Source of the DNA: Candidatus Giovannonibacteria bacterium
Lineage (GTDB): Bacteria; Patescibacteriota; Minisyncoccia; JACPKW01; UBA11713
Direction: 5' to 3'
Length of the DNA stretch: 64,000 nt
Assembly (NCBI GenBank): GCA_016186825.1
Contig: JACPKW010000001.1
Location: 13,508 to 77,507, forward strand
Shown here: piece after piece, positions 1 through 64,000 of the stretch
Numbering within the stretch: position 1 is the stretch's first letter
Layout: every line of letters begins with the position of its first letter
Program-made: the position numbers and the translations under genes
The notes under the pieces: model-generated
The model's database searches: none
What the model saw: only the letters and a program-made list of their open reading frames with translations
What the model was told of the DNA's origin: nothing

Positions 1-13
1 TTTGTTATGATTG

Positions 14-481
14 TTACTCATATTCTTTCGAAACATTAATACTCCACTTAAAAGTTCTGATAACGCCGCCAACGTCCGCAATTCTAAGCTCAATTGATTT
101 AGGCACAGGCTTAATTGCATTGTAAATCAATGCGCCTTCGCGATGATGTCCGCCCGGCGGAGCGCCCTCCCATTGAATCGCCGCATATTCCTTTCCGCGA
201 TCATCCATGAGCATGGAATTTAAAACCATATCCTGACTAAGTTCAACAATGTGAGTACTCATAGATATGTTAAATTTCCATTTTTCACTTTTCTCTGAAA
301 TATCGACCGGCGTGACAGTTACTGTTACATCTTTTTGTTCATCAGTTTTAGTCTCAAGCTCAATTTTCTCCGAACTTTGGTCGTTAGAAATATTTTCTTT
401 AGATAATGGCGCGCTTTTAAGTATGAAAAATCCAGCCACGATCAACGCAAAGATGAAAATATAAATTTCGATTTTGCTCAT
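14..481 (-). CDS. hypothetical secreted or membrane-anchored protein
   Basis: 155-aa ORF with an N-terminal hydrophobic segment (IYIFIFALIVAGFFIL) and no recognised catalytic motif. Lies next to a CsoR-family repressor. Confidence 0.45.
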   Translation of the reverse strand: MSKIEIYIFIFALIVAGFFILKSAPLSKENISNDQSSEKIELETKTDEQKDVTVTVTPVDISEKSEKWKFNISMSTHIVELSQDMVLNSMLMDDRGKEYAAIQWEGAPPGGHHREGALIYNAIKPVPKSIELRIADVGGVIRTFKWSINVSKEYE

Positions 482-930
482 AAATGTCCCCTAAATCTGA
501 TAATTTTATAACTTATTAAAATAATGCCGAACATATTAAACGCAAGTCCAACCCAAAATAATTCTATTTGATACTGGGTAATGACCGTAAACGCGCCTGC
601 AATGCCGATAATTGGAATGAGATTTGCAAGATAGTGCGCGCAGCAAGAGATCATGGCAATTGTAGAAGTTGTTCCCGTAACAGCGATAGTAGTTTTGGAT
701 ATCTTCTCGCTTTGAAGCCTAACAACTTTCTTTAAATATGAATAAAGGCTGATTTGAATGCCGAAACCAATAGCAAGACTTATTAGATATGGCCAAAATA
801 AAAGAAACTGGTTTATTGCAAATTGAATTCCTGAAATGAAGGATACGAGAGAAAAATATACTGCAAGTATTGTGGCAAATGCAATCAAGCCATTCAGAAA
901 AAAATTAATTTTCTGTTTTAAAGCAAGCAT
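478..930 (-). CDS. polytopic membrane protein of unknown function with a Cys-Cys motif
   Basis: 150 aa with about 4 hydrophobic helices and the motif ISCCAHYL, a possible metal-binding CC pair. Its start overlaps the stop of the upstream gene. Confidence 0.45.
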   Translation of the reverse strand: MLALKQKINFFLNGLIAFATILAVYFSLVSFISGIQFAINQFLLFWPYLISLAIGFGIQISLYSYLKKVVRLQSEKISKTTIAVTGTTSTIAMISCCAHYLANLIPIIGIAGAFTVITQYQIELFWVGLAFNMFGIILISYKIIRFRGHL

Positions 931-942
931 AAAGATTACTAA

Positions 943-1209
943 TTAATTATTCCTGATACTGACGTTATGCATCCAAACTATATACATTCCAAAAATAACC
1001 GAAAAAGTAAAAACGTAAACAGCGCCTAGCGCAATACTTGCCGTATCGCCCCATATGAACCCCGGCAAAGTCTCAAAAAAGGCATGGTGCAAGTCAGTTC
1101 CGCGAGCTGTTCTTAGCGGTAAGTAGCCGCCAATTATGCAGAGAATATAAAGAACTTCTCCGCCGAGCACGCAGAGCGGAACATAAATTTTGTAAGCGAG
1201 CTTTCCCAT
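943..1209 (-). CDS. small membrane protein
   Basis: 88 aa with two hydrophobic segments. It ends at 943 and its start at 1209 abuts the csoR-like gene, which fits operon packing. Confidence 0.4.
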   Translation of the reverse strand: MGKLAYKIYVPLCVLGGEVLYILCIIGGYLPLRTARGTDLHHAFFETLPGFIWGDTASIALGAVYVFTFSVIFGMYIVWMHNVSIRNN

Positions 1210-1481
1210 TATTTTTTTCTTTGAGCTAATTTATAAATTTTGAGGATTTCCTCAATCGACCTTTTTTCTTTACCGCTCTTCATCTGATCAATAACATGGG
1301 TTGAAAGGTGGTTTTCAAGCAAAATATGCTCTACGCCCGAAAGAGCTTCTTTGATAGCGTTTGATTGAGTTATGATATCAACGCAGTAAACATCACTAGC
1401 AACCATTTTCTGAATGCCTCGAATCTGCCCTTCAACTATCTTGAGGCGCCTCAATATCCTTTCTTTGTTTTCCTTTCGCAT
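1209..1481 (-). CDS. CsoR/RcnR/FrmR-family metal-sensing transcriptional repressor
   Basis: 90 aa. The motif RLKIVEGQIRGIQKMV followed by YCVDIITQ and downstream His residues matches the DUF156 CsoR-family core, with Cys and His metal ligands in the expected spacing. Confidence 0.7.
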   Translation of the reverse strand: MRKENKERILRRLKIVEGQIRGIQKMVASDVYCVDIITQSNAIKEALSGVEHILLENHLSTHVIDQMKSGKEKRSIEEILKIYKLAQRKK

Positions 1482-1512
1482 TTATCCATCATACCCCCAT
1501 AGGGTATGGAAG

Positions 1513-2151
1513 TCAAATCTCATATTCTATATTAAGATCAAAAACGTCGAACTTAATTCCTTTGGATTCAAGGATCTTTGCCGGAATTGATTGCGTTGGT
1601 CCAGGGATTTTCAGCATGCCGTCGTGGACTGGAAAACAGATTTTGGGTTTTAAATCTAAGGCATAATCAATTCCATCCGAAAGCCTCATCCACGGACCCG
1701 CCACAGGCAATGCCATAATTTCGATCTTTCGTCCGGGATCAGTGGTCAAAATATCTCCCGGATAAAAAAACTTTTTTGAAATAAAATAACCTGTGTTCCG
1801 CACAAGTGGGATAGAAGAATGAATTACGGCATGATCTTTTCCGTATCCTTCGATCAAAAGCCCGCCGACAGAAAGAAATTGCCCTCCTTCTACAAGATCA
1901 AATTTAATATTTTCCTTTTTAAGAATTACGCCCACTCCCCCATTTGTTATTATTCTTGTTTCAGCATTATTATTTAAAATCTGCTTAAGTGAATTTAAAT
2001 CTAGATGGTCCTGATGTTCATGTGTAATTAGTATAGCGTCAACATTTTTGACATCATTTTGACTCTCGGAATAATTACCCGGGTCGATCAAAACCCTTAC
2101 TCCATTTTCTTCAACAAGCATGCAGGCATGCCCAAACTTCGTAATCTTCAT
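1513..2151 (-). CDS. MBL-fold metallo-hydrolase
   Basis: 212 aa with ITHEHQDHLD, the HxHxDH metallo-beta-lactamase zinc motif, and a downstream His/Asp. Confidence 0.7.
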   Translation of the reverse strand: MKITKFGHACMLVEENGVRVLIDPGNYSESQNDVKNVDAILITHEHQDHLDLNSLKQILNNNAETRIITNGGVGVILKKENIKFDLVEGGQFLSVGGLLIEGYGKDHAVIHSSIPLVRNTGYFISKKFFYPGDILTTDPGRKIEIMALPVAGPWMRLSDGIDYALDLKPKICFPVHDGMLKIPGPTQSIPAKILESKGIKFDVFDLNIEYEI

Positions 2152-2218
2152 GCATTCAATAATAGCATAGAGTAAAATTTTTTTTTGTTACGGTTTGATA
2201 ATCGTGACATTTAGAAAA

Positions 2219-2260
2219 CACGGTACCATCTTGGTGCGATCGCACCAAGATGGTACCGTG
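2219..2260. repeat. perfect 42-bp palindrome CACGGTACCATCTTGGTGCGATCGCACCAAGATGGTACCGTG, a member of the GGTACC/CGATCG palindrome family
   Basis: Read directly: the first 21 nt are the exact reverse complement of the last 21 nt. It sits between the end of the VOC gene and the start of the MBL gene, with a T-run upstream. Confidence 0.85.
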
Positions 2261-2289
2261 ATAGCATTCTCAATTTTTTGAATTTCTAA

Positions 2290-2664
2290 TTAAGCGTTTT
2301 GCCAAAGGCTTAGCACATTATCTTCCGTGTCCCGGAAATATGCGACAAAACCCATCTTGCCTACCGGAGTCTTTTCTTTCAGAACTTCCCCGCCGTTTTC
2401 GCGGATTTTTTCAAGAGTCGAATCAATGTCTCGAACATTTATCGAAAATGAGGGGCCAGCTAAATTTCCTCCACGCAGTGCCATCCCCCCATTTATGGCG
2501 CCGGGCTCTTTCGGCCTCATATTCTCATCCACCTCAACTGTTTGGGCAATGACATAATTCATCTCGGGATAATCGTTCATTTTCCAACCAAAAATACCAG
2601 AGTAAAATTTTTTCGCGCGCGTGAGATCATCCGCAGGCAACTCAAAATGCACAACTTTATTCAT
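2290..2664 (-). CDS. VOC (glyoxalase/bleomycin-resistance) family protein
   Basis: 124 aa. The N-terminus VHFELPADDLTRAKKFYSGIFGW is the typical VOC beta-alpha-beta-beta-beta start. Confidence 0.6.
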   Translation of the reverse strand: MNKVVHFELPADDLTRAKKFYSGIFGWKMNDYPEMNYVIAQTVEVDENMRPKEPGAINGGMALRGGNLAGPSFSINVRDIDSTLEKIRENGGEVLKEKTPVGKMGFVAYFRDTEDNVLSLWQNA

Positions 2665-2736
2665 GTTATTACGTTAGATTAATAATATTTAATACTATGT
2701 TTGCCACTCCTTGGTTACAAAGTTTCCACTATATAA

Positions 2737-3231
2737 TCATCCTATTATTTTGGGTGTTTTATACTCGTATGAGATGCGGTTGAATTCATCTGTTGGATAT
2801 ATTCTGATGCCGTCTTCGAAACAAAGCGCAAATTCTCTAATTCCAGCCTCCAATGCCGCACGGCTGCAAATTGTGCACTTCAGGGCAGTTGCTTTAACTT
2901 TATCTCCGTTTTCATCCACGCAAACAAAGTAAATCGTTGCGCTTTCCATATCATTTCTTTTTTTTATCGCATCCTGAATTGCGCGCTGTTCGGCATGAAT
3001 ACAGCAGGTACGGTCATGCCTGAATCCGGCTGGAATTTCGTATTCATTCAGACAAGTCCTAAGTTCTGGATTATTTTGTGGAGGCGAATTGAAACCTTCG
3101 CCGATTATTTTCCCGTATTTAACTATCACGGCTCCGCATTTCGCGCGCAAACACAACGAATTTGCAGCAACTCTTGCCGTCTCATTAAACCATTTCATTT
3201 CTTTATATTGATCGAGTGGAATCAGCTTCAT
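2737..3231 (-). CDS. dCMP/cytidine deaminase-family zinc enzyme (ComEB-like)
   Basis: 164 aa with CIHAEQRAI (the H-A-E zinc motif) and a downstream CTICSRAA that supplies the PCxxC-like ligands. Confidence 0.55.
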   Translation of the reverse strand: MKLIPLDQYKEMKWFNETARVAANSLCLRAKCGAVIVKYGKIIGEGFNSPPQNNPELRTCLNEYEIPAGFRHDRTCCIHAEQRAIQDAIKKRNDMESATIYFVCVDENGDKVKATALKCTICSRAALEAGIREFALCFEDGIRIYPTDEFNRISYEYKTPKIIG

Positions 3232-3803
3232 GATTTATTAGAAAGTTCCAATAAATTTTCAATAATATCTGGCAATTCGGCGCAGGATTTCTCATCATTT
3301 ATTGGACCCGAAAAATGCCCCATATTGTGTTTCAAAATAGTTTTAGCACCAAGCTCTTTTTTAAATATTTCTGCAAATCGCATATCAACAAAAGGATCAT
3401 TATCTGAATAGACCGAAACAAAACCATTTTTAGATGATGATTTTATCTTAGCAAAGTCGAAAGGACTCCCGAAAAAATTATTAATTTCCTCAAATCCAAT
3501 ATCTTCAGTAAATCCTGCCACAAATAAAACGCCGCCTACTTTTTCATTAACTTTGAGATTTTCCAAATATCGAAGTATTGTTGCACACCCAATACTATGT
3601 CCGATTAAATACAAATCCGCATCAGGAACTCCTATAATCTTTGCCAAAAACGGAACCCAAATATCCTGTCGCGGGTTATTTGTATCGGGAAAAGCTGGAA
3701 CAGATACATTAATGCCGCGTGCTTCGAGTTCTTTTTTTACATATGGATACCAGTAATATTCCGGATTCCCTTCCCAGCAATGGACAATAATTGCTCTTTT
3801 CAT
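3228..3803 (-). CDS. alpha/beta hydrolase, YdeN/RBBP9-like serine hydrolase
   Basis: 191 aa with the GHSIGC nucleophile elbow, DPFVD and a C-terminal HF, matching the YdeN-type esterase pattern. Confidence 0.6.
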   Translation of the reverse strand: MKRAIIVHCWEGNPEYYWYPYVKKELEARGINVSVPAFPDTNNPRQDIWVPFLAKIIGVPDADLYLIGHSIGCATILRYLENLKVNEKVGGVLFVAGFTEDIGFEEINNFFGSPFDFAKIKSSSKNGFVSVYSDNDPFVDMRFAEIFKKELGAKTILKHNMGHFSGPINDEKSCAELPDIIENLLELSNKS

Positions 3804-3826
3804 TTTAAATCACTTGTCATATTTTA

Positions 3827-5698
3827 TTATTTGGTTATTGATCTTTCAATTAAATCGCTATCTTCAATATCATCAACAGCAATTTCCTCTGAAATCTCTT
3901 TCTCTTCCACTGCTGGTTCTGTTTCAGTCAAAAATCCTCCGGCCTGAATTGACCACAGTTTTTTATAAAGCCCCTCTTTTTGAAGAAGTTTTGCATGCGT
4001 TCCTTCGTCTATAATCTTCCCGTTATCAATCACTAGAATCCTATCCATTTTCATAATCGTGGAAAGGCGATGCGCAATGACAACGACAGTTTTCCCCTGC
4101 ATCAATGTTTGCAAAGCATCTTGAATTAAGGCCTCGGACTCGGAATCCAGGCTTGAAGTCGCCTCATCAAGAATCAATATTGGCGAATTTTTTAATATTG
4201 CCCGCGCAATCGCAACTCTTTGGCGTTCACCGCCGGATAATTTAACGCCACGCTCGCCAACATAAGTATTGTAACCGTCAGGAAGAGATCTGATAAATTC
4301 ATCGGCGTGCGCTTTCTTGGCGGCATCAACCACTTCTTCATCTATTGCGTCTCGCTTTCCATAACGGATATTGTCCATGAGAGTCCTATGAAATAATATC
4401 GGTTCCTGCGGAACAAAAGCAATCGAATTTCTCAAGCTTTCCTGTGTAACTCGTGAAATATTTTGCCCGTCAATCTCAATTGAACCGCTTCTAACGTCAT
4501 AAAGGCGAAGTAAAAGTTTTGTTACGGTGGTTTTTCCCGCCCCCGATGGACCGACGAGCGCAACTTTTTCTCCGCCGTCGATTTTCAGATTGAAGTTATT
4601 GAGCACAGGCCGATTTTCGTGAAAGTGAAAATTTATATTTTTTATGTTGATCTCGGCACGATAAGTTTTTATTGTAGGAGCATTAAGAATATCTTGGATT
4701 TCATGCGGAGTTGTTAAAATTTCTACCATTTCGCCCCCATCGGCAAAGGCATCATAGATGCGCCTAAATTCGCGATTGATTCCATCCAAACGGTTAAACG
4801 TGCCCAAAAGATATGTCTGGATCAAAACAAAATCTCCTATCGTAAGAAGTCCTTGCCTCCAAAAAATTATCGCCCCATATAGCATTGTGACGTTAATGAC
4901 AACCGTGAGAAATCCCTGCCCCGCCCAAATCATTTCATCCGCGTTCCATGACCGCATCGTTGCATAAAGCCACCTGGAAACCGCTAGTTTAAATCTCGCG
5001 TATTCATGCTCTAGGCCTGAAAAAAGCGTTACGGTAGTCTGATTTGAAATGGAATCAGCGAGTGCGCCAACCATGCGACTGTCCTCTTCGGAGCGCATAT
5101 TTCTGATGGGCTGGCGCAATCTCGCGACAAAAAACTGGAAAATGATGAAAAATATTACCCAAGCTGCAAGGATTAATCCCAAAGTCTCATTTCTGATAAA
5201 AAGGACAATATCCACACCAACAACAAACAAAAATGTTGGAAAAAAACTCATCATAATCGCATCGAAAAGAGTTTCAAATGCGTGGGTAAATTTACTCACA
5301 CGGCGAGTCAGAGTGCCTGCAAACTGGGAAATAAAGAAGTGATATGAATGCCCAATGAGATAGTCAAAAGCAGTCGAATAAAGATCCGCCATGGCCATAG
5401 CTTCAAGCCTCACAATACTGAATGTAAATGTCCTTCTCGCGATCCATTCAAAAAATAAAACAAACGCGATAATAACAAGAAGCGAAAGAAGTTCTCCGGC
5501 TATTTGGGCGCTTGGGGTCTTTGACGCCAGCAAATTAAAGAAAGTTCTCAAATAAAGCGGGGCCGCGAGGCTCGCCGCCTGAATCCCAATCGTTCCCAAA
5601 ACTACAGCGCTAAAAAGCCATGGATATGCAATGGCATGTTTAAAAAAAATATTTATCACCGCGCCCGCGCGGCTTTTTGAATCAAGATTACTTTGCAT
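3827..5698 (-). CDS. ABC transporter permease/ATPase fusion (MsbA-like exporter)
   Basis: 623 aa. N-terminal 6-TM domain, Walker A GPSGAGKTT, signature LSGGERQRVAIARAIL and Walker B ILILDEATSSLD. Confidence 0.85.
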   Translation of the reverse strand: MQSNLDSKSRAGAVINIFFKHAIAYPWLFSAVVLGTIGIQAASLAAPLYLRTFFNLLASKTPSAQIAGELLSLLVIIAFVLFFEWIARRTFTFSIVRLEAMAMADLYSTAFDYLIGHSYHFFISQFAGTLTRRVSKFTHAFETLFDAIMMSFFPTFLFVVGVDIVLFIRNETLGLILAAWVIFFIIFQFFVARLRQPIRNMRSEEDSRMVGALADSISNQTTVTLFSGLEHEYARFKLAVSRWLYATMRSWNADEMIWAGQGFLTVVINVTMLYGAIIFWRQGLLTIGDFVLIQTYLLGTFNRLDGINREFRRIYDAFADGGEMVEILTTPHEIQDILNAPTIKTYRAEINIKNINFHFHENRPVLNNFNLKIDGGEKVALVGPSGAGKTTVTKLLLRLYDVRSGSIEIDGQNISRVTQESLRNSIAFVPQEPILFHRTLMDNIRYGKRDAIDEEVVDAAKKAHADEFIRSLPDGYNTYVGERGVKLSGGERQRVAIARAILKNSPILILDEATSSLDSESEALIQDALQTLMQGKTVVVIAHRLSTIMKMDRILVIDNGKIIDEGTHAKLLQKEGLYKKLWSIQAGGFLTETEPAVEEKEISEEIAVDDIEDSDLIERSITK

Positions 5699-5808
5699 AA
5701 AAATAATTTAGCATGTCAAGCTAAATTTAAAAACTAGCGGAAATTCAATTTGCAAAGACTTCAATGTGAAAATTTTGATATAATTTTTGATATCTGAAAT
5801 TTCAGTTG

Positions 5809-5879
5809 CTGCCGGGCTTGGACTCGAACCAAGATACTGGGCTTCAAAGGCCCATGTCCTACCGTTAGACGACCCGGCA
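5809..5879 (-). tRNA. tRNA-Gln (anticodon UUG)
   Basis: The reverse complement folds as a cloverleaf. Acceptor stem TGCCGGG/CCCGGCA (U1-A72 as in E. coli tRNA-Gln), U8, anticodon stem TGGGC/GCCCA with loop CTTTGAA (anticodon UUG), T-arm CTTGG-TTCGAGT-CCAAG, discriminator G. CCA is not encoded. Confidence 0.75.
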
Positions 5880-5996
5880 ATACATCCAAACTTACCAAAA
5901 AATGGCCGAATTTTCAATCAAATTTTGATTGCTTTTGTTTTATTGGATGCTAGAATCCAAAAAGCTGAAACTTTACAACAAACCAAAGGAGGATAT

Positions 5997-6236
5997 ATGT
6001 TGCTATTCATCATGTCTTCAATATTGGTGGTTCTTGGAATGGCAGTCGCGCTTTTGTCCCTAATCTGCTGGCAAATTAGCGTTGGCTCTTTTTTAGAACT
6101 CAACTCATTTGACGGCGCAAACAAGGATTCAACGACAAAACAATGGATCGATGAAGCGGGACTGCCTTCAGTAAGGTGGTTTAAAATCTCACTTTTAATT
6201 TTCTTTCTGGGGCTTGTCGGAGTTTTTTACTTCTGA
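5997..6236 (+). CDS. small membrane protein
   Basis: 79 aa with two TM segments. ATG at 5997 is preceded by the strong SD AAAGGAGG at 5984-5991. The longer ORF-track version (starting 5787) overlaps the tRNA and is rejected. Confidence 0.5.
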   Translation: MLLFIMSSILVVLGMAVALLSLICWQISVGSFLELNSFDGANKDSTTKQWIDEAGLPSVRWFKISLLIFFLGLVGVFYF

Positions 6237-6256
6237 TACTGACCGTGAGCTTGCAA

Positions 6257-6297
6257 TTGAGGGCGGCGCAATATGCGACCGCCCTCAAAACGTTTTT
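6257..6297 (+). terminator. intrinsic terminator
   Basis: 10-bp stem TTGAGGGCGG/CCGCCCTCAA with a 12-nt loop, followed by AACGTTTTT. It lies immediately downstream of the 5997-6236 gene. Confidence 0.6.
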
Positions 6298-6348
6298 AGT
6301 CAAGAAAACTTGCTTCAAAAAGCATAGTTAGCACTTAATAGGAAGTTT

Positions 6349-6882
6349 ATGAAAATTTCAGACAAATTTCCTCAATTTAATAACAATAAGACCATGATGA
6401 TCGTGGCGGCAAAGCAGGATGCGAGATTTTTAATCGCTCGAGATGGAATCTTGGAAGAAGCAAAGGTATTCCGGATTGAAAAACGAAGATATTCCGATCG
6501 TGAAGGGCATTTCAAGGTCAGAGGGCACGGCATCGAAGTTTCTTCAGGCGCGGTTTATGAAGAACCAAAAGAAGCGATGCTCCGTGACTTCTTGGCACGA
6601 TTTATTGCAGTAACTAAAGACCTCCTATTAAAATATGATTTCGGGAATGTAATTATATTTATCCCAGAAAACCTGAAAAAACTGGTTATAAACGCCTTGC
6701 CTTCATACTTTCAAAAGAAAATTAGCGCCGTATTTTACGGAAATTACTTTAAATATCATCCATTCAAGCTGCTCGAGAAAATGAAAACCGAGAGCTCAAA
6801 TAAAATTCCGCCTTCAAATTTAAAACCTGAAGCTAAGAAAATCCTTGATCGTCCAAAAAAAACTTCAACAGCTAAAATTTAG
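6349..6882 (+). CDS. hypothetical protein, possibly baeRF/host-attachment (eRF1-like) family
   Basis: 177 aa. The N-terminal MMIVAAKQDARFLIARDG and the later IIFIPENLKKLVINALP resemble the VVADGxxARxF and LVLVAPPRxLGxLRKALP blocks of the Host_attach family, recalled from memory only. Confidence 0.4.
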   Translation: MKISDKFPQFNNNKTMMIVAAKQDARFLIARDGILEEAKVFRIEKRRYSDREGHFKVRGHGIEVSSGAVYEEPKEAMLRDFLARFIAVTKDLLLKYDFGNVIIFIPENLKKLVINALPSYFQKKISAVFYGNYFKYHPFKLLEKMKTESSNKIPPSNLKPEAKKILDRPKKTSTAKI

Positions 6883-6953
6883 CATCCAAATTTTAGGTTA
6901 CACCGACATGATCGCCCCAGGATGCAACGATGAAAAAAATAAACATTGACTGC

Positions 6954-7196
6954 TTACTTTTCCGTATAGCTTGCGAGGCGCATCGAAACAAACGTGATTA
7001 TGAGCGTCAAGATCAGCGCGTAGATGAATTTGGCAATGACATTGTTGGGTGCGTCGCCGAAAATTGATTTAAACAGCGACTGAATCGCATCATTCCACGC
7101 CAAAGCAGCGACTAATCCTAAACCAGCCAACATAAGAGTGATCGTTCTTTCGGTTACAGCTTTTTTAATATCTTTTTTATTGGTGTTTTCGTCCAT
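6954..7196 (-). CDS. small membrane protein
   Basis: 80 aa with two hydrophobic helices. Immediately downstream of dnaX on the same strand. Confidence 0.5.
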   Translation of the reverse strand: MDENTNKKDIKKAVTERTITLMLAGLGLVAALAWNDAIQSLFKSIFGDAPNNVIAKFIYALILTLIITFVSMRLASYTEK

Positions 7197-7200
7197 AAAA

Positions 7201-8289
7201 TTAATTAGTTATTTTTAATACCGCAAGCTCGAGCGCCAGCTGCGGGAGATAAGCAGCTTTCAATAAGTCATAAGATTCATTTAACGCAGACAAAGTTTGC
7301 TCTATTTTATTTGTTTCAGTTTTATCTGAATTTTCCTTCAGAAATGCAAGCTCTTTTTTGGAAATAATTTTTTCAAGCTCTTTTTCGTGTTCAGGAACGA
7401 CTTTTAAATAAAGCATGAATCTGAAATTTCGAATAAGCATCTTAAAAAATGCCTTAATGTCGGTGCCCCCCAAAATACTCTTCTGAACCGTTTGAATGCC
7501 GCTTTTGGTATCGTTAGAAATAAGCGCCAAAATTAATTTTTCGAGAAGCTCGCTTCCCGGAACGCCCAAAAGGAGGCGGACATCTTTCGATTTAATTTCA
7601 CCCTCTGAAAAAGCTAGCGCCTGATCAAGCACGCTTTGTGCATCTCTTAATGAGCCTTCAGCAAGGGCCGCAATTATTCCCAATGCTTCCGGTTCAGCTC
7701 TCAACTTTTCTTTTTTGCAAATCTCTGCCAATGCCCCGACTAGATCTTCTTCAGGAATTCTACGAAACTCAAAATGCTGCACCCGTGAAATTATCGTTTC
7801 AGGAACTTTATCAATTTCTGTTGTCGCAAGAATAAAAACGATATGCAAGGGCGGCTCTTCCAGCGTCTTCAAAAGCGCGTTAAAGGCTTCTTTCGTAAGC
7901 ATATGCACTTCGTCAATAATATAAACTTTGTATTTAGATCTAAACGGAAGCATCTCAACCGCTTCCTTTAAAGCGCGGATCTCGTCAATTCCTCTGGAGG
8001 ATGCCGCATCAATTTCAATTAAATCAAGCGTGGCGCCGGAGACAAATTCTCTACAAATATCGCAATCATTACAAGGGCGCGCCTCGAGCTTTTTCGATTG
8101 ACAGTTTATTGCGCGCGCAAAAATCCGCGCGACAGTTGTTTTTCCGGTCCCGCGAGGTCCTGAAAAAAGATAAGCATGTGAAATGCGATTTTTTATAATA
8201 GCGGCAGTTAAAACTGCGAGCACATGTTTTTGCCCGACGACTTCGTCGAATCTTTGGGGACGGTATTTTCGGTATAAAACTTCCGACAT
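7201..8289 (-). CDS. dnaX: DNA polymerase III subunit gamma/tau (short form)
   Basis: 362 aa. Walker A GPRGTGKTT, zinc module CQSKKLEARPCNDCDICREF, DExx box IIDEVHML and sensor motifs. Confidence 0.85.
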   Translation of the reverse strand: MSEVLYRKYRPQRFDEVVGQKHVLAVLTAAIIKNRISHAYLFSGPRGTGKTTVARIFARAINCQSKKLEARPCNDCDICREFVSGATLDLIEIDAASSRGIDEIRALKEAVEMLPFRSKYKVYIIDEVHMLTKEAFNALLKTLEEPPLHIVFILATTEIDKVPETIISRVQHFEFRRIPEEDLVGALAEICKKEKLRAEPEALGIIAALAEGSLRDAQSVLDQALAFSEGEIKSKDVRLLLGVPGSELLEKLILALISNDTKSGIQTVQKSILGGTDIKAFFKMLIRNFRFMLYLKVVPEHEKELEKIISKKELAFLKENSDKTETNKIEQTLSALNESYDLLKAAYLPQLALELAVLKITN

Positions 8290-8871
8290 TTATTTTCTAA
8301 AGACGAAAAATTTATATCCAAAAAAGTTTGCAAGCAAAGCCACAATTGAACCGAATGCCGCGCCGATATTTGCCCAAAGTTTTGGCTCAATTCCAAATTG
8401 CGGCCGAACGACATTTACAATGAAAGAGGCGACGCCCACAGTCAGCGCCAGAGATACCGCGCTAACGATGAGGAATTTCACGTACTCGCCCGCTTCGACG
8501 TTGCTCTGCATCGAAAAAGTCCAGAATTTGTTCCAGAGATAGCTATTTATGTTAGCGATAATGAAACTTAGAGCGGAAAAAAGCGAGAATCCAAAACCTT
8601 CTGTAATTCCAGTTTGAGCCATTAATAAATTTAAAACACCAAAAAAAACTACAAAATTTAAACCACCTGCCACAAAAAACTTTCCAAATTGAAAAAATCT
8701 TTGCCCAAAGGTTCCGACAAACCATATAAAAAGTCCGGAACCGAGAGGAAGCACGATAAGCAACAATAAGTTTTCAAAAGGGACTTTGAGTTCGATATAG
8801 CGAAGTGTCGGGAAAAGAAATACACCTGCGATTAATCCTGCAATCAGAGCCAAAAGGAAATCTTTTTTCAT
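8290..8871 (-). CDS. GtrA-family membrane protein (polysaccharide synthesis/flippase-associated)
   Basis: 193 aa, 4 TM, with the signature YLWNKFWTFSMQ typical of GtrA-like proteins. Confidence 0.6.
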   Translation of the reverse strand: MKKDFLLALIAGLIAGVFLFPTLRYIELKVPFENLLLLIVLPLGSGLFIWFVGTFGQRFFQFGKFFVAGGLNFVVFFGVLNLLMAQTGITEGFGFSLFSALSFIIANINSYLWNKFWTFSMQSNVEAGEYVKFLIVSAVSLALTVGVASFIVNVVRPQFGIEPKLWANIGAAFGSIVALLANFFGYKFFVFRK

Positions 8872-8920
8872 GTTTTAATAATACACTTAAATTTAACTGA
8901 TATGAAGCTATAATTAAGGC

Positions 8921-10582
8921 ATGGCCGGATATACAAAAATAGCGCTTACGGGTATCATGCTTCTCGCTATTTTTTTTCGGTTCTACGACCTAAAAAATAC
9001 GCCCCCCGGTCTATATGCCGACGAGGCCATGAACGGCAATAATATTCTGGAAGCGCGCGCGATGAATTCCCCGGCCGGAGGCTTGAAAGTTTTTTATAAA
9101 GACAATAACGGGCGTGAAGGCTTATTTATAAATCTGCAAGCTTTGTCGGTGGCGGCGTTTGGGAATAAACCCTGGGCGTTGCGCTTGCCATCTGCAATTT
9201 TCGGGACACTTACAGTTTTAGGCCTTTTTTACCTTTCGAGAATTTTATTTTGGGAGTCAAGATACCGCGATCACATCGCGTTAGCGGCTGCTTTTTTTAT
9301 GGCATCAAGTTTTTGGCACATCCTTTTTTCAAGAATCGGCTTTCGCGCGATCACAGCTCCATTCTTTCTAGTCTGGGGCTTATTTTTTCTCATAAAAATT
9401 TATAAAAATATCGGGTCAAGGCTATCGCAGATATTTTCGGCGATTATCGGCGGCCTTTTATTCGGTCTTGGTTTCCATAGCTATCTTTCATATCGCGTTT
9501 CACCCGCTCTCGCCTTACTTCCGATTATTGCGGGGCTCATTAAACATTGGCGTGACGAAGGCGAATTAAGAAAATTCATAATACTCAACTTTATTTTTAT
9601 TATCTTCGCGCTTGCCGCATTTCTTCCGCTCGGCCTTTATTTCATGGAAAATCCCGGAGACTTCCTTGGACGGACTTCGCAAGTTTCAATTTTTGCCACC
9701 GACTCTCCGCTTCAAAGCTTATCAGAAAATATCGTTAAAACTACAGGTATGTTTTGGGTAGCTGGCGACTTCAACTGGCGACATAATTATTCAGGATCCC
9801 CCCAGCTTTTCTGGCCAGTCGGAATCTTTTTCCTAATCGGCCTCATCCATATTTTTTATTTGATTTTCAAAAAAGGCGCAAAAAGTGAAAGCCGTTTTAA
9901 CGCCTGGTTTTTATTATTTTGGCTCTTGCTTATGCTGCTTCCGGTAATAATTTCATCGGAAGGCCTCCCGCATGCACTGCGGAGCATTATTGTTATTCCC
10001 GCGGCTATGATCATTTCAGCATGGGGCTTAAAAACCGCAATGGCCAGACTATTTAAATGGCTCTCAGGCCAAAAAGAAAGATATGACGAGTATGCCCATC
10101 AAATCAGACGGATCGGCAAAGAAATAAAAATTCTTTTAGCGGCTCTTTTGATCTTTATTGCATGGAATTCATATGATCTTTATTTCAATAACTGGGCGCT
10201 AAATCCGCAAGTATATAGCGCTTTTGACGAGCGAAAAAGCGATATCGCTAATTATCTCAATAAATTCGCGAACGATACCGAAAAAATCGTAGCGATAACG
10301 AGCGAAAGAATTGATTCGAGAATCGTGACAATTTCAAGCCAGCCAATTTTATTTGAAACTGATACATTTCTTATCGAAAAGCGGCGCGAAAAAAACTTTT
10401 ATTATCTTGCGCCTGATGAAGTTAAACAAAAATTGCGGAGTGAGTTTCCAGAAAAAGCAGTCATTGTTTTTTTAAACGATGACCCAGAGGACCAAAAGTT
10501 GATGGGCGATTTGCTGAAAGAATTTAATAAGTTTAAGGTTAGTTTTGGAGGAACCTTCATTGCCTTAGTTGCCGCGCCGTAA
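8921..10582 (+). CDS. GT-C glycosyltransferase, family 39/ArnT-PMT-like
   Basis: 553 aa and polytopic. N-terminal loop motif TPPGLYADEA (the DE catalytic pair) as in ArnT/PMT family GT39/GT83. Confidence 0.7.
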   Translation: MAGYTKIALTGIMLLAIFFRFYDLKNTPPGLYADEAMNGNNILEARAMNSPAGGLKVFYKDNNGREGLFINLQALSVAAFGNKPWALRLPSAIFGTLTVLGLFYLSRILFWESRYRDHIALAAAFFMASSFWHILFSRIGFRAITAPFFLVWGLFFLIKIYKNIGSRLSQIFSAIIGGLLFGLGFHSYLSYRVSPALALLPIIAGLIKHWRDEGELRKFIILNFIFIIFALAAFLPLGLYFMENPGDFLGRTSQVSIFATDSPLQSLSENIVKTTGMFWVAGDFNWRHNYSGSPQLFWPVGIFFLIGLIHIFYLIFKKGAKSESRFNAWFLLFWLLLMLLPVIISSEGLPHALRSIIVIPAAMIISAWGLKTAMARLFKWLSGQKERYDEYAHQIRRIGKEIKILLAALLIFIAWNSYDLYFNNWALNPQVYSAFDERKSDIANYLNKFANDTEKIVAITSERIDSRIVTISSQPILFETDTFLIEKRREKNFYYLAPDEVKQKLRSEFPEKAVIVFLNDDPEDQKLMGDLLKEFNKFKVSFGGTFIALVAAP

Positions 10583-10692
10583 TTTAATGAACGCAAAAAT
10601 ACTGATCGCCAAAATTACGACCAAAAATTCCGGCGGAAATAATATTTTTAAAATTGAAATAAGGGATTGCATTATTATTTTTTTATCTTGTT

Positions 10693-12528
10693 ATGAAAAA
10701 AAGTAACATAATAGCGCTCACAATGCTAGTGGTTATGTTTGTTTTGCTCGTTTCATCGACATTAAACGACACAGCGACCTTCGATGAAATTGCGCATATC
10801 GGCGCGGGGTTTACATATCTTCAGCTAAAAGACTCTCGATTAAATCCTGAACATCCTCCATTGATGAAAGACATTGCGGCGATTGGACTCTTGTTCTTGA
10901 ATCTCAATTATGAACATCCTCAGCCGTTCTGGAATGCGCCAGATGTAAATGAGCGCCAATGGGTTAATGGAAATTACCTTCTTTACGGCTCCGGAAACAA
11001 TCCCGATCAGATTCTAATTTGGTCGCGCCTTCCAATAATGATCCTTGCGATCATTTTCGGATGGCTCCTTTACCTCTGGGTGCAGTCGTTATATGGATCG
11101 CGCGTAAGCATTCTTGTCTTAACTTTTTATGCTTTTTCGCCAACATTTCTAGCACATTCCAGATACGTTACGACTGATCTCGCCGCGGCGTTTGGATTTT
11201 TTATAGGCATCGCAACTTTTCTCCGTTTTCTTGAAAAGCCCTCAATAAAAAGAACGGGAATAGCGGGGCTCGCGCTTGGGATTGCGCTTCTTCTTAAATT
11301 TTCGCTATTCTTATTAATCCCAATTTACGGAGCACTGATAATTCTCTGGACTATTCTCAAAGCCCGCGAAACAGATGACAATCTGCGGCAAAAATTAATT
11401 TACTTCCTCAAGCTGCTTTGGTCTTACATTACAAAAATAATTTTAATCGCAGTTATTGCGCTCGCTGTAATTTGGCTTGTTTATCTTTGGCATGTTTGGA
11501 ATTATCCGCAAACCGAGCAAATTCGGGATGCGCGATCAGTTCTCGGATCCTTCGGGATTAGGCCGCTGGCCGAATTAGATTTCAAACTTATTGAAAACGG
11601 CCTCACGCGTCCCTTCGGCCAATATCTTCTCGGCCTTCTTATGAACATTCAGCGCGCAGCTGGCGGCAATACTGCGTACTTTCTTGGTGAAGTTTCCGCC
11701 GGCGGGTGGATACTATATTTTCCAACAGCTTACCTGCTTAAAGAATCACTTGCCCTGCACATCTTAACTCTGCTCGCCTTGTTTATCGCGCTTGCCAATG
11801 TTTTGAAAGCTAAAAATAAAAGCATCGGTTCAGCATTGGACTGGTTTAGCAATAATTTTGTCTTAACCGCAAGTCTGGTCTTTATAGCATTTTATTGGCT
11901 TTATTCCATGAGAAGCCCGCTCAACATCGGTGTGCGCCATGTCCTGCCAACCTTTCCATTCATTTATCTTCTGGTTTCGAGAGAAGTCGCGCGCTGGATA
12001 TATCGCCCTTCCTTCGAAGAACCAGTTGGTTTTTTGAATTGGCTGCATGCGTTATACGAAAAATTCATCGAACCTATTCCAAGGCTGATATTTTTAAGCT
12101 TGGTTATCTTATGGATGTCGCTTTCCGCGTTTATAACATTCCCCTACTATTTATCTTATTATAACGAGCTTGTGGGGATTGATAACGGATACAAATATAT
12201 AAACGATTCAAACTATGATTGGGGCCAGGACTTGAAGCGTTTGCGTGAAGAAATGGACAGAAGAAATATTGAACATATTTACCTAAATTACTTTGGCGGG
12301 GGGTCTCTCAAGTATTACTTAGGCGAACGGGTGACTAATTGGTGGTCCGCGAAAGGCGCACCGCCATCAGGATCTTACTTTGCCGTTTCAGCAACCATGC
12401 TCGCAGGCGCACAGGGGAAAGCTGTGGGAGATATAAAAATCAAGCCCGAAGACTCCTATTCCTGGCTCAAGGGGCAAGATCCAATAGCACGTGGCGGAAA
12501 ATCAATCCTGATTTTCCGGATTCCGTGA
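10693..12528 (+). CDS. GT-C glycosyltransferase, family 39/PMT-like (second copy)
   Basis: 611 aa and polytopic. TFDEIAHIGAGFTY (DE motif in the first loop). A paralogous architecture to the gene at 8921-10582. Confidence 0.7.
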   Translation: MKKSNIIALTMLVVMFVLLVSSTLNDTATFDEIAHIGAGFTYLQLKDSRLNPEHPPLMKDIAAIGLLFLNLNYEHPQPFWNAPDVNERQWVNGNYLLYGSGNNPDQILIWSRLPIMILAIIFGWLLYLWVQSLYGSRVSILVLTFYAFSPTFLAHSRYVTTDLAAAFGFFIGIATFLRFLEKPSIKRTGIAGLALGIALLLKFSLFLLIPIYGALIILWTILKARETDDNLRQKLIYFLKLLWSYITKIILIAVIALAVIWLVYLWHVWNYPQTEQIRDARSVLGSFGIRPLAELDFKLIENGLTRPFGQYLLGLLMNIQRAAGGNTAYFLGEVSAGGWILYFPTAYLLKESLALHILTLLALFIALANVLKAKNKSIGSALDWFSNNFVLTASLVFIAFYWLYSMRSPLNIGVRHVLPTFPFIYLLVSREVARWIYRPSFEEPVGFLNWLHALYEKFIEPIPRLIFLSLVILWMSLSAFITFPYYLSYYNELVGIDNGYKYINDSNYDWGQDLKRLREEMDRRNIEHIYLNYFGGGSLKYYLGERVTNWWSAKGAPPSGSYFAVSATMLAGAQGKAVGDIKIKPEDSYSWLKGQDPIARGGKSILIFRIP

Positions 12529-12534
12529 AGCGGC

Positions 12535-13332
12535 TTAGTCTTTAAGGCGGTAAAAAACTTTATTTGGAAAACGAAGATCAATGTATTCAATTTGGTCTTT
12601 GAGAATAGCAAGCTCGGAGCTAAGGCTCACCGACAGATTTTCAAGCGCTATCCGCGGGTCCAATTCAAAATCAAATATCAATCTGCGGTCAGATTTTAAA
12701 ATAAGCTCCGCTTCTGAATGTTCTTTAAGCGCGACACTTTCAATATCTTCGTCCAATTTTTCCTCAACCTTTTCAACCAACAAAACTAAATTTTTAAAAT
12801 GGCCGGCAGGAAGAACGTAATTGCCAAAATTATTTTCGCCTCTCTTGTCAAAAATTTTTAAAACCGCGGTTCCGGATAAGAAAGGCGCTTTGGCAAAAAC
12901 AAAACCGCTTCTGTCAACAAGTGAACAGTCATTTTCGCTGCCTTCGCGGCAGACCACTGCCCAGCTTTTGCGTAGCGCAGTTTTAATAACTACAGTGCTT
13001 GGATATTTTTTCTCTACTGCAGGCTGATCAAAACGCGGATCTGATTCCAGCATGGATTTAATCTCGCCAGTCGCTGCTATCAAAATATTATCTTTCGGAA
13101 AAATATAAAAATATTTTTTTGATAAAATGCTCTCCGCATCAGTTTTTATTTTATCCGCTAAATCGCCGGCTACGCCCTCAACGGTTATTGAAGAAATTCG
13201 GAATTTAGGATAATAAAACGCGAAAAGTATAACCAAAAAAAGAACGGCAATTCCTCCCAAAGTGCCGTAAATTTTAAACAGCGCCCTACGCCTTTTTCGC
13301 TTGCGCGATAACTCGAGAAGGTCTTTTGACAT
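12535..13332 (-). CDS. FtsQ/DivIB-like cell-division protein with a POTRA domain
   Basis: 265 aa. Basic N-terminus, single TM (GGIAVLFLVILFAFYY), then a POTRA-like ISSITVEGVAG segment. Confidence 0.45.
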   Translation of the reverse strand: MSKDLLELSRKRKRRRALFKIYGTLGGIAVLFLVILFAFYYPKFRISSITVEGVAGDLADKIKTDAESILSKKYFYIFPKDNILIAATGEIKSMLESDPRFDQPAVEKKYPSTVVIKTALRKSWAVVCREGSENDCSLVDRSGFVFAKAPFLSGTAVLKIFDKRGENNFGNYVLPAGHFKNLVLLVEKVEEKLDEDIESVALKEHSEAELILKSDRRLIFDFELDPRIALENLSVSLSSELAILKDQIEYIDLRFPNKVFYRLKD

Positions 13333-13340
13333 ATCAAAAA

Positions 13341-14615
13341 TTAAGGCTTGTCTTTGGGCAAAATCTTATCAGCGCCCATATATTTTCTCAAGGCTTCGGG
13401 AATTGAAACCGAACCGTCTTCTTGCTGGTGATTTTCCAAAATCGCATTAAAAATTCTTGGAGTTGCAAGCGCGGTATTATTGAGCGAATGCGCAAATAAA
13501 ATTTTCCCATCGCGCGTTTTGTAGCGAATTTTCAATCGCCGTGTTTGGAAATCATGAATGATTGAAGAAGAATGAGTTTCCCGATAGCGCTGCTCCGAAG
13601 GAATCCAGCATTCAATGTCGTACATTTTTACAGCGCCAAAAGGCAAGTCGCCCGATGAATTAATCATCAACCGGTACGGAAGTTCAAGCGCCCTTACTAT
13701 CTCTTCTGAATATCCAGTTAACTCCTCATGCCATTTAACTGATTCCTGATGTTCAGCTTTACATAAAACTATCTGCTCAACTTTCATGAATTCATGAACT
13801 CGAAAGAGCCCCTTTTCATCTTTGCCATATGAGCCAGCCTCTCTTCTGTAACAAGCCGAGAACGCAGCATACTTAATAGGGAGATCATCTTCCGATAAAA
13901 TTTCGTCTTCATGATAGCCCATCATTGGAATTTCCGCAGTCGGTGAGAGCAGTAGTTTGTCTTCCGTGCCATATAGATCCTCTCTAAATAAAGGGAGCTT
14001 GCCAGTTTCAGTAAAAATATTTTCTCGAACCAATGCGGGTGAAATAAAAGGCGTAAATCCCTTTTGGGCCATAGAATCAAGCGCAAGTTGCCAAAGCGCA
14101 AAAGATAACTTCACGCCTTCGTTTTTTAAAAAATAGCCGCGAAAGCCCGAAATTTTTACCCCGCGCTCGAAGTCAGCCAAGTCGAGGCTCGCTAAAAGCT
14201 CAGCACTCGATTTTATCTTAAATGAAAATTGAGGAATGGGGCCGGAGTTCCTAAGTTCCAAATTGTCGGCGTCAGAATAGCCCTCGGGAACAGTCGGGTC
14301 AGGAGTATTAGGTATTTTTAACAAAAGATCATTAAATTCCTTTTCGATTTTATTAAGCTCATCTTCTTTTCTCCCAAGAATGTCTTTAAGGGCGCGCATC
14401 GCGATTAACGCAGCTTCTTTTTCTTTTTCTGAACCATGCACGATATCCTGCGAGGCCTTGTTCTGATTTGCGCGCATATTCTCAACTTCCTGCAGTAAGG
14501 CGCGGCGCATTTCATCGATTTCGAAAAAACGGTTTATGTCAAAATCAAAATGCCGCTTCCTGATCGCTTCGCGCAAGAGCTCTTTATTTTCCCGAATGAA
14601 CTTGAGATCGAGCAT
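13341..14615 (-). CDS. serS: seryl-tRNA synthetase
   Basis: 424 aa. N-terminal coiled-coil arm MLDLKFIREN, then class II motifs (FRVHEF, GDLPFGAVKMYDIECW, ETHSSS). Confidence 0.9.
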   Translation of the reverse strand: MLDLKFIRENKELLREAIRKRHFDFDINRFFEIDEMRRALLQEVENMRANQNKASQDIVHGSEKEKEAALIAMRALKDILGRKEDELNKIEKEFNDLLLKIPNTPDPTVPEGYSDADNLELRNSGPIPQFSFKIKSSAELLASLDLADFERGVKISGFRGYFLKNEGVKLSFALWQLALDSMAQKGFTPFISPALVRENIFTETGKLPLFREDLYGTEDKLLLSPTAEIPMMGYHEDEILSEDDLPIKYAAFSACYRREAGSYGKDEKGLFRVHEFMKVEQIVLCKAEHQESVKWHEELTGYSEEIVRALELPYRLMINSSGDLPFGAVKMYDIECWIPSEQRYRETHSSSIIHDFQTRRLKIRYKTRDGKILFAHSLNNTALATPRIFNAILENHQQEDGSVSIPEALRKYMGADKILPKDKP

Positions 14616-14675
14616 TAATAAAAATTATACATATTATTATACATCACTCTCATTTTTTTTCTAGTTAAGAAACCT

Positions 14676-14706
14676 AAAAACTCCCGAGGCTTGCTCGGGA
14701 GTTTTT
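14676..14706. terminator. bidirectional intrinsic terminator
   Basis: AAAAA-CTCCCGAG-gcttg-CTCGGGAG-TTTTT, read directly. Just downstream of the minus-strand gene ending at 14727. Confidence 0.65.
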
Positions 14707-14726
14707 AAGAAACTTTTTTACGGTGT

Positions 14727-15173
14727 TTAAAATCTGCGCTCGCGAAGAGGAAAGCCTTCAAAAAGCGGATCATGCGCCCAGAAGAAATATGCGTTTTTAA
14801 TTACACGCCGTCCAAAAAAAGCAGCAAGAAGCATGGCGGAAATAATGATCAGCAAGGAATCAATTTCTGTATACCGGAGCGTTGAGACAAAATAATGCGA
14901 TAGGCCTGAAATATTGCCATGCGAGAACTTCAAAAATAAAGTTCTGTTTATGTCTCCAAGATTTACAGCGGAAAGTTCCATGTATAATACGAACAGCGCA
15001 ACTGGCAAAACGCAAATTGCAGGCACGATAACTTTCCTAAGAAACCACGAAACATAAACCCGCCTCATTAAGTGCTCCTTAAAATTTCCGAGCTCCTGGT
15101 CATTCCAGCTTAAACTTCCCGTGATCGGGCTCACATAATCTTCTTTTTCAGTTTGAATTCTAGACATACTCAT
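14727..15173 (-). CDS. membrane protein, candidate anti-sigma factor
   Basis: 148 aa with a 40-aa cytoplasmic N-terminus then TM helices. It sits immediately downstream of an ECF sigma factor gene with a 5-bp gap. The function is inferred from context only. Confidence 0.4.
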   Translation of the reverse strand: MSMSRIQTEKEDYVSPITGSLSWNDQELGNFKEHLMRRVYVSWFLRKVIVPAICVLPVALFVLYMELSAVNLGDINRTLFLKFSHGNISGLSHYFVSTLRYTEIDSLLIIISAMLLAAFFGRRVIKNAYFFWAHDPLFEGFPLRERRF

Positions 15174-15178
15174 ATAAA

Positions 15179-15796
15179 TTATAATATGTGACCTTTAAGC
15201 GCAGATTTTTCTTCTCCACTTTCGAGAAGTTTTCGGAAAAGTTCTCGCGCCCTGAATAATCTCATTTTCAGCGCGGGAATAGTAATATTTTTCTCGCGTG
15301 AAATTTCAGCATAAGATAACTCTTTCAAATAATGCATTTCTAAAAGCTCGCGGAGATCTCTTGGCATTTTCTCAAGAATCTCTTTGACCAGAATATTTGA
15401 ATTCATTTCACCCGCAATATCCTTATCTTTTAACACATCATAAAACATCGTGTCAAGATACTCTGTTTCGCCGGCATGCCTTTTTGTTTTTCGATAATGA
15501 GTGAGCGCCGTATTAAATACTATCCGATAAGCCCAGCTTTTGAATTTCGAATCGTTATCCTGCCTAAGCTGGTCTGAAAACCGGTAGATTTTTAAAAAAG
15601 CCTCCTGCACAGAGTCCTCCGCCGCTTCTTTTGAATTCAAAATGCGCCCGGCCATGCGCAAAAATGGCTTTTGATAGCGCTCTACTAATATTTCAAAGAG
15701 ATCAGGAAATTGCTTCGCGGCCACAAGAATAGCTTCATCGGTCGCTTCCTCCATGGCCTGATTCATATTAAGCTGTGCTTCTTCCAGCATCTCCAA
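15179..15796 (-). CDS. RNA polymerase sigma-70 family, ECF-type sigma factor
   Basis: 205 aa. Region 2 motif VQEAFLKIYRF and region 4 HTH (LRELLEMHYLKELSYAEISREKNITIPALKMRLFRARELF). Confidence 0.7.
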   Translation of the reverse strand: MEMLEEAQLNMNQAMEEATDEAILVAAKQFPDLFEILVERYQKPFLRMAGRILNSKEAAEDSVQEAFLKIYRFSDQLRQDNDSKFKSWAYRIVFNTALTHYRKTKRHAGETEYLDTMFYDVLKDKDIAGEMNSNILVKEILEKMPRDLRELLEMHYLKELSYAEISREKNITIPALKMRLFRARELFRKLLESGEEKSALKGHIL

Positions 15797-16033
15797 ATTA
15801 TACCTAATATTCGGATAAAATCGAACCTTTATTATTAAAACTTTTAATTAAATTAATCAGTTTCAAAACTGTCAATACTTGGGGGTTAATTTCGGATCTT
15901 GCCGTGGAATAAGAATCAATGTGGAGTCAGAGCTTTTGAAACCGAAATATAAACTTCAATGTTTTTTATTTATAGAAGCACAAAGGTCGTAGTTTATCAT
16001 ATAAGAACGATCCCGCAACCTGCGGGGACGAAG

Positions 16034-16066
16034 AACCGGTGCCATGAAGAGGCCGGTTTTTTGTTT
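16034..16066 (+). terminator. intrinsic terminator-like hairpin, candidate attenuator
   Basis: AACCGG-13-nt loop-CCGGTT followed by TTTTTTGTTT, preceded by a second hairpin CCCGCA-acc-TGCGGG at 16012-16027. It lies 35 nt upstream of a plus-strand ORF with no plus-strand gene before it. Confidence 0.45.
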
Positions 16067-16098
16067 ATGCACACGGCATTCAAATATACGCGGTTAGA

Positions 16099-16305
16099 AT
16101 GATATCAATGGCAAATGACGCTCCAAAAATGAAGGGGAAGCGGGCGCGGGACAAAGGCACTGGTCGGCTTAGAAAAAAACGCTCAGATACAAAGGTTAAA
16201 TCAGTCGAGAAAAAATACGGCCGCCTGCTTGGAAAAGACGGACTACAGCTTGGCACTCTTCTGAAAAGACTGCATAAAAAGTCACTGAAAAAACTTCTTA
16301 AATAA
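16099..16305 (+). CDS. very basic small protein (hypothetical)
   Basis: 68 aa, lysine/arginine-rich (KGKRARDKGTGRLRKKR). No clear SD, so uncertain. Confidence 0.3.
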   Translation: MISMANDAPKMKGKRARDKGTGRLRKKRSDTKVKSVEKKYGRLLGKDGLQLGTLLKRLHKKSLKKLLK

Positions 16306-16324
16306 GAAAAGCTTACTCACGCTT

Positions 16325-16720
16325 TCACGCTTTCAGCTTTCGCGATGTCCTTTTTAAAGACTGACACCGAGCCAACCGAGCAAGCTCGATAAATTTAGGC
16401 CAATACCAAGCCATGCTTAACTCCGAATCATCAGTGGGATTGATACCCCAACATCCATCGTCTCTTTTCAAAATATGCGCAATATCATTCCCCCTGCAAA
16501 TCCGGAAAATTCGTTTTTTGGGGTCAAATGTTATCTCGTTTGGCCCCAATTTAAAAGAACGCCGGCTCCCAGCACGCCTTGAAACATTCAGCAGAAATTC
16601 ATAAAAAAACATAGCGCGCGTAGAACGCTTAAAACTCCATGGCCTCATTTTAACCCTCCTCTCGATGTTAAAGAAAAAATTAAAGAAAGCTTTTCTCTGA
16701 TGCGCAATACAATTATTCAA
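16325..16720 (-). CDS. hypothetical protein
   Basis: 131-aa ORF. No recognised motif. The start may be an internal Met (MRPWSF). Confidence 0.4.
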   Translation of the reverse strand: MNNCIAHQRKAFFNFFFNIERRVKMRPWSFKRSTRAMFFYEFLLNVSRRAGSRRSFKLGPNEITFDPKKRIFRICRGNDIAHILKRDDGCWGINPTDDSELSMAWYWPKFIELARLARCQSLKRTSRKLKA

Positions 16721-16722
16721 TA

Positions 16723-17109
16723 CTATTTATTTGCTCCGAGTTTTTCCTTTACTCTCTTTTTTAAATCCTCCAAAGTCCAGCGGTTTTTTACAATATACTC
16801 AAAAACTCCGTTTTCCAAGGCTTCCACCGTCTTTTTCGCATTGCCCTCAATGTTAGTCAAAATTAAGACCGGTGCATTTTTGCCCCATTTGTCTTCGCGA
16901 AGCTTTTTTAACATCTTCATGCCATCCATCTTCGGCATGATCAAATCAAGCAATATCAAATCTGGCTTTTCATTAAACGCAAGCTTTAAACCGGCTTGTC
17001 CATCACTCGCAATGTAAACTTTATAACCCGATTTTGTAAATTCTTCTTTAAGAATTCCTAGAAGCGGCTTCTCATCTTCAACAATGAGAAGCTTGTTCTT
17101 CGTTTTCAT
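16723..17109 (-). CDS. response regulator, stand-alone receiver (CheY-like) domain
   Basis: 128 aa. LLIVEDE acidic pocket, phospho-acceptor Asp in LILLDLIMP, then conserved T and K positions. Confidence 0.75.
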   Translation of the reverse strand: MKTKNKLLIVEDEKPLLGILKEEFTKSGYKVYIASDGQAGLKLAFNEKPDLILLDLIMPKMDGMKMLKKLREDKWGKNAPVLILTNIEGNAKKTVEALENGVFEYIVKNRWTLEDLKKRVKEKLGANK

Positions 17110-17154
17110 GATTTCAGACTATGCTTCATAACAGCTAATGTCAAACTAAAAAAA

Positions 17155-17760
17155 TTATTTTATTGTGAAAAGTCCGTCGCTTGAATCAAACGCACAGCCC
17201 ATTTGAGGTTTTTCCAAACGGCAGCTGACGCCTCCGAGAATTAATACTTGATATTTGCCTGCTTTCAGGCTCTCTGAAACTCTGTAAGAATACGAACCCC
17301 TGTTCTGAATTCCTTTAATGAAAATAGATGACGGAAAAATTTCCTGCCCGCCCGCCATTGAACTTTGGGCGAAAGAAATCGCATTTGGAATTATTTTTGC
17401 AGTCGGGATTAATATTGCATAGAAATTCGCATTGGCCGGAAGTTTCGAACTCCAAGATAAATTATATTGCTTCCCCCTTTGCCAAACTTCTCCGCCATTA
17501 GGGCTAAATAAAGTCACATCGCCGCCAGATTTTGGCTGAGTTTTTTTCTCAAGAACACCTGATGAAGTGGCAACTAAAGGAGAATCTGCATTTTGATTTT
17601 CATCCGAAGAACCCGCACTCAATGTGGGCATCGAGTCATTAGGCTTATCTGCAGATTTTCTTAATACAGCCGCATATATAACTGCTGCTGCCGCGAGAAT
17701 CAGTAAAACGCTTGCCGCAGCAGTTTTATGATTTTCAATAAATTTTGTACCTGCTTCCAT
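17155..17760 (-). CDS. hypothetical secreted protein
   Basis: 201 aa with an N-terminal TM/signal (AAASVLLILAAAAVIYAAV) and a Ser/Pro-rich linker. Confidence 0.5.
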   Translation of the reverse strand: MEAGTKFIENHKTAAASVLLILAAAAVIYAAVLRKSADKPNDSMPTLSAGSSDENQNADSPLVATSSGVLEKKTQPKSGGDVTLFSPNGGEVWQRGKQYNLSWSSKLPANANFYAILIPTAKIIPNAISFAQSSMAGGQEIFPSSIFIKGIQNRGSYSYRVSESLKAGKYQVLILGGVSCRLEKPQMGCAFDSSDGLFTIK

Positions 17761-17816
17761 TTAAAAAAGCTTAATTAACAAATGGAGACGATTGCAATAA
17801 TCTATTTCTTACAGCT

Positions 17817-18116
17817 TTAATTTTTTAAATAAATGCCCTGAATCCTAACCGCTTCGTCTGTGACGACTTCACCTTCATAATCTCCGCTATGGCGTGAAGA
17901 TCCGGAGTAACTTGGCTTTTTTTGATCCAGATGCAGATTTAAAAATAATGTGTTTCCTTCCTCTTTGACATAGCAATGAAAGCGCGGATAGTCTCCACCC
18001 ATCAAACTTTTAACACAGTTGAGCTCGCCCTCAGGCGTCCTGTCAATCGGGACGTAACCGCAATTACGCATAAAATCGAGGAGATTCTTATTGAAATTAT
18101 CAAATCTCAATTTCAT
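17817..18116 (-). CDS. hypothetical protein
   Basis: 99-aa ORF. No recognised motif. Confidence 0.4.
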   Translation of the reverse strand: MKLRFDNFNKNLLDFMRNCGYVPIDRTPEGELNCVKSLMGGDYPRFHCYVKEEGNTLFLNLHLDQKKPSYSGSSRHSGDYEGEVVTDEAVRIQGIYLKN

Positions 18117-18155
18117 AAAATAATACTAGATAAATTAGCACACTATAAAAACCAG

Positions 18156-18836
18156 TCAAAGCATGTTTTTGGAAAACCTGCGCATAAACTGTTCGAGCCG
18201 GTCGCGATAAAAATATGCGAATGCGGCAAAAACCAGCATTAGTGCGAAAAGAATGGCTGATTGGATCACTCTCCCCTGTTTTACTCCGCTTCCCACCACG
18301 CTCAAAACAGCATAACCTGGAAGACGGCCTATTATTGAAATGGACATGAGTGTTCTGATTTTTATTTTGGTAAGCCCTGCAATGTAGCAAATAGCATCGT
18401 CAGGAAATGCCGGAAGTAAAAATATCAAAAATAAAACGAACGTTCCGTTTTCTGAAATCAGATAATCAAACTTGTTAAGAATTTTTTTACTTACGAACCG
18501 CTCGACCAGCGGCCTCCCAAATTTTTTTGCAGCGATAAAAATTAAAAAGAAACCAAAAGCGGCGCCGATTATTCCGTAAACCGTCCCCCAGAAGGCACCG
18601 AAAAGATACCCGCCTACGAATCCTGTAACTTGCCCGGGGATGGGGGCAGCAAGCACTTGCAAAAATTGCAGTAGCATGAAAACCAGAGGTCCCCAAGCGC
18701 CATATCCTCTTATATAAGCTTCAATTCGATCGGGATTTCTAAAAAACTCCCACCCCCAAATGCTTATCCAAATAACAAAAATCGCAATAAAAACAGTTCC
18801 GAGAATCGGTATTGTTAGATTCTTAAGCCTATTCAC
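18156..18836 (-). CDS. DedA/TVP38-TMEM64 (VTT-domain) family membrane protein
   Basis: 226 aa. FLQVLAAPIPGQVTGFVGGYLFG is the VTT-domain core. Confidence 0.7.
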   Translation of the reverse strand: MNRLKNLTIPILGTVFIAIFVIWISIWGWEFFRNPDRIEAYIRGYGAWGPLVFMLLQFLQVLAAPIPGQVTGFVGGYLFGAFWGTVYGIIGAAFGFFLIFIAAKKFGRPLVERFVSKKILNKFDYLISENGTFVLFLIFLLPAFPDDAICYIAGLTKIKIRTLMSISIIGRLPGYAVLSVVGSGVKQGRVIQSAILFALMLVFAAFAYFYRDRLEQFMRRFSKNML

Positions 18837-18851
18837 TCTTTTAAGTTACCA

Positions 18852-19292
18852 TCATTGGCCCTTGAACTGCCACTCAATCTTGTCGCCGTTTTTTAGCTCA
18901 TAAGCGGACGCTCCGATTTCCGCGTATTTTCCGTTTATCAAATACTGCCAGTATTTTCCGTCCGTGCCGTTTTCCTTGCCCTCTATTTTCGTAATTAGTT
19001 TTCCTAGATCTCCGTAGTCCTTAGTCTCAAATTCGAGGCCAGAATTTTTCGCAACTCTTTGGGTAACCGCGAGCAGATTTTCGCCTCTGTTAAATTCTAT
19101 ATTCTCGAATTTTTTGCTTTCATTTTCGTCAAAACTGAAAATTATTGTCGCCTTGTCTTTTAGCTCACTAACTTGCTTAGTTGAATCAAGAGACTTCTCT
19201 GCAATATTCTTTGAAAAATATACCCACGCGCCGACTCCGACAACAATCAAAACAAGAACACCAAATAATAAATTCCTTATATTCTTGGACAT
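18852..19292 (-). CDS. DUF4430-domain secreted protein
   Basis: 146 aa. N-terminal TM, then GENLLAVTQRVAKNSGLEFETKDYGDLGKLITKIEGKENGTDGKYWQYLINGKYAEIGASAYELKNGDKIEWQF, which matches the DUF4430 pattern as I recall it. Confidence 0.55.
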   Translation of the reverse strand: MSKNIRNLLFGVLVLIVVGVGAWVYFSKNIAEKSLDSTKQVSELKDKATIIFSFDENESKKFENIEFNRGENLLAVTQRVAKNSGLEFETKDYGDLGKLITKIEGKENGTDGKYWQYLINGKYAEIGASAYELKNGDKIEWQFKGQ

Positions 19293-19326
19293 AAAATAAT
19301 AATTAGTTAATAAAAATGCAAATCCC

Positions 19327-19344
19327 CGCTCGAGCGCGGGGACA
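19327..19344 (-). terminator. hairpin CCCCGC-tcgagc-GCGGGG at the 3' end of a candidate leader or small RNA
   Basis: Perfect 6-bp GC stem. On the minus strand it is followed by ATTTGCATTTTT. It lies 35 nt upstream of the DUF4430 gene start. Confidence 0.35.
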
Positions 19345-19628
19345 GAAAAATAAAATTGAATACCTTGCTCGAGGAAAAACTATGCAGGATTGGCCTTCGG
19401 ACTTACGCAGTAACCGAGCATATAACGCATTATGTGCTTGGTTATTCCAACGAACACCGTAGCGGCACTGTGCGAGAATCTCACTCGCTTCCCCAACCAA
19501 CGGAACTAAAGAGTCTGCATTTATTTTTTTATTGAACTAATTCCAGCATAATTATTCGCAAATATAATGTCAAACAAAAAACGATCCCGAGACGATACTC
19601 TCAACCTCTTAACTTCAAAGGTCAAATT

Positions 19629-20108
19629 TTAATTATTTACTTTTTTTGATAAAAACAGTTGCGCACTGGATAGTATCAAACTAAAAAAGAGACTGAGAAT
19701 ACTTATCGCAAATCCCATTGCCCAATCCGGAAAACGATACAAAAAATCAAAAGTTCCGAAAGGCATCCAGGTCATAAAACCTATTAAATGATTAAATGCG
19801 CTCGTATTTAGCAATAGCAACGCAAAAAAGCTTCCATAAGCGTTTACAATGAATGCGGCCGAAAATATCGCGAATACCCAGATCGGAATTTCGATAAAAC
19901 GCAGAGCGCCCATCGCTTCCGACCATATGCGTGCAATGTAATTTGCTTCCATGCCCCAATCGCCCTGCACATTTACATTAGTAATATAGAAATCGAGAGA
20001 CATAGCAGCCAAAAAGAAAATATATGAAAAAATGAAATTCCAGCTGATTCTTTGACTTGTGATTTTATTATACAAATCCTGAAAGTCTTTAGAGAATTTT
20101 CTTTTCAC
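19629..20108 (-). CDS. polytopic membrane protein of unknown function
   Basis: 159 aa with 4 hydrophobic helices. Confidence 0.5.
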   Translation of the reverse strand: MKRKFSKDFQDLYNKITSQRISWNFIFSYIFFLAAMSLDFYITNVNVQGDWGMEANYIARIWSEAMGALRFIEIPIWVFAIFSAAFIVNAYGSFFALLLLNTSAFNHLIGFMTWMPFGTFDFLYRFPDWAMGFAISILSLFFSLILSSAQLFLSKKVNN

Positions 20109-20137
20109 CTTAAAATCGCTCCTGATATATTACTAAA

Positions 20138-20728
20138 TTATTTCTTGCGAACTTCCAGCCAATCCGGAACAGGAATAAAAGTAATTTCATTCCAAGCATC
20201 AATTTCTTCTTCTGAAACATTGTAATATGCCTGATAAGCAGTCTCTACACTGCCATGAATAGCATCAGTCCACTCAAGATTTAATTTCTTTGCAATTTCC
20301 TTCAGCGACATTTCATTTTTAGCTTCCAACTCCACGAATGTCGGTATCCACGGCCAAGTATCAATCGTAACCTCGACACCCTCAAAATCCCATCTCTCGC
20401 GTTTTGTCTCCTGATACGACTTATTTTCTAAACCAATTGCCTTTAAAAAATTAGAAATTTTATCGAAGTCTTCAATAATTAATGAAATTTCTTTTGTTCC
20501 TTCCAGGGTTCTGTCAAATAATTGCTTATACGCCAGAGTCACTTTATCACCTTCATCCCTTACTCTTATCCAGCCCCCAATCTTCTCAAGTCTTCGATCT
20601 GGAAAATCAAAATTTTTTCTCCTCATTAACCGTTCCGAGTGAATTAAGACTGCTCCGCTTTTTTTGAGAATATTGCGAAGATCACGAGTGTTGATATTTA
20701 AAAATTTAGCTTCAATCTCAACTTCCAT
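20138..20728 (-). CDS. CYTH-domain protein (CyaB/ThTPase-like triphosphate tunnel metalloenzyme)
   Basis: 196 aa. The N-terminal EIEAKFL matches the CYTH ExExK signature, followed by acidic beta-strand motifs. Confidence 0.6.
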   Translation of the reverse strand: MEVEIEAKFLNINTRDLRNILKKSGAVLIHSERLMRRKNFDFPDRRLEKIGGWIRVRDEGDKVTLAYKQLFDRTLEGTKEISLIIEDFDKISNFLKAIGLENKSYQETKRERWDFEGVEVTIDTWPWIPTFVELEAKNEMSLKEIAKKLNLEWTDAIHGSVETAYQAYYNVSEEEIDAWNEITFIPVPDWLEVRKK

Positions 20729-20774
20729 AATTTTGCGCTCATTTTTAACTCAAGAATATTTCACAAAGCGAGCC

Positions 20775-20873
20775 ATGTGGAGTATTCTGAAAATAGTTCG
20801 AACGCATTTTGCTGCCTGTGGCCGCGAGGAAAGCCCCCCGCGAAATTCCGAAATCACGGCTCCGCTGCGCCAA
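20775..20873 (+). repeat. GC-rich repeat A, copy 1
   Basis: About 99 bp that is roughly 93% identical to the reverse complement of 21889-21987, aligned by eye (ATGTGGAGTATTCTGAAAATAGTTCGAACGCATTTTGCTGCCTGTGGCCGCGAGGAAAGCCCCCCGCGAAATTCCGAAATC...). Confidence 0.8.
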
Positions 20874-20951
20874 TGACAATTTTCCGCAGGAGGCGGATCT
20901 GCCTCCGGCATGACAAGTTTTTTTAGCGGCATTGCTCTTTAAAAATCAAGA

Positions 20952-21812
20952 CTATTTAATCTCTATTTTCCCCTCACCTGATAATGGAATAACAATACTT
21001 ATCGATATGAGCTTCTTTTGCCCCGACATGAGCTCGTCGTGATATAAATTATTAGAGTTAGAATAGGTCTTCTTGGTTTTCTCTTCGGTATAAATGACTA
21101 GGACATCTAGATTTGCATTGTGTTTTGCTGAAACCTCTAGAGTATAAGTTCCTAGTAAAGGATTTAAAATCTCTACCGATTGAGATCCTGGGCTAAAACC
21201 TGCATTTGGTATTTCTTCTACCAAAACGCCATCCTTATGACCCGTACGTCGTCCAGACGGATCAATCACTACCACATCTGACACGAGGGAATCGAGAACA
21301 CTTATACTTAATCCGGTTTGACCAACATCAATTTTTGACTGCAACAAACTTAAACTGCGAATCGTTTTTACTTCGAAAATCTTGCCACCTCTTTTTAAAA
21401 GTAAAGTTACCTCTGTTCCAACGTCTCCTTTTATATGTTTAGTATATTCAGCAACCGTCAATTTGATATACTTTTTATCACTATCTATTACTGCTATGAT
21501 TTCATCACCAGCTTTTATACCACTTTTTTCTGCTGGAGAATTAGAAAGAACAGAATCCACAAAAACTCGGTTATTTTCTGAACTCCGTAATGCCACGCCA
21601 ATTCCTACCTCATTTTTTAATTCAGATTTATTTCCAGTTATTCTTTCATTCTGCTCTGATGGAGGCGGCTGTTGCGATGGCGAGGTATTTGTAGGTTTGA
21701 TTTTATCCTCAGACGCCATCTTTTTGTTCGAATAAAAATACCACGCCGTACTTGCGGTAATAATAACAATTAAAATTACAAAAGCTATATTTATAAATCC
21801 TCTTTGAATCAT
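20952..21812 (-). CDS. secreted PDZ-domain protein
   Basis: 286 aa. N-terminal TM, Pro/Gln-rich linker, then a PDZ-like segment GIGVALRSSENNRVFVDSVLSNSPAEKSGIKAGDEIIAV. Confidence 0.6.
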   Translation of the reverse strand: MIQRGFINIAFVILIVIITASTAWYFYSNKKMASEDKIKPTNTSPSQQPPPSEQNERITGNKSELKNEVGIGVALRSSENNRVFVDSVLSNSPAEKSGIKAGDEIIAVIDSDKKYIKLTVAEYTKHIKGDVGTEVTLLLKRGGKIFEVKTIRSLSLLQSKIDVGQTGLSISVLDSLVSDVVVIDPSGRRTGHKDGVLVEEIPNAGFSPGSQSVEILNPLLGTYTLEVSAKHNANLDVLVIYTEEKTKKTYSNSNNLYHDELMSGQKKLISISIVIPLSGEGKIEIK

Positions 21813-21888
21813 ATGATTAAAAATTTTCTTTTCCCAAAATTAAAATGCAGTTCGAGCCGATATTTTTACAGGTTCTTTGGCAGTTTTT

Positions 21889-21987
21889 ATCGGCGCGGCG
21901 AAGCCGCGATTTCGGAATTTCGCGGGGGGCTTCCTCGCGGCCACAGGCAGCAAAATGCGTTCGAACTATTTTCAGAATACTCCACAT
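21889..21987 (-). repeat. GC-rich repeat A, copy 2 (inverted)
   Basis: Reverse complement matches 20775-20873. Together the two copies bracket the PDZ gene. Confidence 0.8.
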
Positions 21988-21992
21988 TTTAG

Positions 21993-22070
21993 AAAAACAA
22001 ATCCACAGGTTTTCCGCCGCCTTCGGCGGCGGCCAAATCGTATGGTTTTGGGGGCGAAAAAATCCGGCGG
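21993..22070 (+). repeat. GC-rich repeat B, copy 1
   Basis: About 78 bp containing the hairpin CGCCGCC-TTCG-GGCGGCG. It matches the reverse complement of 24137-24215 almost exactly. Confidence 0.8.
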
Positions 22071-22826
22071 CTAGGTCTTTCTAAAGAAAACTGGAATAAT
22101 GCGGGGCGAATCTTCTTTTTTGAAATGGCTATCTAGATTGTAATCGCCATAGATCTCTAAATTCCATTCTACACCAAAATATTCTTTTAGCCTCTCAATC
22201 TCGACATACTGCCCATTTTCAGCGTCTTCGATAGTTTCGCTTTTTCCAGTTTTCTTATCAAAAATTTCATAAACAAATTTTGTCTTTTTCAAGTTGTCAT
22301 CAGTCAGCTCCCAATCTCGGATAACTTTCATTTTGTAATCGTCATTTTCTCCCAAATAAGTTTTATGAAATTTTTGATTATATCTATAAAAATTTGCTTC
22401 GTCTAAAATAACAATTTTCTTAATGTGTGTTTTCTGCCAATCGTAGAAGTTTCTTCTGCCTTCCTCCGAAAAAATATAGGATAAAGTTGACCACATACAA
22501 ATGGCGGCGTTGTATTCTTGATTTATATTTATGGTCTCAAACTGTCCATGAATGACTTTTAAATCGGGATAATTTTTCTTGGCGATCGAAAGTGCTTTTT
22601 CTGACTGGTCGAATAAAGTTACGTCATATCCAGCTTTTAGAAGTAATCCAGAATGAAGGCCAACGCCGCCGCCCAAATCAATTACTTTTTCTATTTTTTC
22701 GGAATATTTTTTGAAAATATCAATGACAAAATTTGTTTCCTCTCTTTCGTGTCCAACTTTTCCAAGAGTTGTTTCGCGCCACAAGGGAAATAATTCAGCC
22801 AAATTTTCATAAATTTTCGTTTTCAT
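22071..22826 (-). CDS. class I SAM-dependent methyltransferase
   Basis: 251 aa. Motif I VIDLGGGVGLHSGLLLKAGYDVTLFD and a post-I acidic residue. Confidence 0.75.
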   Translation of the reverse strand: MKTKIYENLAELFPLWRETTLGKVGHEREETNFVIDIFKKYSEKIEKVIDLGGGVGLHSGLLLKAGYDVTLFDQSEKALSIAKKNYPDLKVIHGQFETININQEYNAAICMWSTLSYIFSEEGRRNFYDWQKTHIKKIVILDEANFYRYNQKFHKTYLGENDDYKMKVIRDWELTDDNLKKTKFVYEIFDKKTGKSETIEDAENGQYVEIERLKEYFGVEWNLEIYGDYNLDSHFKKEDSPRIIPVFFRKT

Positions 22827-22831
22827 AAATT

Positions 22832-23845
22832 TCAGCCAATTTTTGTCAAAACCTCCAACAGCTTCTCTGTATATTGTTTTGATCCGATTGAAATACGCAT
22901 AAATTCTTCGGAAACAAATTTTGAAATCAAAAAATTCATTTTGTCTAATTCTTGTTCCAAAATAGGTTTTGCTGTTTTTTCTACTTTCACTAAAACAAAG
23001 TTTGCTTTTGAATCAAAGGCTTTAAAATTCTTAGATTTGTTGACCTCGGCAACAAAATTTTGCCTATCAGAAATAACCTCACTTGAAAGTTTTTCATAGT
23101 ATTCATCTGATTCAAGTGCGGCAATCGCAATTTCTTCTAAAAGTCGGCTACCGCCCAAGTAAAAATTTTGATAGCGTAAAATCTCTTTCACTTTTTTGCC
23201 GCACAATGCAAATCCAATTCGCAAACCAGCGAGCGCATAAAGTTTAGAAAAACTCCTTAAAATCATTAAATTATCATGTTTTTCCAGCAAAGCTATAAAA
23301 TCTTGCTGATTATATTTTTCGTCAAATCCAAAATAAGCTTCGTCCAAAACAACGAGAGTTGCTTTGTCGGCTTTATTCAATATCTTTTGCAAATCAGCAA
23401 GATTTGTTGAATTTCCTGTCGGATTGTTTGGCGAAGTGATTAAAACCAATTTTGGCTTTAATTCACCAACTTTTCTAAGGCAATCATCAATATCAAAAGT
23501 AAAATCGTTCTGATTTTCTATGAGTCTAAAATTTTCCAACTTTATCTTCTTAAAATCAAGATATTTGTCGTAATAAGTGTAATGAAATTCATGAGTGAGA
23601 ACAATATCATTATCTGGTTTCAAACTGTCAAAAATAGTTCTAAAAATATCTTCTAATCCATAACCAATAATGATTTGATCTTCCGGTAATTGGAAAATTT
23701 TAGACAATTTTGGAATTAAGGTCGAACCAAAATAGCCTTCAAAATACAAAGCTATATGTTCAGAGGAGAAATTTCTTGAAGTCTCCAAAACTTTTGGCGA
23801 TGGCCCTTGTATTACCTCATTTCGATTTAGTAGTTTTTTGTCCAT
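22832..23845 (-). CDS. PLP-dependent aminotransferase class I/II (HisC-like)
   Basis: 337 aa. LVLITSPNNPTGN, VVLDEAYFGF and SFSKLYALAGLRIGF, the PLP-lysine motif. Confidence 0.75.
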   Translation of the reverse strand: MDKKLLNRNEVIQGPSPKVLETSRNFSSEHIALYFEGYFGSTLIPKLSKIFQLPEDQIIIGYGLEDIFRTIFDSLKPDNDIVLTHEFHYTYYDKYLDFKKIKLENFRLIENQNDFTFDIDDCLRKVGELKPKLVLITSPNNPTGNSTNLADLQKILNKADKATLVVLDEAYFGFDEKYNQQDFIALLEKHDNLMILRSFSKLYALAGLRIGFALCGKKVKEILRYQNFYLGGSRLLEEIAIAALESDEYYEKLSSEVISDRQNFVAEVNKSKNFKAFDSKANFVLVKVEKTAKPILEQELDKMNFLISKFVSEEFMRISIGSKQYTEKLLEVLTKIG

Positions 23846-23847
23846 AA

Positions 23848-24069
23848 TTACTTCAGTAATTCATTAGCCGATACGCCCAGCGCATTAGCTATTTTAGCAA
23901 CTGTCGCAAGGGTGGGGTTTTTCTTCCCATTCTCAATATTGCTGATATAGCCCCTATCAACATCTAAAGCTCGCGCAATATCGCCTTGCGACATCTTCTT
24001 TTTAGCTCTAATGCGCTTCATGTTGTTTCCAAATTGTGCAGAGATTTTGTCCATATTTGAGATATTCAC
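23848..24069 (-). CDS. XRE-family helix-turn-helix transcriptional regulator
   Basis: 73 aa. MSQGDIARALDVDRGYISNIENGKKNPTLATVAKIANALGV is a canonical Cro/C1 HTH. Confidence 0.75.
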   Translation of the reverse strand: MNISNMDKISAQFGNNMKRIRAKKKMSQGDIARALDVDRGYISNIENGKKNPTLATVAKIANALGVSANELLK

Positions 24070-24136
24070 ATTTTAACACTTTGTTATATTGTTGGACAAT
24101 GTTATACTAAAATACACTATGGTATTTTTTGATTTT

Positions 24137-24215
24137 GCCGCCGGATTTTTTCGCCCCCAAAACCATACGATTTGGCCGCCGCCGAAGGCGGCGGAAGGCC
24201 TGTGGATTTGTCTTT
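24137..24215 (-). repeat. GC-rich repeat B, copy 2 (inverted)
   Basis: Reverse complement matches 21993-22070. It ends about 10 nt from the 3' end of tRNA-Ala. Confidence 0.8.
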
Positions 24216-24225
24216 TTCTAAAATG

Positions 24226-24296
24226 TGGACCCGGGGAGAATCGAACTCCCGCCTACCGGATGCAAACCGGTCGTTTTGCCACTTAACTACGGGCCC
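24226..24296 (-). tRNA. tRNA-Ala (anticodon UGC)
   Basis: The reverse complement starts GGGCCCG with a G3-U70 wobble pair, the Ala identity element. Anticodon loop TTTGCAT (anticodon UGC), T-arm GGGAG-TTCGATT-CTCCC, discriminator A. Confidence 0.8.
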
Positions 24297-24354
24297 TAAC
24301 CTAATAAGATAAAAGTATAACCTATAATCACTTTTTTTTTAAGTCGCAATTTCT

Positions 24355-24412
24355 CCTCTTGGCGCCATCTTTGGGCGATCGTGAACAAATGACGCCAAGA
24401 TGGTAAATGCTA
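24355..24412. repeat. degenerate member of the GGTACC/CGATCG palindrome family
   Basis: CGCCATCTTTGGGCGATCG...GACGCCAAGATGGTA retains the CCATCTTGG/CCAAGATGG arms and the CGATCG core. Confidence 0.5.
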
Positions 24413-24462
24413 GTATGTAAATGAAAAACTCCCGACAACTCAAGCGGGAGCTTTTCTGAATA

Positions 24463-24747
24463 TCAGAATAATTTTATTTCGCCGTTCTCGTCAATTTTAA
24501 CTTCGAATTCTTCGAGACCAGTTTGGGCGGGGCCTTTCAGTAATTTTCCTGCCGCCTCAAAGCGTGAACCGTGGCATGGACAATCCCATGTCTTTTCGGC
24601 ATCATTCCATTCAACGTCACAGCGCGCGTGCGGGCAGATTGTCGAGAAGACTTTTATTTTTTCCCCGTCGTTATATATAGCTAAAAGTTTTCCATCTATT
24701 TTTACAATCTTCCCATCCCCCTCCGGAATTTCCGAAATTCGTGCCAT
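24463..24747 (-). CDS. Rieske [2Fe-2S] domain protein
   Basis: 94 aa. CPH, then 15 residues, then CPCH. This is the canonical Rieske ligand spacing. Confidence 0.75.
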   Translation of the reverse strand: MARISEIPEGDGKIVKIDGKLLAIYNDGEKIKVFSTICPHARCDVEWNDAEKTWDCPCHGSRFEAAGKLLKGPAQTGLEEFEVKIDENGEIKLF

Positions 24748-24748
24748 G

Positions 24749-25216
24749 CTACTCTACCGTAACCGTTCCTCTTATGCTTGTATTCAAGTGATCGTGGAAT
24801 CCACAGCTATTCTTTTCATTGAATGTGAATGAATAAGTTTCGCCAGGATTGACGCCGCGAAGCGCATCAAATCCCGCGTAGCAAGTATGCGCTGGATGCG
24901 GCCCGGACGCCGGCCAGTGCGGCTTTGAATCTCTGTTCACGAAATTAATTTTCGTTCCCGCTGTTATGTTCACTGTTGACGGTGAAAATCCATTCGACAT
25001 CATTTCAACTGTCATTTCCTCGGACATCATCCCCGTTGTATTTCCAGTCATTCCGCTTGAATTCGTATTTCCAGCATTCTCGCTTGCGTTCGACTTATTA
25101 GATAAATCGGGCTGGCTCGAAATTCCCATGTTTTTCTGACTGGAGTTGGAATATAAATACCATCCTCCGGCAATAATAACAAAGACAACCAAAATGATAA
25201 CTAATATTTTATTCAT
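24749..25216 (-). CDS. secreted cupredoxin-like (type-1 copper fold) protein
   Basis: 155 aa. Signal/TM, then FSPSTVNITAGTKINFVNRDSKPHWPASGPHPAHT...GFHDHL, matching the plastocyanin-like strand pattern with His ligands. Confidence 0.5.
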   Translation of the reverse strand: MNKILVIILVVFVIIAGGWYLYSNSSQKNMGISSQPDLSNKSNASENAGNTNSSGMTGNTTGMMSEEMTVEMMSNGFSPSTVNITAGTKINFVNRDSKPHWPASGPHPAHTCYAGFDALRGVNPGETYSFTFNEKNSCGFHDHLNTSIRGTVTVE

Positions 25217-25276
25217 AACTTTTTAAGTTAATATTAATTTCCTCTTCAAACGCCTCGCGGTCCTCGACTCCGAGAC

Positions 25277-26059
25277 TCAAACTAAGGCGCGCCAATTTTC
25301 TTCGATAATTCGCATTATAAGATTACCCACAAGCAGCGACAACAATAAATAATCGACCTGCTTGGGGCCTTTGAACGCAAAAATTACCGCAAAGGCTCCC
25401 ACAATAATTCCATATAACACCCTGTTCCGGGTTGGGCGAAAAGATGACGTCATGGGTTCAATGAGCATTACGGTAACAAAAAATAAAACTGTCCCATCTA
25501 AAATGATGTTTCGGAATAAAAAAACCGTATTTTCGAAGCTAAATTTTTGGAAATAATTAGAAATCGCAAATAAACCCATATAAGTTAGCAAAAATGCAAT
25601 TGCCGTTTCAAATCGCCTCTGCCTCCACAGTATGAATATTCCACCCGCGAGCATAATCCAAGTTGTAAAGTATGCAAAATTGGCGCCCCACCAAGTGAGA
25701 ACAAATGGACTAAATAAGGAAAGAACGACAAGCGAAAAAGCTGCAGGGTTAAAAATATGTCGCCCATTGAATTTGATTATTTGCTTCGAAAAAACCGCCA
25801 AAAGGGGCAGCAATATAATAAAACGATAATCCTGCGCCAAAGGACCAACTAATGACAAGATTAGACCCGAGATAAGCGAGCTTTCTGGCATATACCAGAT
25901 GCGATCCCGAAAATAAGTCCAGATCAAATCGAAAAATGAATATAAAAGAACTATTGCAATAGCGTTCAAAAAAATCGCCGCATTGCCATGGAATATTGCG
26001 CCCAAAACCAAAAGCACTGCGAGATATAAAACCATGAAATGTTTAATATTGATTTTCAT
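25277..26059 (-). CDS. polytopic membrane protein, weakly NqrB/RnfD-like
   Basis: 260 aa with about 8 TM. GRHIFNPAAF resembles the FNPALVGR block of RnfD/NqrB. The family assignment is tentative. Its start overlaps the stop of the upstream Ddl gene. Confidence 0.55.
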   Translation of the reverse strand: MKINIKHFMVLYLAVLLVLGAIFHGNAAIFLNAIAIVLLYSFFDLIWTYFRDRIWYMPESSLISGLILSLVGPLAQDYRFIILLPLLAVFSKQIIKFNGRHIFNPAAFSLVVLSLFSPFVLTWWGANFAYFTTWIMLAGGIFILWRQRRFETAIAFLLTYMGLFAISNYFQKFSFENTVFLFRNIILDGTVLFFVTVMLIEPMTSSFRPTRNRVLYGIIVGAFAVIFAFKGPKQVDYLLLSLLVGNLIMRIIEENWRALV

Positions 26060-27129
26060 TAAAGCGGCCCTATTTTTTTAGCATGCGCTTCGATGCCAAG
26101 CGCAATTATTTTATCAAGAAAATCCGCGGGGTTCATCCCCACTTCCGCGGCCTGATGGAATACCATTGTTGAAGGAGTTATGCCCGGCAAAGTATTCGGT
26201 TCAAGCACAACAATTTCTCCGTCTTCTTTCACAAACATGTCAATTCTCGGATACCCGATTAAATTTAATTCATCGCATACTTTAATTGCGATTTCCTGCG
26301 CGCGCGCCGTTAACTCCAGAGAAAGCCTTGCAGGCGTGATCATTTCAGCTCCTCCGGGCAAAAATTTATCCTGCAGCGTTAGATATCCCAAATTTTTACT
26401 CCATGGCGTTTCTGTTATCGGGAGAGCAATTCGACTCGCGCGATTGCCTAATACAGAAATAGTAATTTCCATCCCCGTAATTTTTTCCTCGACTAAAATT
26501 CTCCGATCCCAGTGAAAAGCCGCCGAAAATGCCTGCGGGAGATCCTCTGCTTTCGCCACAATCCCAATCGCTGTTGAACACCCCTCGCGTGACGGCTTTA
26601 CAACAACCGGAAAGCCTAGATAGTCCTCAATACGCCTTGCCGCAATTTCCGGACGTTCGCGCCATTCATCTTCAAATAGAGCGAGGTGCTTTGGAGTTTT
26701 AATCCCCGCATTATCCAATATTTTTCTTTGAATATATTTTTCCGAACCAAGTGCGCTTCCTAAAATTCCGGGGCCGTTATAAGGAATTTTCTGAAGCTCG
26801 AGCAGTCCTTGCAGGCATCCATCCTCCATAAATTTTCCATGCCCGATAATAAATGCAAAATCAATCTGTGATTTCAACTCTTCATAAAAAATTCTCTCCC
26901 CTTTGGTTGCAAGCAGCCTTTCGATATCGGAAGTTGTATTTTGCAACAGCAAGAACTCCGGAATTTTCCAAATCCGATGTTTTGAGTCCATGAAAATAGC
27001 GAAAATATCATACTTGGATGTATCGATTTTCTGAAAAACATTGCGTCCGCCTTCGAGCGATACTTCTTTTTCAGAAGATGATCCGCCGAAAATTATCCCG
27101 ACTTTAACTTTTTTTGCCGCATCGGTCAT
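26059..27129 (-). CDS. ddl: D-alanine--D-alanine ligase family (ATP-grasp), paralog 1
   Basis: 356 aa. N-terminal GIIFGGSSSEKEVSL, ATP-grasp core, C-terminal EPNTLPGIT. Confidence 0.8.
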   Translation of the reverse strand: MTDAAKKVKVGIIFGGSSSEKEVSLEGGRNVFQKIDTSKYDIFAIFMDSKHRIWKIPEFLLLQNTTSDIERLLATKGERIFYEELKSQIDFAFIIGHGKFMEDGCLQGLLELQKIPYNGPGILGSALGSEKYIQRKILDNAGIKTPKHLALFEDEWRERPEIAARRIEDYLGFPVVVKPSREGCSTAIGIVAKAEDLPQAFSAAFHWDRRILVEEKITGMEITISVLGNRASRIALPITETPWSKNLGYLTLQDKFLPGGAEMITPARLSLELTARAQEIAIKVCDELNLIGYPRIDMFVKEDGEIVVLEPNTLPGITPSTMVFHQAAEVGMNPADFLDKIIALGIEAHAKKIGPL

Positions 27130-28196
27130 AGCGGTCCTTTTTTACCTTGATGCGCTTCCATGCCTAATTCGATGAGCTTCGTTATGAAATCTTTGGGACC
27201 AAGCCCCGCAAGCGATGCCTGATGAAAAGTCCAAGATGAAGGACCGAGACCTGTGGAAGCGCCGGAATTCGGATCCGTTATCAACACCTCGCCTGAATCC
27301 AAAACAAAGCCGTCTATCCGGGCAAAAGTTTTCGCCTCCAAGGCCTTATACGCGGCTATTGCTTGGCGCTGAATTTCCTTAATTACACTTTCATCAATTT
27401 CCATCGGCGTAACTTTCTCCGATCCGCCCGGCAAATACTTATGGTCATATGTAAAAATTTCGTCGTTATGTATAGTTTCTGTCGGCAAAAATGCGGCCGG
27501 TTCCTTGTTTCCCATTACAACGCAAGAAAACTCCCGCCCCATTAAATACTTTTCAATTAGCGCTGAAGGGTCAAAACGAAAAGCTTCAGCCATTGCGGGA
27601 TCAAAGTCTCCCTTAGCTTTAACAAGTTTCACTCCGAGAGTGGAACCCTCGCGCGAAGGTTTGGTGACAAGCGGGAAACCGAATTTTTTTTCTAGGCTCG
27701 AAGCAATTTCACTTTTCGAACGCTCCCAATCCTCTTTGTAAATAACTTCACCTTCTGGAATATTGATATTATCTGGCGAAAATTTTAAAAGTTTTCTCTG
27801 CATCGGCTTATCCATTCCGAGCGCCGCAGACAAAACACCAGATCCGCTGTAAGGAATACCGAGCAATTCGAGCAGACCCTGAATACATCCATCATCACCA
27901 TATTTGCCATGCGTTGTGAGCAAGGCAAATTCAATTTCTTTGGCAAGGCCTTCATATGAAATAGGGATCGCCGCTTTTGCCTCAAGATTTTCTTCGATTT
28001 CCTTGCATGTATTTCTGATTACAAGCGCTTCCGGAATTTTCCAGAATTTTGCTTCACGCGAAAAATATATCGCCACAGGCTCAAAAAATACTCGATCCAT
28101 GAGCTGATATGCCTGTCTGCCAGAAGCTAAAGAAACTTCCCGCTCTTCAGAAAGACCCCCAAAGATAACTCCAACTTTTAACTTGCTTTTCTCCAT
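27126..28196 (-). CDS. D-alanine--D-alanine ligase family (ATP-grasp), paralog 2
   Basis: 356 aa. VGVIFGGLSEEREVSL...DPNSGAS. Overlaps paralog 1 by 4 nt. Confidence 0.8.
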   Translation of the reverse strand: MEKSKLKVGVIFGGLSEEREVSLASGRQAYQLMDRVFFEPVAIYFSREAKFWKIPEALVIRNTCKEIEENLEAKAAIPISYEGLAKEIEFALLTTHGKYGDDGCIQGLLELLGIPYSGSGVLSAALGMDKPMQRKLLKFSPDNINIPEGEVIYKEDWERSKSEIASSLEKKFGFPLVTKPSREGSTLGVKLVKAKGDFDPAMAEAFRFDPSALIEKYLMGREFSCVVMGNKEPAAFLPTETIHNDEIFTYDHKYLPGGSEKVTPMEIDESVIKEIQRQAIAAYKALEAKTFARIDGFVLDSGEVLITDPNSGASTGLGPSSWTFHQASLAGLGPKDFITKLIELGMEAHQGKKGPL

Positions 28197-28199
28197 TGA

Positions 28200-29126
28200 T
28201 TATTTTCGAGCTTCTGAAATTAAATGCTCCAATAGTCCTTTGAAAGAAAGTCCGGCAACATTCGCCGCCTCCGGATAACAGGCCTCCGGAGTCAATTTCG
28301 GAAGAGCATTCGCTTTGTTAATATAAATCCCGCGTTTTGATAATGTGAATTCTGTGCGCGAATAATGCCTGCACCCCAAAGCCTGATGCGCAACTATTGA
28401 CGATTCTTTAATTTTATCCGTCGTGGCCTTGTCAAAACGTCCCGGACAAATCATCCCTCCTCTTTTCGGATCGCAAATTTCAACAACCGGCAGCGCGTAA
28501 TATTTTTGTCCATGAAAATTTTCAAGCACTCCGCCTGAAGCGACCCTTCCATCCAAGTTTTCTTCAATTAATGCTTCTTTGCAGTCAGGAGTCTCAAATA
28601 TTTTATCCAAAGCTCTAACAATTTCAGGCTCGCTCTTTGCTAAAATTTGCAAGGCTGAATTTGCTTGCGCTGGCTTGATTACCCACCAAGGGAAAAGCGT
28701 CTCGCGCGCCGTTGATACCATTTTTTTTCGATCGCTAAGCCGTGAGACAACCACAGCGTGGGGAACTTTCAAGCCATGGCTTTCAAAAATCTTTCTCGAA
28801 ATTATTTTATTGCCCGCGGCGGCGGCAGAAACCGCATCCGAGCCGGTAACAGGCAGCCCCAGCGTTTTAAAGCTTTGCTCGGCTTTTTTATACCCCTTGA
28901 GTCTGCCATGCAAGGCATTAAAAACAACATCAATTTTATGAGCTAGTTTTTCAGGCGGCAAGGGGAATCCATCCAAATGCCAAATTCCGTCCTTAGTCCA
29001 AAGAATGTCTTTCAATTCATACTTATTACGCGGCAAATATTTCAAAGCATTCGCCCCGGATTGGAGCGAAGCTTCGAATTCCGAATATGGTCCTCCGCGA
29101 AGCACTCCGACCCTTATCTTAGCCAT
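28200..29126 (-). CDS. D-alanine--D-alanine ligase family (ATP-grasp), shorter paralog 3
   Basis: 308 aa. VGVLRGGPYSEFEASL N-terminal domain and ATP-grasp C-terminal half. 4-nt gap to paralog 2. Confidence 0.7.
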   Translation of the reverse strand: MAKIRVGVLRGGPYSEFEASLQSGANALKYLPRNKYELKDILWTKDGIWHLDGFPLPPEKLAHKIDVVFNALHGRLKGYKKAEQSFKTLGLPVTGSDAVSAAAAGNKIISRKIFESHGLKVPHAVVVSRLSDRKKMVSTARETLFPWWVIKPAQANSALQILAKSEPEIVRALDKIFETPDCKEALIEENLDGRVASGGVLENFHGQKYYALPVVEICDPKRGGMICPGRFDKATTDKIKESSIVAHQALGCRHYSRTEFTLSKRGIYINKANALPKLTPEACYPEAANVAGLSFKGLLEHLISEARK

Positions 29127-29194
29127 GATTAATTTTAAAACATTACACCAGCGACATAAAGCGTCCGCGCAAAGTAACTCAAAGTTTATTTAAA

Positions 29195-30178
29195 CTATTC
29201 TGGAAAGTATTTCTTCTTAAGAGAGATCGACATGTAGCCGGCGCCGATCATGAGAAAGCCTGCAATTACAAGGGCAAAGGGCCAGCCCAGACCTTCTGTA
29301 AAATATTCAGCTGTGATCTTCAGAATATAAATCATTAGGAATATAGTTCCAAAGACAAGAAAAGATTTGCTTTCTACGTGAACGCTCGCAAAGAGCGTTG
29401 CGAATATCAGCAAGGGATAAATCATTTCCCAAAAAAAATTTTGCTTAGGTTCCCACCCTCCAAGCGTAAAAGCTGCTCCAAGAAAGCCAAGGATACCGAA
29501 ACTGTAGAGAAACTGTGAGATCGGAGCTTTGTCGGTCTTAGAAAACGCATACCCCAAGAGCAAATAGGTAAACCCCGCAATTAATGCGCGATATTGAAAA
29601 AAATCCCATTCTGCAACGATAGGGTTACTTCCAACAAGAAAATTGGTGAATGCAAAGAAAAACCATGTCGAAAAAATAATACTAAAAAACGCAAAAATAT
29701 TTTTCTTGAAGAGAAAATAGGATAAAAGAAAAACAACAATCAGAACACCAGAAATAAAGCTTTGCGATCCGTCACTTCCCGCATCCAATCCTGCATTGTC
29801 AAAAAACACAACAAGCCCAATTGGTAAAAGCATGGCCGAGAGGAGAAAAAAAGCTGACCCTATTACTTCTATATCCTCCCTTTTTTGAAATACGACCCCG
29901 ACAATGTATGCAGTAATGCCTGATCCAAGCGTTACAAGAATGCGCGTTAGAGGAGAAAGAAAATCCCAATTCTGCCAAACGAGAATTGCGATGCCCAAAA
30001 AAACTATTCCCCCGCCAATATAATATAGAATTTCTGACATTCCGAGTTTATTAGTAAAAACGCGGTCTCGCATTTCACCGCGCCCCTCCTCAAAAGCCGA
30101 AACCAGTTCTTCGCGCGAAACGAGGTTTTCTTTCGAAACATCTCTAATAAATTTCAAAATTTCCGCTTTGTTCGCCAT
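29195..30178 (-). CDS. polytopic membrane protein with a soluble N-terminal domain
   Basis: 327 aa. About 50 cytoplasmic residues, then more than 8 TM helices. Confidence 0.55.
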   Translation of the reverse strand: MANKAEILKFIRDVSKENLVSREELVSAFEEGRGEMRDRVFTNKLGMSEILYYIGGGIVFLGIAILVWQNWDFLSPLTRILVTLGSGITAYIVGVVFQKREDIEVIGSAFFLLSAMLLPIGLVVFFDNAGLDAGSDGSQSFISGVLIVVFLLSYFLFKKNIFAFFSIIFSTWFFFAFTNFLVGSNPIVAEWDFFQYRALIAGFTYLLLGYAFSKTDKAPISQFLYSFGILGFLGAAFTLGGWEPKQNFFWEMIYPLLIFATLFASVHVESKSFLVFGTIFLMIYILKITAEYFTEGLGWPFALVIAGFLMIGAGYMSISLKKKYFPE

Positions 30179-30179
30179 A

Positions 30180-30722
30180 TTATTTTTTTACCCAGCCAAT
30201 AAATTGAAAATCATACGCATAAATGTTTCCAGCCTCCATGTTTAATTTTTTCGCCACGCCATTGCCCTTTAGATATCGATCCCTGCTACTCCTTGGAAAA
30301 AAGGGAAATATTCCATCGCCGCTCGAACCGTAAGAAATCTCGAAACCATCTGGAGACTTATAACTCGATACAAGATTTAACCGCGAGGCTTCGTCAAATG
30401 AAATTTCTCTCGATTTATTTTCTTCTATGCCATAATAATAAATCTTTTCATCGAAAATTGTGCGGGACATGCTCCTTTCTTCAGCGGGCCTTTCCGTTCT
30501 TATTAATTTTTCATTCTCAACTGCATATGTGTATCTGCTAGAGTAACTAGCGCTGCTGATATAGATAAAGTCATATTTAGGCGAGACAAAAAGGCTTGGT
30601 AAATAAATGCTCCCGGCAACAACTAAAATCATGACTAGCGGAATAGTTAATCCAATGATCAGAGTGATATTTTTTTTCATGAATCCGAACATTAAATGCG
30701 ATAAACCAATGCGGAAAGTCAA
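30180..30722 (-). CDS. membrane-anchored hypothetical protein
   Basis: 180 aa. N-terminal TM, then a soluble domain. 2-nt gap to the downstream gene. Confidence 0.5.
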   Translation of the reverse strand: MTFRIGLSHLMFGFMKKNITLIIGLTIPLVMILVVAGSIYLPSLFVSPKYDFIYISSASYSSRYTYAVENEKLIRTERPAEERSMSRTIFDEKIYYYGIEENKSREISFDEASRLNLVSSYKSPDGFEISYGSSGDGIFPFFPRSSRDRYLKGNGVAKKLNMEAGNIYAYDFQFIGWVKK

Positions 30723-30773
30723 AATAATCTAGGCAATCGAGTCGCCATCTGCTATATTAAATAAAATCAAAAT

Positions 30774-30845
30774 GCGAGTATAGTTCAGTGGTAGAACGCT
30801 GTCCTGATAAGACAGAGGTCGAAGGTTCGATTCCTTCTACTCGCA
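30774..30845 (+). tRNA. tRNA-Ile (anticodon GAU)
   Basis: GCGAGTA acceptor stem, D-arm GTTC-AGTGGTA-GAAC, anticodon stem CTGTC/GACAG with loop CTGATAA (anticodon GAU), T-arm GAAGG-TTCGATT-CCTTC, acceptor TACTCGC plus A. Confidence 0.85.
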
Positions 30846-30856
30846 CAATCTACAAA

Positions 30857-31018
30857 CTATTTTTTTGCGCCGGGAAGGATAGAATACATTCCCGTCGAGC
30901 ATTTCGGACAGGAACCTTTCATTGCTTTGCGGCCGTTTTTCATTGTTACCTCCTTCGCCATTGCCATTTCTCGCTTTGCCTTGCACTTGACGCAATATGC
31001 CATTACTTTGTCAGCCAT
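30857..31018 (-). CDS. DUF5679-like small zinc-ribbon protein (not in the ORF track, below 60 aa)
   Basis: 53 aa: MADKVMAYCVKCKAKREMAMAKEVTMKNGRKAMKGSCPKCSTGMYSILPGAKK. The MAYCVKCK...CPKC pattern matches the widespread DUF5679 mini-protein. Confidence 0.6.
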   Translation of the reverse strand: MADKVMAYCVKCKAKREMAMAKEVTMKNGRKAMKGSCPKCSTGMYSILPGAKK

Positions 31019-31122
31019 TTTTTTAAAAAATATTTTACTTTTAATCTCGACCTGAAGGCTAATTAAATAAGCTAAGCTCTGATTTAAGTATAATTAAACA
31101 ATGATTTCAGTCAAAGCAAAAC

Positions 31123-31150
31123 CCCTTTGCACTTTGCAAAGGGGTTTTGC
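31123..31150. terminator. bidirectional intrinsic terminator (CCCCTTTGCA-ctt-TGCAAAGGGG plus T-run)
   Basis: Perfect 10-bp stem with an A-run before and a T-run after. On the minus strand it lies about 175 nt downstream of the 16S 3' end. Confidence 0.7.
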
Positions 31151-31450
31151 CCTCTCTTTTGTCCCGTTCTGCTCGGTACCGCCGAGCCGGAGCCGCCATT
31201 TTAGATTAGCGGCCAAAATCTATTCAACTAATCAACTACTAACTAGTCAACTAATTGACCGGCCTATTAAGGAGTGGCGTTTAAATTTTACCGAAGCAAA
31301 ACTAAACGAAATTTATCCTTAAAAGGAGAAAATCCACGACCAGCTTCCGCTAGCCGTGCCTTGTTACGACTTCGTCCTTGTCACCGAGCTTACCTTCGTC
31401 CGTTAAAAAACGACCTTCGGGTACTCCCGGCTTCCCTGACGTGACGGGCG

Positions 31451-32289
31451 ATTATCTTCTAGAAACTTAGAATTGATGTTCCCACGTAGTGTGCGGATTT
31501 CCCGCGCTACGCGAGCTCTAATGCATTGATGCTTTTATTTTATAGAGCTTAGCTAACCCCTGCTTGTTAAGATGTTGGCCGTTTTTTATCCTCAACATCA
31601 GATCACAGAATATCTCAAAGTCTCTTTTCTTTGATTTAAGCTGCAACTGATGAGTTTTAAAAAACGGAATAATGACATCTTCAAGATCCTTTCTATTGGA
31701 TACTTCATAGCGATAACAATTCTGGTGATTCTTACGTGTATCTTTCTGAAAATACACCTCGCCGCAACCGAAAAATTTTTTTAGCCTAAAGAGAATTTCA
31801 GAGTCTCTCTCAATAAGCTTTAAATAAAATTTCGGTTCAGCTCTAACCCATCTTTTTACATTTTTTGTAAATTCAGGGTTTTTAATGTAGGCGGTAAAAC
31901 TACCCTCGCCATCAACTAGTCCAATAATATATTCGGCATTAAGCATATTTAGAGTGGATCCTTTCCGGTTCTAGCCGGTACTATGATCCAGCTGACTTCT
32001 GACGCTGCGTAAGTTTCATTATATCTTATCTTGCGACAAAATAGCAGCGTCAGATCTCCACAGGTCATTTTATTTTCTATTCCAAGCATCCGAATTGGCC
32101 TTATTATGATCTTCCCTGCCCTCACCGCCAATTGCAGGTCGAACTGCCATTTATATATCGGCTGCTTTTTGCTTCCAGATCCTTCGCTTGCCGCTTCACA
32201 GCGGCAAACTATCTTTCGGCTATGCTCTTTGACGAGAAGAGAAATGGATTTTAACCATTCAGAAAATAAAACTGCTGCGCGCTTTTATT
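31451..32289 (-). mobile_element. intron-like insertion 1 in the 16S gene (near E. coli position 1391) carrying a LAGLIDADG ORF
   Basis: The 16S sequence stops after ...CTTGTACTCAC and resumes CGCCCGTCACG 839 bp later. Conserved rRNA flanks are intact on both sides. Confidence 0.65.
31518..31946 (-). CDS. LAGLIDADG homing endonuclease (single-motif)
   Basis: 142 aa. The N-terminal IIGLVDGEGSF is the LAGLIDADG motif. Encoded inside the 16S insertion on the same strand as the rRNA. Confidence 0.75.
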   Translation of the reverse strand: MLNAEYIIGLVDGEGSFTAYIKNPEFTKNVKRWVRAEPKFYLKLIERDSEILFRLKKFFGCGEVYFQKDTRKNHQNCYRYEVSNRKDLEDVIIPFFKTHQLQLKSKKRDFEIFCDLMLRIKNGQHLNKQGLAKLYKIKASMH

Positions 32290-32714
32290 GTGAGTACAAG
32301 ACTCGAGAACGTATTCACCGCGGCATAGCTGATCCGCGATTACTAGCGATTCCAGCTTCATGAGGTCGAGTTTCAGACCTCAATCCGAACTGAGCTCACC
32401 TTTGATGAGATTGGCTCCGCCTTACGGCATCGCGACCCATTGTAGTGAGCATTGTAGCATGTGTGTAGCCCAGGGCATCAGAGGGTCATGCTGACCTGGC
32501 GTCATCCCCGCCTTCCTCCCCCTATACGGAGGCAGTCTCGTCTGACACTTATAACAGACGATAAGGGTTGCGTTCGTTACCCCACTTAAGGGAACAGCTC
32601 AAGCCACGAACTGACGACGGCCATGCAACACCTGTGTAAGCGTCCTTGTGAGACATTTTTTCTTTCGAAAAAATTTCGCTTACATTTCAAGCCCTGGTGA
32701 GGTTCTTCGTTTAC

Positions 32715-32749
<35 letters not shown>

Positions 32750-32896
32750 AGTCCCCGTCTATTCCTTTGAGTTTTAATCTTGCGATCGTACTTCCCAGGC
32801 GGCAGGCTTAACGCGTTAGCTTACGGCTCCCGAAGGGTCGATACTTCGGATGCCTAGCCTGCATCGTTTAGGGCGTGGACTACAAGGGTATCTACA

Positions 32897-33593
32897 AATT
32901 TGTTGCTAACAACAAATTTGAAATTTTCAATTTTACAATTTCCAATTTTCAAAATGTTGTAGGGCAAGACATTTCTGCTTGTCTCTCTGCATCGCTGCAG
33001 AGTTCAGACTATATCATACGAGCACTTTGAGAAGCGGACGTCGTTAGACATCCGGACTTCAAAGTGCTCGCCTCGGCGTATAGTCGTTGAGGGGAATTAG
33101 ACTGGGATAAAACGACTCACCTCATAAAGGTTTCTGCCAATAACTCGATCTCCGCCAGCTTCGATGTTCTTGATAAATTCAGCCAAATCCGCTTTCGCAA
33201 GATCGTCGGACTCCTGTTCGATGCATTCAACTATGCTGCGGTTCTTGTTTTCTATATCAAGTATAGCGAGATAGTTCATTTTCTACTCCTTTCTTAATTC
33301 TTCCCTGCTGGTTATCCGCACCAAAACATTTTTACTCTTGCAAGTAGTTTTGGATACACCGGACTTTCCAGCATATAGCTCCCGCCTCGGCTCACGCCTC
33401 GACGGGATTCTCAATTTTGCAGCCAACATGCGTTGGGCAAAATTGGAACAAGTTTTTTATCCTCGTCCGCCAGTTAGCGGATTCGAGGGGACTAGTTTTC
33501 CGCCGATACCCTCGGCGGCCACTGCACAGCAGTAAAATCTCCAATTTGAAAATTGAAAATTGTAAATTGAAAATTTCGCTGCCATGCAGCGGG
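32897..33593 (-). mobile_element. intron-like insertion 2 in the 16S gene (within the GGATTA|GATACCC block, near E. coli position 788)
   Basis: About 697 bp interrupt a universally conserved block. The insertion termini carry complementary AT-rich repeats (AAATTTGAAATTTTCAATTTTACAATTTCC at 32921-32950 and GAAAATTGAAAATTGTAAATTGAAAATTTC at 33549-33578) that could pair the intron ends. Confidence 0.55.
33097..33279 (-). CDS. small acidic ORF inside 16S insertion 2, preceded by a strong SD
   Basis: 60 aa. The minus-strand upstream sequence reads GAATTAAGAAAGGAGTAGAAA-ATG, so the SD AAAGGAG lies 6 nt from the start. No recognised motif. Confidence 0.35.
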   Translation of the reverse strand: MNYLAILDIENKNRSIVECIEQESDDLAKADLAEFIKNIEAGGDRVIGRNLYEVSRFIPV

Positions 33594-33920
33594 TTAATCC
33601 TTTTTGATCCCCACGCTTTCGTGTTTCAGGGTCAGGAATGCCCCAGCAAATTGCCTTCGCCTTTGGTGTTCCCCTAGATATCAACGGATTTCACCCCTAC
33701 ACCTAGAGTTCCATTTGCCTCTGGCACCCTCCGAGCTCGGCCGTTTCCCCGCCAGCTTCAGGGTTGAGCCCTGAAATTTAAACGGAGACTAACCGTGCCC
33801 CCTACACACCCTTTACGCCCAATAAATCCGGATAACGCTCGGGCTCCTCGTCTTACCGCGGCTGCTGGCACGAGGTTAGCAAGCCCTTATTCCTGCGGTA
33901 CCGTCAGAGTTAGAGCTGTG

Positions 33921-34148
33921 AAGAGACAAGTTTTTTTCCTTTCTACTTGCCTCGTATTTTCCTTATTGGATAAGGACTATTGAAAATATATTTGGGGTTG
34001 TCATTTTTGATTCTTATGAATCTCCCAGGGACTTCATCTGATGTTGCTTCAAATTCTTTTGTAACTCTTTCCCCGGTTTTTTGATTTACCCCGCGCACTA
34101 TATACAAATAGCGCTGATATTCTCTATTTAACATTTTAAATATCTCCT
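33921..34148 (-). other. insertion of about 228 nt in the loop of the 16S V3 hairpin (helix 17), intervening-sequence-like
   Basis: Complementary stems GAGTTAGAGCTGTG (33907-33920) and CACAGCTCCAACTC (34149-34162) flank about 228 nt where E. coli has about 35 nt. Confidence 0.5.
33943..34134 (-). CDS. small basic ORF (63 aa) inside the 16S V3 insertion, preceded by an SD
   Basis: MLNREYQRYLYIVRGVNQKTGERVTKEFEATSDEVPGRFIRIKNDNPKYIFNSPYPIRKIRGK. The upstream minus-strand sequence is GTGAGGAGATATTT-ATG (GGAG 7 nt from the start). The longer ORF-track version (to 34299) runs into conserved rRNA and is rejected. Confidence 0.35.
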   Translation of the reverse strand: MLNREYQRYLYIVRGVNQKTGERVTKEFEATSDEVPGRFIRIKNDNPKYIFNSPYPIRKIRGK

Positions 34149-34626
34149 CACAGCTCCAACTCTTCTTCTCGCAGAAAAGCGGTTTACGCTCCGAAGAGCT
34201 TCTTCCCGCACGCGGCGTCGCTCGATCAGGCTTTCGCCCATTGTCGAATGTTCTTGACTGCAGCCACCCGTAGGTGTATGGACCGTGTCGCAGTTCCATT
34301 GGTGGGGATCAAGCTCTCACTTCCCCTAGCCGTCATAGCCTTGGTAGGCCATTACCCTACCAACAAGCTGATAGCCCGCAGGCCTTTCCCAGAGCCTATC
34401 GCTAGATTTACTCGGCACCTTCCAAACTTCGTGTAATTCGCTCGACACAAAGTCTCGAAGGTGCCGAGACTATCGGGAATTAGCTAACCTTTCGGCTAGT
34501 TATGCCCGTCTCTGGGGTAAGTTCCTACGTGTTACTACCCCGTCTGCCACTGAACATCTAAATCCGTCGCATTGATATAATCTCAACTCCTTCAAAAGAT
34601 GTTCCGTTCGACTTGCATGCCTTATC

Positions 34627-34666
<40 letters not shown>

Positions 34667-35068
34667 TTTGAATTGCTCACGCATTGCGCGAGCAAATTTT
34701 GAACGGGACAAAAGAGAGTAGTTATAACTTTCTTTTGTCACAAACTTTTCACCCGCTTAAGTATTGTCTTAAACAATTCCTTGCGGGTTGTGTGTCCCGA
34801 TTTTGCTTCTGCAAAGCAGAAATGCAAAATCGAGGATCCCCGATTTTCATTTATGAAAATCGGGACATGTTTTTGATATTCTTTTTTCAACGTTCTGTCG
34901 ATCTGAATATTCTCTGTAAACAAACCCGCAACTGCCTTCACATAAAAACAGTTGCGGACTTGTTTATTTTTCAAATAAATTTTTAGGGCTGTTTACATAA
35001 GTTTTCGAATTAATTCTAAGTCCAATGTCCATTATATGGTTCCTGCAAAGCTTGTCAACCGGCCGATT

Positions 35069-35773
35069 CTATCTCCTGTGAGCATCCCGCCAGAGCGCGA
35101 TTTTTTTATGATCCCCCGAAAGAAGGACTGGCGGAACCTTATACTTCCTTCCATGCCATTTTAGAACTTCAGGCCTTGTGTAATGAGGATATTCCAAGTC
35201 AGTTTTCAGTTGATAGTTTTTAGTTTTTAGTTTGGGGCCAAAACTTTCTTCAGCAAGCGATTCTTCTTTAAGCACCCCAGGAATAAGACGCACAAGCGCG
35301 GAAACAAACACCATAGCCCCGATATCACCGTCAGTCATAATATAGGGCCCGATTGAAATTTCCTCTGCGCGCAAAATTTTTTTGACGCGCTCATCAATTC
35401 CTTCATACCGTCCCGAAATTAAAATGAAGCGATTATATTTTTCAGACCAGTCATACGCAATTTTCTGGTTGAATTGTTTCCCCTTCGCCGAAAACAAAAT
35501 AATTTTTGTACGCAGCCCCACGGATTTTTTTTTTAAAGAAGAAACAGTGCGTAAAATTGGCTCGGCTTGAAGAACCATTCCTGCGCCTCCCCCAAACGGG
35601 CGGTCATCAACCTTTTTATGTTTGTCGCGTGTAAAATCTCGCAAATTCCAAATTTTAATCTCCGTTTTTTTCTTTTCTACCGCGCGCTTAATAATCGATT
35701 CTGAAAAATATGAATCAAAAATTTTCGGAAAAATTGTAATGATATCAAAACGAATTTTTGCCATGAATTTCAT
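35069..35773 (-). CDS. trmD: tRNA (guanine37-N1)-methyltransferase
   Basis: 234 aa. RFDIITIFPKIF, SPOUT-class knot motifs, GGGAGMVL and GRYEGIDER. Confidence 0.9.
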   Translation of the reverse strand: MKFMAKIRFDIITIFPKIFDSYFSESIIKRAVEKKKTEIKIWNLRDFTRDKHKKVDDRPFGGGAGMVLQAEPILRTVSSLKKKSVGLRTKIILFSAKGKQFNQKIAYDWSEKYNRFILISGRYEGIDERVKKILRAEEISIGPYIMTDGDIGAMVFVSALVRLIPGVLKEESLAEESFGPKLKTKNYQLKTDLEYPHYTRPEVLKWHGRKYKVPPVLLSGDHKKIALWRDAHRR

Positions 35774-35825
35774 TATACAGATAACTTTTTTTATTTTAAA
35801 ATTAAATTAAAAGGAGGTGGTTATT

Positions 35826-36062
35826 TTGGCTATTTTGCAAAGATTGCCCAACAGAGCGGACATTCGAAAGGCCAGAAAAAAATTCTGGGTAAGAATCACG
35901 GTTTCTGCTCTGTATCTGATAACGGGCGCGGCCCTCTTCTACTGGTCTCAACGTATCTGGGGTATTGTCGTTGGCATGATCGGTTTTTTGATATTTATCA
36001 GGTCGTTTAGATATTTACTTCGTGCTCTTGACTTCAAAAAACGCCTAATCCAGATCAGATGA
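35826..36062 (+). CDS. small membrane protein (TTG start inferred)
   Basis: ORF track starts at GTG 35817, but the SD AAGGAGGTG ends at 35819. The in-frame TTG at 35826 has proper spacing. Two TM helices. Confidence 0.4.
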   Translation: MAILQRLPNRADIRKARKKFWVRITVSALYLITGAALFYWSQRIWGIVVGMIGFLIFIRSFRYLLRALDFKKRLIQIR

Positions 36063-36086
36063 ATTGGTATTGTCCGCAAAAAAAAC

Positions 36087-36117
36087 AAAGCCGCCCGAGA
36101 AACACCCGGACGGCTTT
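36087..36117. terminator. bidirectional terminator hairpin between convergent genes
   Basis: AAAGCCGCCCG...CGGACGGCTTT with an A-run before and TTTGCTGTCTTT after. Confidence 0.5.
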
Positions 36118-36135
36118 GCTGTCTTTAAATCAAAA

Positions 36136-36453
36136 TTAAAGCTTCAAGTCTTCCATCACGCTGTCCATATTTGAGGATACTCTTGGGCCACGAGTAGAAC
36201 CTTCCGGTTCCTCGATTTTCAAGTTCACGCGCGCATGATTTTTCATGCCAACGACGCGCAAAAGCGTGCGGACGGCTTTCGCTGTGTTGCCGTTACGGCC
36301 GATTATTTTCCCCATGTCAGCCGGATTGATCTTGAGAGTCAAAAGGACTCCCATCTCATCAACCGTTCGGGAAATATTCACGTCCGACGGGTTGTCCACG
36401 AGCGACTTTACGACAAATTCCAGAAATTCCTGGTCACCGTAGTTTTCCGCCAT
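36136..36453 (-). CDS. KH-domain RNA-binding protein (KhpA/YlqC-like)
   Basis: 105 aa. The KH motif GKIIGRNGNTAKAVRTLL (GxxG loop). Standard position downstream of rpsP. Confidence 0.75.
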   Translation of the reverse strand: MAENYGDQEFLEFVVKSLVDNPSDVNISRTVDEMGVLLTLKINPADMGKIIGRNGNTAKAVRTLLRVVGMKNHARVNLKIEEPEGSTRGPRVSSNMDSVMEDLKL

Positions 36454-36563
36454 ACCAATATAATTAAACCTGTAATACTAACGTTTCGAGCAGTATTCGA
36501 CCCGATCATAATTAAACTGCTTTATTAATTATAGCAGATTTATGGGAAAATGCAAGCCTAATC

Positions 36564-36899
36564 CTATGCTTCAATTGCATCAGCTTTAGCAGCGCTTTTT
36601 GTCACGGCTTCGGCCAGTTTAACAGCTGAATTTTGATTTATGGATACGTGAATTTTCGTACCAGAAATAATTTTATTTTTAATCAAAAGGTTGTTTACTG
36701 TTGCGGAAGTTTTTGCACCTTTTGAAATCCAATATTTAATTCTTTCTAAATTAAACTGCTGTTTTTTATTTTTTGAATCATACGCTCCGACAACTTCAAT
36801 AAATTTTCCGGAACGCGGAGCATTTCGGGAATCAGTAATAACGATCCGGAATGAAGGATCGTTTCGCCTGCCCACACGCTGTAAGCGAATCATTAACAT
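36564..36899 (-). CDS. rpsP: 30S ribosomal protein S16
   Basis: The start is moved to the internal Met (MLMIRLQRVGRRNDPSFRIVITDSRNAPRSGKFIEVVGAYD), matching the S16 N-terminus MVxIRLxRxG. The ORF-track start at 36953 adds 18 hydrophobic residues that do not fit. Confidence 0.8.
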   Translation of the reverse strand: MLMIRLQRVGRRNDPSFRIVITDSRNAPRSGKFIEVVGAYDSKNKKQQFNLERIKYWISKGAKTSATVNNLLIKNKIISGTKIHVSINQNSAVKLAEAVTKSAAKADAIEA

Positions 36900-37390
36900 G
36901 AAAAGTATACTACAAGATTCAATATTAAAAATCAACACCGGCGTAAATAGCATTGGGGTTAACTGTGCGGATCATTGTGTACATGATTTAGCGCGGAACT
37001 TCCATAAACCAGTCCAAAAGTCCGTTGAAAGGCCGTCGGAGTTCCATCTTCACTTTCTCGCGCCGCAACGTGCAGGAGTAATAATAGAGGTCCAGATCAA
37101 AAATTATTTCATTCTCATAGAGCCTAATCTCTAGTGATGACCCCGGAGTGATTAGCTGCGAGAGCGCCAGAGCGTCAGGGCTTTCTCTAAACTCTCGGCT
37201 TCGAGCATAAAACCCAAACTAAAACACGTTTGAATTCCAAGCACGAAATCCTCGATGGTATCCTCGAGTCCAAGAGTAATATTTTCGTCGGATCCTCTCG
37301 CCCGAATTTCTAGAAAGATGTCCATGGTCTCTGTCTGCCACCTCAATCATACGCGATCGCGGATTATTGAAGAAATATAAAGTTTACTAA

Positions 37391-37936
37391 TCAAATCTTA
37401 AAGTGTTTCTTCAAATTAGTATCAGGAATAATAGGAGCTTCAATGTAATAAACCGACTCCGCAATATCGAAGAAATTAATGACAAAATTTATCTCATCCC
37501 GGCAAGGATACGGATACACAAAAACACTCTTTTGAAATTCCAGAAAGCCAAGATGCTTCAATTTCCGCCGAAGCGCATCGCGCGTTTTCTTTATTGACTC
37601 GGGAATATCAAAAAGTACAAGCCGCCACTTTCTGTCCCACTTCTTTTTGGGGATAAGTTTCATACTTTTGAATTGGTGTGAGAGAGAAAGAAATCTTCCA
37701 GCGTTGGTAAATTGCACTTTTTCTACTCCATCGCCCCGCTTAATCACTTCTATGGCGCCCCGAAGTTTTAGTCGCCCGAGAATCTGGTACAACTGTTTTC
37801 TATCCATTGAATACCAGACACGGTCGCTTTCTTCAAAAAGCTTTCGTCGTTCTTTTTTACTCTTAACAAAGCCTAAAAGTGTCCCAGCTGCCAGCAATTC
37901 TAAAACCTGTGTCATTAATTTCGCTTCTTGTGCCAT
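37391..37936 (-). CDS. winged-helix plus Cas2-like/PaaX-C-like domain protein (paralog A)
   Basis: 181 aa. N-terminal wHTH-like (QLYQILGRLKLRGAIEV). C-terminal KWDRKWRLVLFDIPESIKKTRDALRRKLKHLGFLEFQKSVFVYPYP...FFDIAESVYYIEA parallels Cas2 (LVLxxYDI...RRLRK...G.RVQNSVFEC...DSIRxY) and the PaaX middle domain. Paralogous to 61356-61898. Confidence 0.55.
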   Translation of the reverse strand: MAQEAKLMTQVLELLAAGTLLGFVKSKKERRKLFEESDRVWYSMDRKQLYQILGRLKLRGAIEVIKRGDGVEKVQFTNAGRFLSLSHQFKSMKLIPKKKWDRKWRLVLFDIPESIKKTRDALRRKLKHLGFLEFQKSVFVYPYPCRDEINFVINFFDIAESVYYIEAPIIPDTNLKKHFKI

Positions 37937-38021
37937 TATTTAAATTATACATCAACTACCTCATAACTGCACGATAGCGTATATTTGAGGAAATAAAAGT
38001 GATAAATAGGCTCTATAAAGA

Positions 38022-40223
38022 TTACGAAACTAGAGCGCCTGCTTCTTCAAACTTCAAAGACAAAAGTTTTGAAATTCCGTCAGAGCCCATCGTTACGCCG
38101 TAAAGCACTCCCGCACACTTCATAGTAGCGCGGTTGTGCGTGATCACGATAAGTTGAGTTGTTTTTGATAAATCTTCGAGCATCATTGCATAACGCTGCG
38201 AGTTCGCCTCATCAAGCGCCGCGTCAGTTTCGTCCAAAACCAAAAATGGCGGGGGATGAACACTAGAGAGCGCAAACAAAAGCGCAATTGACGCAAGCGC
38301 CCGCTCGCCTCCCGAGAGCATATCTAGTGAGCGAATTTTTTTCCGCGGGAGATCAACGTTAATATCAATTCCCTCTTCCTCCTTCGCTAAAACTTCGGGG
38401 GACAAGCCACCTTCTTCGAATTCAGCGCTTTCCTCTGTTTTTTTCTTGCGCATATCTCGAGAAATTATCCTAAGTGACGCCTTACCGCCACCGAACATCG
38501 TCTGGAAAAATTTTTCAAACTCCTTATTAATTTTATGAATCCCATCTTTAAAACTAGCTTCTATTTTTTCCTCTAGTTCTTTCATAACTTCCCGAAGGCT
38601 TTTGGCTGCAGCGCCCAAATCCGAAAGTTCTTTGGATAAATATTCTTGCCGGTTTGATACTTCCTGGAATTCCTTCAAAACCGCGGGATCAATTCCGCCT
38701 GCTTCTTCGAGTTTAATTTTTACCCGCTCAACTTTTTTTCTAAGCGTCTCCGACTCGCCTTCCGAACTGAACTCGAAAACCGCTCTCGGCAATTGAACCG
38801 AAATATAAGGCTTAGCTTCTTCCAATTCGCGCTTGTAATCGTCCGTCAAAATCTTTATCCGTTCCATCTCAAAATCCAACGCGCGCAGCTCGTCCTTTAA
38901 TTTTACGGCCGCGCTTTCGAGCTGATAAATTTTTCTTTCATCCTGCCGCAACTCTTCGGCCATGAAACGTGATTTTTCAAGAAAATTTTCATACTCCTTC
39001 GAAACTTTTCCTTCATCTTTTCTCATTTCATCAAGCCGCTCTTTTACGCGAGCGAGCTCCTTTTTATGCTTTTCCAGATCATTGGCAACTTTTGGCGAAG
39101 CGCCGGAAAAGCTCGAAAGAAAATCTGCAATCAGTTTTTTAATATCAGCGACTTTATCAAAAATCTTTTCAAGCGAAATCTCTTTGTTAAATTCAGAAAG
39201 CTGCTTTGAAATTTCGGAAAAAATTTGTTCAATTTCTCTTCTTGAAACAAGCTCCTTTGCCTCCGTCTTTAAATTCCGCTCTTCAAATGAAATTATCCCT
39301 TCAAGCTTTCCTAAAGCTGCACTGGCCTCGATTCTTGCTTCGCGAAGCTGTGAAAGCTTTCTTTCAAACGCAGTCAGCTCTGCCGGACGCTCGTAAACTT
39401 TCTTGTCTGCATGCTCTACTTTTTTTCGGGCTTCGGATATTTCATTCTCTATTATTTTAAGTTCTTTTTCCGGATCAAATTTCTTCCCTCGAAGTTCTGC
39501 GGTCTTTTTTTCCAGCGTTAGGAATTTTTTTGAAAGATATTCTTCAAGCAATGTTTTTAATTCCTCGCGTAATTTGGATGCGATTTCATATTTCTTTGCC
39601 TGATCGCTCAAAAATTTCAGATGCGGCTGTATCTCGCGCTGAAGAGACTGCACTTGTTTGATATTTTCTTCAGTTGAGTTGAGTTTGCGCTCGGCTTCTG
39701 CGCGCTTTATCTGATAAATTTTTAGTCCAAGCGCATCTTCAATCATCTCCTTTCGCTCTTTAGGCGATGCATACAAAATACGGTCAGCTTCGCCCTGCCC
39801 GATTATATGGTGCTGGCTCGAACCAAGACCTACGTTAGCCAAAAGCTCAATAATATCCCGAAGACGCGCTTGCGAGCCATTTAACAAATATTCATTGGCG
39901 CCGTCCCGATAAACGCGCCTGCCGATCGCAACTTCTGAAAATTCAATGGGGAATTCTTTTTTTGAATTATCAAAAACCAAAGAAACCGATGCTCTAGAAA
40001 GCCTCGGGGCATTTGCAGAACCATTGAAAATTAAATCTTCGCCGCGCTTGCCGCGGAGCGTCTTTATTGATTGCTCGCCTAAAACCCACCGGACAGAATC
40101 CGCTACATTGGATTTGCCGGACCCGTTGGGGCCAACTACTGCAGAAATTGAGTTCGGAAACTCTAATGAAACAGATTTTGCAAAAGATTTAAAACCGCTT
40201 AATTCTAGTCTTTTCAGGCGCAT
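38022..40223 (-). CDS. SMC-family ATPase, short hinge-less form
   Basis: 733 aa. SMC N-terminal head (FKSFA...VVGPNGSGKSNVADSVRWVLGEQS...IIGQG), long coiled coil, C-terminal head LSGGERALASIALLFAL...LVLDETDAALDEAN...LIVITHNRATM...LYGVTM. No glycine-rich hinge segment was seen. Confidence 0.75.
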   Translation of the reverse strand: MRLKRLELSGFKSFAKSVSLEFPNSISAVVGPNGSGKSNVADSVRWVLGEQSIKTLRGKRGEDLIFNGSANAPRLSRASVSLVFDNSKKEFPIEFSEVAIGRRVYRDGANEYLLNGSQARLRDIIELLANVGLGSSQHHIIGQGEADRILYASPKERKEMIEDALGLKIYQIKRAEAERKLNSTEENIKQVQSLQREIQPHLKFLSDQAKKYEIASKLREELKTLLEEYLSKKFLTLEKKTAELRGKKFDPEKELKIIENEISEARKKVEHADKKVYERPAELTAFERKLSQLREARIEASAALGKLEGIISFEERNLKTEAKELVSRREIEQIFSEISKQLSEFNKEISLEKIFDKVADIKKLIADFLSSFSGASPKVANDLEKHKKELARVKERLDEMRKDEGKVSKEYENFLEKSRFMAEELRQDERKIYQLESAAVKLKDELRALDFEMERIKILTDDYKRELEEAKPYISVQLPRAVFEFSSEGESETLRKKVERVKIKLEEAGGIDPAVLKEFQEVSNRQEYLSKELSDLGAAAKSLREVMKELEEKIEASFKDGIHKINKEFEKFFQTMFGGGKASLRIISRDMRKKKTEESAEFEEGGLSPEVLAKEEEGIDINVDLPRKKIRSLDMLSGGERALASIALLFALSSVHPPPFLVLDETDAALDEANSQRYAMMLEDLSKTTQLIVITHNRATMKCAGVLYGVTMGSDGISKLLSLKFEEAGALVS

Positions 40224-40323
40224 AGATAAGCAATTTTAACATTCCGATGAATAGTTAAAAAGATGGGACGAACGAGCGCAAATTTCTCACTGGGAAATTT
40301 GATATCGTGTTTTTCGTATAATT

Positions 40324-42597
40324 TCAGAGTTGTCGAGATCTAATGGCAATCTTTCTGAAAAAGTAATAGAGGAGATAGGCAGGAATTGCTAAGATTGCGC
40401 AAAGAATCCAAATTATGTTTGAGCCGCCGCCGAGTTGATGCCGAATTTTTTTCTTTTCAGAAATTTCATAAGCGAGCAAAGCAGAGCCTAAAATTGCAGT
40501 GAAAATAATCAGAAAAGGCTTGAAATAATCGCCGATTCCAGTATAGGGCACTTGGCTTAAAAAGATATGCGATGCGGGAATCAATTGGCCTTGAAGCGTC
40601 ACATTGCTTGAAGGTAGGATCGGGCCGCCTACGCCACCACCGCCACCTCCTCCGCCACCGCCGCCACCGCCACCTCCTCCGCCGCCATTTCCTCCACCGC
40701 CATTTCCTCCACCGCCATTTCCTCCACCGCCACCGCCACCTTTTTTAGCGTTGGTAAATGTGCAAGTAACGGTTTCACCGAAACTCAAATTTATCTCACT
40801 TGTGGAATTTACGTTGCTGCAATTTGAGCTCTGGTTGTAGTCCGAATTTGAATTTTCTGTCACGGAGTAGACGCCCGGATTAAGCCCCGAAAAAGTTTTG
40901 GAATTTGAGAACGCGTCAGTAGTACTGCCGTTATCATCCAACTGGAAAGTTGTGGTAGCTAGACCAAGCGCTTTTGAGAAGAAATTAAATGTAAAAGCAG
41001 TCGCGTCATCAGGATCCGTATTTTTTATAATCACAAGATTCGCTTTTTTCTTTGTATTCGTGAAAGTGCATGTTACCGTTTCGCGCTCTGAAATTTTGAT
41101 CTCTGAAACCTGGCTTCCATCACTGCAAGATGAAATCGTTTCAAATAATGAATTGGGATCTTCACTGACGGCATAAGTTCCTGGAACCAGATTCACGAAA
41201 GTTTTTGAATTGGAAAATTGATTTGAATTGTTTCCATCATCATCGAGCTGGAAAACACCCGGATTTAAATTATCGGAACGGAAAGTAAATACGGTGCTGT
41301 GATCGGGAACGGTGTCTTTAACAATTACCAGGGAACCGAAAGCAGGCGGGGCTGGAGGTTGAGGCGGTTCTTCTTCATCTGCGGGGTTTTCACCTTCCTC
41401 GCCTTCATCTTCTGCGTCATCTTCACCGACTCCATCATCATCTTCTTCTGCAACCCCGTCGTCATCCTCCTCCGCAACTCCATCATCGTCTTCGCCTGCC
41501 GCGCCATCATCATCTTCCCCCGCGGTGCCGTCATCATCTTCACCTGCTGACCCATCGTCATCGCCCCCTCCGTCATTGTCATTATCACCATCGTCATCAC
41601 CATCGTCATCACTATCGTCATCGCTATCTCCGTCATCATCGCTATCACTGTCTCCATCATCATCACCACCATCTCCATCGCCGTCTCCGTCACCACCATC
41701 TGTGCCATAGTAGCGAAGCTTAAATTCAATTTGATCACTGTTATTGGCACCAATTGTTTTCAAAGGAATCTGGAAAGTATATGTTTTGTGTTCCCATTTT
41801 ACCTTGCTTGTATATTCATAATCGCTTTTGCCCCATTCCGCATGATTGTTGTCGATTTTGAAAAATCGGACACCGCTGTCAGTTTTTATTGCAAGCTCCG
41901 CCCAGTCGCCCTCCGGATCAAGCGTGTTGTCTGAAGTCCAGTCCAGAAACAATCTTAACTTCTCGCCGCTTGTTCTAAAGTATGCATATCTCGTCGCGGC
42001 AGGATGGCTCGATGCAGGTATTGCATCGAATTTATAAACCTTGTTTTGGCCAACCTCGTAATTTAAGTATCCTTTTTCAGGCCATTCATAAGGGACGCCC
42101 TTGTAATCTTCCTCGACTCCCGTAATAAAAAGCGTTCTTCCTTTTTCAATCCACGAAAGCTCAATAGTCTTTGACAACGCATCAACAACATCATAATCGG
42201 CATGCGAAAGTTTCTTCGTTGAAATCAATTTTCCGTCAGATGCGTACTTCGCCTCGGAAGGAATTTTTCCGCCTAGCGAAACTTCATCCAGATGCGCGCT
42301 TTGAGAATTTCCATCATGCCTAATGCGGACCCGATTAGTTTCTCCCGGAAGCAGGATAGTTTTTGATGTATAGCGATCGGGGTAAGGTTGCCCCGGAAAA
42401 TTTTCATCTGCAACAAAAATCCATTCGCCGTTATTGTAAGCTTCAATAATAAATGTTCCCGCTTCTGCGCGCGCATCAAAAACTCCCGATGTGAAAACAG
42501 AATGCAGTATGCGGACCACAAAATATAAAATTACGAAAAACAAAACCGCGTTTATCTTCTTAATTGTTATAATTTTTTTATTTATTTCTTTTTCCAT
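40324..42597 (-). CDS. large cell-surface protein: beta-sandwich repeats, acidic Asp/Gly/Glu tract, poly-Gly tract, VPYTG sorting-like signal
   Basis: The start is moved to MEKEINKK (signal/TM at AVLFFVILYFVV). Two repeated modules end ...GETVTCTFTN. Low-complexity GDGDGD...DDDG...EEDDDG and (GGGGN)n tracts. The C-terminus has QVPYTG, a hydrophobic stretch and a basic patch. A sortase gene lies 1.4 kb upstream. Confidence 0.7.
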   Translation of the reverse strand: MEKEINKKIITIKKINAVLFFVILYFVVRILHSVFTSGVFDARAEAGTFIIEAYNNGEWIFVADENFPGQPYPDRYTSKTILLPGETNRVRIRHDGNSQSAHLDEVSLGGKIPSEAKYASDGKLISTKKLSHADYDVVDALSKTIELSWIEKGRTLFITGVEEDYKGVPYEWPEKGYLNYEVGQNKVYKFDAIPASSHPAATRYAYFRTSGEKLRLFLDWTSDNTLDPEGDWAELAIKTDSGVRFFKIDNNHAEWGKSDYEYTSKVKWEHKTYTFQIPLKTIGANNSDQIEFKLRYYGTDGGDGDGDGDGGDDDGDSDSDDDGDSDDDSDDDGDDDGDNDNDGGGDDDGSAGEDDDGTAGEDDDGAAGEDDDGVAEEDDDGVAEEDDDGVGEDDAEDEGEEGENPADEEEPPQPPAPPAFGSLVIVKDTVPDHSTVFTFRSDNLNPGVFQLDDDGNNSNQFSNSKTFVNLVPGTYAVSEDPNSLFETISSCSDGSQVSEIKISERETVTCTFTNTKKKANLVIIKNTDPDDATAFTFNFFSKALGLATTTFQLDDNGSTTDAFSNSKTFSGLNPGVYSVTENSNSDYNQSSNCSNVNSTSEINLSFGETVTCTFTNAKKGGGGGGGNGGGGNGGGGNGGGGGGGGGGGGGGGGGGVGGPILPSSNVTLQGQLIPASHIFLSQVPYTGIGDYFKPFLIIFTAILGSALLAYEISEKKKIRHQLGGGSNIIWILCAILAIPAYLLYYFFRKIAIRSRQL

Positions 42598-42723
42598 ATG
42601 ATTTTGGATCTGTTGATGCAGACCCTTCTTTGCCCCGAAATTTATTTCGGGATAAAGAAGGATCCGGAAGGAGAGCGCATGCACCCGCATGACTCTTCCT
42701 TCCGGAATTACGCGTCACTCGTT

Positions 42724-43938
42724 TCACTCGTTCGTAGAAAAGTGGAATCGTGAAAATTCTGTCACGACTCCACGTTCGCCCTTCGGCTCCCGAGTTTTGC
42801 CGAAAGGTCTGGACTTTAGTTTCCCTCCGCTCGGGTATCGGAGGATCCCTTTTGGCCCGTAAATTTCAAAAAACATATCATCACGAGCCCAAGACAGCGG
42901 GAACTTTAGTTCGCCCACGCCGTCGCAAACTTCGAGCGAAATAGTATTTGCTTCCGGTCCGAAACCTGAAAGCCTTTCGCGCCTGCCGTTCCGCTCAAAA
43001 ATGGAACCATGAGCGGCGTCAAAATTCGCATTTGTAAACCTCACCAGAAATTTCTGGCAAGGAAGCGAACTTAACTGCGCAATACCCTGCTTCTTTTCTT
43101 CCATGATTTTCTTGCCCAGGTTGTGGCTTTGAAAACCTGGTTTTTCATTAAGCAAGGCAGCAGTCCCGATCGGCTTCCACAAGCGTGGGAGAATACTAAA
43201 CATATCTTCCACACGTGTTGGTTCGACGGTAGACACGCCCGGAGGCGGCGGCGGGACATAGGCCTGCGAAACAGGCGGTTTCGCTGGGAAACACAGCCGC
43301 GACCAGTTGTTACAATCAAATGGATGTACCAGCCGGCAGGTTGTTCCTGCGATTGTTACATCCCACGATTCCTTGGATGCCTCAACGGCCAATTCAACAG
43401 GGACACCTAACTCCATACCGCTCCCCACCATCATCGCATCCAATTTATCGCCTCGAATCAGAGCTCCCGGGGCTCCCTCTTCGGTTTGAACTTTTTTTAG
43501 AAATTCTTTTTGGTAACCGAAGAACGGTGTGCCTTGGGCGAACAGGCATTTGATTGCCTCCTCGCGCGTCCCCTTGTAAGGGTCTCCTCGAAGAGACCTC
43601 CAAGGCTTGCCGCGAGCCACGATTTTACATGGATCCGCAACCCGCGCCTGCGCAGTTTTAACTTTTGGGGGCGGCTTCTTGGTTGCCTTGGCGGGCGGCT
43701 TCTTTACTTTCGCCGCCGCAACTTTTGCCGGCACATCACCTCCCGCACCCATCTCAACTTTTTTTTCAAATTCTTTTTTTGCCTTTTCGGCGGCTTTTAC
43801 CGCCGAGTCAGGCGCAGACTGGATCAACGGCACCTGCATGATTTCCTCCGCTCCCCAAGCGCTTTCCAGCAGCCCGAGAACTACTACCACGACTCCTGCC
43901 GCGAGGGAGGGCCAAAAAACCGAACCTGTCTCTTTCAT
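42724..43938 (-). CDS. secreted protein of unknown function (GC-rich gene)
   Basis: 404 aa. N-terminal signal-like hydrophobic segment, a Lys/Ala/Pro-rich tract (AAKVKKPPAKATKKPPPKVK), then a Cys-containing globular part. The composition is clearly GC-richer than the neighbours. Confidence 0.55.
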   Translation of the reverse strand: MKETGSVFWPSLAAGVVVVVLGLLESAWGAEEIMQVPLIQSAPDSAVKAAEKAKKEFEKKVEMGAGGDVPAKVAAAKVKKPPAKATKKPPPKVKTAQARVADPCKIVARGKPWRSLRGDPYKGTREEAIKCLFAQGTPFFGYQKEFLKKVQTEEGAPGALIRGDKLDAMMVGSGMELGVPVELAVEASKESWDVTIAGTTCRLVHPFDCNNWSRLCFPAKPPVSQAYVPPPPPGVSTVEPTRVEDMFSILPRLWKPIGTAALLNEKPGFQSHNLGKKIMEEKKQGIAQLSSLPCQKFLVRFTNANFDAAHGSIFERNGRRERLSGFGPEANTISLEVCDGVGELKFPLSWARDDMFFEIYGPKGILRYPSGGKLKSRPFGKTREPKGERGVVTEFSRFHFSTNE

Positions 43939-44038
43939 AACACCTCCAAATTTCTTAATTGAACGTTGTTTATTGACGCGTTTTTAGTTTAAAAAGAACT
44001 TCCTCCTTCCTTCCTCATCTCATTTCCAAACTGTTCAA

Positions 44039-44091
44039 TTTGTCAAACATTGTCAAACATCTGATGTCTGACAAATTTAGATGTTGGACAA
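44039..44091. promoter_or_regulatory. array of TTGTC(A/C)(A/G)ACATC half-sites (two direct, two inverted), candidate operator
   Basis: TTGTCAAACAT|TGTCAAACATC t GATGTCTGACAA ...GATGTTGGACAA. A 25-bp near-perfect palindrome with one mismatch, plus flanking half-site copies. It lies about 100 bp upstream of the 42724-43938 gene and just downstream of the sortase gene. Confidence 0.55.
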
Positions 44092-44093
44092 GC

Positions 44094-44870
44094 TTATGAA
44101 GAAGCACCCGCCGAGAGTAGAGTCGCTCCAAACGGATATCTCTTCACAAATTCCGCTTCAACAATGTAGCGTTCCTCATTTGCGCCGAAAATTTTGCAGG
44201 TTGAAAGGGTCAAAATTTTTCTGCCGTCAGTATGAAAATCAATTTCTGCGTCTTCAGCCCGCCTTATCTGCACATTTAAAACCTTGTAGGCATACTCGTA
44301 GCCGTTCGAACGCATGTAAATTGCATCGCCGTATTTCAATTCTTTTAAATTATTAAATACTATTGAATTTTTATTTCTCGGATTAAGCACGCCCGCAGAA
44401 TGCCCAAAGACAAACATGTTTCCAACTTCGCCCGGCATTACAGAGCCCGGGTAATGAACTGGGCCTTTGAGCAAACTCGCCGTTAAGTAATCCCAATCGT
44501 TTTTGATCGGAAAAACTATTTGGCTCTGCACGCCAGCCTTAGGAATTACAAGTTGAACTCCGCCCTCAAAACTTATTCGAGCATTTTCATCTTCTGGAAC
44601 TGTTTCAGATTCAGAAACTGCAGGCGATGCCTCCTCGTTATCACCTTGCGTAAATGACCCGAAAACCCACGCAACCGAATTTAAGAAAACTTCCGAAATT
44701 CCGTCTTTAAGATTGCCGCCAAAAATAGGCGTGAAAAAAATTAATGCAAAAATGCCGAGCAAAATTACAAGCCACAAACCCAAAAAACCCAAACTAAATA
44801 TCCCTTCGCTTTTTGCGCGTAAATCAGCTCGGCATCCATGTTTTTCTAAAATTTCACCTCTTTGATACAT
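44094..44870 (-). CDS. sortase-family transpeptidase
   Basis: 258 aa. N-terminal TM anchor, catalytic His in FVFGHSAG, Cys in ILTLSTCKIFG (TLxTC), downstream Arg. Confidence 0.75.
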   Translation of the reverse strand: MYQRGEILEKHGCRADLRAKSEGIFSLGFLGLWLVILLGIFALIFFTPIFGGNLKDGISEVFLNSVAWVFGSFTQGDNEEASPAVSESETVPEDENARISFEGGVQLVIPKAGVQSQIVFPIKNDWDYLTASLLKGPVHYPGSVMPGEVGNMFVFGHSAGVLNPRNKNSIVFNNLKELKYGDAIYMRSNGYEYAYKVLNVQIRRAEDAEIDFHTDGRKILTLSTCKIFGANEERYIVEAEFVKRYPFGATLLSAGASS

Positions 44871-44995
44871 AAATTCTAGGACCTAATTTATTCAATATTC
44901 ACTACATGATTTTAGGAATGTCGTCAAGGTTGACAGGTATTGACATTTATTTAGATAAATCCTAAAATACGCGAGTTAAAAATTCAATTACAACT

Positions 44996-45991
44996 ATGGA
45001 CCAAAACATAAATGCCAGGACAAATCAGTTTTATACGCGGCTTTTAATAATTCTCGCGATAGTTCTGATTTTAGTTATCACCGCAACCGCGCTCCTTTTT
45101 AAAGGCAGCGACAGATTGCGCCAACTCGGATCGTCTTTCGTTTCCCTGTTCTCGAGAAAAGTTACTGAAAAACAAGAACTGATTCTGAAAGCTGAACCAA
45201 TGCAGGTTAAGTCGGGAGAAAATTTCAGGCTTTCTTACGAACATCGCGGTAAAAAAGAAGACGGCTCTTACACTCTAAGCTTTCAATGCGCCGAAGATCT
45301 TAAATTAATGCTCGACACTGGTGAGCCAGTTTTTTGTTCGCGGCCGCTCGATCTAACTGTTGCGGAGTTGACGCTGAAAGCGTCAAGCACAAAAACAGGA
45401 TTTTCCGAATTGCCGATCAGACTTGAATTTCAAAGCGCTGCAACCTCGACCTCCGACCAGGTGATCGTCAGAATTGAAAGAGAGAGCAACAAGACAACCG
45501 GAGGAACAAATGCTCAAACTGGAACTTCAACTCCTCCGAAACAGACAACCACAAATCCACCGAAAGTGGTAGTCGGTCAGCCGAAGACAATTTATAACAA
45601 CGAACCTATCCGCGATCCGAGTCACGTTGATCTTGATTTAAAAATTATTGATCGCGGAGTTGTAAACCCCACGACTGGCGTATTTACATCAAAATCCACA
45701 GTAGCTTCGGGCGAACGAGCCGCAGTCGTTTTTGATGTTCAAAATAATGGCGGCGTGCCTTCTGGACCTTGGTTTCTTTATGCCCGCCTTCCGATATCCG
45801 ATAAGAATTTCACATCCTCCGTTCAGCCCTCGCTCAAGCCTGGCGACAAAATCAGATTCACGATGGGCTTCGGCGATCTTTTGAATTCCGGCCCGAACGA
45901 CGTTTCATTTAGCGCGAATATTCAGATCAGGCTCCTTGAATCTAATTTCATAAATAATACCGCGACAACTTCTGTAAATCGCGGCTTCTAA
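44996..45991 (+). CDS. secreted protein with a C-terminal CARDB-like beta-sandwich
   Basis: 331 aa. N-terminal TM (LLIILAIVLILVI). The C-terminal segment DLDLKIIDRGVVNP...AAVVFDVQNNGGVPSGPWFLYARL resembles CARDB. Confidence 0.45.
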   Translation: MDQNINARTNQFYTRLLIILAIVLILVITATALLFKGSDRLRQLGSSFVSLFSRKVTEKQELILKAEPMQVKSGENFRLSYEHRGKKEDGSYTLSFQCAEDLKLMLDTGEPVFCSRPLDLTVAELTLKASSTKTGFSELPIRLEFQSAATSTSDQVIVRIERESNKTTGGTNAQTGTSTPPKQTTTNPPKVVVGQPKTIYNNEPIRDPSHVDLDLKIIDRGVVNPTTGVFTSKSTVASGERAAVVFDVQNNGGVPSGPWFLYARLPISDKNFTSSVQPSLKPGDKIRFTMGFGDLLNSGPNDVSFSANIQIRLLESNFINNTATTSVNRGF

Positions 45992-46042
45992 ATTCTCTTC
46001 TTTCAGCTGCGAAAACTATAAACTCCAGACTATAAACTGGCC

Positions 46043-46735
46043 TCACTCCCAGCCCTGCGCTTTTAGGCCGATTTCCGCCGCCTGCTGTTGCGCTTCCTGT
46101 TTGGACGGCCCCTCGCCTTCCCCGATTAACTTTTCTCCAATATAGACGCCCACCACGAAATGTTTGTTGTGATCGGGCCCCCATTCTTTCAGCACCTCAT
46201 ATGTCGGGGTAACGCCCGATATTTCCTGCGCGCGTTCCTGAAACAAGCTTTTTGCGTCACGGAATAATTTTTTTTCTAAGACTTCCTGCATCTTCGTAAG
46301 CAAGCTTTTTTCTATAAAATCCTTGGATACTTCGTAGCCCTGATCAAGATAAATTGCCCCGATTAAAGCCTCGAAAGCATTCGCAAGAATATACTGCCGC
46401 GCGCGCCCGACGTCTTTCGCCTCGCCGCGCGAAAGCAAAATAAAATCATTCATTCCAAGCTCGCGCGCAACTTCAGAAAGCATATTAGCGTTTACCAAGG
46501 CCGCGCGAAAGCTTGTGAGCTCGCCCTCGGGCTTATCGGGGAAAATTTTATAAAGATGCTCGGTCACAATTAATTCTAAAACAGCGTCCCCCAAAAATTC
46601 GAGTCGCTCATTTTGCCCCACATCCCATGACGGATTCTCGTTCAAATACGAACGATGCGTGAATGCCTCTTTCAAAAGCCTCGCATCTTTAAATTTAAAA
46701 TTAATTTTTTCTTCAAACTCCGACAAATCTTTCAT
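46043..46735 (-). CDS. rnc: ribonuclease III
   Basis: 230 aa. The RNase III signature ERLEFLGDAVLELIV, plus a C-terminal dsRBD. Confidence 0.85.
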   Translation of the reverse strand: MKDLSEFEEKINFKFKDARLLKEAFTHRSYLNENPSWDVGQNERLEFLGDAVLELIVTEHLYKIFPDKPEGELTSFRAALVNANMLSEVARELGMNDFILLSRGEAKDVGRARQYILANAFEALIGAIYLDQGYEVSKDFIEKSLLTKMQEVLEKKLFRDAKSLFQERAQEISGVTPTYEVLKEWGPDHNKHFVVGVYIGEKLIGEGEGPSKQEAQQQAAEIGLKAQGWE

Positions 46736-46744
46736 GAATTGATT

Positions 46745-47638
46745 TTAATCATTTATCAGCTTGTGAGCCTTTTTTAAAAGCGGTTTAATATCATCATAAG
46801 TTTTCAAATCATCGAATTCTTCGGGCAAAAACCATCTCGCATCATCAAGGCCGCTATGATCTTCGCCTAAATTTAAATCGCTTTCTTTTGTTTCTGCCAA
46901 AAAATATGTGACTTGCCTGCGAATTTTCCCTTTGGCTGGATCAGATGCAATATATTCGTTTTTTCCGAGTTCTTCTGTCAACACTAAATCTTTCAAGCCA
47001 AGTTCTTCTGCAAGCTCTCTTTTTGCGCCTGCCGATGAATCTTCCTCACCTTCCAAGTGGCCCTTTGAGAGCGTCCAATATCCAAAAACATCGTGGACAA
47101 GCGCAAAAAATATTTTTTTTCCATCGCGCCTGAAAACGACTCCGCCTCCCAATTTTTCAATAGGAAGATCAGCAAGGTCTTTGATAATTTTCTTTTTTGA
47201 AGTTTCATCTTTGCCGGGCTCCCCGATCTCCCGATAAACAGTGCCTAAAACTCCGTTTATGAATTTGCCCGACGAATCAGACCCGAAAGTTTTCGCGATT
47301 TCGATTGCTTCGTTGATCGCAACTTTAGGCGGAACCTCTTCGCGATTGCCAAAAAGAAGCTCGTAAAGGCCGAGACGCAAAACATTACGGTCCACCATCG
47401 CAACCTGTTCTAAGGGCCATTCCGGAGCGGCTTTCTCAATAATCGAGTCTATTTTGTCTCGATTTGCAAGAACGCCGTTCACTAATTCTCGGGCGAATTT
47501 GGGATCATCCATTCCGGGCGCGAATTCTTCTAACATCCCATTTAAAATTTTTTCCACCTGTTCATTTTTCTGCCCGTGAAAATCCCACTCAAAAAGAGTT
47601 TGCATCGCGATACTGCGGGAAAGATGTCTATTTGCCAT
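46745..47638 (-). CDS. NusB-like N-terminal domain fused to a NUDIX hydrolase domain
   Basis: 297 aa. Residues 1-150 are NusB-like (RSIAMQTLFEWDF...LRLGLYELLF...AINEAIEIAKTFGSDSSGKFINGVLG). The C-terminus has a perfect Nudix box GHLEGEEDSSAGAKRELAEELGL (Gx5Ex7REUxEExGU). Confidence 0.75.
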   Translation of the reverse strand: MANRHLSRSIAMQTLFEWDFHGQKNEQVEKILNGMLEEFAPGMDDPKFARELVNGVLANRDKIDSIIEKAAPEWPLEQVAMVDRNVLRLGLYELLFGNREEVPPKVAINEAIEIAKTFGSDSSGKFINGVLGTVYREIGEPGKDETSKKKIIKDLADLPIEKLGGGVVFRRDGKKIFFALVHDVFGYWTLSKGHLEGEEDSSAGAKRELAEELGLKDLVLTEELGKNEYIASDPAKGKIRRQVTYFLAETKESDLNLGEDHSGLDDARWFLPEEFDDLKTYDDIKPLLKKAHKLIND

Positions 47639-47722
47639 ATTTTATTTTGGAGAACCTAAGGAGCCGGTAAAAGAACAATTTTAATTATTTCAAATTATGG
47701 ACTTATTTTTACCTTTATAAAT

Positions 47723-47995
47723 TTATTTCCTTGAAAGTTCTTCGAGGCTGCCCGAACCCTGCTCCTCCTTTGCCCCCTCTAGTTCTTTCTCTTTTTTCTT
47801 TCGCTCTTTTTTATCTAATTTTTTAAGGACATCAATTACCTGTCTGTCGTTATACCAGCCGCAATTCGCACATATTACATGCGGAAGTTTTTCAAAACCG
47901 CAATGGTTGCACTTCGAAAGCCGCCCCACTTTTAAAGCGTGGTGCGATCTCCGGTTATTTCTATGCGATTTTGTATGCCTCATTCGAACTGTCAT
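47723..47995 (-). CDS. rpmF: 50S ribosomal protein L32 with a C-terminal acidic/basic extension
   Basis: 90 aa. MTVRMRHTKSHRNNRRSHHAL plus a CxxC...CxxC zinc ribbon (CNHCG...CANCG). Confidence 0.75.
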   Translation of the reverse strand: MTVRMRHTKSHRNNRRSHHALKVGRLSKCNHCGFEKLPHVICANCGWYNDRQVIDVLKKLDKKERKKKEKELEGAKEEQGSGSLEELSRK

Positions 47996-48094
47996 AAGAA
48001 ATAGCTTAGCAATTCATCGTTTACTTTTCAAGACGTAAAAGAGGGCGAACATATTTCCCGGCCTCTTTTTGGCGTTATTGATTGCTACTGCCAC

Positions 48095-48502
48095 TCATGA
48101 GACCTTGATTTTGGCCTCGGTTGAATCAGCAGAAGCTTCCGCCGCTTTGATACTCCATTTTTTTACCGCATCCTTGATGGAGCTTCGCAAAATATAGAAC
48201 TTCTCTTCAAGCGGGGCTTCTCCAAAACGCGTTAGCAGCTTTTCGGCGAATTCTTTGCCCCACTCCCCAAAAAGAATATCAACCACCCGTCCGCAACATT
48301 CCACCACCCCCTGGTGTCCTAAAAAACCAAAGGTGTGATAACTCAAGTCCGAATCATCACGTTTTGGGTGTTTCGTGCCACAGAGTCCGCACTGGATAGC
48401 GGTATGTGTGCCGTGCATACAATTACCCAGAGTAAATATTTCCGATGGACCTACTGGTTTTTTAAATACGTATCCTCTCCCCTTTCTTTGCTTTTTCTTC
48501 AT
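48095..48502 (-). CDS. Cys-rich hypothetical protein, possibly a divergent YceD/DUF177 positional analogue
   Basis: 135 aa. Cys motifs CMHGTH, CGLCG and ECCGR. It sits upstream of rpmF, where DUF177 usually sits. No confident motif match. Confidence 0.4.
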   Translation of the reverse strand: MKKKQRKGRGYVFKKPVGPSEIFTLGNCMHGTHTAIQCGLCGTKHPKRDDSDLSYHTFGFLGHQGVVECCGRVVDILFGEWGKEFAEKLLTRFGEAPLEEKFYILRSSIKDAVKKWSIKAAEASADSTEAKIKVS

Positions 48503-48607
48503 AAATACCTCCCCGTTTTTGACCGACTTTGAACAACCGTAGAATAAAAAACTTCCAGGCCAATTATCGTACAGCCTATACTTTTTTACAAGCTCCGCTC
48601 AAAACTT

Positions 48608-49288
48608 TCATATGTTGAACATTCGATGTTCAACATTGAGCCTTTCTTCCAGTTTTCGTATGCTTGTCTTTTCAAGCAAATCTCTATACTCGGAGCGGGT
48701 TTCAAATTGATCTAAGATTAAGCTCGGATTTAAAAAATTTGCCCATCGACTTTCATAAACATAATCTTGATAGCTAGACCAAGGATATTGTAATTCTTTT
48801 TTCTTCCACCGTTTTAATTCTCCAGGGTTTAAGTGGATATACGCAGTTAGGTAATGCAAATATTTATCAGTATCTATATGCGCGGATTGAAATTTGCTTC
48901 CAAAAAGATGGCCGGAGCGATTATATCTGGTGTTGAAATATTTCGTATATGCATTTAGCAGACGCTGCATATATTTAGAAATCCCTCCTTCTTTTTCGCT
49001 ACCTACAATCAAGTGGAAGTGATTCGCCATCAAACAAAAACCTACTAGTTCAATATATCTTGACTTTTCAATCTGTCCAAAAATCAAATTGTTGAACATT
49101 CGATGTTCAACCAATGGCACGATGCGCCCAAAAGGATTCAAAACTGCATCACCTTGGAGCGCAAAGAGAAGCGAAAGAAAACGCCAGCGATCTTTATCAT
49201 CAAGAAAGATATTGCGTTTCTCAACCCCTCGGTTGAAAACATGGTAATACTCTCCACCCGCTAATTTTGCCCGAGACATAATCCTCAT
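48608..49288 (-). CDS. IS200-like Y1 (HUH) transposase, REP-associated tyrosine transposase (RAYT)-like
   Basis: The start is taken at the first ATG (MRIMSRAK). The ORF-track start at 49315 is a TTG inside a hairpin. YYHVFNRG (like YHVxxRG) and LMANHFHLIV (the HUH motif) are diagnostic. A C-terminal Tyr-containing helix is present. Confidence 0.7.
   Translation of the reverse strand: MRIMSRAKLAGGEYYHVFNRGVEKRNIFLDDKDRWRFLSLLFALQGDAVLNPFGRIVPLVEHRMFNNLIFGQIEKSRYIELVGFCLMANHFHLIVGSEKEGGISKYMQRLLNAYTKYFNTRYNRSGHLFGSKFQSAHIDTDKYLHYLTAYIHLNPGELKRWKKKELQYPWSSYQDYVYESRWANFLNPSLILDQFETRSEYRDLLEKTSIRKLEERLNVEHRMFNI
48612..48636. repeat. REP-like palindrome ATGTTGAACAT-TCG-ATGTTCAACAT (3' copy, overlaps the last 9 codons of the transposase)
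   Basis: Perfect 11-bp arms, read directly. Confidence 0.85.
49090..49111. repeat. REP-like palindrome TGTTGAACAT-TCG-ATGTTCAACC (internal copy, in-frame inside the transposase gene)
   Basis: 9/10 arm match. It encodes the same VEHRMFN peptide as the 3' copy. Confidence 0.8.
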
Positions 49289-49294
49289 TATAAA

Positions 49295-49317
49295 TGTTGA
49301 ACATCCAATGTTCAACA
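49295..49317. repeat. REP-like palindrome TGTTGAACAT-CCA-ATGTTCAACA (5' copy at the transposase start)
   Basis: Perfect 10-bp arms, immediately upstream of or overlapping the start region. Confidence 0.85.
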
Positions 49318-49331
49318 GTTAGTTCAGGAGG

Positions 49332-49928
49332 TTAGATTAGTTTCGTGCAAAAACTGACGCGGTGAATTTCGGAGAGACCGTTTTTTAAAACCAATTCGCG
49401 GTGGAGTTTCGTCCCATAACCTTTATGCTGGTCAAAATTATAAAGAGGGAATTTTTTTGCGAGGCGCATCATTTTACGATCACGCGTTACTTTTGCAACT
49501 ATGGAAGCCGCAGAAATGACTGAAATCTTTTCATCGCCTTTTATAATCGTTTCCTGCTGATATTCGGAAGGCGCATGAAGAGAACCGTCGAGCAGCAGTT
49601 TAATAGTTGAGTAGTTAAATAGTTTATTTGTTACAAATAACTTTTTGAGACAGCGCTTTATCGCGAGCCTTGTAGCGTATGTAATTCCCTTTTTATCAAT
49701 CACTGCGTTGCTTACGCATGAGACGGAATATCTAAAATTATGATTTTTTTTGATTTTCGAAAACCAGACGTCGCGTTTTTTTGCAGACAGTTTTTTTGAG
49801 TCTCTAATGCCATCAAAAAAATTCGATTTATTAAATTTTGAACCCACTGGCTGAACTAACGCCGCGACCGTAACCGGCCCCGCCAATGGCCCTCTCCCCG
49901 CTTCGTCAATTCCAACAATAAATCTCAT
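49332..49928 (-). CDS. rnhB: ribonuclease HII
   Basis: 198 aa. IVGIDEAGRGPLAGPV is the RNase HII active-site motif. Confidence 0.85.
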   Translation of the reverse strand: MRFIVGIDEAGRGPLAGPVTVAALVQPVGSKFNKSNFFDGIRDSKKLSAKKRDVWFSKIKKNHNFRYSVSCVSNAVIDKKGITYATRLAIKRCLKKLFVTNKLFNYSTIKLLLDGSLHAPSEYQQETIIKGDEKISVISAASIVAKVTRDRKMMRLAKKFPLYNFDQHKGYGTKLHRELVLKNGLSEIHRVSFCTKLI

Positions 49929-50032
49929 GATCTAAGGATAACTTCTTCTTTTACAAAATAAAGGGTAAACTCACTCACAATTAATGTATTGTCAACATAA
50001 CTTATTTTCATAAATTCATTTACAATGTTTGC

Positions 50033-53000
50033 ATGAGCTTCGTGCATCTCCATACCCACAGTCACTATTCCCTGCTCGACGGCTTGGTTAAAATCCCGGA
50101 ACTTGTCAAAGAAGCCGCGAAAATGGGTATGCCCGCGCTTGCGCTGACCGATCACGGAAATCTATACGGGGCCATCGAATTTTATAAAAAAGCCCGCAGC
50201 GCAGGAGTCAAGCCGATTATTGGGCTCGAAGCTTATGTTGCCCTCCGCACAATCCTTGACAAAGAACCTGGAATTGATGATAAGCGTTTTCATCTGATCC
50301 TGCTCGCGGAAAATGACGAGGGATACCACAATTTGATCAAACTCGTAACAATTTCAAACCTTGAAGGTTTTTATTACAAGCCCAGGATTGACAAGGAGCT
50401 TTTACGAAAATATTCCAAGGGTCTGATCTCGCTCTCCGCCTGCCTTGGCGGAGAAATTTCTCGCGCCCTTTTCAGAAGCGACTGGGAAAGCGCGGAAAAA
50501 ATTGTCTCTGAATACAAGGATATTTTTGGCGCGAATAATTTCTATATCGAAATTTCACATCATCCGAATATTCCGAATCATGCAGAAATTCAATCCAAGC
50601 TCCGTGAGCTTGCAAAAAAAACTGGCACACCTCTGGTCGCAACGCAGGACGTTCATTATTTGAAGTCGGAAGATGCTGGAGCACAGGATGTTCTTTTGGC
50701 TGTTCAGACAAACTCAAAACTTGACGATGAAGACCGGCTCACAATGAAAACTGACGATTTTTCTCTAAGGAGTCCCGAAGAAATGAGCAAACTTTTCGCG
50801 GATATTCCTGAAGCAGTCCAAAACACCCTGAAAATCGCCGAACGCTGCAATATTACAATCGAGCTCGGCATTCTCAAATTGCCGGTCTTCGCAGTTCCAG
50901 AAAACGAAACTCCGGAAAGTTTTTTGGAAAAACTCTGCTGGGAAAGAATAAGCAAACGTTATAAAAACTCAACCGATGAGATAAACAAACGCCTCGCCTA
51001 TGAACTCGATGTGATTAAAAAAACAGGCTTCGCATCTTACTTTTTGATCGTGCAGGATTTCGTAAACTGGGCAAAGGACAATGGGATTATCGTTGGCCCC
51101 GGTCGGGGCTCCGCAGCAGGCTCCATCATTTCCTACATTCTTGGAATTACAAATATAGACCCGATTCACTACAATTTAATTTTCGAGCGCTTCATGAACC
51201 CTGACCGAATTTCCCCGCCGGACATCGATCTCGATTTTCCGGACACCGGAAGAGACCGTGTGCTCCAATATGTTGAAAATAAATACGGGCGCGACAAAGT
51301 TGCGCAAATTATCACTTTCGGAACAATGGCCGCGCGTGCCGCGATTCGAGACGCGGGACGCGCGCTCGGAGTCTCTTACGGATTTTGCGACCAGCTTGCA
51401 AAGCTAATTCCTTTCAATCCCACACAAGGAATGAAGGAGGGATGGCTCGATCATTGTCTGAAAGAAATCGAGGAGTTGAAAATTTTTTATGAAAAAGACC
51501 CCGAGGCAAAAAGGGTAATTGACGCGGCATTAAAGTTGGAAGGCGTTGCGCGACATGCATCGGTGCACGCCTGCGGCGTTGTAATCACAAATGACCCGCT
51601 CGAAAATATAGTCCCGCTACAATATGCAACACCGCAAGGAGAGTCAAATGCTCCAAACAACGTAGTAGTGACTCAATATGAAATGCACGCAATTGAGGAT
51701 TTAGGGCTTTTAAAAATGGACTTTCTTGGGCTAAAAAACTTGAGCATCATTGAGGCCGCTACGAACCTAATTAAAGAGAGGCATAATCTCAAACTGGATT
51801 TGGATTCGTTGACCCTCGATGATCCAGCTGTATTTAAAACTCTGGCAGAAGGAAAAACAGTGGGAGTGTTCCAGCTTGAAGGACATGGCATGACGCGTTA
51901 TTTAAAAGAACTCGGCCCAACCAACATTGAGGATATTATCGCGATGATCTCGCTTTATCGCCCGGGACCAATGGAACTTATTCCGTCTTATATCAAGAGA
52001 AAACGCGGAATAGAGCAGGTAATTTATCTTCACCCAAAACTCGAACCAATTTTAAAAAATACCTTTGGAATTGCAGTTTACCAGGAGCAAATGATGCAGA
52101 TCGCACGCGACCTCGCAGGCTTTACTTTGGCTGAAGCGGACACGCTTCGAAAGGCTATCGGCAAGAAAATTAAAAGCTTACTCGCCGAACAGAAGAAAAA
52201 ATTTGTTGAGCGCATGATCCAAAACAAAATTGAAAAATCAGTCGCAAGAAAACTTGGCGACCTTCTTGAACCATTTGCCCGTTATGGCTTTAACCGCTCA
52301 CATGCCGCTTCGTACGCAGTCGTAGCTTACCAAACGGCATATTTGAAAACATACTATCCAATAGAATTTATGACCGCGCTCATGAATGCTGACGAAAAAG
52401 ATATAGAGCGGATCGGTTTTCTAATCAAAGAAACGAAAGAGATCGGGATTGAAGTATTGCCGCCAAATCTAAACTCGTCTTACGACGGCTTTGCTCCCGA
52501 AATATTTTTTGATAACAGCAAAGAAGCGCAGGCGATCCGCTTCGGGCTTCAGGCGATAAAAAACGTCGGATCGAATGCAGTCAAGGCGATCATCGCAGAG
52601 CGCTCTGAAAATGGAATCTTTTCGACCCTTCCGGATTTTCTTGAAAGAATCCCCGCCGAAGATATGAACAAAAAAACGCTTGAGGCGCTTGCGAAATCCG
52701 GCGCACTTGACGCTCTCGGCGAAAGAAATCAGATTCTCGAAAATATGGACACTCTTCTTTCATTTCACCGCGAAGCAAGCGATGCAAAAAATAAAAATCA
52801 AGACTCACTTTTTGGTTCGAGCGATAAAATTTATGCCCCTACGCTCCGCTTGAAAGAGGCCATGCCGGCAAGGCAGGAAGAAAAGCTGCGCTGGGAAAAG
52901 GAACTCCTCGGGCTTTTTGTTTCGGGCCACCCCTTGGAAAAATACCGCGAGGCGCTCGACCGTCATAAGATGAACATCAAAGTCGCAAAATCTTTTAAAG

Positions 53001-53269
53001 AAGGAACGCCCGTCATGCTCGCCGGAATCATCGAGGAATTCAAAAAAGTTTTAACCAAGCAAAATCAGCCAATGCTTTTCTTGAAAATCGCCGATTTTAC
53101 CGATAACATAGAGACAGTCGTTTTTCCTCGCCTGCTCGCCGCAAAAAGCGCGGTTTTCAAGCCCGACGGGTGCATTGCAATCAAAGGCAAAATTTCAATC
53201 AGAAACGGCACTCCGTCTATAATTTGCGAGGAAGCAAAACTATTGGGAGAAACAAACCTGCCCCGTTAG
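50033..53269 (+). CDS. dnaE: DNA polymerase III alpha subunit (compact form)
   Basis: 1078 aa. PHP domain FVHLHTHSHYSLLDG, polymerase core (GPGRGSAAGS, FLGLKNL) and OB-fold region. Confidence 0.9.
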   Translation: MSFVHLHTHSHYSLLDGLVKIPELVKEAAKMGMPALALTDHGNLYGAIEFYKKARSAGVKPIIGLEAYVALRTILDKEPGIDDKRFHLILLAENDEGYHNLIKLVTISNLEGFYYKPRIDKELLRKYSKGLISLSACLGGEISRALFRSDWESAEKIVSEYKDIFGANNFYIEISHHPNIPNHAEIQSKLRELAKKTGTPLVATQDVHYLKSEDAGAQDVLLAVQTNSKLDDEDRLTMKTDDFSLRSPEEMSKLFADIPEAVQNTLKIAERCNITIELGILKLPVFAVPENETPESFLEKLCWERISKRYKNSTDEINKRLAYELDVIKKTGFASYFLIVQDFVNWAKDNGIIVGPGRGSAAGSIISYILGITNIDPIHYNLIFERFMNPDRISPPDIDLDFPDTGRDRVLQYVENKYGRDKVAQIITFGTMAARAAIRDAGRALGVSYGFCDQLAKLIPFNPTQGMKEGWLDHCLKEIEELKIFYEKDPEAKRVIDAALKLEGVARHASVHACGVVITNDPLENIVPLQYATPQGESNAPNNVVVTQYEMHAIEDLGLLKMDFLGLKNLSIIEAATNLIKERHNLKLDLDSLTLDDPAVFKTLAEGKTVGVFQLEGHGMTRYLKELGPTNIEDIIAMISLYRPGPMELIPSYIKRKRGIEQVIYLHPKLEPILKNTFGIAVYQEQMMQIARDLAGFTLAEADTLRKAIGKKIKSLLAEQKKKFVERMIQNKIEKSVARKLGDLLEPFARYGFNRSHAASYAVVAYQTAYLKTYYPIEFMTALMNADEKDIERIGFLIKETKEIGIEVLPPNLNSSYDGFAPEIFFDNSKEAQAIRFGLQAIKNVGSNAVKAIIAERSENGIFSTLPDFLERIPAEDMNKKTLEALAKSGALDALGERNQILENMDTLLSFHREASDAKNKNQDSLFGSSDKIYAPTLRLKEAMPARQEEKLRWEKELLGLFVSGHPLEKYREALDRHKMNIKVAKSFKEGTPVMLAGIIEEFKKVLTKQNQPMLFLKIADFTDNIETVVFPRLLAAKSAVFKPDGCIAIKGKISIRNGTPSIICEEAKLLGETNLPR

Positions 53270-53335
53270 AATTTTATATCTCTGATTGGGGCGAATATTT
53301 TTATTCCCAAGTCTAAAAATAAATAATGAATAGTC

Positions 53336-55111
53336 ATGAAAAATTCTAATGGGGTGCTAAAGCAGAAGAAATCGCACGAATTACTTAATCCTCAAAAAAA
53401 ATTAGGCAATACCCGCCATTCGCTCGCCCATTTGCTTGCGGCTGCGGTCTTAAAAAAATTCCCAAACGCGAAACTTGGAATTGGACCCGCGATCGAGACG
53501 GGTTTTTATTATGATTTCTTACTTCCGCGGCAACTAACTTCGGGAGATCTGAAGGATTTCGAAGAAACAATGCGGACGATGATTTTAGAATGTCTCCGCT
53601 TCACTGGGAAAAAAGTTACGCCGGTTTTGGCAAAAAAACTCTTTAAGGATCAGAAATTCAAGCTTGAGCTTATTTCGGACTTCACGAAAGAAAAAAAACC
53701 GCTCACGGTTTACAGCACTGGGAATATATTTATGGATCTCTGCCGCGGAGGGCATGTTAAAAATACTTCTGAAATAAATCCTGACGCTTTCAGGCTTACG
53801 CACATTGCTGGCGCCTATTGGAAAGGTAATGAAAAAAATCCGCAGTTGACTAGAATTTATGGTGTTGCCTTCGATTCCAAAAAAGAGCTCGAAGACTATT
53901 TAATGAAGCAGGAGGAAGCCAAAAAACGAGATCACAGAAGGCTGGGAAAAGATCTTTCGCTTTTTGCAATCGCAGATGAAATCGGCCCCGGACTTCCGCT
54001 CTTTTATCCCAAAGGAGCGATCTTAAGGCGCACTGTTGAAAATTTCATTCAAGATCTACAGGAAAAAAATGGCTACGAACCTATTTGGATTCCGCATATA
54101 ACTAAAGGCGAGCTATATAAAATTTCTGGGCACCTTGATAAATACGATGCGATGTATCCCCCGATGAAATTGAAGGGCGAGGCGGAATATTATCTAAAAC
54201 CGATGAACTGCCCGCATTTCATGATGCTCTATAGAACACGCGCTCATTCCTACCGCGAGCTTCCGATTCGCTGGACCGCCACAACAACTGTTTACCGGCT
54301 TGAGAAATCCGGCGAGCTTTCGGGCCTGACGCGCGTTCGCTCGCTTACGCAAGACGACTGCCATGTTTTTGCAAAAGCGGACCAAATCGAGAATGAAATA
54401 AATCTAATGCTCGACATGCTTGAGAAAGTTTACGGCGCTTTTGGTTTTAATGACTTTCGAGTTCACATCTCCACTCACGACCCTAAAGATATCAAAAAAT
54501 ATATCGGCGAGCGCAAGATCTGGAAACAATCAGAAAAAATTCTCGAAAATTTGATCCAAAAAAGAAGCTGGAGTTTTGAAATTGTTCCCGGCGAAGCGGC
54601 GTTTTACGGGCCAAAGCTCGACTTTATTTTTAAGGATGTTTTAGGTCGGGAATGGCAGCTTTCGACGATCCAACTCGACATGAATCTTCCGAAACGATTT
54701 GAGCTTGAGTATACTGACGAAAACGGAAAAAGAAAAGAACCGATCGTCATTCATCGCGCAATTTTGGGATCAACAGAGAGATTTCTCGGAATTATTGTCG
54801 AGCATTTTGCAGGTGCATTTCCTTTTTGGTTGGCGCCAGTTCAGGTTTCAATTTTAACTATAAATGAAAAAACTTTTCCGTTTGCAAAAGGGATAGAGCG
54901 AGAGCTTCGAAAAAGTGAAATTAGAGTTGAAATAGACTCAAGAAACGAAACCATCGGCAAAAAAATTCGCGAAGCAGAAATGCAAAAAGTCCCGTTCATC
55001 TTGATAATAGGCGATAAGGAAGTTGCCGCAAATAAAGTTGCCGTGCGCGAAAGAGGCAAAGGCGACCTCGGTCAAAAAACACTCGAAGAATTTCTAAAAA
55101 TTGCGAAATAA
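53336..55111 (+). CDS. thrS: threonyl-tRNA synthetase (lacks the N-terminal TGS domain)
   Basis: 591 aa. Starts in the editing domain (RHSLAHLLAAAV...GPAIETGFYYDF). Class II catalytic motifs (KPMNCPHFMM, FRLE, GAFYGPKLD) and an anticodon-binding domain. Confidence 0.85.
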   Translation: MKNSNGVLKQKKSHELLNPQKKLGNTRHSLAHLLAAAVLKKFPNAKLGIGPAIETGFYYDFLLPRQLTSGDLKDFEETMRTMILECLRFTGKKVTPVLAKKLFKDQKFKLELISDFTKEKKPLTVYSTGNIFMDLCRGGHVKNTSEINPDAFRLTHIAGAYWKGNEKNPQLTRIYGVAFDSKKELEDYLMKQEEAKKRDHRRLGKDLSLFAIADEIGPGLPLFYPKGAILRRTVENFIQDLQEKNGYEPIWIPHITKGELYKISGHLDKYDAMYPPMKLKGEAEYYLKPMNCPHFMMLYRTRAHSYRELPIRWTATTTVYRLEKSGELSGLTRVRSLTQDDCHVFAKADQIENEINLMLDMLEKVYGAFGFNDFRVHISTHDPKDIKKYIGERKIWKQSEKILENLIQKRSWSFEIVPGEAAFYGPKLDFIFKDVLGREWQLSTIQLDMNLPKRFELEYTDENGKRKEPIVIHRAILGSTERFLGIIVEHFAGAFPFWLAPVQVSILTINEKTFPFAKGIERELRKSEIRVEIDSRNETIGKKIREAEMQKVPFILIIGDKEVAANKVAVRERGKGDLGQKTLEEFLKIAK

Positions 55112-56021
55112 TAAGGCCGCCCACGGGAAAAAAGGCAAACTGATCGTCATTCTCGGCCCAACCGCCTCGGGAAAATCTGAATTTGCAGTCAAACTTGCCA
55201 AAAAATTGAAAGGCGAGATTATTTCGGCCGATTCAAGACAAGTTTATAAAGGGCTAGATATCGGAACTGCCAAAGTTAAGGGTGAGTGGGTAGGCGGAAG
55301 ATTTATTTTCAAAGGTATCCCTCATTATTGCATTGACTTTGTATCGCCAAAGAAAGTTTTCAGTGTTCGCGACTTCATAAAATTCGCAGAGGAAGCAATC
55401 ACTTCGATATATCGAAGTGGAAAAATTCCATTTGTTGTCGGCGGAACTGCTTTTTATATCAGTGCTTTTGTGGATGGCATAATCTTGCCAGAAGTTCCAC
55501 CTAACGTAAAACTGCGAAAGAAATTATCAAACTATTCAACTAATCAACTATTTAACTATTTGACAAAATTAGATCCTGAACGCGCCAAAACAATTGACCA
55601 AAAAAATAAACGCCGCTTAATCCGCGCGCTTGAAATTGTGGCAGCCATCGAGAAAGTCCCCCCTCTATCGACATCGGATGTCGATAGGAGGAAAAAATAT
55701 ACCAGTAATTTTATCGGATTAAAAACGGCGCCAGAAAAATTAAAAAAAAGAATCAAAAAACGCACTCGAGATATGATTAGACGCGGACTGACCCGAGAAG
55801 TTTCGAGCTTACATCGTTCCGGTTTGAGTTGGAAGCGCATTTATGAGTTCGGATTTGAATATAAATACCCCGCGCTCTACTTGCAAAAGAAAATTTCAAA
55901 AACAGAAATGATTTCATCAATAAATAAAGAATCAATTGACTACACGCGCCGCCAAATGCTCTGGTGGAAGAATGATAAACGAATTCACTGGATAAGCACG
56001 GCGCCAGTTTCTCGAAACTAG
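55101..56021 (+). CDS. miaA: tRNA dimethylallyltransferase
   Basis: 306 aa. P-loop ILGPTASGKSEFAVKLAKKL, ISADSRQVYKGLDIGTAK. Confidence 0.85.
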   Translation: MRNNKAAHGKKGKLIVILGPTASGKSEFAVKLAKKLKGEIISADSRQVYKGLDIGTAKVKGEWVGGRFIFKGIPHYCIDFVSPKKVFSVRDFIKFAEEAITSIYRSGKIPFVVGGTAFYISAFVDGIILPEVPPNVKLRKKLSNYSTNQLFNYLTKLDPERAKTIDQKNKRRLIRALEIVAAIEKVPPLSTSDVDRRKKYTSNFIGLKTAPEKLKKRIKKRTRDMIRRGLTREVSSLHRSGLSWKRIYEFGFEYKYPALYLQKKISKTEMISSINKESIDYTRRQMLWWKNDKRIHWISTAPVSRN

Positions 56022-56164
56022 CTAATTGAGTATAATAATGGCTGCAGTTAACGCGAGCAGCTCCAAACTGGGGAGGATAATTTTACATACGTGATTCGAA
56101 TCCTCGCATTTTTATATTTAAAAAAAGAGAGCTCTCCGGAGAGAGCCCCCTTAGTTTCCGGCTT

Positions 56165-56524
56165 TCAAGTCTCGCCAAACCTCTTGACCGCAACATTGCT
56201 CGGAAGTTGCGTGATGGAAATGTCATCTCGTTCTTTTACGATCTCAAAAAAACCTGAAAGCGGGGAATCGGACTCGACTGCGTATATTGCGCCTTGGCCA
56301 CCATTTGCGAAAGCAAGACGCCGCCCCCGCCACACGCAAGAAACAATCACCTCGTAAATTCCGAGCGGCAAATGGCTGACGCCAGTTAAACTTGAAACTG
56401 CAAACTTTTTCCTCCAAAATTTGTCTTTCAGGAACCAAGCTGTTCCAGTGCATGCCACACCCACAGTAAATCCGATCAATAAATCCAGCCAATTCCAAAT
56501 AGACATAAAAAAAGCAGCATCCAT
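56165..56524 (-). CDS. hypothetical membrane-anchored protein (the coding strand is uncertain; a plus-strand ORF at 56091-56357 overlaps)
   Basis: 119 aa with an N-terminal TM. Neither overlapping ORF has a recognisable motif. Confidence 0.3.
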   Translation of the reverse strand: MDAAFFMSIWNWLDLLIGFTVGVACTGTAWFLKDKFWRKKFAVSSLTGVSHLPLGIYEVIVSCVWRGRRLAFANGGQGAIYAVESDSPLSGFFEIVKERDDISITQLPSNVAVKRFGET

Positions 56525-56575
56525 TTTTACGCCCTCCTTTTTAAGATATAACGAACAATAATAAGTTTGGTATTC

Positions 56576-58066
56576 TTACTTCGAAATTTTCTGGAATATT
56601 TCTTTCAAAATTTGCGGGTTTGCGCCGATTTTTTGATTTTTTGCTTCTCGCATCGCTTGCCCGATCAAAAATTGAAGTGAAGCTTCCTTCCCCTTTTTAT
56701 AATCCTCTAGCGCCTTGGGATTTGCATCTATTACCCTTTTTACAATTCCTTCGAGGCTTCCCGTCTCGCTAGTCTGCAATTGCCCTTCTTGTATTGCGAT
56801 TTCAGTTGGATCACCCCCCCTTTCTGTCATAATTCTCAAAATATCCTTCGCACCGCGCGAGGAAATTTCACCGAGCGCTGACATTTTAATAAGCTCTCCA
56901 AAATTTTCAGGACTCATTTCCAAATTTTCAATCGAAAGCGCCAATTCTTTAAGAAGCCCTACCAAATCAGAAGTGATATAGTTTACGGCAAGTGAGATAA
57001 TTTTTTCTTTGGGAACTTTGTCGATCCAGCGCTCCGCTTCTGAAACGACAGACTCAAAAAATTCAGAAAGTTTTTTATCATGAATAAAGATTTCAAGCTT
57101 CTCGCCTTCCACGCCGTACTCTTCGCGAAAACGCTCGCGCTTTGCCAAAGGCAATTCCGGAAGCTCCGCCTTCAAAATCTCCGGCGCAAACTCCGGCACT
57201 TCGCTCAATTTCAAAGGCGGCAAATCCGGCTCTGGGAAATAGCGGTAATCATGCGCTTCTTCTTTCGAGCGCTGGGAAACAGTTTTTTGATGCGCATCAT
57301 CCCATCCGCGGGTCTCCTGTTTTATTTTCTCCCCCCTCCCGATAGCTTCGGCTTGACGGTTTATTTCAAAATCAATAGCGCGCCCTACGGCCCGAAATGA
57401 ATTTATATTTTTTACTTCTACCTTCGTCCCTAACTTCGAAAACCCGTTTCCAAGTTCATCCGCAGGAGCGATAGAAACATTCGCTTCAACGCGCATCTGC
57501 CCTTTTTCCATATCGGCATCCGAAATTCCAAGATATCTCAAAATCAACTGGAGCTCCTCCGCGAACTCAACAGCTTCAGCGGCTGATTTCATATCCGGCT
57601 CCGTAACCAGTTCCATCAACGGAACACCCGCGCGATTAAAATCCACGAGCGTCGCTTTGGAATCATTATCATGCACATTCCGCGCAGCATCTTCTTCTAA
57701 ATGCACGCGCGTGATTCTAACCTCCTTTCCTGACGGCAATTTTAAAACTCCCGCGCTTACAAGCGGGTGCAAATACTGGGAAATCTGATATCCCTTCGGC
57801 AAGTCAGGATAAAAATAATTTTTTCGGTCGAAACGCGAATCGTCCGCAAGTTTCGCGCCTAAAGCCGCGCCCAACGTCAAAACAAGCCTCACAGCTTCTT
57901 TATTCATCAGGGGAAGCGTTCCGGGATGCCCCAAACAGATTGGGCACAAATTCAAATTCGGACGCTTTTCCAATGGATCATTCAAGCACTCACAAAACAT
58001 TTTCGTTTTGGTTTTCAGCTCGGCGTGAATTTCTAATCCTATGGTTGGCTCAAATTTCATGACCAA
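56576..58066 (-). CDS. gatB: Asp-tRNA(Asn)/Glu-tRNA(Gln) amidotransferase subunit B
   Basis: 496 aa. The N-terminal FEPTIGLEIHAEL and the C-terminal GatB/YqeY domain. Confidence 0.9.
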   Translation of the reverse strand: MVMKFEPTIGLEIHAELKTKTKMFCECLNDPLEKRPNLNLCPICLGHPGTLPLMNKEAVRLVLTLGAALGAKLADDSRFDRKNYFYPDLPKGYQISQYLHPLVSAGVLKLPSGKEVRITRVHLEEDAARNVHDNDSKATLVDFNRAGVPLMELVTEPDMKSAAEAVEFAEELQLILRYLGISDADMEKGQMRVEANVSIAPADELGNGFSKLGTKVEVKNINSFRAVGRAIDFEINRQAEAIGRGEKIKQETRGWDDAHQKTVSQRSKEEAHDYRYFPEPDLPPLKLSEVPEFAPEILKAELPELPLAKRERFREEYGVEGEKLEIFIHDKKLSEFFESVVSEAERWIDKVPKEKIISLAVNYITSDLVGLLKELALSIENLEMSPENFGELIKMSALGEISSRGAKDILRIMTERGGDPTEIAIQEGQLQTSETGSLEGIVKRVIDANPKALEDYKKGKEASLQFLIGQAMREAKNQKIGANPQILKEIFQKISK

Positions 58067-58232
58067 ATTTTAGCAGTTTTTAACAAAAAATTCGAATAAT
58101 TGCTGTCCGTGCGATTGCCTATTTGCATTATGAAACCAAATTATCCTAGAATAGAAAATCCTCGCGCAAGAATTTATTTAAAAAACTTTTGCTAGATTAA
58201 AATTACAAACTAATAACTATCGACATTAAGCT

Positions 58233-58802
58233 ATGTTAAGCTATACCGATCTAACCCCCGGGACTCAATTTATCCTCGACGGCGAGCCGTACGAAGTTTT
58301 GGATTATCAATTCATCCGGATGCAGCAAAGAAAACCCTCCGTTCAAACCAAAATAAAAAATTTGATTTCGGGGAAAATTGTTGCAAAAACTTTCCAGCCG
58401 TCCGATGTTGTGAAAGAGGCAGACATTGAGCGCGAAACCATCAAATTCATTTACGCTCATCGTGGCGAGTATATTTTTCAAAAACCGGACAATCCAAAGG
58501 AAAGATTCTCGCTTCTGGAAAGTCTTCTCGGCAACTCGGCAAAATATTTAAAGCCCGACCTTGAAGTTACGGCATACAAATTCAATGAAAAAATAATTAA
58601 TATCGAACTTCCCGTAAAAATCGACTACAAAGTTAAAGACGCGCCGCCAGGATTCAAAGGCGACACTGCAACGGGAGGAAATAAATTAGTCACGCTGGAA
58701 AACGATCTTCAAATCAACGTTCCGCTCTTCATCGAAACTGGCGACGTTGTTAGAATCAACACGGAATCCGGCGAATACACCGAGAGGATCAACAAAGCCT
58801 AG
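58233..58802 (+). CDS. efp: elongation factor P
   Basis: 189 aa. Three OB/KOW-like domains and a conserved loop K in PSVQTKIKNLISGK. Confidence 0.85.
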   Translation: MLSYTDLTPGTQFILDGEPYEVLDYQFIRMQQRKPSVQTKIKNLISGKIVAKTFQPSDVVKEADIERETIKFIYAHRGEYIFQKPDNPKERFSLLESLLGNSAKYLKPDLEVTAYKFNEKIINIELPVKIDYKVKDAPPGFKGDTATGGNKLVTLENDLQINVPLFIETGDVVRINTESGEYTERINKA

Positions 58803-58803
58803 C

Positions 58804-59019
58804 TTAGAAAAGGATCACTAAAAGCGCGGCGAGCGCCGAAACAGAGCCCGAGAGCACTAAACTTGTCGTAAACGGAAAATAAAATTTGAAATTGTTTTTT
58901 GTAACGAGCATGTCTCCAGGCAGCCTCCCTAAATTTGAATTTTGAAAAATGATCGTAAAAATTCCCGCGACGACCAAGAGAACAGAAAGAAAAATTGCAA
59001 CTTTTCCTAAGCTTGGCAT
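58804..59019 (-). CDS. DUF2905-like small membrane protein
   Basis: 71 aa. The LPGDMLV...FYFPFTTSLVLS pattern with two TM. Confidence 0.5.
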   Translation of the reverse strand: MPSLGKVAIFLSVLLVVAGIFTIIFQNSNLGRLPGDMLVTKNNFKFYFPFTTSLVLSGSVSALAALLVILF

Positions 59020-59022
59020 TTA

Positions 59023-59313
59023 CTAATATTTAATGCTGAAATCATTAAAATTTTCTGGCAGACTGATTTTCTCAATTAAATGCCGCTCAACTCTCGCAAA
59101 AATAGGCCCGTGCTTCGCCCATTCGAATAGTTCGAGTACTTTTTCATGCCCCCCTTTTGCGATTATTTCCACAGAACCGTCAGGCAAATTTTTTACATAA
59201 CCCGCAAGTCCCATCTTTCGAGCCCTTCGGCAGGCTGAATCTCGAAAAAGAACCATCTGCACCCGTCCGTAAACGAGCATGCGATCGTATAGAGTTAAAT
59301 TTTCTTCCGGCAT
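59023..59313 (-). CDS. acyP: acylphosphatase
   Basis: 96 aa. YGRVQMVLFR (VxGxVQGVxFR-like) and GYVKNLPDGSVE. Confidence 0.7.
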   Translation of the reverse strand: MPEENLTLYDRMLVYGRVQMVLFRDSACRRARKMGLAGYVKNLPDGSVEIIAKGGHEKVLELFEWAKHGPIFARVERHLIEKISLPENFNDFSIKY

Positions 59314-59365
59314 TATTTAAATTTTCTTAATTTTAGTATATACTAGATAGACGTTCACTTAAATC

Positions 59366-60052
59366 ATGAAGTTACAACACGTTGCGATTATTCCGGACGG
59401 AAACCGCAGATGGGCAAAAGCGCGCGGCCTTACGACTTTTAAAGGGCACGAGCAAGGGATGAAAACGATTGAAGATATAGCCCGCGAAGCCAAAAAACAA
59501 GGAATTAAATATTTAACAGCTTGGGGGTGCTCCCGCGATAATGTAACCAAAAGGAGCCCTGGCGAAGTAAGGTATTTATACAAGCTGTTCAAAGAACATC
59601 TCGAGCGCATGCTCAATGATAAAGATCTTCACAAGGATAAAGTGAGGGTTCGAGTTATTGGCGAATGGATGAAATTTTTTCCGAGCCCGCTCAAAACTGT
59701 CGCTAAAAAAATCGAGGAAGAAACAAAAAATTACGGCAACTATAATTTTACGCTCTTAATGGCATATGATGGAAAACGCGAAATGGCCGAGGCTTTTGAA
59801 AATGCGCAAAAAAAAGGGGCGAAGATCAAAGAATCGAATTTAAAAAATTATCTCTGGACAAAAGATCTGCCGCCCGTGGATCTCGTCATCCGCACCGGCG
59901 GAAGCCCGCACTGGTCTTCCGGATTTCTAATGTGGCATACGGCCGACTCTGAATTTTATTTTACAAAGACCTTTTGGCCCGCTTTTAACGTAAAGGAGTT
60001 CCGAAAAGCCATTGCTGAATACTACAAGGCGCTTCGAAACCACGGAAAATAA
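59366..60052 (+). CDS. uppS: isoprenyl transferase (undecaprenyl diphosphate synthase)
   Basis: 228 aa. HVAIIPDGNRRWAKARG and a C-terminal RTGGSPHWSSGFLMW. Confidence 0.85.
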   Translation: MKLQHVAIIPDGNRRWAKARGLTTFKGHEQGMKTIEDIAREAKKQGIKYLTAWGCSRDNVTKRSPGEVRYLYKLFKEHLERMLNDKDLHKDKVRVRVIGEWMKFFPSPLKTVAKKIEEETKNYGNYNFTLLMAYDGKREMAEAFENAQKKGAKIKESNLKNYLWTKDLPPVDLVIRTGGSPHWSSGFLMWHTADSEFYFTKTFWPAFNVKEFRKAIAEYYKALRNHGK

Positions 60053-60107
60053 CGTTGTCAAAAAAACCTCGAATTTAAGGGGTTTTTTTGTTAATTATGC
60101 AATAAGC

Positions 60108-60136
60108 TTGACTTTCCAGCCAGTCTAATATATAAT
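60108..60136 (+). promoter_or_regulatory. sigma-70 consensus promoter (TTGACT, 17 bp, TATAAT)
   Basis: TTGACT at 60108-60113, a 17-nt spacer, TATAAT at 60131-60136. About 60 nt upstream of the SD and ATG of the 60199 gene. Confidence 0.6.
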
Positions 60137-60198
60137 TAATTCTTAATGGCTGGCTTATTCGCATGGCCGGCTAAAAAACAAAAAAGGAGGAAAGGAAA

Positions 60199-60810
60199 AT
60201 GCGAAAATTTCTGTTCTTAAACATTGTGGCAATATTGGTGGTTTTCGCGGCTTCTGCCGTGAGAGCTGAAAAAGAGGTTTTTGTCTCAAAAAACTTGTCA
60301 GTTAACGACAGCCGCCTCGGGCAGATTGGCTGTCTTTCAGCTTCTAGCTATCTGTTTGCGGCAGACAGCTGGGGGCGCCACAACAAGGATAAACAAACTT
60401 ATTCTGGAGGGTATCTGAGCACGTTTGTTCATGACAGGTGCTCAGGATATGTCATCCTCGACTCAGGAGTAAGTCTGTGGTTCGATGATCAAGCCTTGAT
60501 AGTGGACAAAAGGCTCAAAAAGGCAACCTTGGTTTATGAGGGCTGGATTTATGATTACTACCAGGGTTGGGTTTACATCGACGTCGACATGGCCTGGTAT
60601 CAAACTGCCGACGAGGTAACAAAGGGCAATTCATTTTGGGTGACCAGAAAGCCCTCGGAAATAGTCAAATCCCGTTTCAAGGGGGAAGCCCGGAGCGCCA
60701 ACTCGATTGGTGTCATCATTGTGAACGGAATTGACTTTGCGGCTGGGGACCCTGACGAGGACGCTTATATCTCGAAAGGAAATAACGTTCTCACGATCAT
60801 CCGACGCTGA
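60199..60810 (+). CDS. secreted hypothetical protein
   Basis: 203 aa. Strong SD AAAAGGAGGAAAGG. Signal peptide MRKFLFLNIVAILVVFAASAVRA. Confidence 0.55.
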   Translation: MRKFLFLNIVAILVVFAASAVRAEKEVFVSKNLSVNDSRLGQIGCLSASSYLFAADSWGRHNKDKQTYSGGYLSTFVHDRCSGYVILDSGVSLWFDDQALIVDKRLKKATLVYEGWIYDYYQGWVYIDVDMAWYQTADEVTKGNSFWVTRKPSEIVKSRFKGEARSANSIGVIIVNGIDFAAGDPDEDAYISKGNNVLTIIRR

Positions 60811-60870
60811 CGCCACAGAACCGGACAGGAGGCGGAGTGCGAAAGCATTCCCCTCCTTCCACAATTTAAA

Positions 60871-60892
60871 CTCCGCAAAGCGGAGATTTTTT
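60871..60892 (+). terminator. intrinsic terminator CTCCGC-aaa-GCGGAG plus T-run
   Basis: Read directly. 60 nt after the stop of the 60199-60810 gene. Confidence 0.65.
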
Positions 60893-60915
60893 ATATTTGA
60901 GACAAAATCGGATAT

Positions 60916-60944
60916 TTGACAAACGCGCCTTGTCGTAGTATAAT
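60916..60944 (+). promoter_or_regulatory. perfect sigma-70 consensus promoter (TTGACA, 17 bp, TATAAT)
   Basis: TTGACA at 60916-60921, a 17-nt spacer, TATAAT at 60939-60944. Followed by GGAGG and ATG. Confidence 0.65.
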
Positions 60945-60968
60945 GAACAAAACTGCACTGGAGGCTAA

Positions 60969-61130
60969 ATGAAAATTTCAACAGCCCTAATGCTCCTGAT
61001 CGGAGTCCTGGGCTTTCTGTACCTATTCCTCTGGCGGCCACTGCTCCCCGTGCTGGAGCGTAAGGCCGCCGATTACCGGACACCGTCCCGCTCGGAGCTC
61101 GCAGAGCTCGAGCGGCTTGAAAAACGTTGA
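60969..61130 (+). CDS. small hydrophobic peptide (53 aa; below the ORF-track cutoff), GC-rich
   Basis: MKISTALMLLIGVLGFLYLFLWRPLLPVLERKAADYRTPSRSELAELERLEKR. SD GGAGG 4 nt upstream. One TM, then an amphipathic charged tail. Confidence 0.45.
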   Translation: MKISTALMLLIGVLGFLYLFLWRPLLPVLERKAADYRTPSRSELAELERLEKR

Positions 61131-61307
61131 ACTTTCGATCCGCAGGGGGTGCTCATTTCCTCCTACCCCTGCGGAGTAACCTCCGGGAGCTGACTGAAAA
61201 GTTGCCCGATCAGCCAGCTCTCGGAGCACACAATTTTCCCTGACACGTTCGGGGAATTTTCTTTTGTCGTTAATTACTGTTTGAATCCAAAACACCTCAA
61301 TACCTAA

Positions 61308-61350
61308 AATGGTACCATCTCCCCACGATCGCCCCAAGATGGTACCATTA
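61308..61350. repeat. palindrome AATGGTACCATCT-CCCCACGATCGCCCCA-AGATGGTACCATT immediately upstream of the 61356 gene
   Basis: 13-bp perfect inverted arms around a CGATCG core. It ends 5 nt before the start codon. Confidence 0.85.
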
Positions 61351-61355
61351 TAACA

Positions 61356-61898
61356 ATGAAAGGATACGGGAAAATTTCAGGAAAAATCCTAATGCTCCTT
61401 GCAAACGGAGTCGTTTTGGGATCAACAAAAGACAAAAAGGAGCGCGAAAAAATTTTGAGAGACTCTGATCGAATCTGGATGAGTTTTGACGCAAAAGTCC
61501 TAAATAGAATACTTAGACGTTTTCAAAAAAGTGGGCTGGCGGTTCAGAGAAATGAGAATGGCCGGCATTTATTTGCAGTCACAGAAACCGGCCGCAGAAA
61601 AGCTTTAGCATATTCACTCAATGATTTAAAAATTAAAATCCCTCGGAAATGGGATAAAAGGTGGAGAATGGTACTTTTCGACATCCCTGAACCTAAGAGA
61701 AAAAAGCGCGATGCTTTAAGGGACAAAATAAAACAACTGGGTTTTCTCGAGTTTCAGAAAAGCGTTTTTGTTTTCCCATACCCCTGCGATGATGAAATTA
61801 ATTCCATTATTAATTTTTTTGATATTGCGGAGAATGTCTATTGTATTGAGGCGTCAATCAACCCAGATGCTGAGCTTAGAAAACATTTCAAAATTTGA
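61356..61898 (+). CDS. winged-helix plus Cas2-like/PaaX-C-like domain protein (paralog B)
   Basis: 180 aa. KWDKRWRMVLFDIPEPKRKKRDALRDKIKQLGFLEFQKSVFVFPYPCDDEINSIINFFDIAENVYCIEA. Co-linear with 37391-37936, and both end KHFKI. Confidence 0.55.
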   Translation: MKGYGKISGKILMLLANGVVLGSTKDKKEREKILRDSDRIWMSFDAKVLNRILRRFQKSGLAVQRNENGRHLFAVTETGRRKALAYSLNDLKIKIPRKWDKRWRMVLFDIPEPKRKKRDALRDKIKQLGFLEFQKSVFVFPYPCDDEINSIINFFDIAENVYCIEASINPDAELRKHFKI

Positions 61899-61916
61899 TG
61901 CACAGACATTGCTCCG

Positions 61917-61954
61917 AGGTACCATCTTGGGGCGATCGCACCAAGATGGTACCT
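61917..61954. repeat. palindrome AGGTACCATCTTGG-GGCGATCGCA-CCAAGATGGTACCT, 19 nt downstream of the 61356-61898 gene
   Basis: 14-bp inverted arms around CGATCG, with one mismatch in the spacer. Confidence 0.85.
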
Positions 61955-61989
61955 ATGACTTAAATAGCAGTCTAAATGAAGCAGAATGG

Positions 61990-63501
61990 TTAATATTCCT
62001 CAAGTAGGCGGGTAAGGAGGCGCACCGGAGCGCCGGAGGCGCCCTTGGCAAGAAAATCTCCCTCCGTAGTCGTCATACGCGATGCGATATCTAGATGAAC
62101 CCACGGATAGGCTTCTTCCCCCTCTTTTGAATCTTTCACGAATTGCCACAAAAAGACTGCCGCCGTAATCGCACCGCCCCAGCGGAATTTTCCGATATTC
62201 GCCCAATCACCAAATGTTCCTTTGATATCATCCTCATAATCTTTTGAAAGCGGGAGCGGCCACACCAAATCTCCGGTTTCATCGCCAAGCCGCCGAAACT
62301 CCGCTTCTAATTTTTTATCTGACGTAAAAAGTCCGGTAAAGCGCGGGCCGACTGCAACTGCGGCGGCTCCGGTCAAAGTCGCAACGTCGACAACAAGGCG
62401 CGGATCATATTTTTTTGCATAGTGCAATGCGTCCGCCAAAATTATTCTTCCCTCGGCATCAGTATTCAACACCTCGATTGAAAGCCCCGACATGCTTCGT
62501 AACACATCACCTGGATGATAGCTCGATCCGGAAGGCATATTTTCAACGGCGGGAATCAGACCCACTATATTTTTCTTTAATTTTAAACGCGCAGCCGCGC
62601 AAATTGCATGAATTACGGCAGCGCCGCCCGACATATCCATATGCATTTCATAAATTGCGGTCTCTGGTTTTAAATTTAGTCCGCCCGTATCAAAAGTAAC
62701 ACCCTTCCCGACCAAGACAATCGGCTTTTGGCTTTTTGGGCCGTTAAAATATTCGAGCACGATAAATCTGGGCCGTTCCGCAGATCCCTTCGATACTCCG
62801 AGAACTCCTCCCATTTTTAATTCACGAATTTGTTTTTCTTCAAAGACTGTTATTTTTATTCCGACGCTTTTGGCATCCTTTCGGGCGTGTTCGGCAAGTA
62901 TTTGCGGCGTCATATCGCCGCCCGGAGTATTTGCAAGATAACGCGTATTATTGACCTCTTCTCCAATAATCGATCCCCGCTCAAAGCCCTTTTGAACATC
63001 CCTATCCACACTAGTATAAATTCCCTGAATTTCTTCCAAAAAGCTGAAGCCGTTTGCGGGCTCACTTTTGTATTTCGAAAATTCAAAATTAGCCATGAAG
63101 GCATTGGCGCTAATAACTTCATAAAAATCGCGAGTTTTCTCTTTGCTCCTCACGGGAGAAGCCCAAAATGCAAATTGTTTGATTCGCTCTTTTTTTGCCG
63201 TAATCACGGCAATACGCGTTGCGAGAGCCGCCTTTGGCGATGAAAACTTTTCACGTCTCGAAAGCCCCACTAAAATAATTTTTCGACCCAAGTCGCTTCC
63301 CTCCGAAGGAAGAATCAAGACCTTAGATTCTTTTTCCTTCAAAACAATATTTTTTGAAATGCCCCTTAGGTATTCCTTTTCGGGCAGATCGAGATATTTA
63401 AAAAGCGGCTGGGATGCAATTTCATCCCCCTCAAACATGAAAAAAACAAGAGGAATATGCCTAGGCTTAGGCTCCTTAAAGGCCCTAAAAACGATATTCA
63501 T
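61990..63501 (-). CDS. pepA: leucyl aminopeptidase (M17 family)
   Basis: 503 aa. The M17 signature NTDAEGRIILADAL, with Lys/Asp metal ligands upstream. Confidence 0.85.
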   Translation of the reverse strand: MNIVFRAFKEPKPRHIPLVFFMFEGDEIASQPLFKYLDLPEKEYLRGISKNIVLKEKESKVLILPSEGSDLGRKIILVGLSRREKFSSPKAALATRIAVITAKKERIKQFAFWASPVRSKEKTRDFYEVISANAFMANFEFSKYKSEPANGFSFLEEIQGIYTSVDRDVQKGFERGSIIGEEVNNTRYLANTPGGDMTPQILAEHARKDAKSVGIKITVFEEKQIRELKMGGVLGVSKGSAERPRFIVLEYFNGPKSQKPIVLVGKGVTFDTGGLNLKPETAIYEMHMDMSGGAAVIHAICAAARLKLKKNIVGLIPAVENMPSGSSYHPGDVLRSMSGLSIEVLNTDAEGRIILADALHYAKKYDPRLVVDVATLTGAAAVAVGPRFTGLFTSDKKLEAEFRRLGDETGDLVWPLPLSKDYEDDIKGTFGDWANIGKFRWGGAITAAVFLWQFVKDSKEGEEAYPWVHLDIASRMTTTEGDFLAKGASGAPVRLLTRLLEEY

Positions 63502-63570
63502 ATGGAAAAAATAATAACAGGCTTTTCAAATAATTAAAAGCCGCTCGGAAATTCCAATCAAAAAGAATGG

Positions 63571-63969
63571 CTATGAGATTACGCCGATCACGGGAATACG
63601 CGAGAACCAATTTTGAAGCCCCAAAATTTTTCCTGCTTGCACAGAGGCCAGAAAAAGAAGAGCGGCAGCATATATTATATGCTCATCGACAATATAAGAG
63701 TGCTCGCCAACAATTGGAAACTCCAAAATAGGCAGATAATAAAGGAACATTAAAATTACACCTAGACTTGCGGACAATCTGACTCCGATTCCGAGAATCA
63801 ACGAGACGCCAAGAAGCGCCAAACCCCATTCATTAACTAAATTTACCCAGCCGATGTTTTGGGCCTGCGAAAACCAATTAAAAAGTTCGGGCAATGTTTT
63901 TGCGCCTTTCATATAACTCTCGGCAGTCCAACTCGGATTTAATATCTTTGTGACGCCGGCGTAAAGCAT
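63571..63969 (-). CDS. DoxX-like membrane protein (N-terminus may extend beyond the window)
   Basis: 132 aa, about 4 TM, with a DoxX-like hydrophobic pattern. The ORF opens near the window edge. Confidence 0.45.
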   Translation of the reverse strand: MLYAGVTKILNPSWTAESYMKGAKTLPELFNWFSQAQNIGWVNLVNEWGLALLGVSLILGIGVRLSASLGVILMFLYYLPILEFPIVGEHSYIVDEHIIYAAALLFLASVQAGKILGLQNWFSRIPVIGVIS

Positions 63970-64000
63970 TAACCATCCGAGCGAAACTCTCAGGAAAAAA

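What the first reader, a model, noticed from the sequence alone, without database searches (positions are those of the whole stretch)
48608..49318. IS200-like Y1 transposase (RAYT-like) carrying its own REP palindrome three times, twice in-frame within the coding sequence
The HUH transposase (YYHVFNRG...LMANHFHLIV) is flanked by TGTTGAACAT-NNN-ATGTTCAACA hairpins at its start (49295-49317) and overlapping its last 9 codons (48612-48636). A third copy (49090-49111) lies in-frame inside the gene, between the YHV and HUH motifs. Both the internal and the 3' copies translate to VEHRMFN. Transposase plus cognate REP hairpins is the REPtron arrangement. A REP copy tolerated inside the transposase ORF is unusual. 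It may mark self-targeted insertion, or a hairpin-binding site used for autoregulation, or the gene may be an inactivated relic.
Basis: seen in the sequence. Interest (0 to 1): 0.6.

Follow-up and report, generated by a model that had tools for sequence, protein, structure and literature searches.

The report
Hairpin-cutting enzyme gene carrying its own palindrome
A small bacterial gene for a DNA-hairpin-cutting enzyme is bracketed by, and contains in frame, three copies of one 23-27 base palindrome; this layout is shared by hundreds of relatives in ultra-small (Patescibacteria) bacteria, where the same palindrome also sits in frame inside housekeeping genes.

Summary
GTTGAACAT-NNN-ATGTTCAAC occurs exactly three times in 64 kb, all at one gene (48608-49279, minus strand): upstream, inside and over the last codons.

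The gene is an intact HUH/Y1 nuclease. It is nearer to REP-associated RAYT/TnpAREP enzymes than to IS200 (Y..NP motif; best fold match 4ER8). It is not a relic.

The VEHRMFN segment is not a private insertion. It lies in a variable, low-confidence loop present in all homologs. Its residues co-vary as palindrome-encoded peptides.

Among 80 homologous loci, almost all from Patescibacteria, most carry a locus-specific perfect palindrome on both sides of the gene. About 30 carry the same palindrome in frame inside it. The palindromes co-evolve with the protein.

The gene sits between rnhB and rpmF in several Giovannonibacteria, and gene and palindromes are absent together in two others.

In metagenomes the same palindrome also occurs alone. 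About half of those copies lie inside genes such as trmD, leuS, uvrC and murI, nearly always read as VEHxMFN. This window holds no dispersed copy.

Verdict: a REPtron-like unit of a RAYT-type nuclease, a new variant of a known kind. In-frame REPs inside RAYT genes were already described for subclass 2.4. The role of the internal copy is unresolved; I judge it a tolerated copy kept matched to the flanking ones.

The parts
48608..49279 (-). CDS of a 223-aa HUH/Y1 nuclease (RAYT-type TnpA-Y1), ATG 49279-49277, stop TGA 48610-48608
   Evidence: ORF and sequence. Pfam Y1_Tnp: 39.3 bits against a cut-off of 23. 100% identical to P0001, 'transposase [Candidatus Giovannonibacteria bacterium]'. AlphaFold model has pLDDT 84; the best PDB match is 4er8 TnpAREP, E 7e-6.
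49295..49317 (.). 5' palindrome TGTTGAACAT-tgg-ATGTTCAACA (10-bp stem), 16-38 nt upstream of the ATG and 14 nt after the rnhB stop codon
   Evidence: Folded as ssDNA: -8.6 kcal/mol, z -6.4. Homologous loci have a palindrome at the same place, with a median start near -46.
49287..49315 (-). Predicted sigma-70-type promoter of the gene: TTGAAC (49315-49310), 17 nt, TATAAT (49292-49287). The -35 box and most of the spacer lie inside the 5' palindrome. The -10 box ends 7 nt before the ATG, which implies a leaderless mRNA.
   Evidence: Consensus scan, 10 of 12 matches. A -10 box matching at least 5 of 6 ends 6-8 nt before the ATG in 41 of 78 homologous loci, as a sharp peak. Promoter function is inferred, not shown.
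49091..49111 (.). Internal palindrome GTTGAACAT-cga-ATGTTCAAC (9-bp stem), in frame, encoding V57-E-H-R-M-F-N63 between strand beta1 (YYHVFNRG) and the HUH motif
   Evidence: The peptide lies in the only low-confidence internal stretch of the model, query residues 52-60. 25 loci have a palindrome at the homologous loop.
48612..48636 (.). 3' palindrome ATGTTGAACAT-cga-ATGTTCAACAT (11-bp stem) covering the last codons (N-V-E-H-R-M-F-N-I) and ending 1 nt before the stop codon
   Evidence: Folded as ssDNA: -10.2 kcal/mol, z -6.4. Homologs have a 3' palindrome overlapping or just past the stop codon.
49013..49021 (-). HUH motif codons H87-F88-H89 (within N-H-F-H-L)
   Evidence: Invariant in 34 homologs, as H88 and H90 in the numbering of alignment A1.
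48824..48841 (-). Y motif Y147-I-H-L-N-P (putative catalytic tyrosine; the Y..NP signature of class 2 / RAYT-type enzymes)
   Evidence: Y, H and N are invariant in A1. The motif table of Quentin et al. 2018 (PMC6006769) gives Y---NP for class 2 and Y---Q for IS200.
49332..49928 (-). rnhB (RNase HII), the upstream neighbour. It defines the syntenic site rnhB | Y1 unit | rpmF.
   Evidence: The same order is found in L001, L164, L165, L118 and L055. The site is empty in L163 and L162.

Best explanation
This is a REPtron-like unit. A resident, vertically inherited gene for a RAYT-type HUH/Y1 single-strand DNA nuclease is found together with its cognate short perfect palindrome.

Shown:
- The enzyme is intact.
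- The palindrome is specific to the locus and co-evolves with the protein across the family.
- It brackets the gene.
- The same palindrome occurs as solitary copies elsewhere in related genomes, about half of them in frame inside ordinary genes.

Inferred by analogy with IS608/ISDra2 TnpA and E. coli TnpAREP:
- The palindromes fold into hairpins on single-stranded DNA, for example on the lagging-strand template.
- The enzyme binds them and cuts and rejoins next to them. This occasionally copies or moves the unit of about 27 nt (12+3+12, or 9 codons) and keeps all copies matched to the enzyme's specificity.

The internal copy is an old in-frame copy lodged in a disordered surface loop that tolerates any sequence. 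I judge it most likely a tolerated passenger. It would be kept identical to the flanking copies by the same enzyme-dependent copying or gene conversion, and lost by decay in many lineages. I do not think it is an essential part of the enzyme.

The 5' copy overlaps the gene's own -35 box and spacer, so hairpin extrusion or enzyme binding there could damp transcription. This last step is inferred only.
For: Enzyme identity:
- Pfam Y1_Tnp above cut-off.
- HUH, Y..NP and WSS are invariant in 34 homologs.
- The best fold match is 4er8, TnpAREP with a REP hairpin (E 7e-6, TM 0.66), ahead of IS608/ISDra2 TnpA.

Family-wide architecture:
- Among 80 GTDB loci plus the window, 57 have two or more copies of one palindrome at the gene (10-bp stems, mostly 3-nt loops), upstream of the ATG and at the stop codon.
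- Arms differ by 0.83 of 10 nt within a locus and by 5.97 of 10 between loci.
- Hairpin distance tracks protein distance (rho 0.42, Mantel p 0.001).
- The internal copy is identical in 20 of 20 stem nt to a flanking copy in 15 of 31 cases.

Internal hairpins:
- Across 25 internal hairpins all 10 pairs show double-sided changes. The covariation score is 0.925, against 0.26 when shuffled and at most 0.19 when slid.
- Third-codon positions inside the hairpin are conserved: 6 of 6 against an ortholog of 66% aa identity and 5 of 6 against one of 50%. The background is 0.47 and 0.40.

DNA level rather than RNA level:
- G:T and A:C mismatches are equal, 28 against 27.
- The 5' copy lies upstream of the predicted transcription start.

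Residency:
- dnaE-rnhB-Y1-rpmF-nusB-rnc order is shared with L001. Y1 is 62% identical and the neighbours 58-74%.
- The same order is seen in L164, L165 and L118.
- Gene and palindromes are both absent at the same site in L163 and L162.

Dispersal:
- 68 of 99 exact metagenome sites are not at a Y1 gene.
- One 706-kb contig has 5 separate copies, one of them at a Y1 gene.
- 19 of 39 distinct family-like contexts lie in ORFs of at least 120 aa, and 17 of those 19 are read as VEHxMFN. Hosts include TrmD, LeuRS, UvrC, a racemase and a glycosyltransferase.
- 17 extra copies lie in the 335 kb flanking the other loci.

Loop tolerance:
- The peptide falls in the only internal stretch with pLDDT below 50.
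- Other clades carry internal copies in a second loop, between YIHLNP and WSS.

Dispensability:
- The internal copy has decayed in L164, L165, L105, L109 and L135, although their flanking copies are intact.
Against: - No biochemical evidence exists for this family. Binding, cleavage and mobilisation are all inferred.
- In this window there is no dispersed copy in 64 kb. In related genomes the copy number is far below classical REPs: 5 per 706 kb, against more than 100 per genome.
- The canonical 5' GT[AG]G guide is absent, with information content of 0.28 bit or less next to the stem.
- The NCBIfam RAYT equivalog model scores 35.7 against a cut-off of 80.
- The relative loop orientation of the 5' and 3' copies varies between loci, so no strand logic can be read.
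- The TrmD case is not a clean 9-aa indel against close homologs, so insertion events are not directly demonstrated.
- The hairpin sets were selected for being hairpins, which is an ascertainment bias.
- Nucleotide-level conservation of the internal copy is also what a selected function would give.
Confidence: 0.62

Rival explanations
1. The internal palindrome is a selected cis-element. The nuclease or a hairpin/cruciform acts on its own coding sequence, together with the promoter-overlapping 5' copy. Possible outcomes are limiting of enzyme dosage, or a reversible or irreversible in-frame rearrangement between the three copies. For example, deletion of the 477 nt between the internal and 3' copies would leave a 65-aa ORF.
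For: - Exact 18 of 18 nt identity of the internal copy across orthologs that are only 50-66% identical in protein, with conserved third-codon positions.
- The copy is retained at one loop in 25 loci from clades with quite different palindromes.
- Clades that lack it at that site carry internal copies in a second loop.
- The internal and 3' copies are in the same reading frame in 5 of 8 loci where both are coding.
- The 5' copy overlaps the -35 box and spacer.
- The internal copy of L001 has a left arm of the 5' type and a right arm of the 3' type, which is what exchange between copies would produce.
Against: - The copy is lost by substitution in about two thirds of family loci, including syntenic orthologs with intact flanking copies: L164, L165, L105, L109 and L135.
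- Frame agreement of 5 of 8 is not significant and is partly due to shared ancestry.
- No truncated or rearranged variant was seen among the homologs or loci examined.
- The same palindrome sits harmlessly in many unrelated genes.
Confidence: 0.2
2. It is an ordinary autonomous IS200-type insertion sequence. The 5' and 3' palindromes are the subterminal left-end and right-end hairpins, the whole unit of about 720 bp transposes, and the internal copy is incidental.
For: - The hairpin-gene-hairpin unit has the size and layout of IS200.
- Gene and hairpins are present or absent together at the rnhB|rpmF site.
- The family occupies many different genomic contexts: 77 of 80 loci are not next to rnhB.
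- Some genomes hold two or three paralogs.
Against: - The Y motif is Y..NP, not Y...Q.
- The fold is closest to TnpAREP.
- Paralogs in one genome are divergent and have different palindromes; no near-identical copies were seen.
- The gene diverges in step with its syntenic neighbours, including L055 at 35% identity, which is still downstream of rnhB.
- Solitary palindromes without any gene are dispersed, including inside ORFs. IS ends do not do this.
- The palindromes are perfect and their relative orientation is not fixed.
Confidence: 0.1
3. The palindromes are double-stranded operators for a dimeric DNA-binding protein, possibly the C-terminal part of this enzyme. They would serve only to regulate the gene and would not be mobile DNA.
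For: - The 5' copy overlaps the predicted promoter.
- A symmetric site with a 3-nt centre would suit a dimer.
- In about half of the hairpins the first and third loop bases are also complementary.
Against: - Symmetry holds at every one of the 10 positions and often extends to 11-20 bp. A protein would constrain only the contacted bases.
- Copies at the stop codon, inside the ORF and inside unrelated housekeeping genes have no regulatory logic.
- Loop flips (cga/tcg, ccg/cgg) are typical of hairpin processing.
Confidence: 0.04
4. The hairpins act in RNA, as a terminator or insulator after rnhB, an mRNA 3' stabiliser, or a translational pause site inside the ORF.
For: - The scan flags the 5' and internal copies as terminator-like, with T-rich tails.
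- The 5' copy follows the rnhB stop codon by 14 nt.
- REPs in other bacteria are known to stabilise upstream mRNA (PMC3733652).
Against: - There is no excess of G:U-compatible mismatches over A:C mismatches on the sense strand, 28 against 27.
- The 5' copy lies upstream of the gene's own predicted transcription start.
- RNA function would not require the three copies to share one sequence, nor that sequence to track the protein.
- No Rfam family matches.
Confidence: 0.04

Closest known systems
REPtrons: RAYT / TnpAREP genes flanked by cognate REPs (E. coli yafM, PDB 4ER8; class 2 of Quentin et al. 2018, PMC6006769; Corneloup et al. 2021, PMC8266576)
   Same: - An HUH/Y1 enzyme with a Y..NP motif; the fold is closest to 4ER8.
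- A low-copy, vertically inherited gene.
- Flanked by palindromes that are specific to each gene and co-evolve with it.
- The same palindromes occur elsewhere in the genome.
- Perfect-palindrome REPs are a known subgroup.
   Different: - No 5' GT[AG]G guide. The conserved bases T-G-(T) form the base of the stem on both sides, a 'double foot'.
- Very low copy number: none outside the gene in this 64-kb window, and 5 in one related contig of 706 kb.
- Below the NCBIfam RAYT cut-off.
- About half of the solitary copies are intragenic.
- The host phylum (Patescibacteria) was not covered by those surveys.
Subclass 2.4 (Bertels group 4) RAYTs with REPs inserted in frame inside the tnpAREP gene (Quentin et al. 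2018, their Fig. S10)
   Same: The cognate palindrome is present inside the nuclease's own ORF without breaking the frame, in a peripheral variable region of the protein.
   Different: [quoted passage not shown]
- Here the window's copy lies between beta1/alphaA and HUH. It is positionally conserved across a large clade, shows no length polymorphism, and stays matched to the flanking copies.
- The protein motifs differ. Subclass 2.4 has NH[IFV]H / WQ / YIxNNP; this family has NHFH / F[GQ] / YIHLNP / WSS.
Subclass 2.1 (Bertels group 1) and TIRYTs (De Nocera et al. 2013, PMC3733652)
   Same: - The motif set NH[YF]H, FQ, Y[IV]HLNP with a C-terminal tail containing SS, and a length of about 220-240 aa, matches the table in PMC6006769 best.
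- Flanking repeats that overlap the 5' or 3' end of the gene are described for TIRtrons.
   Different: - Subclass 2.1 was reported to have no REP-like sequences.
- TIRYT repeats are terminal inverted repeats with a GGGGWSAS motif, which is absent here.
- My assignment rests on motif inspection, not on the authors' HMMs.
IS200 (IS200/IS605 family, class 1)
   Same: - The same enzyme superfamily.
- A unit of about 0.7 kb made of one gene between two subterminal hairpins.
- A promoter at the left end.
   Different: - Y...Q motif against Y..NP here.
- IS200 occurs as multiple near-identical copies and has imperfect hairpins of fixed orientation.
- IS200 has no solitary hairpins, and none inside its ORF.
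Rickettsia palindromic elements (RPEs) and intragenic REPs (De Nocera et al. 2013)
   Same: Short palindromic repeats residing in frame inside housekeeping genes, including repair and translation genes, where they add a short peptide to surface loops.
   Different: - RPEs are 100-150 bp and have no known cognate enzyme.
- Here the unit is about 27 nt and is tied to a specific Y1 nuclease gene, which itself carries a copy.

Membership tests
HUH/Y1 transposase superfamily (Pfam Y1_Tnp, PF01797) | Profile match above the curated cut-off | tested here: met
   39.3 bits against a cut-off of 23, E 8e-10.
HUH/Y1 transposase superfamily (Pfam Y1_Tnp, PF01797) | HUH metal-binding motif and a single conserved tyrosine on a C-terminal helix | tested here: met
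   N-H-F-H-L and A-Y-I-H-L-N-P are present. H, H and Y are invariant in 34 homologs. The catalytic role itself was not tested.
HUH/Y1 transposase superfamily (Pfam Y1_Tnp, PF01797) | TnpA-type fold | tested here: met
   The AlphaFold model has pLDDT 84. Foldseek hits are 4er8 (E 7e-6), then 2xo6, 2vjv and 2a6o (E 3-5e-4).
RAYT / TnpAREP (class 2) | Y---NP tyrosine motif, as opposed to Y---Q of IS200 | tested here: met
   Y-I-H-L-N-P, with Y, H and N invariant. Motif definitions come from PMC6006769.
RAYT / TnpAREP (class 2) | NCBIfam equivalog model REP_Tyr_transpos (NF047646) above cut-off | tested here: not met
   35.7 bits against a cut-off of 80.
RAYT / TnpAREP (class 2) | Gene flanked on both sides by its own palindromic repeat (REPtron) | tested here: met
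   In the window. In the family: 57 of 81 loci with two or more matching palindromes at the gene.
RAYT / TnpAREP (class 2) | The same repeat dispersed through the genome in many copies | tested here: inconclusive
   - No copy outside the gene in this 64-kb window.
- In relatives: 17 extra copies in 335 kb of flanks, 5 copies on one 706-kb contig, and 68 solitary sites in metagenomes.
- The rest of this genome could not be read.
RAYT / TnpAREP (class 2) | Conserved 5' GT[AG]G guide tetranucleotide at the foot of the hairpin | tested here: not met
   - No conserved base in the 10 nt on either side of 118 non-coding copies; information content is 0.28 bit or less.
- The conserved bases are T-G-T inside the base of the stem.
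RAYT / TnpAREP (class 2) | Low copy number and vertical inheritance of the gene | tested here: met
   - One copy in the window.
- Synteny with L001, L164, L165, L118 and L055, with divergence similar to that of the neighbours.
- Absent from the same site in L162 and L163.
RAYT / TnpAREP (class 2) | Enzyme cleaves and rejoins its cognate REP as single-stranded DNA | not testable with these tools
   This needs purified protein and oligonucleotides (the CST assay of PMC8266576).
IS200-type insertion sequence (class 1) | Y---Q motif | tested here: not met
   The motif here is Y-I-H-L-N-P.
IS200-type insertion sequence (class 1) | Several near-identical copies of the whole element per genome | tested here: not met
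   - A single copy in 64 kb.
- Paralogs in one genome are divergent and carry different palindromes: L017/L066, L016/L043, L028/L032 and L112.
- Whole genomes were not examined.
Subclass 2.4 RAYTs with intragenic REP | Cognate REP in frame inside the nuclease ORF | tested here: met
   Window copy at 49091-49111. 31 internal copies were found in the family loci.
Subclass 2.4 RAYTs with intragenic REP | [quoted passage not shown] | tested here: not met
   - The window's copy lies before HUH.
- The second family site lies after the Y motif.
- The motifs here are NHFH / F[GQ] / YIHLNP.
Subclass 2.1 / TIRYT | Motifs NH[YF]H, FQ, Y[IV]HLNP, SS-containing tail, about 238 aa | tested here: met
   By inspection of alignment A1 against Table 1 of PMC6006769. 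The authors' HMMs were not available, so this is a provisional placement.
Subclass 2.1 / TIRYT | No REPs; terminal inverted repeats with GGGGWSAS | tested here: not met
   Hairpin palindromes are present. No GGGGWSAS motif was seen in the flanks printed.

The most novel reading that the evidence does not exclude
The three-palindrome layout is a built-in self-control or switching device. The nuclease recognises the copy inside its own coding sequence and the one over its own promoter.

Under this reading, enzyme activity feeds back on its own gene. The feedback could act by promoter occlusion, by nicking of its own template, or by precise in-frame deletion or exchange between copies.

That would explain why an internal copy is retained, or re-acquired in another loop, over very long times in a phylum with almost no spare DNA.
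Probability: 0.15. Interest if true: 0.75.

Novelty: new variant of a known kind. Interest (0 to 1): 0.55.

Why it matters
RAYT/REP systems are the best-known case of a domesticated transposase living with a population of short mobile hairpins. They have been studied almost only in Proteobacteria and Cyanobacteria.

This family looks like a minimal version in Patescibacteria, whose genomes of about 1 Mb have almost no intergenic space. The palindrome is only about 27 nt, which is 9 codons. It is present in very few copies, and half of the solitary copies survive inside protein-coding genes, including the nuclease's own gene.

The family therefore offers three things:
- A simple, well-defined set of enzyme-hairpin pairs. 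There are dozens of natural specificity variants with compensatory changes for studying how Y1 enzymes read hairpins.
- A natural experiment on how selfish palindromes persist in streamlined genomes by hiding in protein loops.
- A testable case for whether a copy inside the enzyme's own gene has a regulatory role.

For annotation, recurring VEHxMFN-type peptides in these organisms' proteins should be read as palindrome-encoded inserts.

Tried and rejected
- A single-sequence search of the PDB found nothing. Only a profile search and a fold search linked the protein to solved TnpA structures.
- Rfam found no family in 47500-50200 at E up to 1.
- I tested whether the internal and 3' copies always share a reading frame, which would suit an in-frame deletion. 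They do in 5 of 8 informative loci. This is not significant and is partly shared ancestry.
- I looked for a GTAG-like guide or any conserved cleavage motif beside the hairpins and found none.
- I looked for RNA-type asymmetry (G:U against A:C mismatches) and found none.
- I tried to show a clean 9-codon insertion in TrmD by aligning 27 close homologs. The palindrome peptide lies in a hypervariable loop of similar length in relatives, so presence or absence is clear but an exact indel is not.
- An apparent 14-aa deletion in L083 relative to L109 is an assembly gap (N run), not biology.
- Comparison of the empty site (L163) with filled sites (L165, L164) did not give exact unit boundaries, because the spacers are too diverged.
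- I could not count the palindrome in the rest of this genome.
- 17 of the 68 solitary metagenome hits are probably unrelated chance or other-organism matches (GC above 0.52, or no T..A tenth pair). They were set aside.
Full report
**1. What is in the window**

On the minus strand, between rnhB (49332-49928) and a small Cys-rich ORF (48095-48502), lies a 223-codon ORF. Its ATG is at 49279 and its stop codon at 48608-48610.

- The palindrome GTTGAACAT-NNN-ATGTTCAAC occurs three times and nowhere else in the 64 kb, even with 3 mismatches allowed. The chance expectation is 0.04.
- The 5' copy (49295-49317, 10-bp stem) ends 15 nt before the ATG.
- The internal copy (49091-49111, 9-bp stem) encodes V57-E-H-R-M-F-N63.
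- The 3' copy (48612-48636, 11-bp stem) encodes the last residues, N-V-E-H-R-M-F-N-I.
- As single-stranded DNA the three fold at -8.6, -7.5 and -10.2 kcal/mol.

The start codon needs a small correction, and so do the stem lengths.

**2. The protein**

- It matches Pfam Y1_Tnp above the cut-off.
- It stays below the NCBIfam RAYT equivalog cut-off.
- It is 100% identical to a protein annotated 'transposase' in a Candidatus Giovannonibacteria assembly. It has more than 560 homologs of 45-65% identity, essentially all from Patescibacteria.
- In an alignment of 34 homologs the HUH histidines, the tyrosine of A-Y-I-H-L-N-P and a W-S-S motif are invariant.
- The AlphaFold model (pLDDT 84, pTM 0.84) is closest to E. 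coli TnpAREP bound to a REP hairpin (4er8, E 7e-6). IS608 and ISDra2 TnpA come next.
- The Y..NP motif is the class 2 (RAYT-type) signature in Quentin et al. 2018. IS200 has Y...Q.
- The motif set NHFH / F[GQ] / YIHLNP / SS-tail, with a length of about 220 aa, fits their subclass 2.1 best. That subclass was reported to have no REPs. My placement rests on inspection of their table, not on their models.

The gene is intact and conserved. It is not a relic.

**3. The internal segment is native to the family, and its sequence is dictated by the palindrome**

In the homolog alignment the position of VEHRMFN is occupied in every member of the clade, with no length difference. The residues co-vary exactly as a palindrome read in this frame must:

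| Peptide | Arms |
|---|---|
| VEHxMFN | GTTGAACAT / ATGTTCAAC |
| VKHxMFD | GTCAAACAT / ATGTTTGAC |
| VQHxMLD | GTCCAACAT / ATGTTGGAC |
| VESRTFD | – |
| IKQGHFD | – |
| DEHSMFI | – |

The peptide lies in the only low-confidence internal stretch of the model, between helix 29-41 and helix 65-73. The segment is thus a permissive surface loop whose coding sequence is a nucleic-acid element.

**4. The three-copy layout is a family trait**

I fetched 80 homologous loci from species-representative genomes and scanned them for hairpins.

- Most loci have a perfect palindrome 20-80 nt upstream of the ATG and another overlapping or just after the stop codon. The stem is about 10 bp and the loop usually 3 nt.
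- 25 loci have the same palindrome inside the CDS in the loop homologous to the window's.
- 6 loci carry an internal copy in a second variable loop, between YIHLNP and WSS. One of these, L051, also carries the copy in the first loop.
- The palindrome differs between loci by 5.97 of 10 arm positions, but by only 0.83 of 10 within a locus.
- Hairpin distance correlates with protein distance (rho 0.42, Mantel p 0.001).
- The internal copy is identical to a flanking copy in all 20 stem nucleotides in 15 of 31 cases.
- Across the 25 internal hairpins every one of the 10 pairs shows compensatory double changes. The covariation score is 0.925, against 0.26 for shuffles and at most 0.19 for slid partners. 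These hairpins were selected for pairing, so the percentage paired is not independent evidence.
- Stem bases are commonly T-G-T...A-C-A, and loops are mostly CCG/CGG/TCG/CGA in either orientation.

**5. DNA or RNA?**

- Among 101 mismatched stem positions, G:T (28) and A:C (27) are equally common on the coding strand. There is therefore no sign that the sense RNA is the selected form.
- A -10 box matching at least 5 of 6 ends 6-8 nt before the ATG in 41 of 78 loci, as a sharp peak. The window has TTGAAC-17-TATAAT, ending 7 nt before the ATG.
- This points to leaderless transcripts that start at or near the ATG. The 5' palindrome would then be outside the gene's own mRNA and would overlap the -35 box and spacer.
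- Symmetry extends over all stem positions and often to 11-20 bp. This fits base pairing better than protein contacts on duplex DNA.

The shared identity of the three copies is therefore most simply read at the DNA level.

**6. Resident gene, not a jumping IS**

- A second Giovannonibacteria species (L001) has the same order dnaE-rnhB-Y1-rpmF-nusB/NUDIX-rnc. Y1 is 62% identical and the neighbours 58-74%.
- The same arrangement holds in L164, L165 and L118. L055 shares the upstream part of it (dnaE-rnhB-Y1), although its Y1 is only 35% identical and its palindrome unrelated.
- In two relatives whose RnhB is closest to the window's (L163 at 65%, L162 at 67%) the Y1 gene is missing from this site, and no family palindrome is left. 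L163 has only 39 nt between rnhB and rpmF.
- Gene and palindromes therefore come and go as one unit over long times. One gain and one loss would suffice.
- No near-identical duplicate units were seen. Paralogs in one genome are divergent and have different palindromes.

**7. The palindrome also lives elsewhere**

- In 13 of the 80 loci, exact extra copies lie 0.3-4 kb from the gene. Of 17 good copies in 335 kb, 13 are intergenic and 4 lie inside other ORFs.
- A scan of metagenome contigs with the window's palindrome found 99 sites in 81 stretches. 31 are at Y1 homologs of 50-66% identity and 68 are solitary.
- One 706-kb contig has five separate exact copies, one of them at the 3' end of a Y1 gene.
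- I set aside 17 probable chance hits. The remaining 51 solitary sites fall into 39 distinct contexts.
- 19 of the 39 contexts lie within ORFs of at least 120 aa, and 17 of those 19 are read as V-E-H-x-M-F-N, often N-V-E-H-x-M-F-N-I. That is a unit of 12+3+12 = 27 nt, or 9 codons.
- Host genes include an Asp/Glu racemase, UvrC, an MBL hydrolase, TrmD, LeuRS, a GT4 glycosyltransferase and a beta-helix protein.
- In TrmD the peptide occupies a hypervariable loop. It is present in 4 of 27 close homologs but is not a clean indel.
- This window shows no dispersed copy, and the genome's own TrmD (P0152) lacks the peptide.

**8. How the internal copy is kept**

- Against an ortholog of 66% protein identity (L149), third-codon positions at conserved residues are 47% identical outside the hairpin and 6 of 6 identical inside it.
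- Against an ortholog of 50% identity (L117) the figures are 40% and 5 of 6.

The nucleotide sequence is therefore held. This could be by selection, or by continual matching to the other copies through enzyme-dependent copying or gene conversion.

Against an essential role, the internal copy has decayed by substitution in many lineages with intact flanking copies. These include L164, L165, L105, L109 and L135, and about two thirds of family loci.

The internal copy of L001 has a left arm like its 5' copy and a right arm like its 3' copy. It could be an intermediate of compensatory change, or a product of exchange between copies.

**9. Interpretation**

The best-supported reading is a REPtron-like unit of a RAYT-type Y1 nuclease with a very short, perfect, 'double-foot' palindrome.

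By analogy with the solved TnpA and TnpAREP complexes and the in-vitro work (PMC3479197, PMC8266576), the enzyme should bind the folded single strand and cut and rejoin beside it. None of this has been tested for the family.

I take the internal copy to be an old, tolerated in-frame copy in a disordered loop, kept matched by the process that keeps the flanking copies matched. A real regulatory or self-targeting role is the main alternative; I give it about 0.2. The promoter overlap of the 5' copy is the most concrete lead for regulation.

**10. Relation to the literature**

Already described:
- REPtrons.
- Co-evolution of RAYTs with their REPs.
- Perfect-palindrome REPs.
- Flanking repeats that overlap the gene ends.
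- Intragenic REPs in housekeeping and repair genes.
- In-frame REPs inside tnpAREP genes of subclass 2.4 (PMC6006769, PMC3733652, PMC8266576).

Not found in three full-text searches:
- This Patescibacteria family.
- A subclass-2.1-like enzyme with hairpin repeats.
- A positionally conserved internal copy that co-varies with the flanking copies.
- A palindrome of 9 codons spread in frame through the genes of streamlined genomes.

I therefore rate it a new variant of a known kind, of moderate interest.

Noticed in passing
window 55665-55687 (inside ORF 55101-56021, +): A lone perfect palindrome CTATCGACAT-cgg-ATGTCGATAG lies in frame (P-L-S-T-S-D-V-D-R) inside a miaA-like (tRNA isopentenyltransferase) ORF. 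It has the same build as the family palindromes: a 10-bp stem, a CGG loop and an ACAT/ATGT top. It is unique in the window. It may be a solitary copy belonging to another Y1 gene elsewhere in the genome.
   Followed up: partly
window 22014-22032 and 24176-24194: Two copies of a GC-only palindrome, CCGCCGCC-ttc-GGCGGCGG and CCGCCGCC-gaa-GGCGGCGG, have flipped loops. They lie 2.1 kb apart and bracket two minus-strand ORFs (22071-22826 and 22832-23845).
   Followed up: no
window 2219-2260; 14675-14707; 31116-31150: Long perfect palindromes with stems of 19, 14 and 16 bp. The window has 23 hairpin records with a stem of at least 8 bp and a 3-5 nt loop (several sites listed at two loop sizes), against 1-5 in shuffles. 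These three were not examined; they may be terminators.
   Followed up: no
window 46745-47638 (-); also L162-L165: The NusB homolog is fused to a NUDIX hydrolase domain (297 aa). The fusion is conserved in the syntenic relatives, where precomputed Pfam lists give NusB plus NUDIX.
   Followed up: no
L110 2487-5423 (-): A Patescibacteria leucyl-tRNA synthetase carries the VEHSMFN palindrome peptide in its anticodon-binding region. It also has a NUDIX domain inserted at residues 392-508.
   Followed up: no
L082 7546-8310 (-): One 255-aa ORF of unknown function contains two different palindrome-type peptides: N-V-E-H-S-M-F-N-I at residue 46 and V-K-H-R-M-F-D near its C-terminus. This suggests copies of two related palindrome variants in one gene.
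   Followed up: no
L001 about 4958-4980, 5167-5190 and 5638-5660: In the syntenic ortholog the top of the 5' copy is CAT/ATG and that of the 3' copy is CCT/AGG, a compensated change. The internal copy is the hybrid CAT/AGG. This is either an evolutionary intermediate or a sign of exchange between copies.
   Followed up: partly
L164 4740-4765, L165 4300-4325, L163 3600-3627: A -10-like box (TATAAT, TGTAAT or TAGCAT) ends about 5-13 nt before the ATG of rpmF. Leaderless-type promoters may therefore be general in these organisms and not special to the Y1 gene.
   Followed up: no
window 48095-48502 (-): A 135-aa Cys-rich ORF lies between the Y1 gene and rpmF. It has no counterpart at this position in L163 or L165. 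L164 has an unrelated 103-aa ORF between rnhB and Y1 instead. The rnhB-rpmF spacer is therefore a variable spot.
   Followed up: no

Follow-up and report, generated by a model that had tools for sequence, protein, structure and literature searches.

Between the gene of a secreted orphan protein and a PaaX-like regulator gene, the genome of a Candidatus Giovannonibacteria (CPR/Patescibacteria) MAG carries a short segment with a perfect promoter, a 53-codon open reading frame and a series of GC-rich hairpins. The question is what such a segment makes: a small membrane protein, a toxin, a leader peptide acting on the gene downstream, or a structured RNA. The whole stretch of DNA that was analysed, hereafter the window, is 64 kb long and has a GC content of 0.419. 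The reading that we favour, and consider reasonably probable, is that of an independent monocistronic unit of ~315 nt (~60951 to 61266), encoding a lineage-specific, 53-residue bitopic membrane protein which is probably highly expressed, and ending in stabilising and terminating 3′ hairpins.

The locus and its annotation

Features of the locus are collected in Table 1; the small ORF is called sORF throughout, and the transcribed segment that carries it the unit. Gene callers differ over positions 60969-61337, one call being the 53-aa frame, another a 46-aa form starting from Met8, and the third a 106-aa ORF on the minus strand, which runs through the GC-rich hairpins and whose coding score is negative. 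Among NCBI's proteins for the source MAG the 53-aa peptide was not found, and the locus-tag numbering of the flanking genes (00425 and 00435) implies one annotated feature between them. Further minus-strand ORFs (150 aa and 104 aa) and an overlapping 38-aa ORF starting with TTG were rejected, as all their coding scores were negative. With three different calls, the locus illustrates how MAG annotation can overlook small genes or call them wrongly.

Table 1. Features of the sORF unit and of its surroundings, in window coordinates unless a locus is named
Feature	Position (strand)	Description
Genes 5′ of the 203-aa orphan		local order gatB(-), efp, DUF2905(-), acylphosphatase(-), uppS
Secreted 203-aa orphan, HYW53_00425	60199-60810	directly 5′ of the sORF unit
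Sigma-70-type promoter	60916-60944 (+)	TTGACA 60916-60921, 17-bp spacer, TATAAT 60939-60944, exact
Shine-Dalgarno (SD) GGAGG	60960-60964 (+)	4-nt spacer to ATG 60969
53-codon ORF (sORF) MKISTALMLLIGVLGFLYLFLWRPLLPVLERKAADYRTPSRSELAELERLEKR	60969-61130 (+), stop included	N-terminal TM helix and charged C-terminal tail
Hairpin inside ORF	61033-61071 (+)	GGCGGCC...GGCCGCC, inner stem 61042-61060, GC-rich
Hairpin inside ORF	61088-61115 (+)	CCGCUCGGAGCUC GCA GAGCUCGAGCGG, -19.2 kcal/mol
3′-UTR hairpin 1	61139-61175 (+)	arms CCGCAGGGG at 61140 and CCCCTGCGG at 61166; -20.5 kcal/mol
3′-UTR hairpin 2	61181-61226 (+)	stem 12 + 4 bp, 1x1 internal loop, 12-nt loop, -25.6 kcal/mol
Intrinsic terminator	61236-61266 (+)	stem-loop 61236-61256 then UUUUCUUUUG, U run to ~61266
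PaaX_M/Cas2-like wHTH gene, HYW53_00435	61356-61898	same strand, downstream of the sORF unit
503-aa ORF	61990-63501 (-)	convergent; leucyl-aminopeptidase-like by eye
Genes 5′ of PaaX-like genes in relatives	L115 86-835; L117 2578-2874; L118 688-1101	orphan or envelope genes

A consensus promoter and a strong translation start

The TTGACA-17-TATAAT promoter claimed in a preliminary description of this DNA is an exact match, and we infer a transcription start at ~60951. Exact TTGACA-N16-18-TATAAT sequences (12/12) occur at two sites when both strands of the 64 kb are counted (128 kb), for 0.03 expected, and the second site lies just 5′ of the 16S rRNA gene (35031-35058, minus strand). A score of 11/12 is reached by six sites in the window, one of which drives the adjacent 203-aa orphan gene. 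A promoter equal in quality to that of the rRNA counts in favour of a first rival reading, namely a structured non-coding or dual-function RNA with a promoter of stable-RNA grade, where either the ORF would be incidental, or the 3′-UTR hairpins would be released as an sRNA whose CCUCC loop masks RBSs in trans. We consider this reading unlikely, and the evidence on both sides of it is given below as it arises.

The GGAGG and the ATG described as opening a 53-aa ORF are present as well, and the frame closes with a stop codon at 61128-61130. This SD pairs with the 3′ tail of the 16S rRNA at -6.6 kcal/mol; of 46 long-ORF starts 91% pair more weakly, as do 94% of random sites. In the centroid fold of the transcript the RBS is left unpaired, and the MFE fold does not sequester it either. 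An alternative ATG at codon 8, the one used by one of the gene callers, has no SD and would truncate the helix.

In this genome the 16S 3′ tail reads GGAUUUUCUCCUUUU instead of the usual CACCUCCUU. Within 31325-34672 (minus strand), the Rfam 16S match spans 2430 nt, for a model of 1533 nt, and the conserved 16S 3′ motif AAGTCGTAACAAGG is found at 31359-31372 (minus strand), ~900 nt beyond the match; at least two large insertions thus seem to interrupt the gene. Mean pairing with the 16S tail was -2.8 kcal/mol at long-ORF starts, crudely taken as the first ATG, and -2.7 kcal/mol at random sites, which suggests that SD usage is weak in the genome. Among the few strong SDs of the window are those of both orphan genes and that of a 79-aa ORF (5997-6236, plus strand), which has two hydrophobic segments, is preceded by AAAGGAGGATAT, and is likely a small membrane protein gene.

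The sORF has the statistics of a coding sequence

Coding potential was scored with a codon model that had 31 long ORFs of the window as its training set. In frame 0 the sORF scored +0.116 per codon, the best of the six frames and above 99% of off-frame windows, yet within the lowest 5% of true in-frame windows, and the sORF departs from the genome's usual codon usage. In frame, each half of the ORF scores zero or more, while the 3′ UTR is negative in all six frames. GC content by codon position is 0.68/0.40/0.68, and among the first 24 codons a T occupies position 2 in 14 cases, compared to 5 and 2 at the other positions.

The single TM helix proposed earlier is supported: it covers residues ~4-22, with a mean Kyte-Doolittle hydropathy of 2.39 over 19 residues. 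Such hydrophobicity of a 19-mer was reached, in any frame, by none of 5000 dinucleotide shuffles. The window has 143 ORFs of 40-80 aa that start with ATG; four of these, the sORF included, reach this hydropathy, and at least two of the three others are real membrane-protein genes, DUF2905 and the 79-aa ORF with its strong SD. The tail was rightly described as charged, with 8 basic and 6 acidic residues (a ninth basic residue, K2, is N-terminal), but amphipathic it is only moderately, the hydrophobic moment reaching up to 0.7.

Because codon score, GC by position, T pattern, hydrophobicity and SD all point the same way, the sORF looks, by several independent statistics, like a truly coding sequence. 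A period-3 T pattern and TM-grade hydrophobicity would be unexpected for an RNA gene, as would an SD plus ATG opening the best coding frame, and these observations argue against the structured-RNA reading. The mere presence of 53 open codons is more favourable to it, as such a frame is expected in ~15% of shuffles at this GC and is by itself weak evidence for a gene. As for what defines a small membrane protein, an RBS and start codon, a coding signature and a membrane-spanning helix were all found, whereas conservation in relatives was not.

GC content and RNA structure of the unit

GC enrichment of 60960-61300, another earlier claim, was borne out, with 0.54 for this segment compared to 0.419 for the window; the ORF reaches 0.58, and 61131-61230 reaches 0.59. 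The unit is the second-highest 160-nt GC peak of the window, and ranks first once Gly-repeat coding stretches and rRNA are set aside.

Six stable hairpins fill the transcript. Folding gave a z-score of -5.2 for 60951-61270 and again for the 3′ UTR taken by itself. For the ORF by itself z is -3.6, lower than in any of the 61 control coding windows of 162 nt, which were drawn from 12 of the genome's genes (mean -0.24, sd 1.0, minimum -2.6). When 60-nt windows of the 64 kb are ranked by stability, three of the top 15 fall in 60801-61230, two of them within the transcript. These results, together with a GC island within an AT-rich genome, count in favour of a structured RNA.

The arrangement of the 3′ part had to be revised in several respects. 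The two hairpins are not nested, they stand side by side in tandem, and the first, which had been placed at 61146-61179, lies ~6 nt further left (Table 1). Instead of ~170 nt of hairpins, the structured 3′ part measures ~130 nt and is closed by the terminator. Nor does the structure end at the palindrome which precedes the PaaX-like gene, since ~40 nt of AT-rich DNA separate it from that palindrome, at 61305/61311.

Rfam 15 was searched for known RNA families. No family matched in the unit at gathering thresholds, including the segment 61131-61300 for which a scan had been called for, and no relevant match appeared at E <= 10 with relaxed filters; the best sub-threshold match, to ctRNA_p42d (21 bits, for a threshold of 50), covers the terminator only. 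No tmRNA or tRNA was detected at the unit by ARAGORN. An integron attC site, a type III TA repeat array and a retron ncRNA were also rejected, as neither a conserved attC core, nor tandem repeats, nor an RT gene were found. Of the structured small RNA suggested earlier as sharing the transcript, the exceptional structure is confirmed, but it matches no Rfam family and has no homologue on which covariation could be scored.

Searches for relatives of the peptide and of the RNA

The peptide returned only self-matches in a word-indexed search of 5.8 billion clusters, and exhaustive phmmer against 1.84 billion representatives found the peptide itself and one weak match (P0003, 746 aa, E 1.6e-06). 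The latter consists of 10 stretches over residues 15-40, and we read it as Leu-rich low complexity. There was no match in Pfam, NCBIfam, PHROGs, PADLOC or PDB. Scans of metagenome and viral contigs with the back-translated peptide recovered no relative, and blastn of the unit DNA against phages and plasmids gave no match; this lack of any related sequence in four kinds of collections weighs against the structured-RNA reading too. Stem-pattern scans of sequence collections yielded 85 + 5 matches for hairpin 1, all unrelated hairpins devoid of extended similarity, and none for hairpin 2. Within the window, tblastn and blastn of the unit found only itself, with no paralogue, tandem copy or repeat.

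Five independent Logan contigs, from different runs, carry the unit, and they are 100% identical, with no polymorphism. That neither a homologue nor a paralogue of the peptide was found, and that the contigs show no variation, counts against the favoured reading. Among GTDB genomes searched by way of uppS, the nearest one recovered (64% identity in uppS) retains efp, DUF2905, acylphosphatase and uppS, and has unrelated genes after uppS, at the place of the segment under study. On sequence grounds, the sORF is probably a lineage-specific small protein gene, neither a known regulatory RNA nor an attenuator.

Toxin and bacteriocin readings

In a second rival reading, the unit would be a type I toxin-antitoxin-like module, with a membrane-damaging 53-aa toxin translated from a structured mRNA, which would be silenced either by an RNA acting in antisense or in trans, or by the anti-SD loop that it carries itself. 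The features by which Fozo et al. 2010 recognise such toxins, a size below 70 aa, a TM region, a polar or charged C-terminus, and a Trp after the helix followed by charges (PMC2887945), are all present in the peptide, which has one TM region with a Trp right after it, then charged residues. The locus is also stand-alone, with its own promoter, and its mRNA is exceptionally structured.

Silencing by the mRNA itself would involve hairpin 1, a perfect G+C-rich stem of 10 bp closed by a 17-nt loop, GUGCUCAUUUCCUCCUA, with an anti-SD-like CCUCC that resembles the 16S anti-SD tail. The loop segment UCAUUUCCUCC is able to pair with the unit's own GGAGG[CU]AAAUGA, covering SD and AUG, at -12.8 kcal/mol, a value equalled by 3.8% of shuffled loops. 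Four of the 46 other gene starts pair better with this loop, which counts against the type I reading; the strongest pairing, -16 kcal/mol with the RBS of the 203-aa gene next door, is a point for the structured-RNA reading. We regard the loop as a generic anti-SD-like sequence, and its pairing with the SD as a lead, not a finding. In both predicted folds, as reported above, the RBS is exposed, another point against the type I reading.

As to silencing by an antisense RNA, an extended -10 sequence, TGTTATAAT, is present on the minus strand at 61355-61347, and the terminator upstream of the unit (60871-60885) is bidirectional. However, this -10 is the mirror arm of the palindrome, its -35 is poor (3/6), and there is no canonical minus-strand terminator near the 3′ UTR; no convincing promoter or terminator for an antisense antitoxin RNA was found on the minus strand at the unit. 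The peptide has no homology to toxin families in Pfam, NCBIfam or exhaustive phmmer. Tandem duplication of type I loci is a frequent, not an obligatory criterion, and neither a tandem copy nor a paralogue of the unit was seen in the window by blastn and tblastn. All in all, we judge the type I reading quite unlikely. What holds of the earlier proposal of a small membrane-active peptide or toxin is the small membrane peptide gene, on the strength of coding statistics, SD and promoter; the toxin part came out with no family homology, no antisense promoter or terminator and no tandem copy.

A bolder proposal would make the locus the first case in the Candidate Phyla Radiation of a module that is type I-toxin-like or dual-function, in which a toxic membrane peptide would be made from a heavily transcribed, hyper-structured mRNA, its translation gated by the anti-SD loop at 61149-61165 or by an antisense RNA issued from the PaaX-operator palindrome. 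If true, it would link the unit to the palindrome-bracketed regulator next door, but we hold it to be very unlikely. The bacteriocin-like option of the preliminary description was abandoned, as the peptide lacks a double-glycine leader and neither transporter nor modification genes lie nearby; a class II bacteriocin precursor was rejected on the missing GG-type leader and on the neighbours, which are a secreted orphan and a PaaX-like regulator.

The adjacent 203-aa orphan

The gene directly upstream of the unit has an 11/12 consensus promoter at 60108-60136 and a near-perfect SD, AAAAAGGAGGAAA. Its product carries a signal peptide and is secreted; the homologue search found none for it, and its single-sequence AlphaFold model is unusable (pLDDT 35). 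GC3 is 0.56 in this gene and 0.68 in the sORF, compared to 0.41 genome-wide, and the codon score of the gene is low, like that of the sORF. It is followed by two 3′ hairpins, one of them with a GAAA loop.

Since the two orphans have in common a raised GC3, low-normal codon scores, near-consensus promoters, strong SDs and double-hairpin 3′ ends, they probably form one lineage-specific island, acquired or fast-evolving, which is absent from the nearest genome mentioned above.

The downstream PaaX-like gene and the attenuator reading

A third reading, listed in the preliminary description, is a leader-peptide transcription attenuator which would control read-through into the PaaX-like gene. Promoter, small ORF, hairpins, terminator and gene do follow each other in this order on the same strand. 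With its 53 codons, however, the ORF is long and has no run of regulatory codons, and its last base (61130) lies 106 nt away from the beginning of the terminator stem (61236), so that a ribosome would have no direct influence on the terminator. Two independent stable hairpins stand in between, and inspection revealed no alternative antiterminator pairing. A promoter-like site (9/12) of the downstream gene's own lies at 61281-61310, followed directly by an operator-like palindrome. Finally, PaaX-like homologues were inspected in ten loci (L015-L022, L115-L118), none of which has an sORF unit upstream: the upstream regions are short or unrelated, and the neighbours are tRNA synthetases, RNase J, T4SS-pilin-like genes and other orphans. 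Because the unit is missing from these ten loci, the downstream gene has its own sites, and the stop codon is so far from the terminator, the attenuator was rejected, and we consider it extremely improbable.

The palindrome is 36 nt long, GGTACCATCTTGG-N-CGATCG-N-CCAAGATGGTACC, and occurs at 61311-61346 and again at 61918-61953, flanking the PaaX_M/Cas2-like gene on both sides; a third copy, a perfect one, lies at 2222-2257, ~70 nt 5′ of an MBL-fold hydrolase gene. In five relatives (L017, L019, L021, L115 and L116), the PaaX-like gene is likewise placed between a pair of palindromes, whose arms are species-specific and whose centre is conserved (CGATAG / CGCTATAGCG). The palindromes look like operator sites of the PaaX-like regulator, and the gene they flank is perhaps a looping or invertible cassette. 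All Logan contigs of the species break within the left palindrome (61344-61347).

Upstream of the PaaX-like gene, relatives often have orphan or envelope genes (Table 1), such as that of a 249-aa membrane orphan or those of T4SS-pilin-like small proteins, and the palindrome-bracketed regulator may sit at a variable, surface-related locus.

Discussion

How a lineage-specific small membrane protein gene of this kind would work can be outlined as follows. The promoter would drive high, constitutive transcription of the unit, and the exposed RBS would allow translation of the 53-aa peptide. The peptide would then insert with its N-terminus out and its C-terminus in, the charged tail being predicted to face the cytoplasm because R23, R31 and K32, all positively charged, come after the helix. 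Stability of the short mRNA against 3′-exonucleases would come from the GC-rich hairpins, those in the 3′ half of the ORF as well as those in the 3′ UTR, and hairpins plus terminator would insulate the PaaX-like gene that lies downstream.

Provided that the peptide is made, few genes in these 64 kb of an episymbiotic CPR genome carry stronger signals than the sORF, which, along with the secreted orphan next to it, would be a candidate for a function in the envelope or in host contact. The sORF and the secreted 203-aa protein are probably recently acquired or fast-evolving equipment of this episymbiotic bacterium for its envelope or for interaction with its host. As a class, orphan small membrane proteins are nothing out of the ordinary, and the locus, having no relatives, would raise a general question only if toxicity or RNA-based control were demonstrated.

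Three groups of known systems bear comparison with the unit. REP-type mRNA stabilisers and the C-rich loops of S. aureus RNAIII and Rsa RNAs are examples of 3′-UTR stabiliser hairpins and of C-rich-loop sRNAs, respectively. The unit resembles them by its tandem stable hairpins between stop codon and terminator, and by the loop of one of these, whose CCUCC is complementary to SDs. It differs from REP-type stabilisers and from 3′-UTR-derived sRNAs in that its sequence is not repeated elsewhere in the window.

Type I systems are described so far only in Proteobacteria, Firmicutes and Tenericutes, as far as the account in a 2025 paper goes (PMC12390103). Like the toxins of such systems (Hok, Ldr/Fst and TxpA/BsrG-type; PMC2887945), the sORF product is below 70 aa, with a TM helix, a Trp at the helix end and a charged or polar C-terminus, and its locus is stand-alone and its mRNA strongly folded. 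Unlike them, it has no homology to the known toxins, no identifiable antitoxin RNA gene, no sequestration of the RBS in the predicted folds, and no duplication.

Small membrane proteins of at most 60 aa with a single TM helix form a class which has been reviewed (PMC12648545) and is sought by the Pro-SMP finder (PMC10903887). The sORF differs from the bacterial members of this class in having no sequence family and no conserved partner gene, in its unusually GC-rich and structured mRNA, and in its perfect-consensus promoter, in a genome of otherwise weak SD signals. It is like them in its size, in its single N-terminal TM helix and predicted charged cytoplasmic tail, in having its own promoter, SD and terminator, and in being missed or inconsistently called by standard annotation.

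What the first reader, a model, noticed from the sequence alone, without database searches (positions are those of the whole stretch)
61308..61954. Cas2-like/PaaX-like wHTH protein tightly bracketed by GGTACC-CGATCG palindromes, with a paralog at 37391-37936
Two co-linear paralogs of about 180 aa (61356-61898 plus strand, 37391-37936 minus strand) combine a winged-helix N-terminus with a C-terminal segment matching the Cas2 ferredoxin-like core and the PaaX middle/C domain. The matching blocks are W..W.L..FDIP......R..LR..L...GF...Q.SVF..P.P and a terminal acidic ...D.AESVYYIE strand. Neither copy sits next to a CRISPR array or a cas1 gene. The 61356 copy is flanked on both sides, within 5 and 19 nt, by members of one palindrome family. 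These have 13-14-bp arms GGTACCATCTTGG around a CGATCG core. Two further members sit in other intergenic regions (2219-2260, a perfect 42-mer, and a degenerate copy at 24355-24412). CGCGATCGCG also occurs 30 bp downstream of the other paralog, at 37355-37364. Possible explanations are (i) an autoregulated wHTH regulator whose operator is the palindrome, (ii) a Cas2/VapD-like nuclease domain co-opted as a regulator or toxin, or (iii) a small mobile or REP-like unit in which the protein acts on its own flanking hairpins.
Basis: partly seen in the sequence, partly recalled or inferred. Interest (0 to 1): 0.75.

Follow-up and report, generated by a model that had tools for sequence, protein, structure and literature searches.

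The report
Palindrome-bracketed mini-PaaX/Cas2-like gene cassette
A small DNA-binding protein of ultra-small (CPR) bacteria, built from a variable winged-helix domain and an invariant Cas2-like domain, has its gene flanked on both sides by its own matching ~40-bp palindrome; this holds across hundreds of relatives and I found no description of it in the literature searched.

Summary
Both ORFs (61356-61898 +, 37391-37936 -) are 53%-identical short PaaX-family proteins: a winged helix plus the Pfam PaaX_M "Cas2-like" domain, with no PaaX C-terminal domain. The best structural match is E. coli PaaX, followed by VapD and Cas2.

In 80 homologous loci from diverse Patescibacteria, 75 of 83 genes have a palindrome at one or both ends, and 52 have one at both. 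These palindromes are about 320-fold enriched over the surrounding 565 kb. Arms differ between genomes and co-diverge with the protein. The centre (R-CGATCG-Y and variants) and an outer S-C-A box are conserved. The upstream copy overlaps a -10 box 6-8 nt before the ATG, which predicts a leaderless mRNA.

The cassettes sit at fixed, syntenic housekeeping loci, and I saw no near-identical copies, so they are not actively mobile.

Most likely this is a dimeric autoregulator that binds its own bracketing sites, like E. coli PaaX on TGATTC-N27-GAATCA. One point stays open: the Cas2 active-site residues (D109, Q134-K-S136) are invariant in all 83 proteins but lost in E. coli PaaX, so a nuclease or REPtron-like role is not excluded. 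I rate it a new variant of a known kind.

The parts
61305..61352 (.). Upstream palindrome of paralog 1: TAAAATGGTACCATCT-CCCCA-CGATCG-CCCCA-AGATGGTACCATTATA. The outer 13-16 nt pair; the inner 5 nt do not.
   Evidence: DNA hairpin -11.4 kcal/mol, z -6.4
61340..61348 (+). Predicted extended -10 promoter element TGgTACCAT inside the gene-proximal arm. It lies 7 nt before the ATG, which predicts a leaderless mRNA.
   Evidence: sequence. The same TGnTA(A/C)CAT + 6-7 nt + ATG layout occurs in the closest relatives L033-L036. TGnTAnnnT sits at +9 in 27% of gene-proximal upstream halves against 9% of the other halves, Fisher p 0.001.
61356..61898 (+). Paralog 1, 180 aa: wHTH (res. ~1-90) plus a Cas2-like ferredoxin domain (res. 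~99-170). No PaaX C-terminal domain.
   Evidence: AF2 model pLDDT 84.6. Foldseek top hit is E. coli PaaX 8a39, then Cas2 and VapD.
61917..61954 (.). Downstream palindrome of paralog 1 (19-nt arms, 1 mismatch, GCGATCGC centre), between the convergent stops of this gene and pepA.
   Evidence: -17.4 kcal/mol, z -8.6
2219..2260 (.). Solo copy of the paralog-1 palindrome (perfect 42-mer). It lies 30 nt after the VOC/glyoxalase gene and 68 nt before the MBL-fold hydrolase gene, both on the - strand.
   Evidence: -24.1 kcal/mol, z -10.3
24355..24412 (.). Degenerate solo copy of the paralog-1 palindrome with an ~11-nt insertion in one arm. It sits between the Rieske gene terminator and tRNA-Ala.
37391..37936 (-). 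Paralog 2, 181 aa, same architecture, 53% identical to paralog 1.
37343..37370 (.). Downstream palindrome of paralog 2 (TCAATCATACGCGATCGCGGATTATTGA), with arms different from those of paralog 1.
37959..37990 (.). Degenerate upstream palindrome of paralog 2 (CCTCAAATATACGCTATCGTGCAGTTATGAGG read on the - strand). It is followed by TATAAT (37944-37949) 7 nt before the ATG.
   Evidence: 23/32 identical to the downstream copy in inverted orientation (direct reading)

Best explanation
Each of the two genes is a self-contained cassette. It encodes a short PaaX-family protein and is bracketed by two copies of that protein's own ~36-42-bp binding site.

Inferred mechanism: the protein binds duplex DNA as a dimer on the dyad of the palindrome. 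The two variable winged-helix domains read the lineage-specific arms, including the outer T-n-S-C-A-W box at -13 to -8 from the centre. The invariant Cas2-like dimer sits over the conserved centre, R-CGATCG-Y.

The upstream site overlaps the gene's own promoter. Depending on the clade, it covers either an extended -10 or the -35 region of a leaderless transcript, so binding represses the gene's own transcription, as E. coli PaaX does at Px.

The downstream site, immediately after the stop codon, belongs to the cassette and not to the neighbouring gene. It most likely serves as a second operator that lets the protein loop or insulate its own gene from read-through in these very compact genomes.

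A few solo sites elsewhere would form a small regulon. In the window these are 2219-2260, ahead of an MBL-fold hydrolase, and 24355-24412, ahead of tRNA-Ala.

Shown: domain architecture; family-wide linkage of gene and palindromes; site anatomy; co-divergence of arms and protein; promoter overlap in sequence; fixed syntenic position.

Inferred: actual binding; repression; the role of the downstream site; whether the Cas2-like domain only dimerises and contacts DNA or also cuts it.
For: Protein:
- PF20803 PaaX_M at 83 and 80 bits.
- Foldseek top hits are E. coli PaaX 8a39 (E 6e-6) and Mtb Rv0674, then VapD and Cas2.
- hhalign to E. coli PaaX gives 85% probability over residues 52-169.

Precedent: E. 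coli PaaX binds TGATTC-N27-GAATCA, a 39-bp long-spaced palindrome, and represses its own promoter Px (PMC9493321).

Linkage:
- Across 80 homolog loci, strict core-type palindromes number 60 in 26.4 kb next to gene ends against 4 in 565 kb of flanks, about 320-fold.
- With the sensitive criterion, 75 of 83 genes have at least one palindrome, 63 upstream, 64 downstream and 52 both. Only 14 of 620 distant cores reach the same score.
- A core-agnostic scan still finds CGATCG-type centres in 98 of 123 gene-adjacent palindromes.
- The pattern also holds in the distant 204-aa subfamily (L110) and in a member with a CCATGG centre (L112).

Site anatomy fits a protein site:
- Conserved elements are the centre, the -1 purine, and the S-C-A box at -11 to -9.
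- In the degenerate half of the sites, symmetry survives mainly at -1 and at -9 to -12, and is lowest at -2 and -3.

Cognate specificity:
- Upstream and downstream arms are 80% identical within a cassette.
- Arm identity between cassettes tracks protein identity: 0.37-0.43 below 60%, 0.57 at 60-80%, 0.83 above 80%.
- The variable wHTH and invariant Cas2-like domain mirror the variable arms and conserved centre.

Promoter overlap.

The downstream site is present regardless of the neighbour's orientation: 26/32 convergent, 31/42 co-directional.
Against: No binding or expression data exist; every step of the mechanism is inferred.

A plain duplex operator does not explain several features:
- Very long perfect palindromes, with arms up to 24-28 nt.
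- 46 compensated double substitutions between the upstream and downstream copies, against 2-7 in slid controls.
- 59-76% complementarity at non-conserved spacer positions, against 25% background.
These point to hairpin or cruciform formation, or to hairpin-mediated homogenisation, as an extra layer.

A mere dimerisation domain would not need 11 invariant, mostly polar residues. These include the Cas2 active-site equivalents D109 and Q134-K135-S136, which E. coli PaaX has lost.

The protein lacks the PaaX ligand-binding C-terminal domain, so what would modulate it is unknown.

A regulator that mostly regulates itself needs an output. Solo sites are few, about 2 per 100 kb.
Confidence: 0.5

Rival explanations
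1. REPtron-like or domesticated element. The Cas2-like domain is an active, palindrome-centred nuclease or nickase, targeted by the wHTH. It acts on the hairpin or cruciform form of its cognate palindromes to maintain, copy or process them. The cassette plus its solo copies would be the non-HUH counterpart of a RAYT gene with its REPs.
For: - The architecture matches REPtrons: a single-copy gene bracketed by cognate palindromes, several diverged paralogs per genome each with its own arms, vertical inheritance in conserved synteny, and solo copies in intergenic DNA.
- The same window holds a true Y1_Tnp (IS200/RAYT-like) gene, 48608-49315, bracketed in the same way.
- D109 and Q134-K-S136, which align with the Cas2 catalytic Asp pair and the Q-Y-S turn, are invariant in 83/83 proteins along with R104, R118 and E147. 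E. coli PaaX has lost them.
- Compensated changes and perfect long palindromes indicate structure formation.
- In the window, the gene-proximal half-arms are 18/18 identical inverted repeats, and the solo copy matches the distal half of the downstream site.
Against: - Pooled over 52 cassettes, inner and outer half-arms are equally similar (12.1 vs 12.3 of 16, p 0.56), so there is no general element/target asymmetry.
- Solo copies are few.
- Half of all sites are too degenerate to form hairpins, yet they keep the box and centre.
- Asymmetric centres show no significant strand or orientation rule.
- The closest solved relative is a repressor.
Confidence: 0.2
2. RNA-level module. The palindromes act as 5' and 3' hairpins of the transcript, for stability, termination or translation control. 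The Cas2/VapD-like domain would bind or cut these RNA hairpins.
For: - Cas2 and VapD have reported endoribonuclease activity (PMC3351183, listed; references).
- Downstream palindromes show more G.T than A.C mismatches on the sense strand (72 vs 39), whereas upstream ones do not (48 vs 47).
- Compensated changes preserve pairing.
Against: - With the -10 box 6-8 nt from the ATG, the upstream palindrome lies outside the gene's own transcript.
- There is no U-tract after the downstream copies (listing).
- Pairing next to the putative loop (-2, -3) is the weakest.
- There is no orientation bias of asymmetric centres.
- The G.T bias can also arise from transcription-linked mutation.
- No Rfam family matches.
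Confidence: 0.08
3. Active insertion sequence or mobile cassette that currently transposes, using the palindromes as its ends.
For: The unit is ~650 bp, holds one gene with palindromic ends, and occurs in several copies per genome.
Against: - The best non-self protein hit among 5.8 billion sequences is 58% identical.
- Paralogs within one genome are 36-75% identical.
- Cassettes sit in conserved synteny among related MAGs: RmuC-cassette-rplU-recR in 5-7 loci, proS-cassette-frr in 3, and others.
- The window's half-site has 0 hits in 185,579 species genomes, and the metagenome hits are unrelated.
Confidence: 0.03
4. Generic intergenic REP or terminator hairpins that flank the gene by coincidence, or alternatively a bona fide CRISPR Cas2.
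For: Three to four copies in 64 kb, all intergenic. Some database records name homologs 'CRISPR-associated endonuclease Cas2'.
Against: - About 320-fold enrichment at these genes across 80 loci. Even against intergenic DNA alone, assumed to be ~10% of the flanks, the excess is at least 30-fold.
- No T-runs follow the palindromes.
- There is no CRISPR array or cas1 nearby.
- The protein is fused to a wHTH and scores far higher on PaaX_M than on Cas2.
Confidence: 0.02

Closest known systems
PaaX, phenylacetyl-CoA-responsive repressor (E. coli; PDB 8a39; Pfam PF07848/PF20803/PF08223)
   Same: N-terminal wHTH followed by the Cas2-like middle domain, and the best structural and profile match. PaaX binds a ~39-bp long-spaced palindrome, TGATTC-N27-GAATCA, and autorepresses. 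That is comparable to the ~36-42-bp tripartite palindrome overlapping the promoter here.
   Different: - About 180 aa instead of 316, with no C-terminal ligand-binding domain.
- Scores 35.7 against the 264.55 cut-off of the PaaX equivalog model.
- No paa genes nearby.
- It keeps the Cas2 motifs FDI and QKSVF that PaaX has lost.
- The site has a conserved centre and often fully complementary arms.
- A second site follows the stop codon.
- Several paralogs per genome, found in Patescibacteria.
Cas2 / VapD ferredoxin-fold nucleases
   Same: Same fold, with an invariant beta1 Asp and a Q-x-S-V-F turn aligned to Sso Cas2 D10 and Q33-Y-S35. Scores are borderline on Cas2 models.
   Different: Fused to a wHTH. 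No cas1, CRISPR array or antitoxin gene nearby. PaaX_M scores about 60 bits higher than Cas2. Nuclease activity is untested.
REP/RAYT 'REPtron' and IS200-type genes bracketed by hairpins
   Same: A single gene flanked on both sides by its own cognate palindromes. Diverged paralogs each have their own palindrome type. Inheritance is vertical and syntenic, with dispersed solo copies. A true Y1_Tnp example lies in the same window at 48608-49315.
   Different: The protein is not an HUH/Y1 transposase. There are few solo copies, about 2 per 100 kb, rather than tens to hundreds. The palindromes carry a conserved centre and box typical of a dimeric duplex-DNA binding site. (The properties of REPtrons are from my own knowledge of the literature.)
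HIP1 (GCGATCGC) of cyanobacteria
   Same: Shares the octamer GCGATCGC at the centre of several copies.
   Different: GCGATCGC occurs only 3 times in 64 kb (1.6 expected), always inside these palindromes. HIP1 is a hyper-abundant bare octamer that is also common inside genes (own knowledge).

Membership tests
PaaX family (COG3327 / PF20803) | Central PaaX_M (Cas2-like) domain above Pfam's gathering score | tested here: met
   83.0 and 80.3 bits against a cut-off of 24. All 97 homologs carry PF20803.
PaaX family (COG3327 / PF20803) | [quoted passage not shown] | tested here: met
   The AF2 model has H-H-H plus a beta-wing at residues 2-89. It aligns structurally with PaaX 8a39 over 141 columns. 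Weak PadR and TrmB hits support this.
PaaX family (COG3327 / PF20803) | C-terminal PaaX_C ligand-binding domain and equivalog-level similarity (TIGR02277) | tested here: not met
   The protein ends about 10 residues after the Cas2-like domain. TIGR02277 scores 35.7 and 29.4 against a cut-off of 264.55. There is no PaaX_C hit.
PaaX family (COG3327 / PF20803) | Binds a long-spaced palindromic operator at its own promoter; responds to phenylacetyl-CoA; linked to paa genes | tested here: inconclusive
   In silico, a ~40-bp palindrome overlaps the predicted promoter. There are no paa genes among the neighbours. Binding and ligand response cannot be tested with these tools.
CRISPR-associated Cas2 | Score above family thresholds | tested here: inconclusive
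   PF09827 scores 23.3 against 23.8 (below). TIGR01573 scores 24.7 against 24.5 for paralog 1 and 23.1 for paralog 2.
CRISPR-associated Cas2 | Encoded next to cas1 and a CRISPR array; stand-alone protein of ~90-100 aa | tested here: not met
   The window has no CRISPR-like array. Neighbours are uppS, pepA, smc and rpsP. The protein is fused to a wHTH.
CRISPR-associated Cas2 | Catalytic beta1 Asp and Q-x-S turn | tested here: met
   D109 and Q134-K135-S136 are invariant in 83/83 proteins. They align to Sso Cas2 YD and QRS/QYS (PMC10491678).
REP/RAYT (REPtron) | HUH-Y1 transposase-like protein | tested here: not met
   No Y1_Tnp hit; the fold is PaaX/Cas2-like.
REP/RAYT (REPtron) | Gene bracketed by cognate palindromes that co-diverge with the protein | tested here: met
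REP/RAYT (REPtron) | Tens to hundreds of dispersed copies per genome | tested here: inconclusive
   There are 16 solo candidates in 656 kb, 12 of them intergenic. No complete genome was available, and the source MAG is absent from the genome collection.
Active IS element | Near-identical copies at variable loci | tested here: not met
   The best non-self hit is 58% identical. Synteny is conserved. Same-genome paralogs are 36-75% identical.
Intrinsic terminator | GC-rich hairpin followed by a T-run | tested here: not met
   The terminator scan does not call either palindrome. No T-runs appear after the downstream copies (listing).

The most novel reading that the evidence does not exclude
The cassette is a previously unrecognised kind of palindrome-associated Cas2-fold enzyme system. 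A wHTH-targeted Cas2-like dimer, with an intact Asp-pair/QKS active site, sits on the dyad of its cognate repeat and cuts or nicks the conserved CGATCG centre. It would do so in duplex or extruded-cruciform form, to propagate, homogenise or process the repeats.

That would make it a non-HUH analogue of RAYT/REP. Because it is a minimal 'repeat - cas2-like gene - repeat' unit, it could also be a living relative of the ancestor from which CRISPR adaptation modules recruited Cas2.
Probability: 0.15. Interest if true: 0.85.

Novelty: new variant of a known kind. Interest (0 to 1): 0.6.

Why it matters
Patescibacteria/CPR genomes are small and are thought to encode few regulators. This family has about 800 clusters at 50% identity, often with 3-4 paralogs per MAG, so it may be one of their main DNA-binding protein families. 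Until now it has been annotated only as 'hypothetical', 'PaaX' or, misleadingly, 'Cas2'.

The analysis yields a concrete and testable protein-site code: a variable wHTH paired with variable arms, and an invariant Cas2-like domain paired with the conserved CGATCG centre. It also predicts leaderless, autoregulated cassettes.

The family links PaaX repressors to Cas2 through a form that still carries the Cas2 active-site residues. It also offers a defined DNA target, which is useful for the open question of what the Cas2 fold and its 'catalytic' residues do outside the Cas1-Cas2 complex.

Practically, PGAP's 'CRISPR-associated endonuclease Cas2' calls on these genes should be treated as mis-annotations.

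Tried and rejected
1. Genome-wide count of the window's palindrome. The half-site CGATCGNNCCAAGATGGTACC gave 0 hits in the species-representative genome collection. The source MAG is therefore not held there, and no full-genome count was possible.

2. Two-arm pattern in metagenomes. It gave 28 hits, all unrelated hairpins with no CGATCG centre and no PaaX-like gene nearby.

3. Source contig via exact-protein look-up. Only a 1-kb Logan contig came back, and it breaks inside the upstream palindrome.

4. Terminal-inverted-repeat / target-site model. It was suggested by the window, where the inner halves are 18/18 identical and the solo copy equals the outer half. It was rejected as a general rule: pooled inner-inner and outer-outer identities do not differ.

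5. Strand or orientation rule for asymmetric centres. My first count was biased by an asymmetric regular expression. After correction it is not significant (23:11, p 0.06; 8:3).

6. Downstream palindrome as the operator for the next gene. Rejected, because its presence is independent of the neighbour's orientation.

7. Intrinsic terminator, Rfam family, CRISPR array, phage or defence-system family. None applies.

8. Literature. Seven searches found no paper combining PaaX or Cas2-like proteins with CPR bacteria or with such palindromes. The library lacks many subscription-journal papers, including the primary paper for the 8a39 structure.

9. Not attempted. I did not model a dimer or a DNA complex, because the structure tool takes single chains from the window only. 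I did not do an 'empty-site' comparison at the uppS-pepA locus in close relatives, because it would have cost another whole-database protein search.
Full report
**What is in the window**

The window comes from a Candidatus Giovannonibacteria MAG. The 180-aa product of 61356-61898 is identical to NCBI protein HYW53_00435.

They are 53% identical over their whole length.

Both match Pfam PF20803, 'PaaX protein central Cas2-like domain', at 83 and 80 bits against a cut-off of 24. They reach Cas2 models only at threshold level, and they fall far short of the PaaX equivalog model (35.7 vs 264.55).

[quoted passage not shown] Its best solved-structure matches are E. coli PaaX (8a39), Mtb Rv0674, and then VapD and many Cas2 chains.

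The protein ends right after the Cas2-like domain, so the PaaX C-terminal ligand-binding domain is absent.

**The palindromes in the window**

- 2219-2260 is a perfect 42-mer.
- 61917-61954 has 19-nt arms and begins 19 nt after the stop.
- 61305-61352 ends 4-5 nt before the ATG. Only its outer arms pair.
- 24355-24412 is degenerate and carries an insertion.

CGATCG alone is not over-represented (16 vs 18.9 expected). The signal is the whole ~40-bp unit.

Its downstream CGCGATCGCG (37352-37361) is the centre of an imperfect palindrome at 37343-37370. A degenerate relative of that palindrome, with centre CGATAG, lies upstream at 37959-37990. Its arms are unrelated to those of paralog 1 (arm identity 0.25).

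**Is the flanking more than chance?**

Within 64 kb the evidence is weak, and the full source genome could not be retrieved:
- The half-site has no match in 185,579 species genomes.
- A two-arm pattern found only unrelated hairpins in metagenomes.

So I asked a different question: do homologs elsewhere carry their own palindromes?

All of the best 80 are in Patescibacteria, often with 3-4 per MAG.

In those 80 loci:
- Palindromes with a C[G/T][A/G]T[C/A]G centre and at least 8 further paired positions occur 60 times within 150 nt of the gene ends (26.4 kb) and 4 times in the remaining 565 kb. That is about 320-fold.
- Part of this contrast is intergenic versus coding DNA. If I assume about 10% of the flanks are intergenic, the excess is still at least 30-fold.
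- With a sensitive criterion (at least 10 of 16 flanking positions complementary, reached by only 14 of 620 distant cores), 75 of 83 genes have at least one such site and 52 have one on each side.
- A scan that ignores the centre recovers the same centres in 98 of 123 gene-adjacent palindromes.

The pattern persists in two distant members:
- The 204-aa subfamily at 32% identity has GCGATCGC sites at -34 and +61, plus a third copy (L110).
- A member that PGAP calls 'Cas2' has CCATGG as its centre but keeps the outer box (L112).

The bracket is therefore a property of the family.

**Anatomy of the site**

Folding all half-sites onto one another gives R-CGATCG-Y at the centre (position -1 is always a purine). 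Positions -2 to -5 are weakly conserved. A box T-n-S-C-A-W lies at -13 to -8. Complementarity fades beyond about -18.

The arms are lineage-specific. Within a cassette, the upstream and downstream arms are 80% identical. Between cassettes, arm identity follows protein identity: 0.37-0.43 below 60%, 0.57 at 60-80%, 0.83 above 80%.

The closest relatives of the window proteins share the CATCTT arm motif (listing).

The protein mirrors this pattern. Over 83 sequences, the invariant residues are W99, D100, W103, R104, D109, R118, Q134, K135, S136, P141 and E147. All lie in the Cas2-like domain, while the winged helix is variable. So a variable domain goes with variable arms, and an invariant domain goes with the invariant centre.

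**Promoter**

On the outward-reading strand the box reads TGsTA.

In the gene-proximal half of the upstream site it extends to TGnTAnnnT, an extended -10, in 27% of cassettes. In the other three halves the figure is 9% (Fisher p 0.001).

In the window clade (W, L033-L036) this -10 is followed by 6-7 nt and then the ATG.

In the window itself:
- TACCAT at 61343-61348 lies 7 nt before the ATG at 61356.
- TATAAT at 37944-37949 lies 7 nt before the ATG at 37936.

In other clades a TATAAT-like hexamer sits 6-8 nt before the ATG, and the palindrome covers the -35 region.

The genes are therefore predicted to be leaderless, with the site on top of the promoter. That is the classic layout of an autorepressor.

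E. coli PaaX is a direct precedent. It binds TGATTC-N27-GAATCA and represses its own promoter Px (PMC9493321).

**Mobile or not?**

The cassette looks like an IS200 or a REPtron, and the window happens to contain a real one for comparison. ORF 48608-49315 is a Y1_Tnp protein bracketed by ATGTTGAACAT-TCG-ATGTTCAACAT palindromes.

The PaaX-like cassettes, however, are not behaving as active elements:
- The best non-self hit in 5.8 billion proteins is 58% identical.
- Paralogs within a genome are 36-75% identical.
- Related MAGs carry the cassette at the same housekeeping loci, for example RmuC-cassette-rplU-recR, proS-cassette-frr, and next to alaS or gatB/miaA.

The window-specific hint of terminal repeats was that the inner half-arms are 18/18 identical and the solo copy equals the outer half. 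This does not generalise: 12.1 vs 12.3 of 16, p 0.56.

**What a simple operator does not explain**

- About a third of the sites are near-perfect palindromes with arms up to 24-28 nt.
- The upstream and downstream copies of one cassette differ by 46 compensated double substitutions, against 2-7 in slid controls.
- Spacer positions chosen without ascertainment bias still pair in 59-76% of sites, against 25% background.

These features indicate hairpin or cruciform formation, or hairpin-templated homogenisation.

On the other hand, half of the sites are too degenerate to fold. They keep symmetry mainly at -1 and at -9 to -12, and least at -2 and -3, next to the would-be loop. So the universal constraint is a tripartite protein-type site, and perfect palindromy is an additional layer.

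The downstream site is present whether the next gene is convergent or co-directional. It therefore belongs to the cassette itself. Its role (looping, roadblock or insulation, or a 3'-end hairpin) is inferred and not shown.

Downstream sites show a G.T over A.C mismatch bias on the sense strand (72:39), while upstream sites do not (48:47). This is consistent with the downstream site being transcribed, but it does not prove an RNA function.

**The Cas2 question**

D109 aligns with the catalytic Asp of Sso Cas2, and Q134-K-S136 aligns with its Q-Y-S turn. Both elements are described as the Cas2/VapD active site (PMC10491678).

They are invariant in this family. E. coli PaaX has Glu and A-P-S at the aligned positions.

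A Cas2-type dimer places its Asp pair on the two-fold axis. In a complex with a palindrome, that axis would coincide with the conserved CGATCG centre. This geometric argument is an inference from the known Cas2 dimer and was not modelled here. It keeps open the possibility that the protein cuts or nicks its sites.

**Verdict**

- The leading explanation (confidence about 0.5) is a short PaaX-family dimer that binds its own bracketing ~40-bp sites and autoregulates a leaderless gene, with a few extra targets.
- A REPtron-like or nuclease reading keeps about 0.2.
- RNA-level and active-IS readings are minor.
- Coincidence and a true CRISPR Cas2 are rejected.

The protein family is catalogued (Pfam/COG). 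I found no description of the family-wide cassette architecture, the site code, or the retention of Cas2 catalytic residues. I rate it a new variant of a known kind, with interest 0.6.

Noticed in passing
window 48608-49315 (-), palindromes at 48612-48636, 49089-49113, 49291-49321: A 235-aa Y1_Tnp (IS200/RAYT-like, HUH-type motif NHFHLIV) gene. Its start and stop are overlapped by copies of one palindrome, ATGTTGAACAT-TCG-ATGTTCAACAT, and a third copy lies inside the gene. This is a canonical hairpin-bracketed transposase-like gene in a CPR genome.
   Followed up: partly
window 32243-34672 (-): The 16S rRNA match covers model positions 1-1533 but spans 2430 nt, so it carries roughly 900 nt of insertions. 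tRNA-Ile at 30774-30846 lies on the opposite strand.
   Followed up: no
window 61305-61352 vs 61917-61954 vs 2219-2260: In the upstream copy, the 5 nt next to the centre on the distal side read CCCCA instead of TGGGG, as if that segment were flipped. The two gene-proximal half-arms are 18/18 identical inverted repeats. The solo copy at 2219-2260 matches the distal half of the downstream copy (GGTG/CACC). This looks like an insertion into a pre-existing palindrome, but the pattern is not general across cassettes.
   Followed up: yes
L112 2940-2980 and 3565-3605 (GCA_024654525.1, JANLHI010000030.1): A homolog annotated 'CRISPR-associated endonuclease Cas2' is bracketed by palindromes whose centre is CCATGG instead of CGATCG, with the same GCA box at -11 to -9. 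The downstream copy is immediately preceded by GCGGTCGC.
   Followed up: partly
L072 (JAHISW010000091.1), genes at ~3974 and ~5200: Two tandem paralogs of the PaaX-like gene (66% identical) sit in one locus, each with CGATCG-centred sites nearby.
   Followed up: no
L081 343-402; L060 ~8332; L059 5749-5780: Solo core-type palindromes whose arms do not match the local cassette. One is a perfect 60-bp palindrome with centre CGATAG. They are presumably cognate to paralogs elsewhere in those genomes, or scars of lost cassettes.
   Followed up: partly
window 60916-61256: A perfect sigma-70 consensus promoter (TTGACA-17-TATAAT, 60916-60944) precedes a 53-aa hydrophobic ORF (60969-61130). A canonical hairpin plus T-run terminator follows at 61236-61256. 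So the upstream neighbour of the cassette has its own terminator and does not need the palindrome for termination.
   Followed up: no
L001 (Logan contig SRR12113418_936156): The only other assembly of this gene is a 1053-bp contig that ends inside the upstream palindrome, 41 nt before the ATG. The palindrome evidently breaks de Bruijn-graph assembly, which may be why many family members sit on very short contigs.
   Followed up: no
window 40624-41664: Dense low-complexity tandem repeats (CCACCG / CCATCATCATCTTC... units; periods 6-48), presumably encoding a repetitive protein segment.
   Followed up: no
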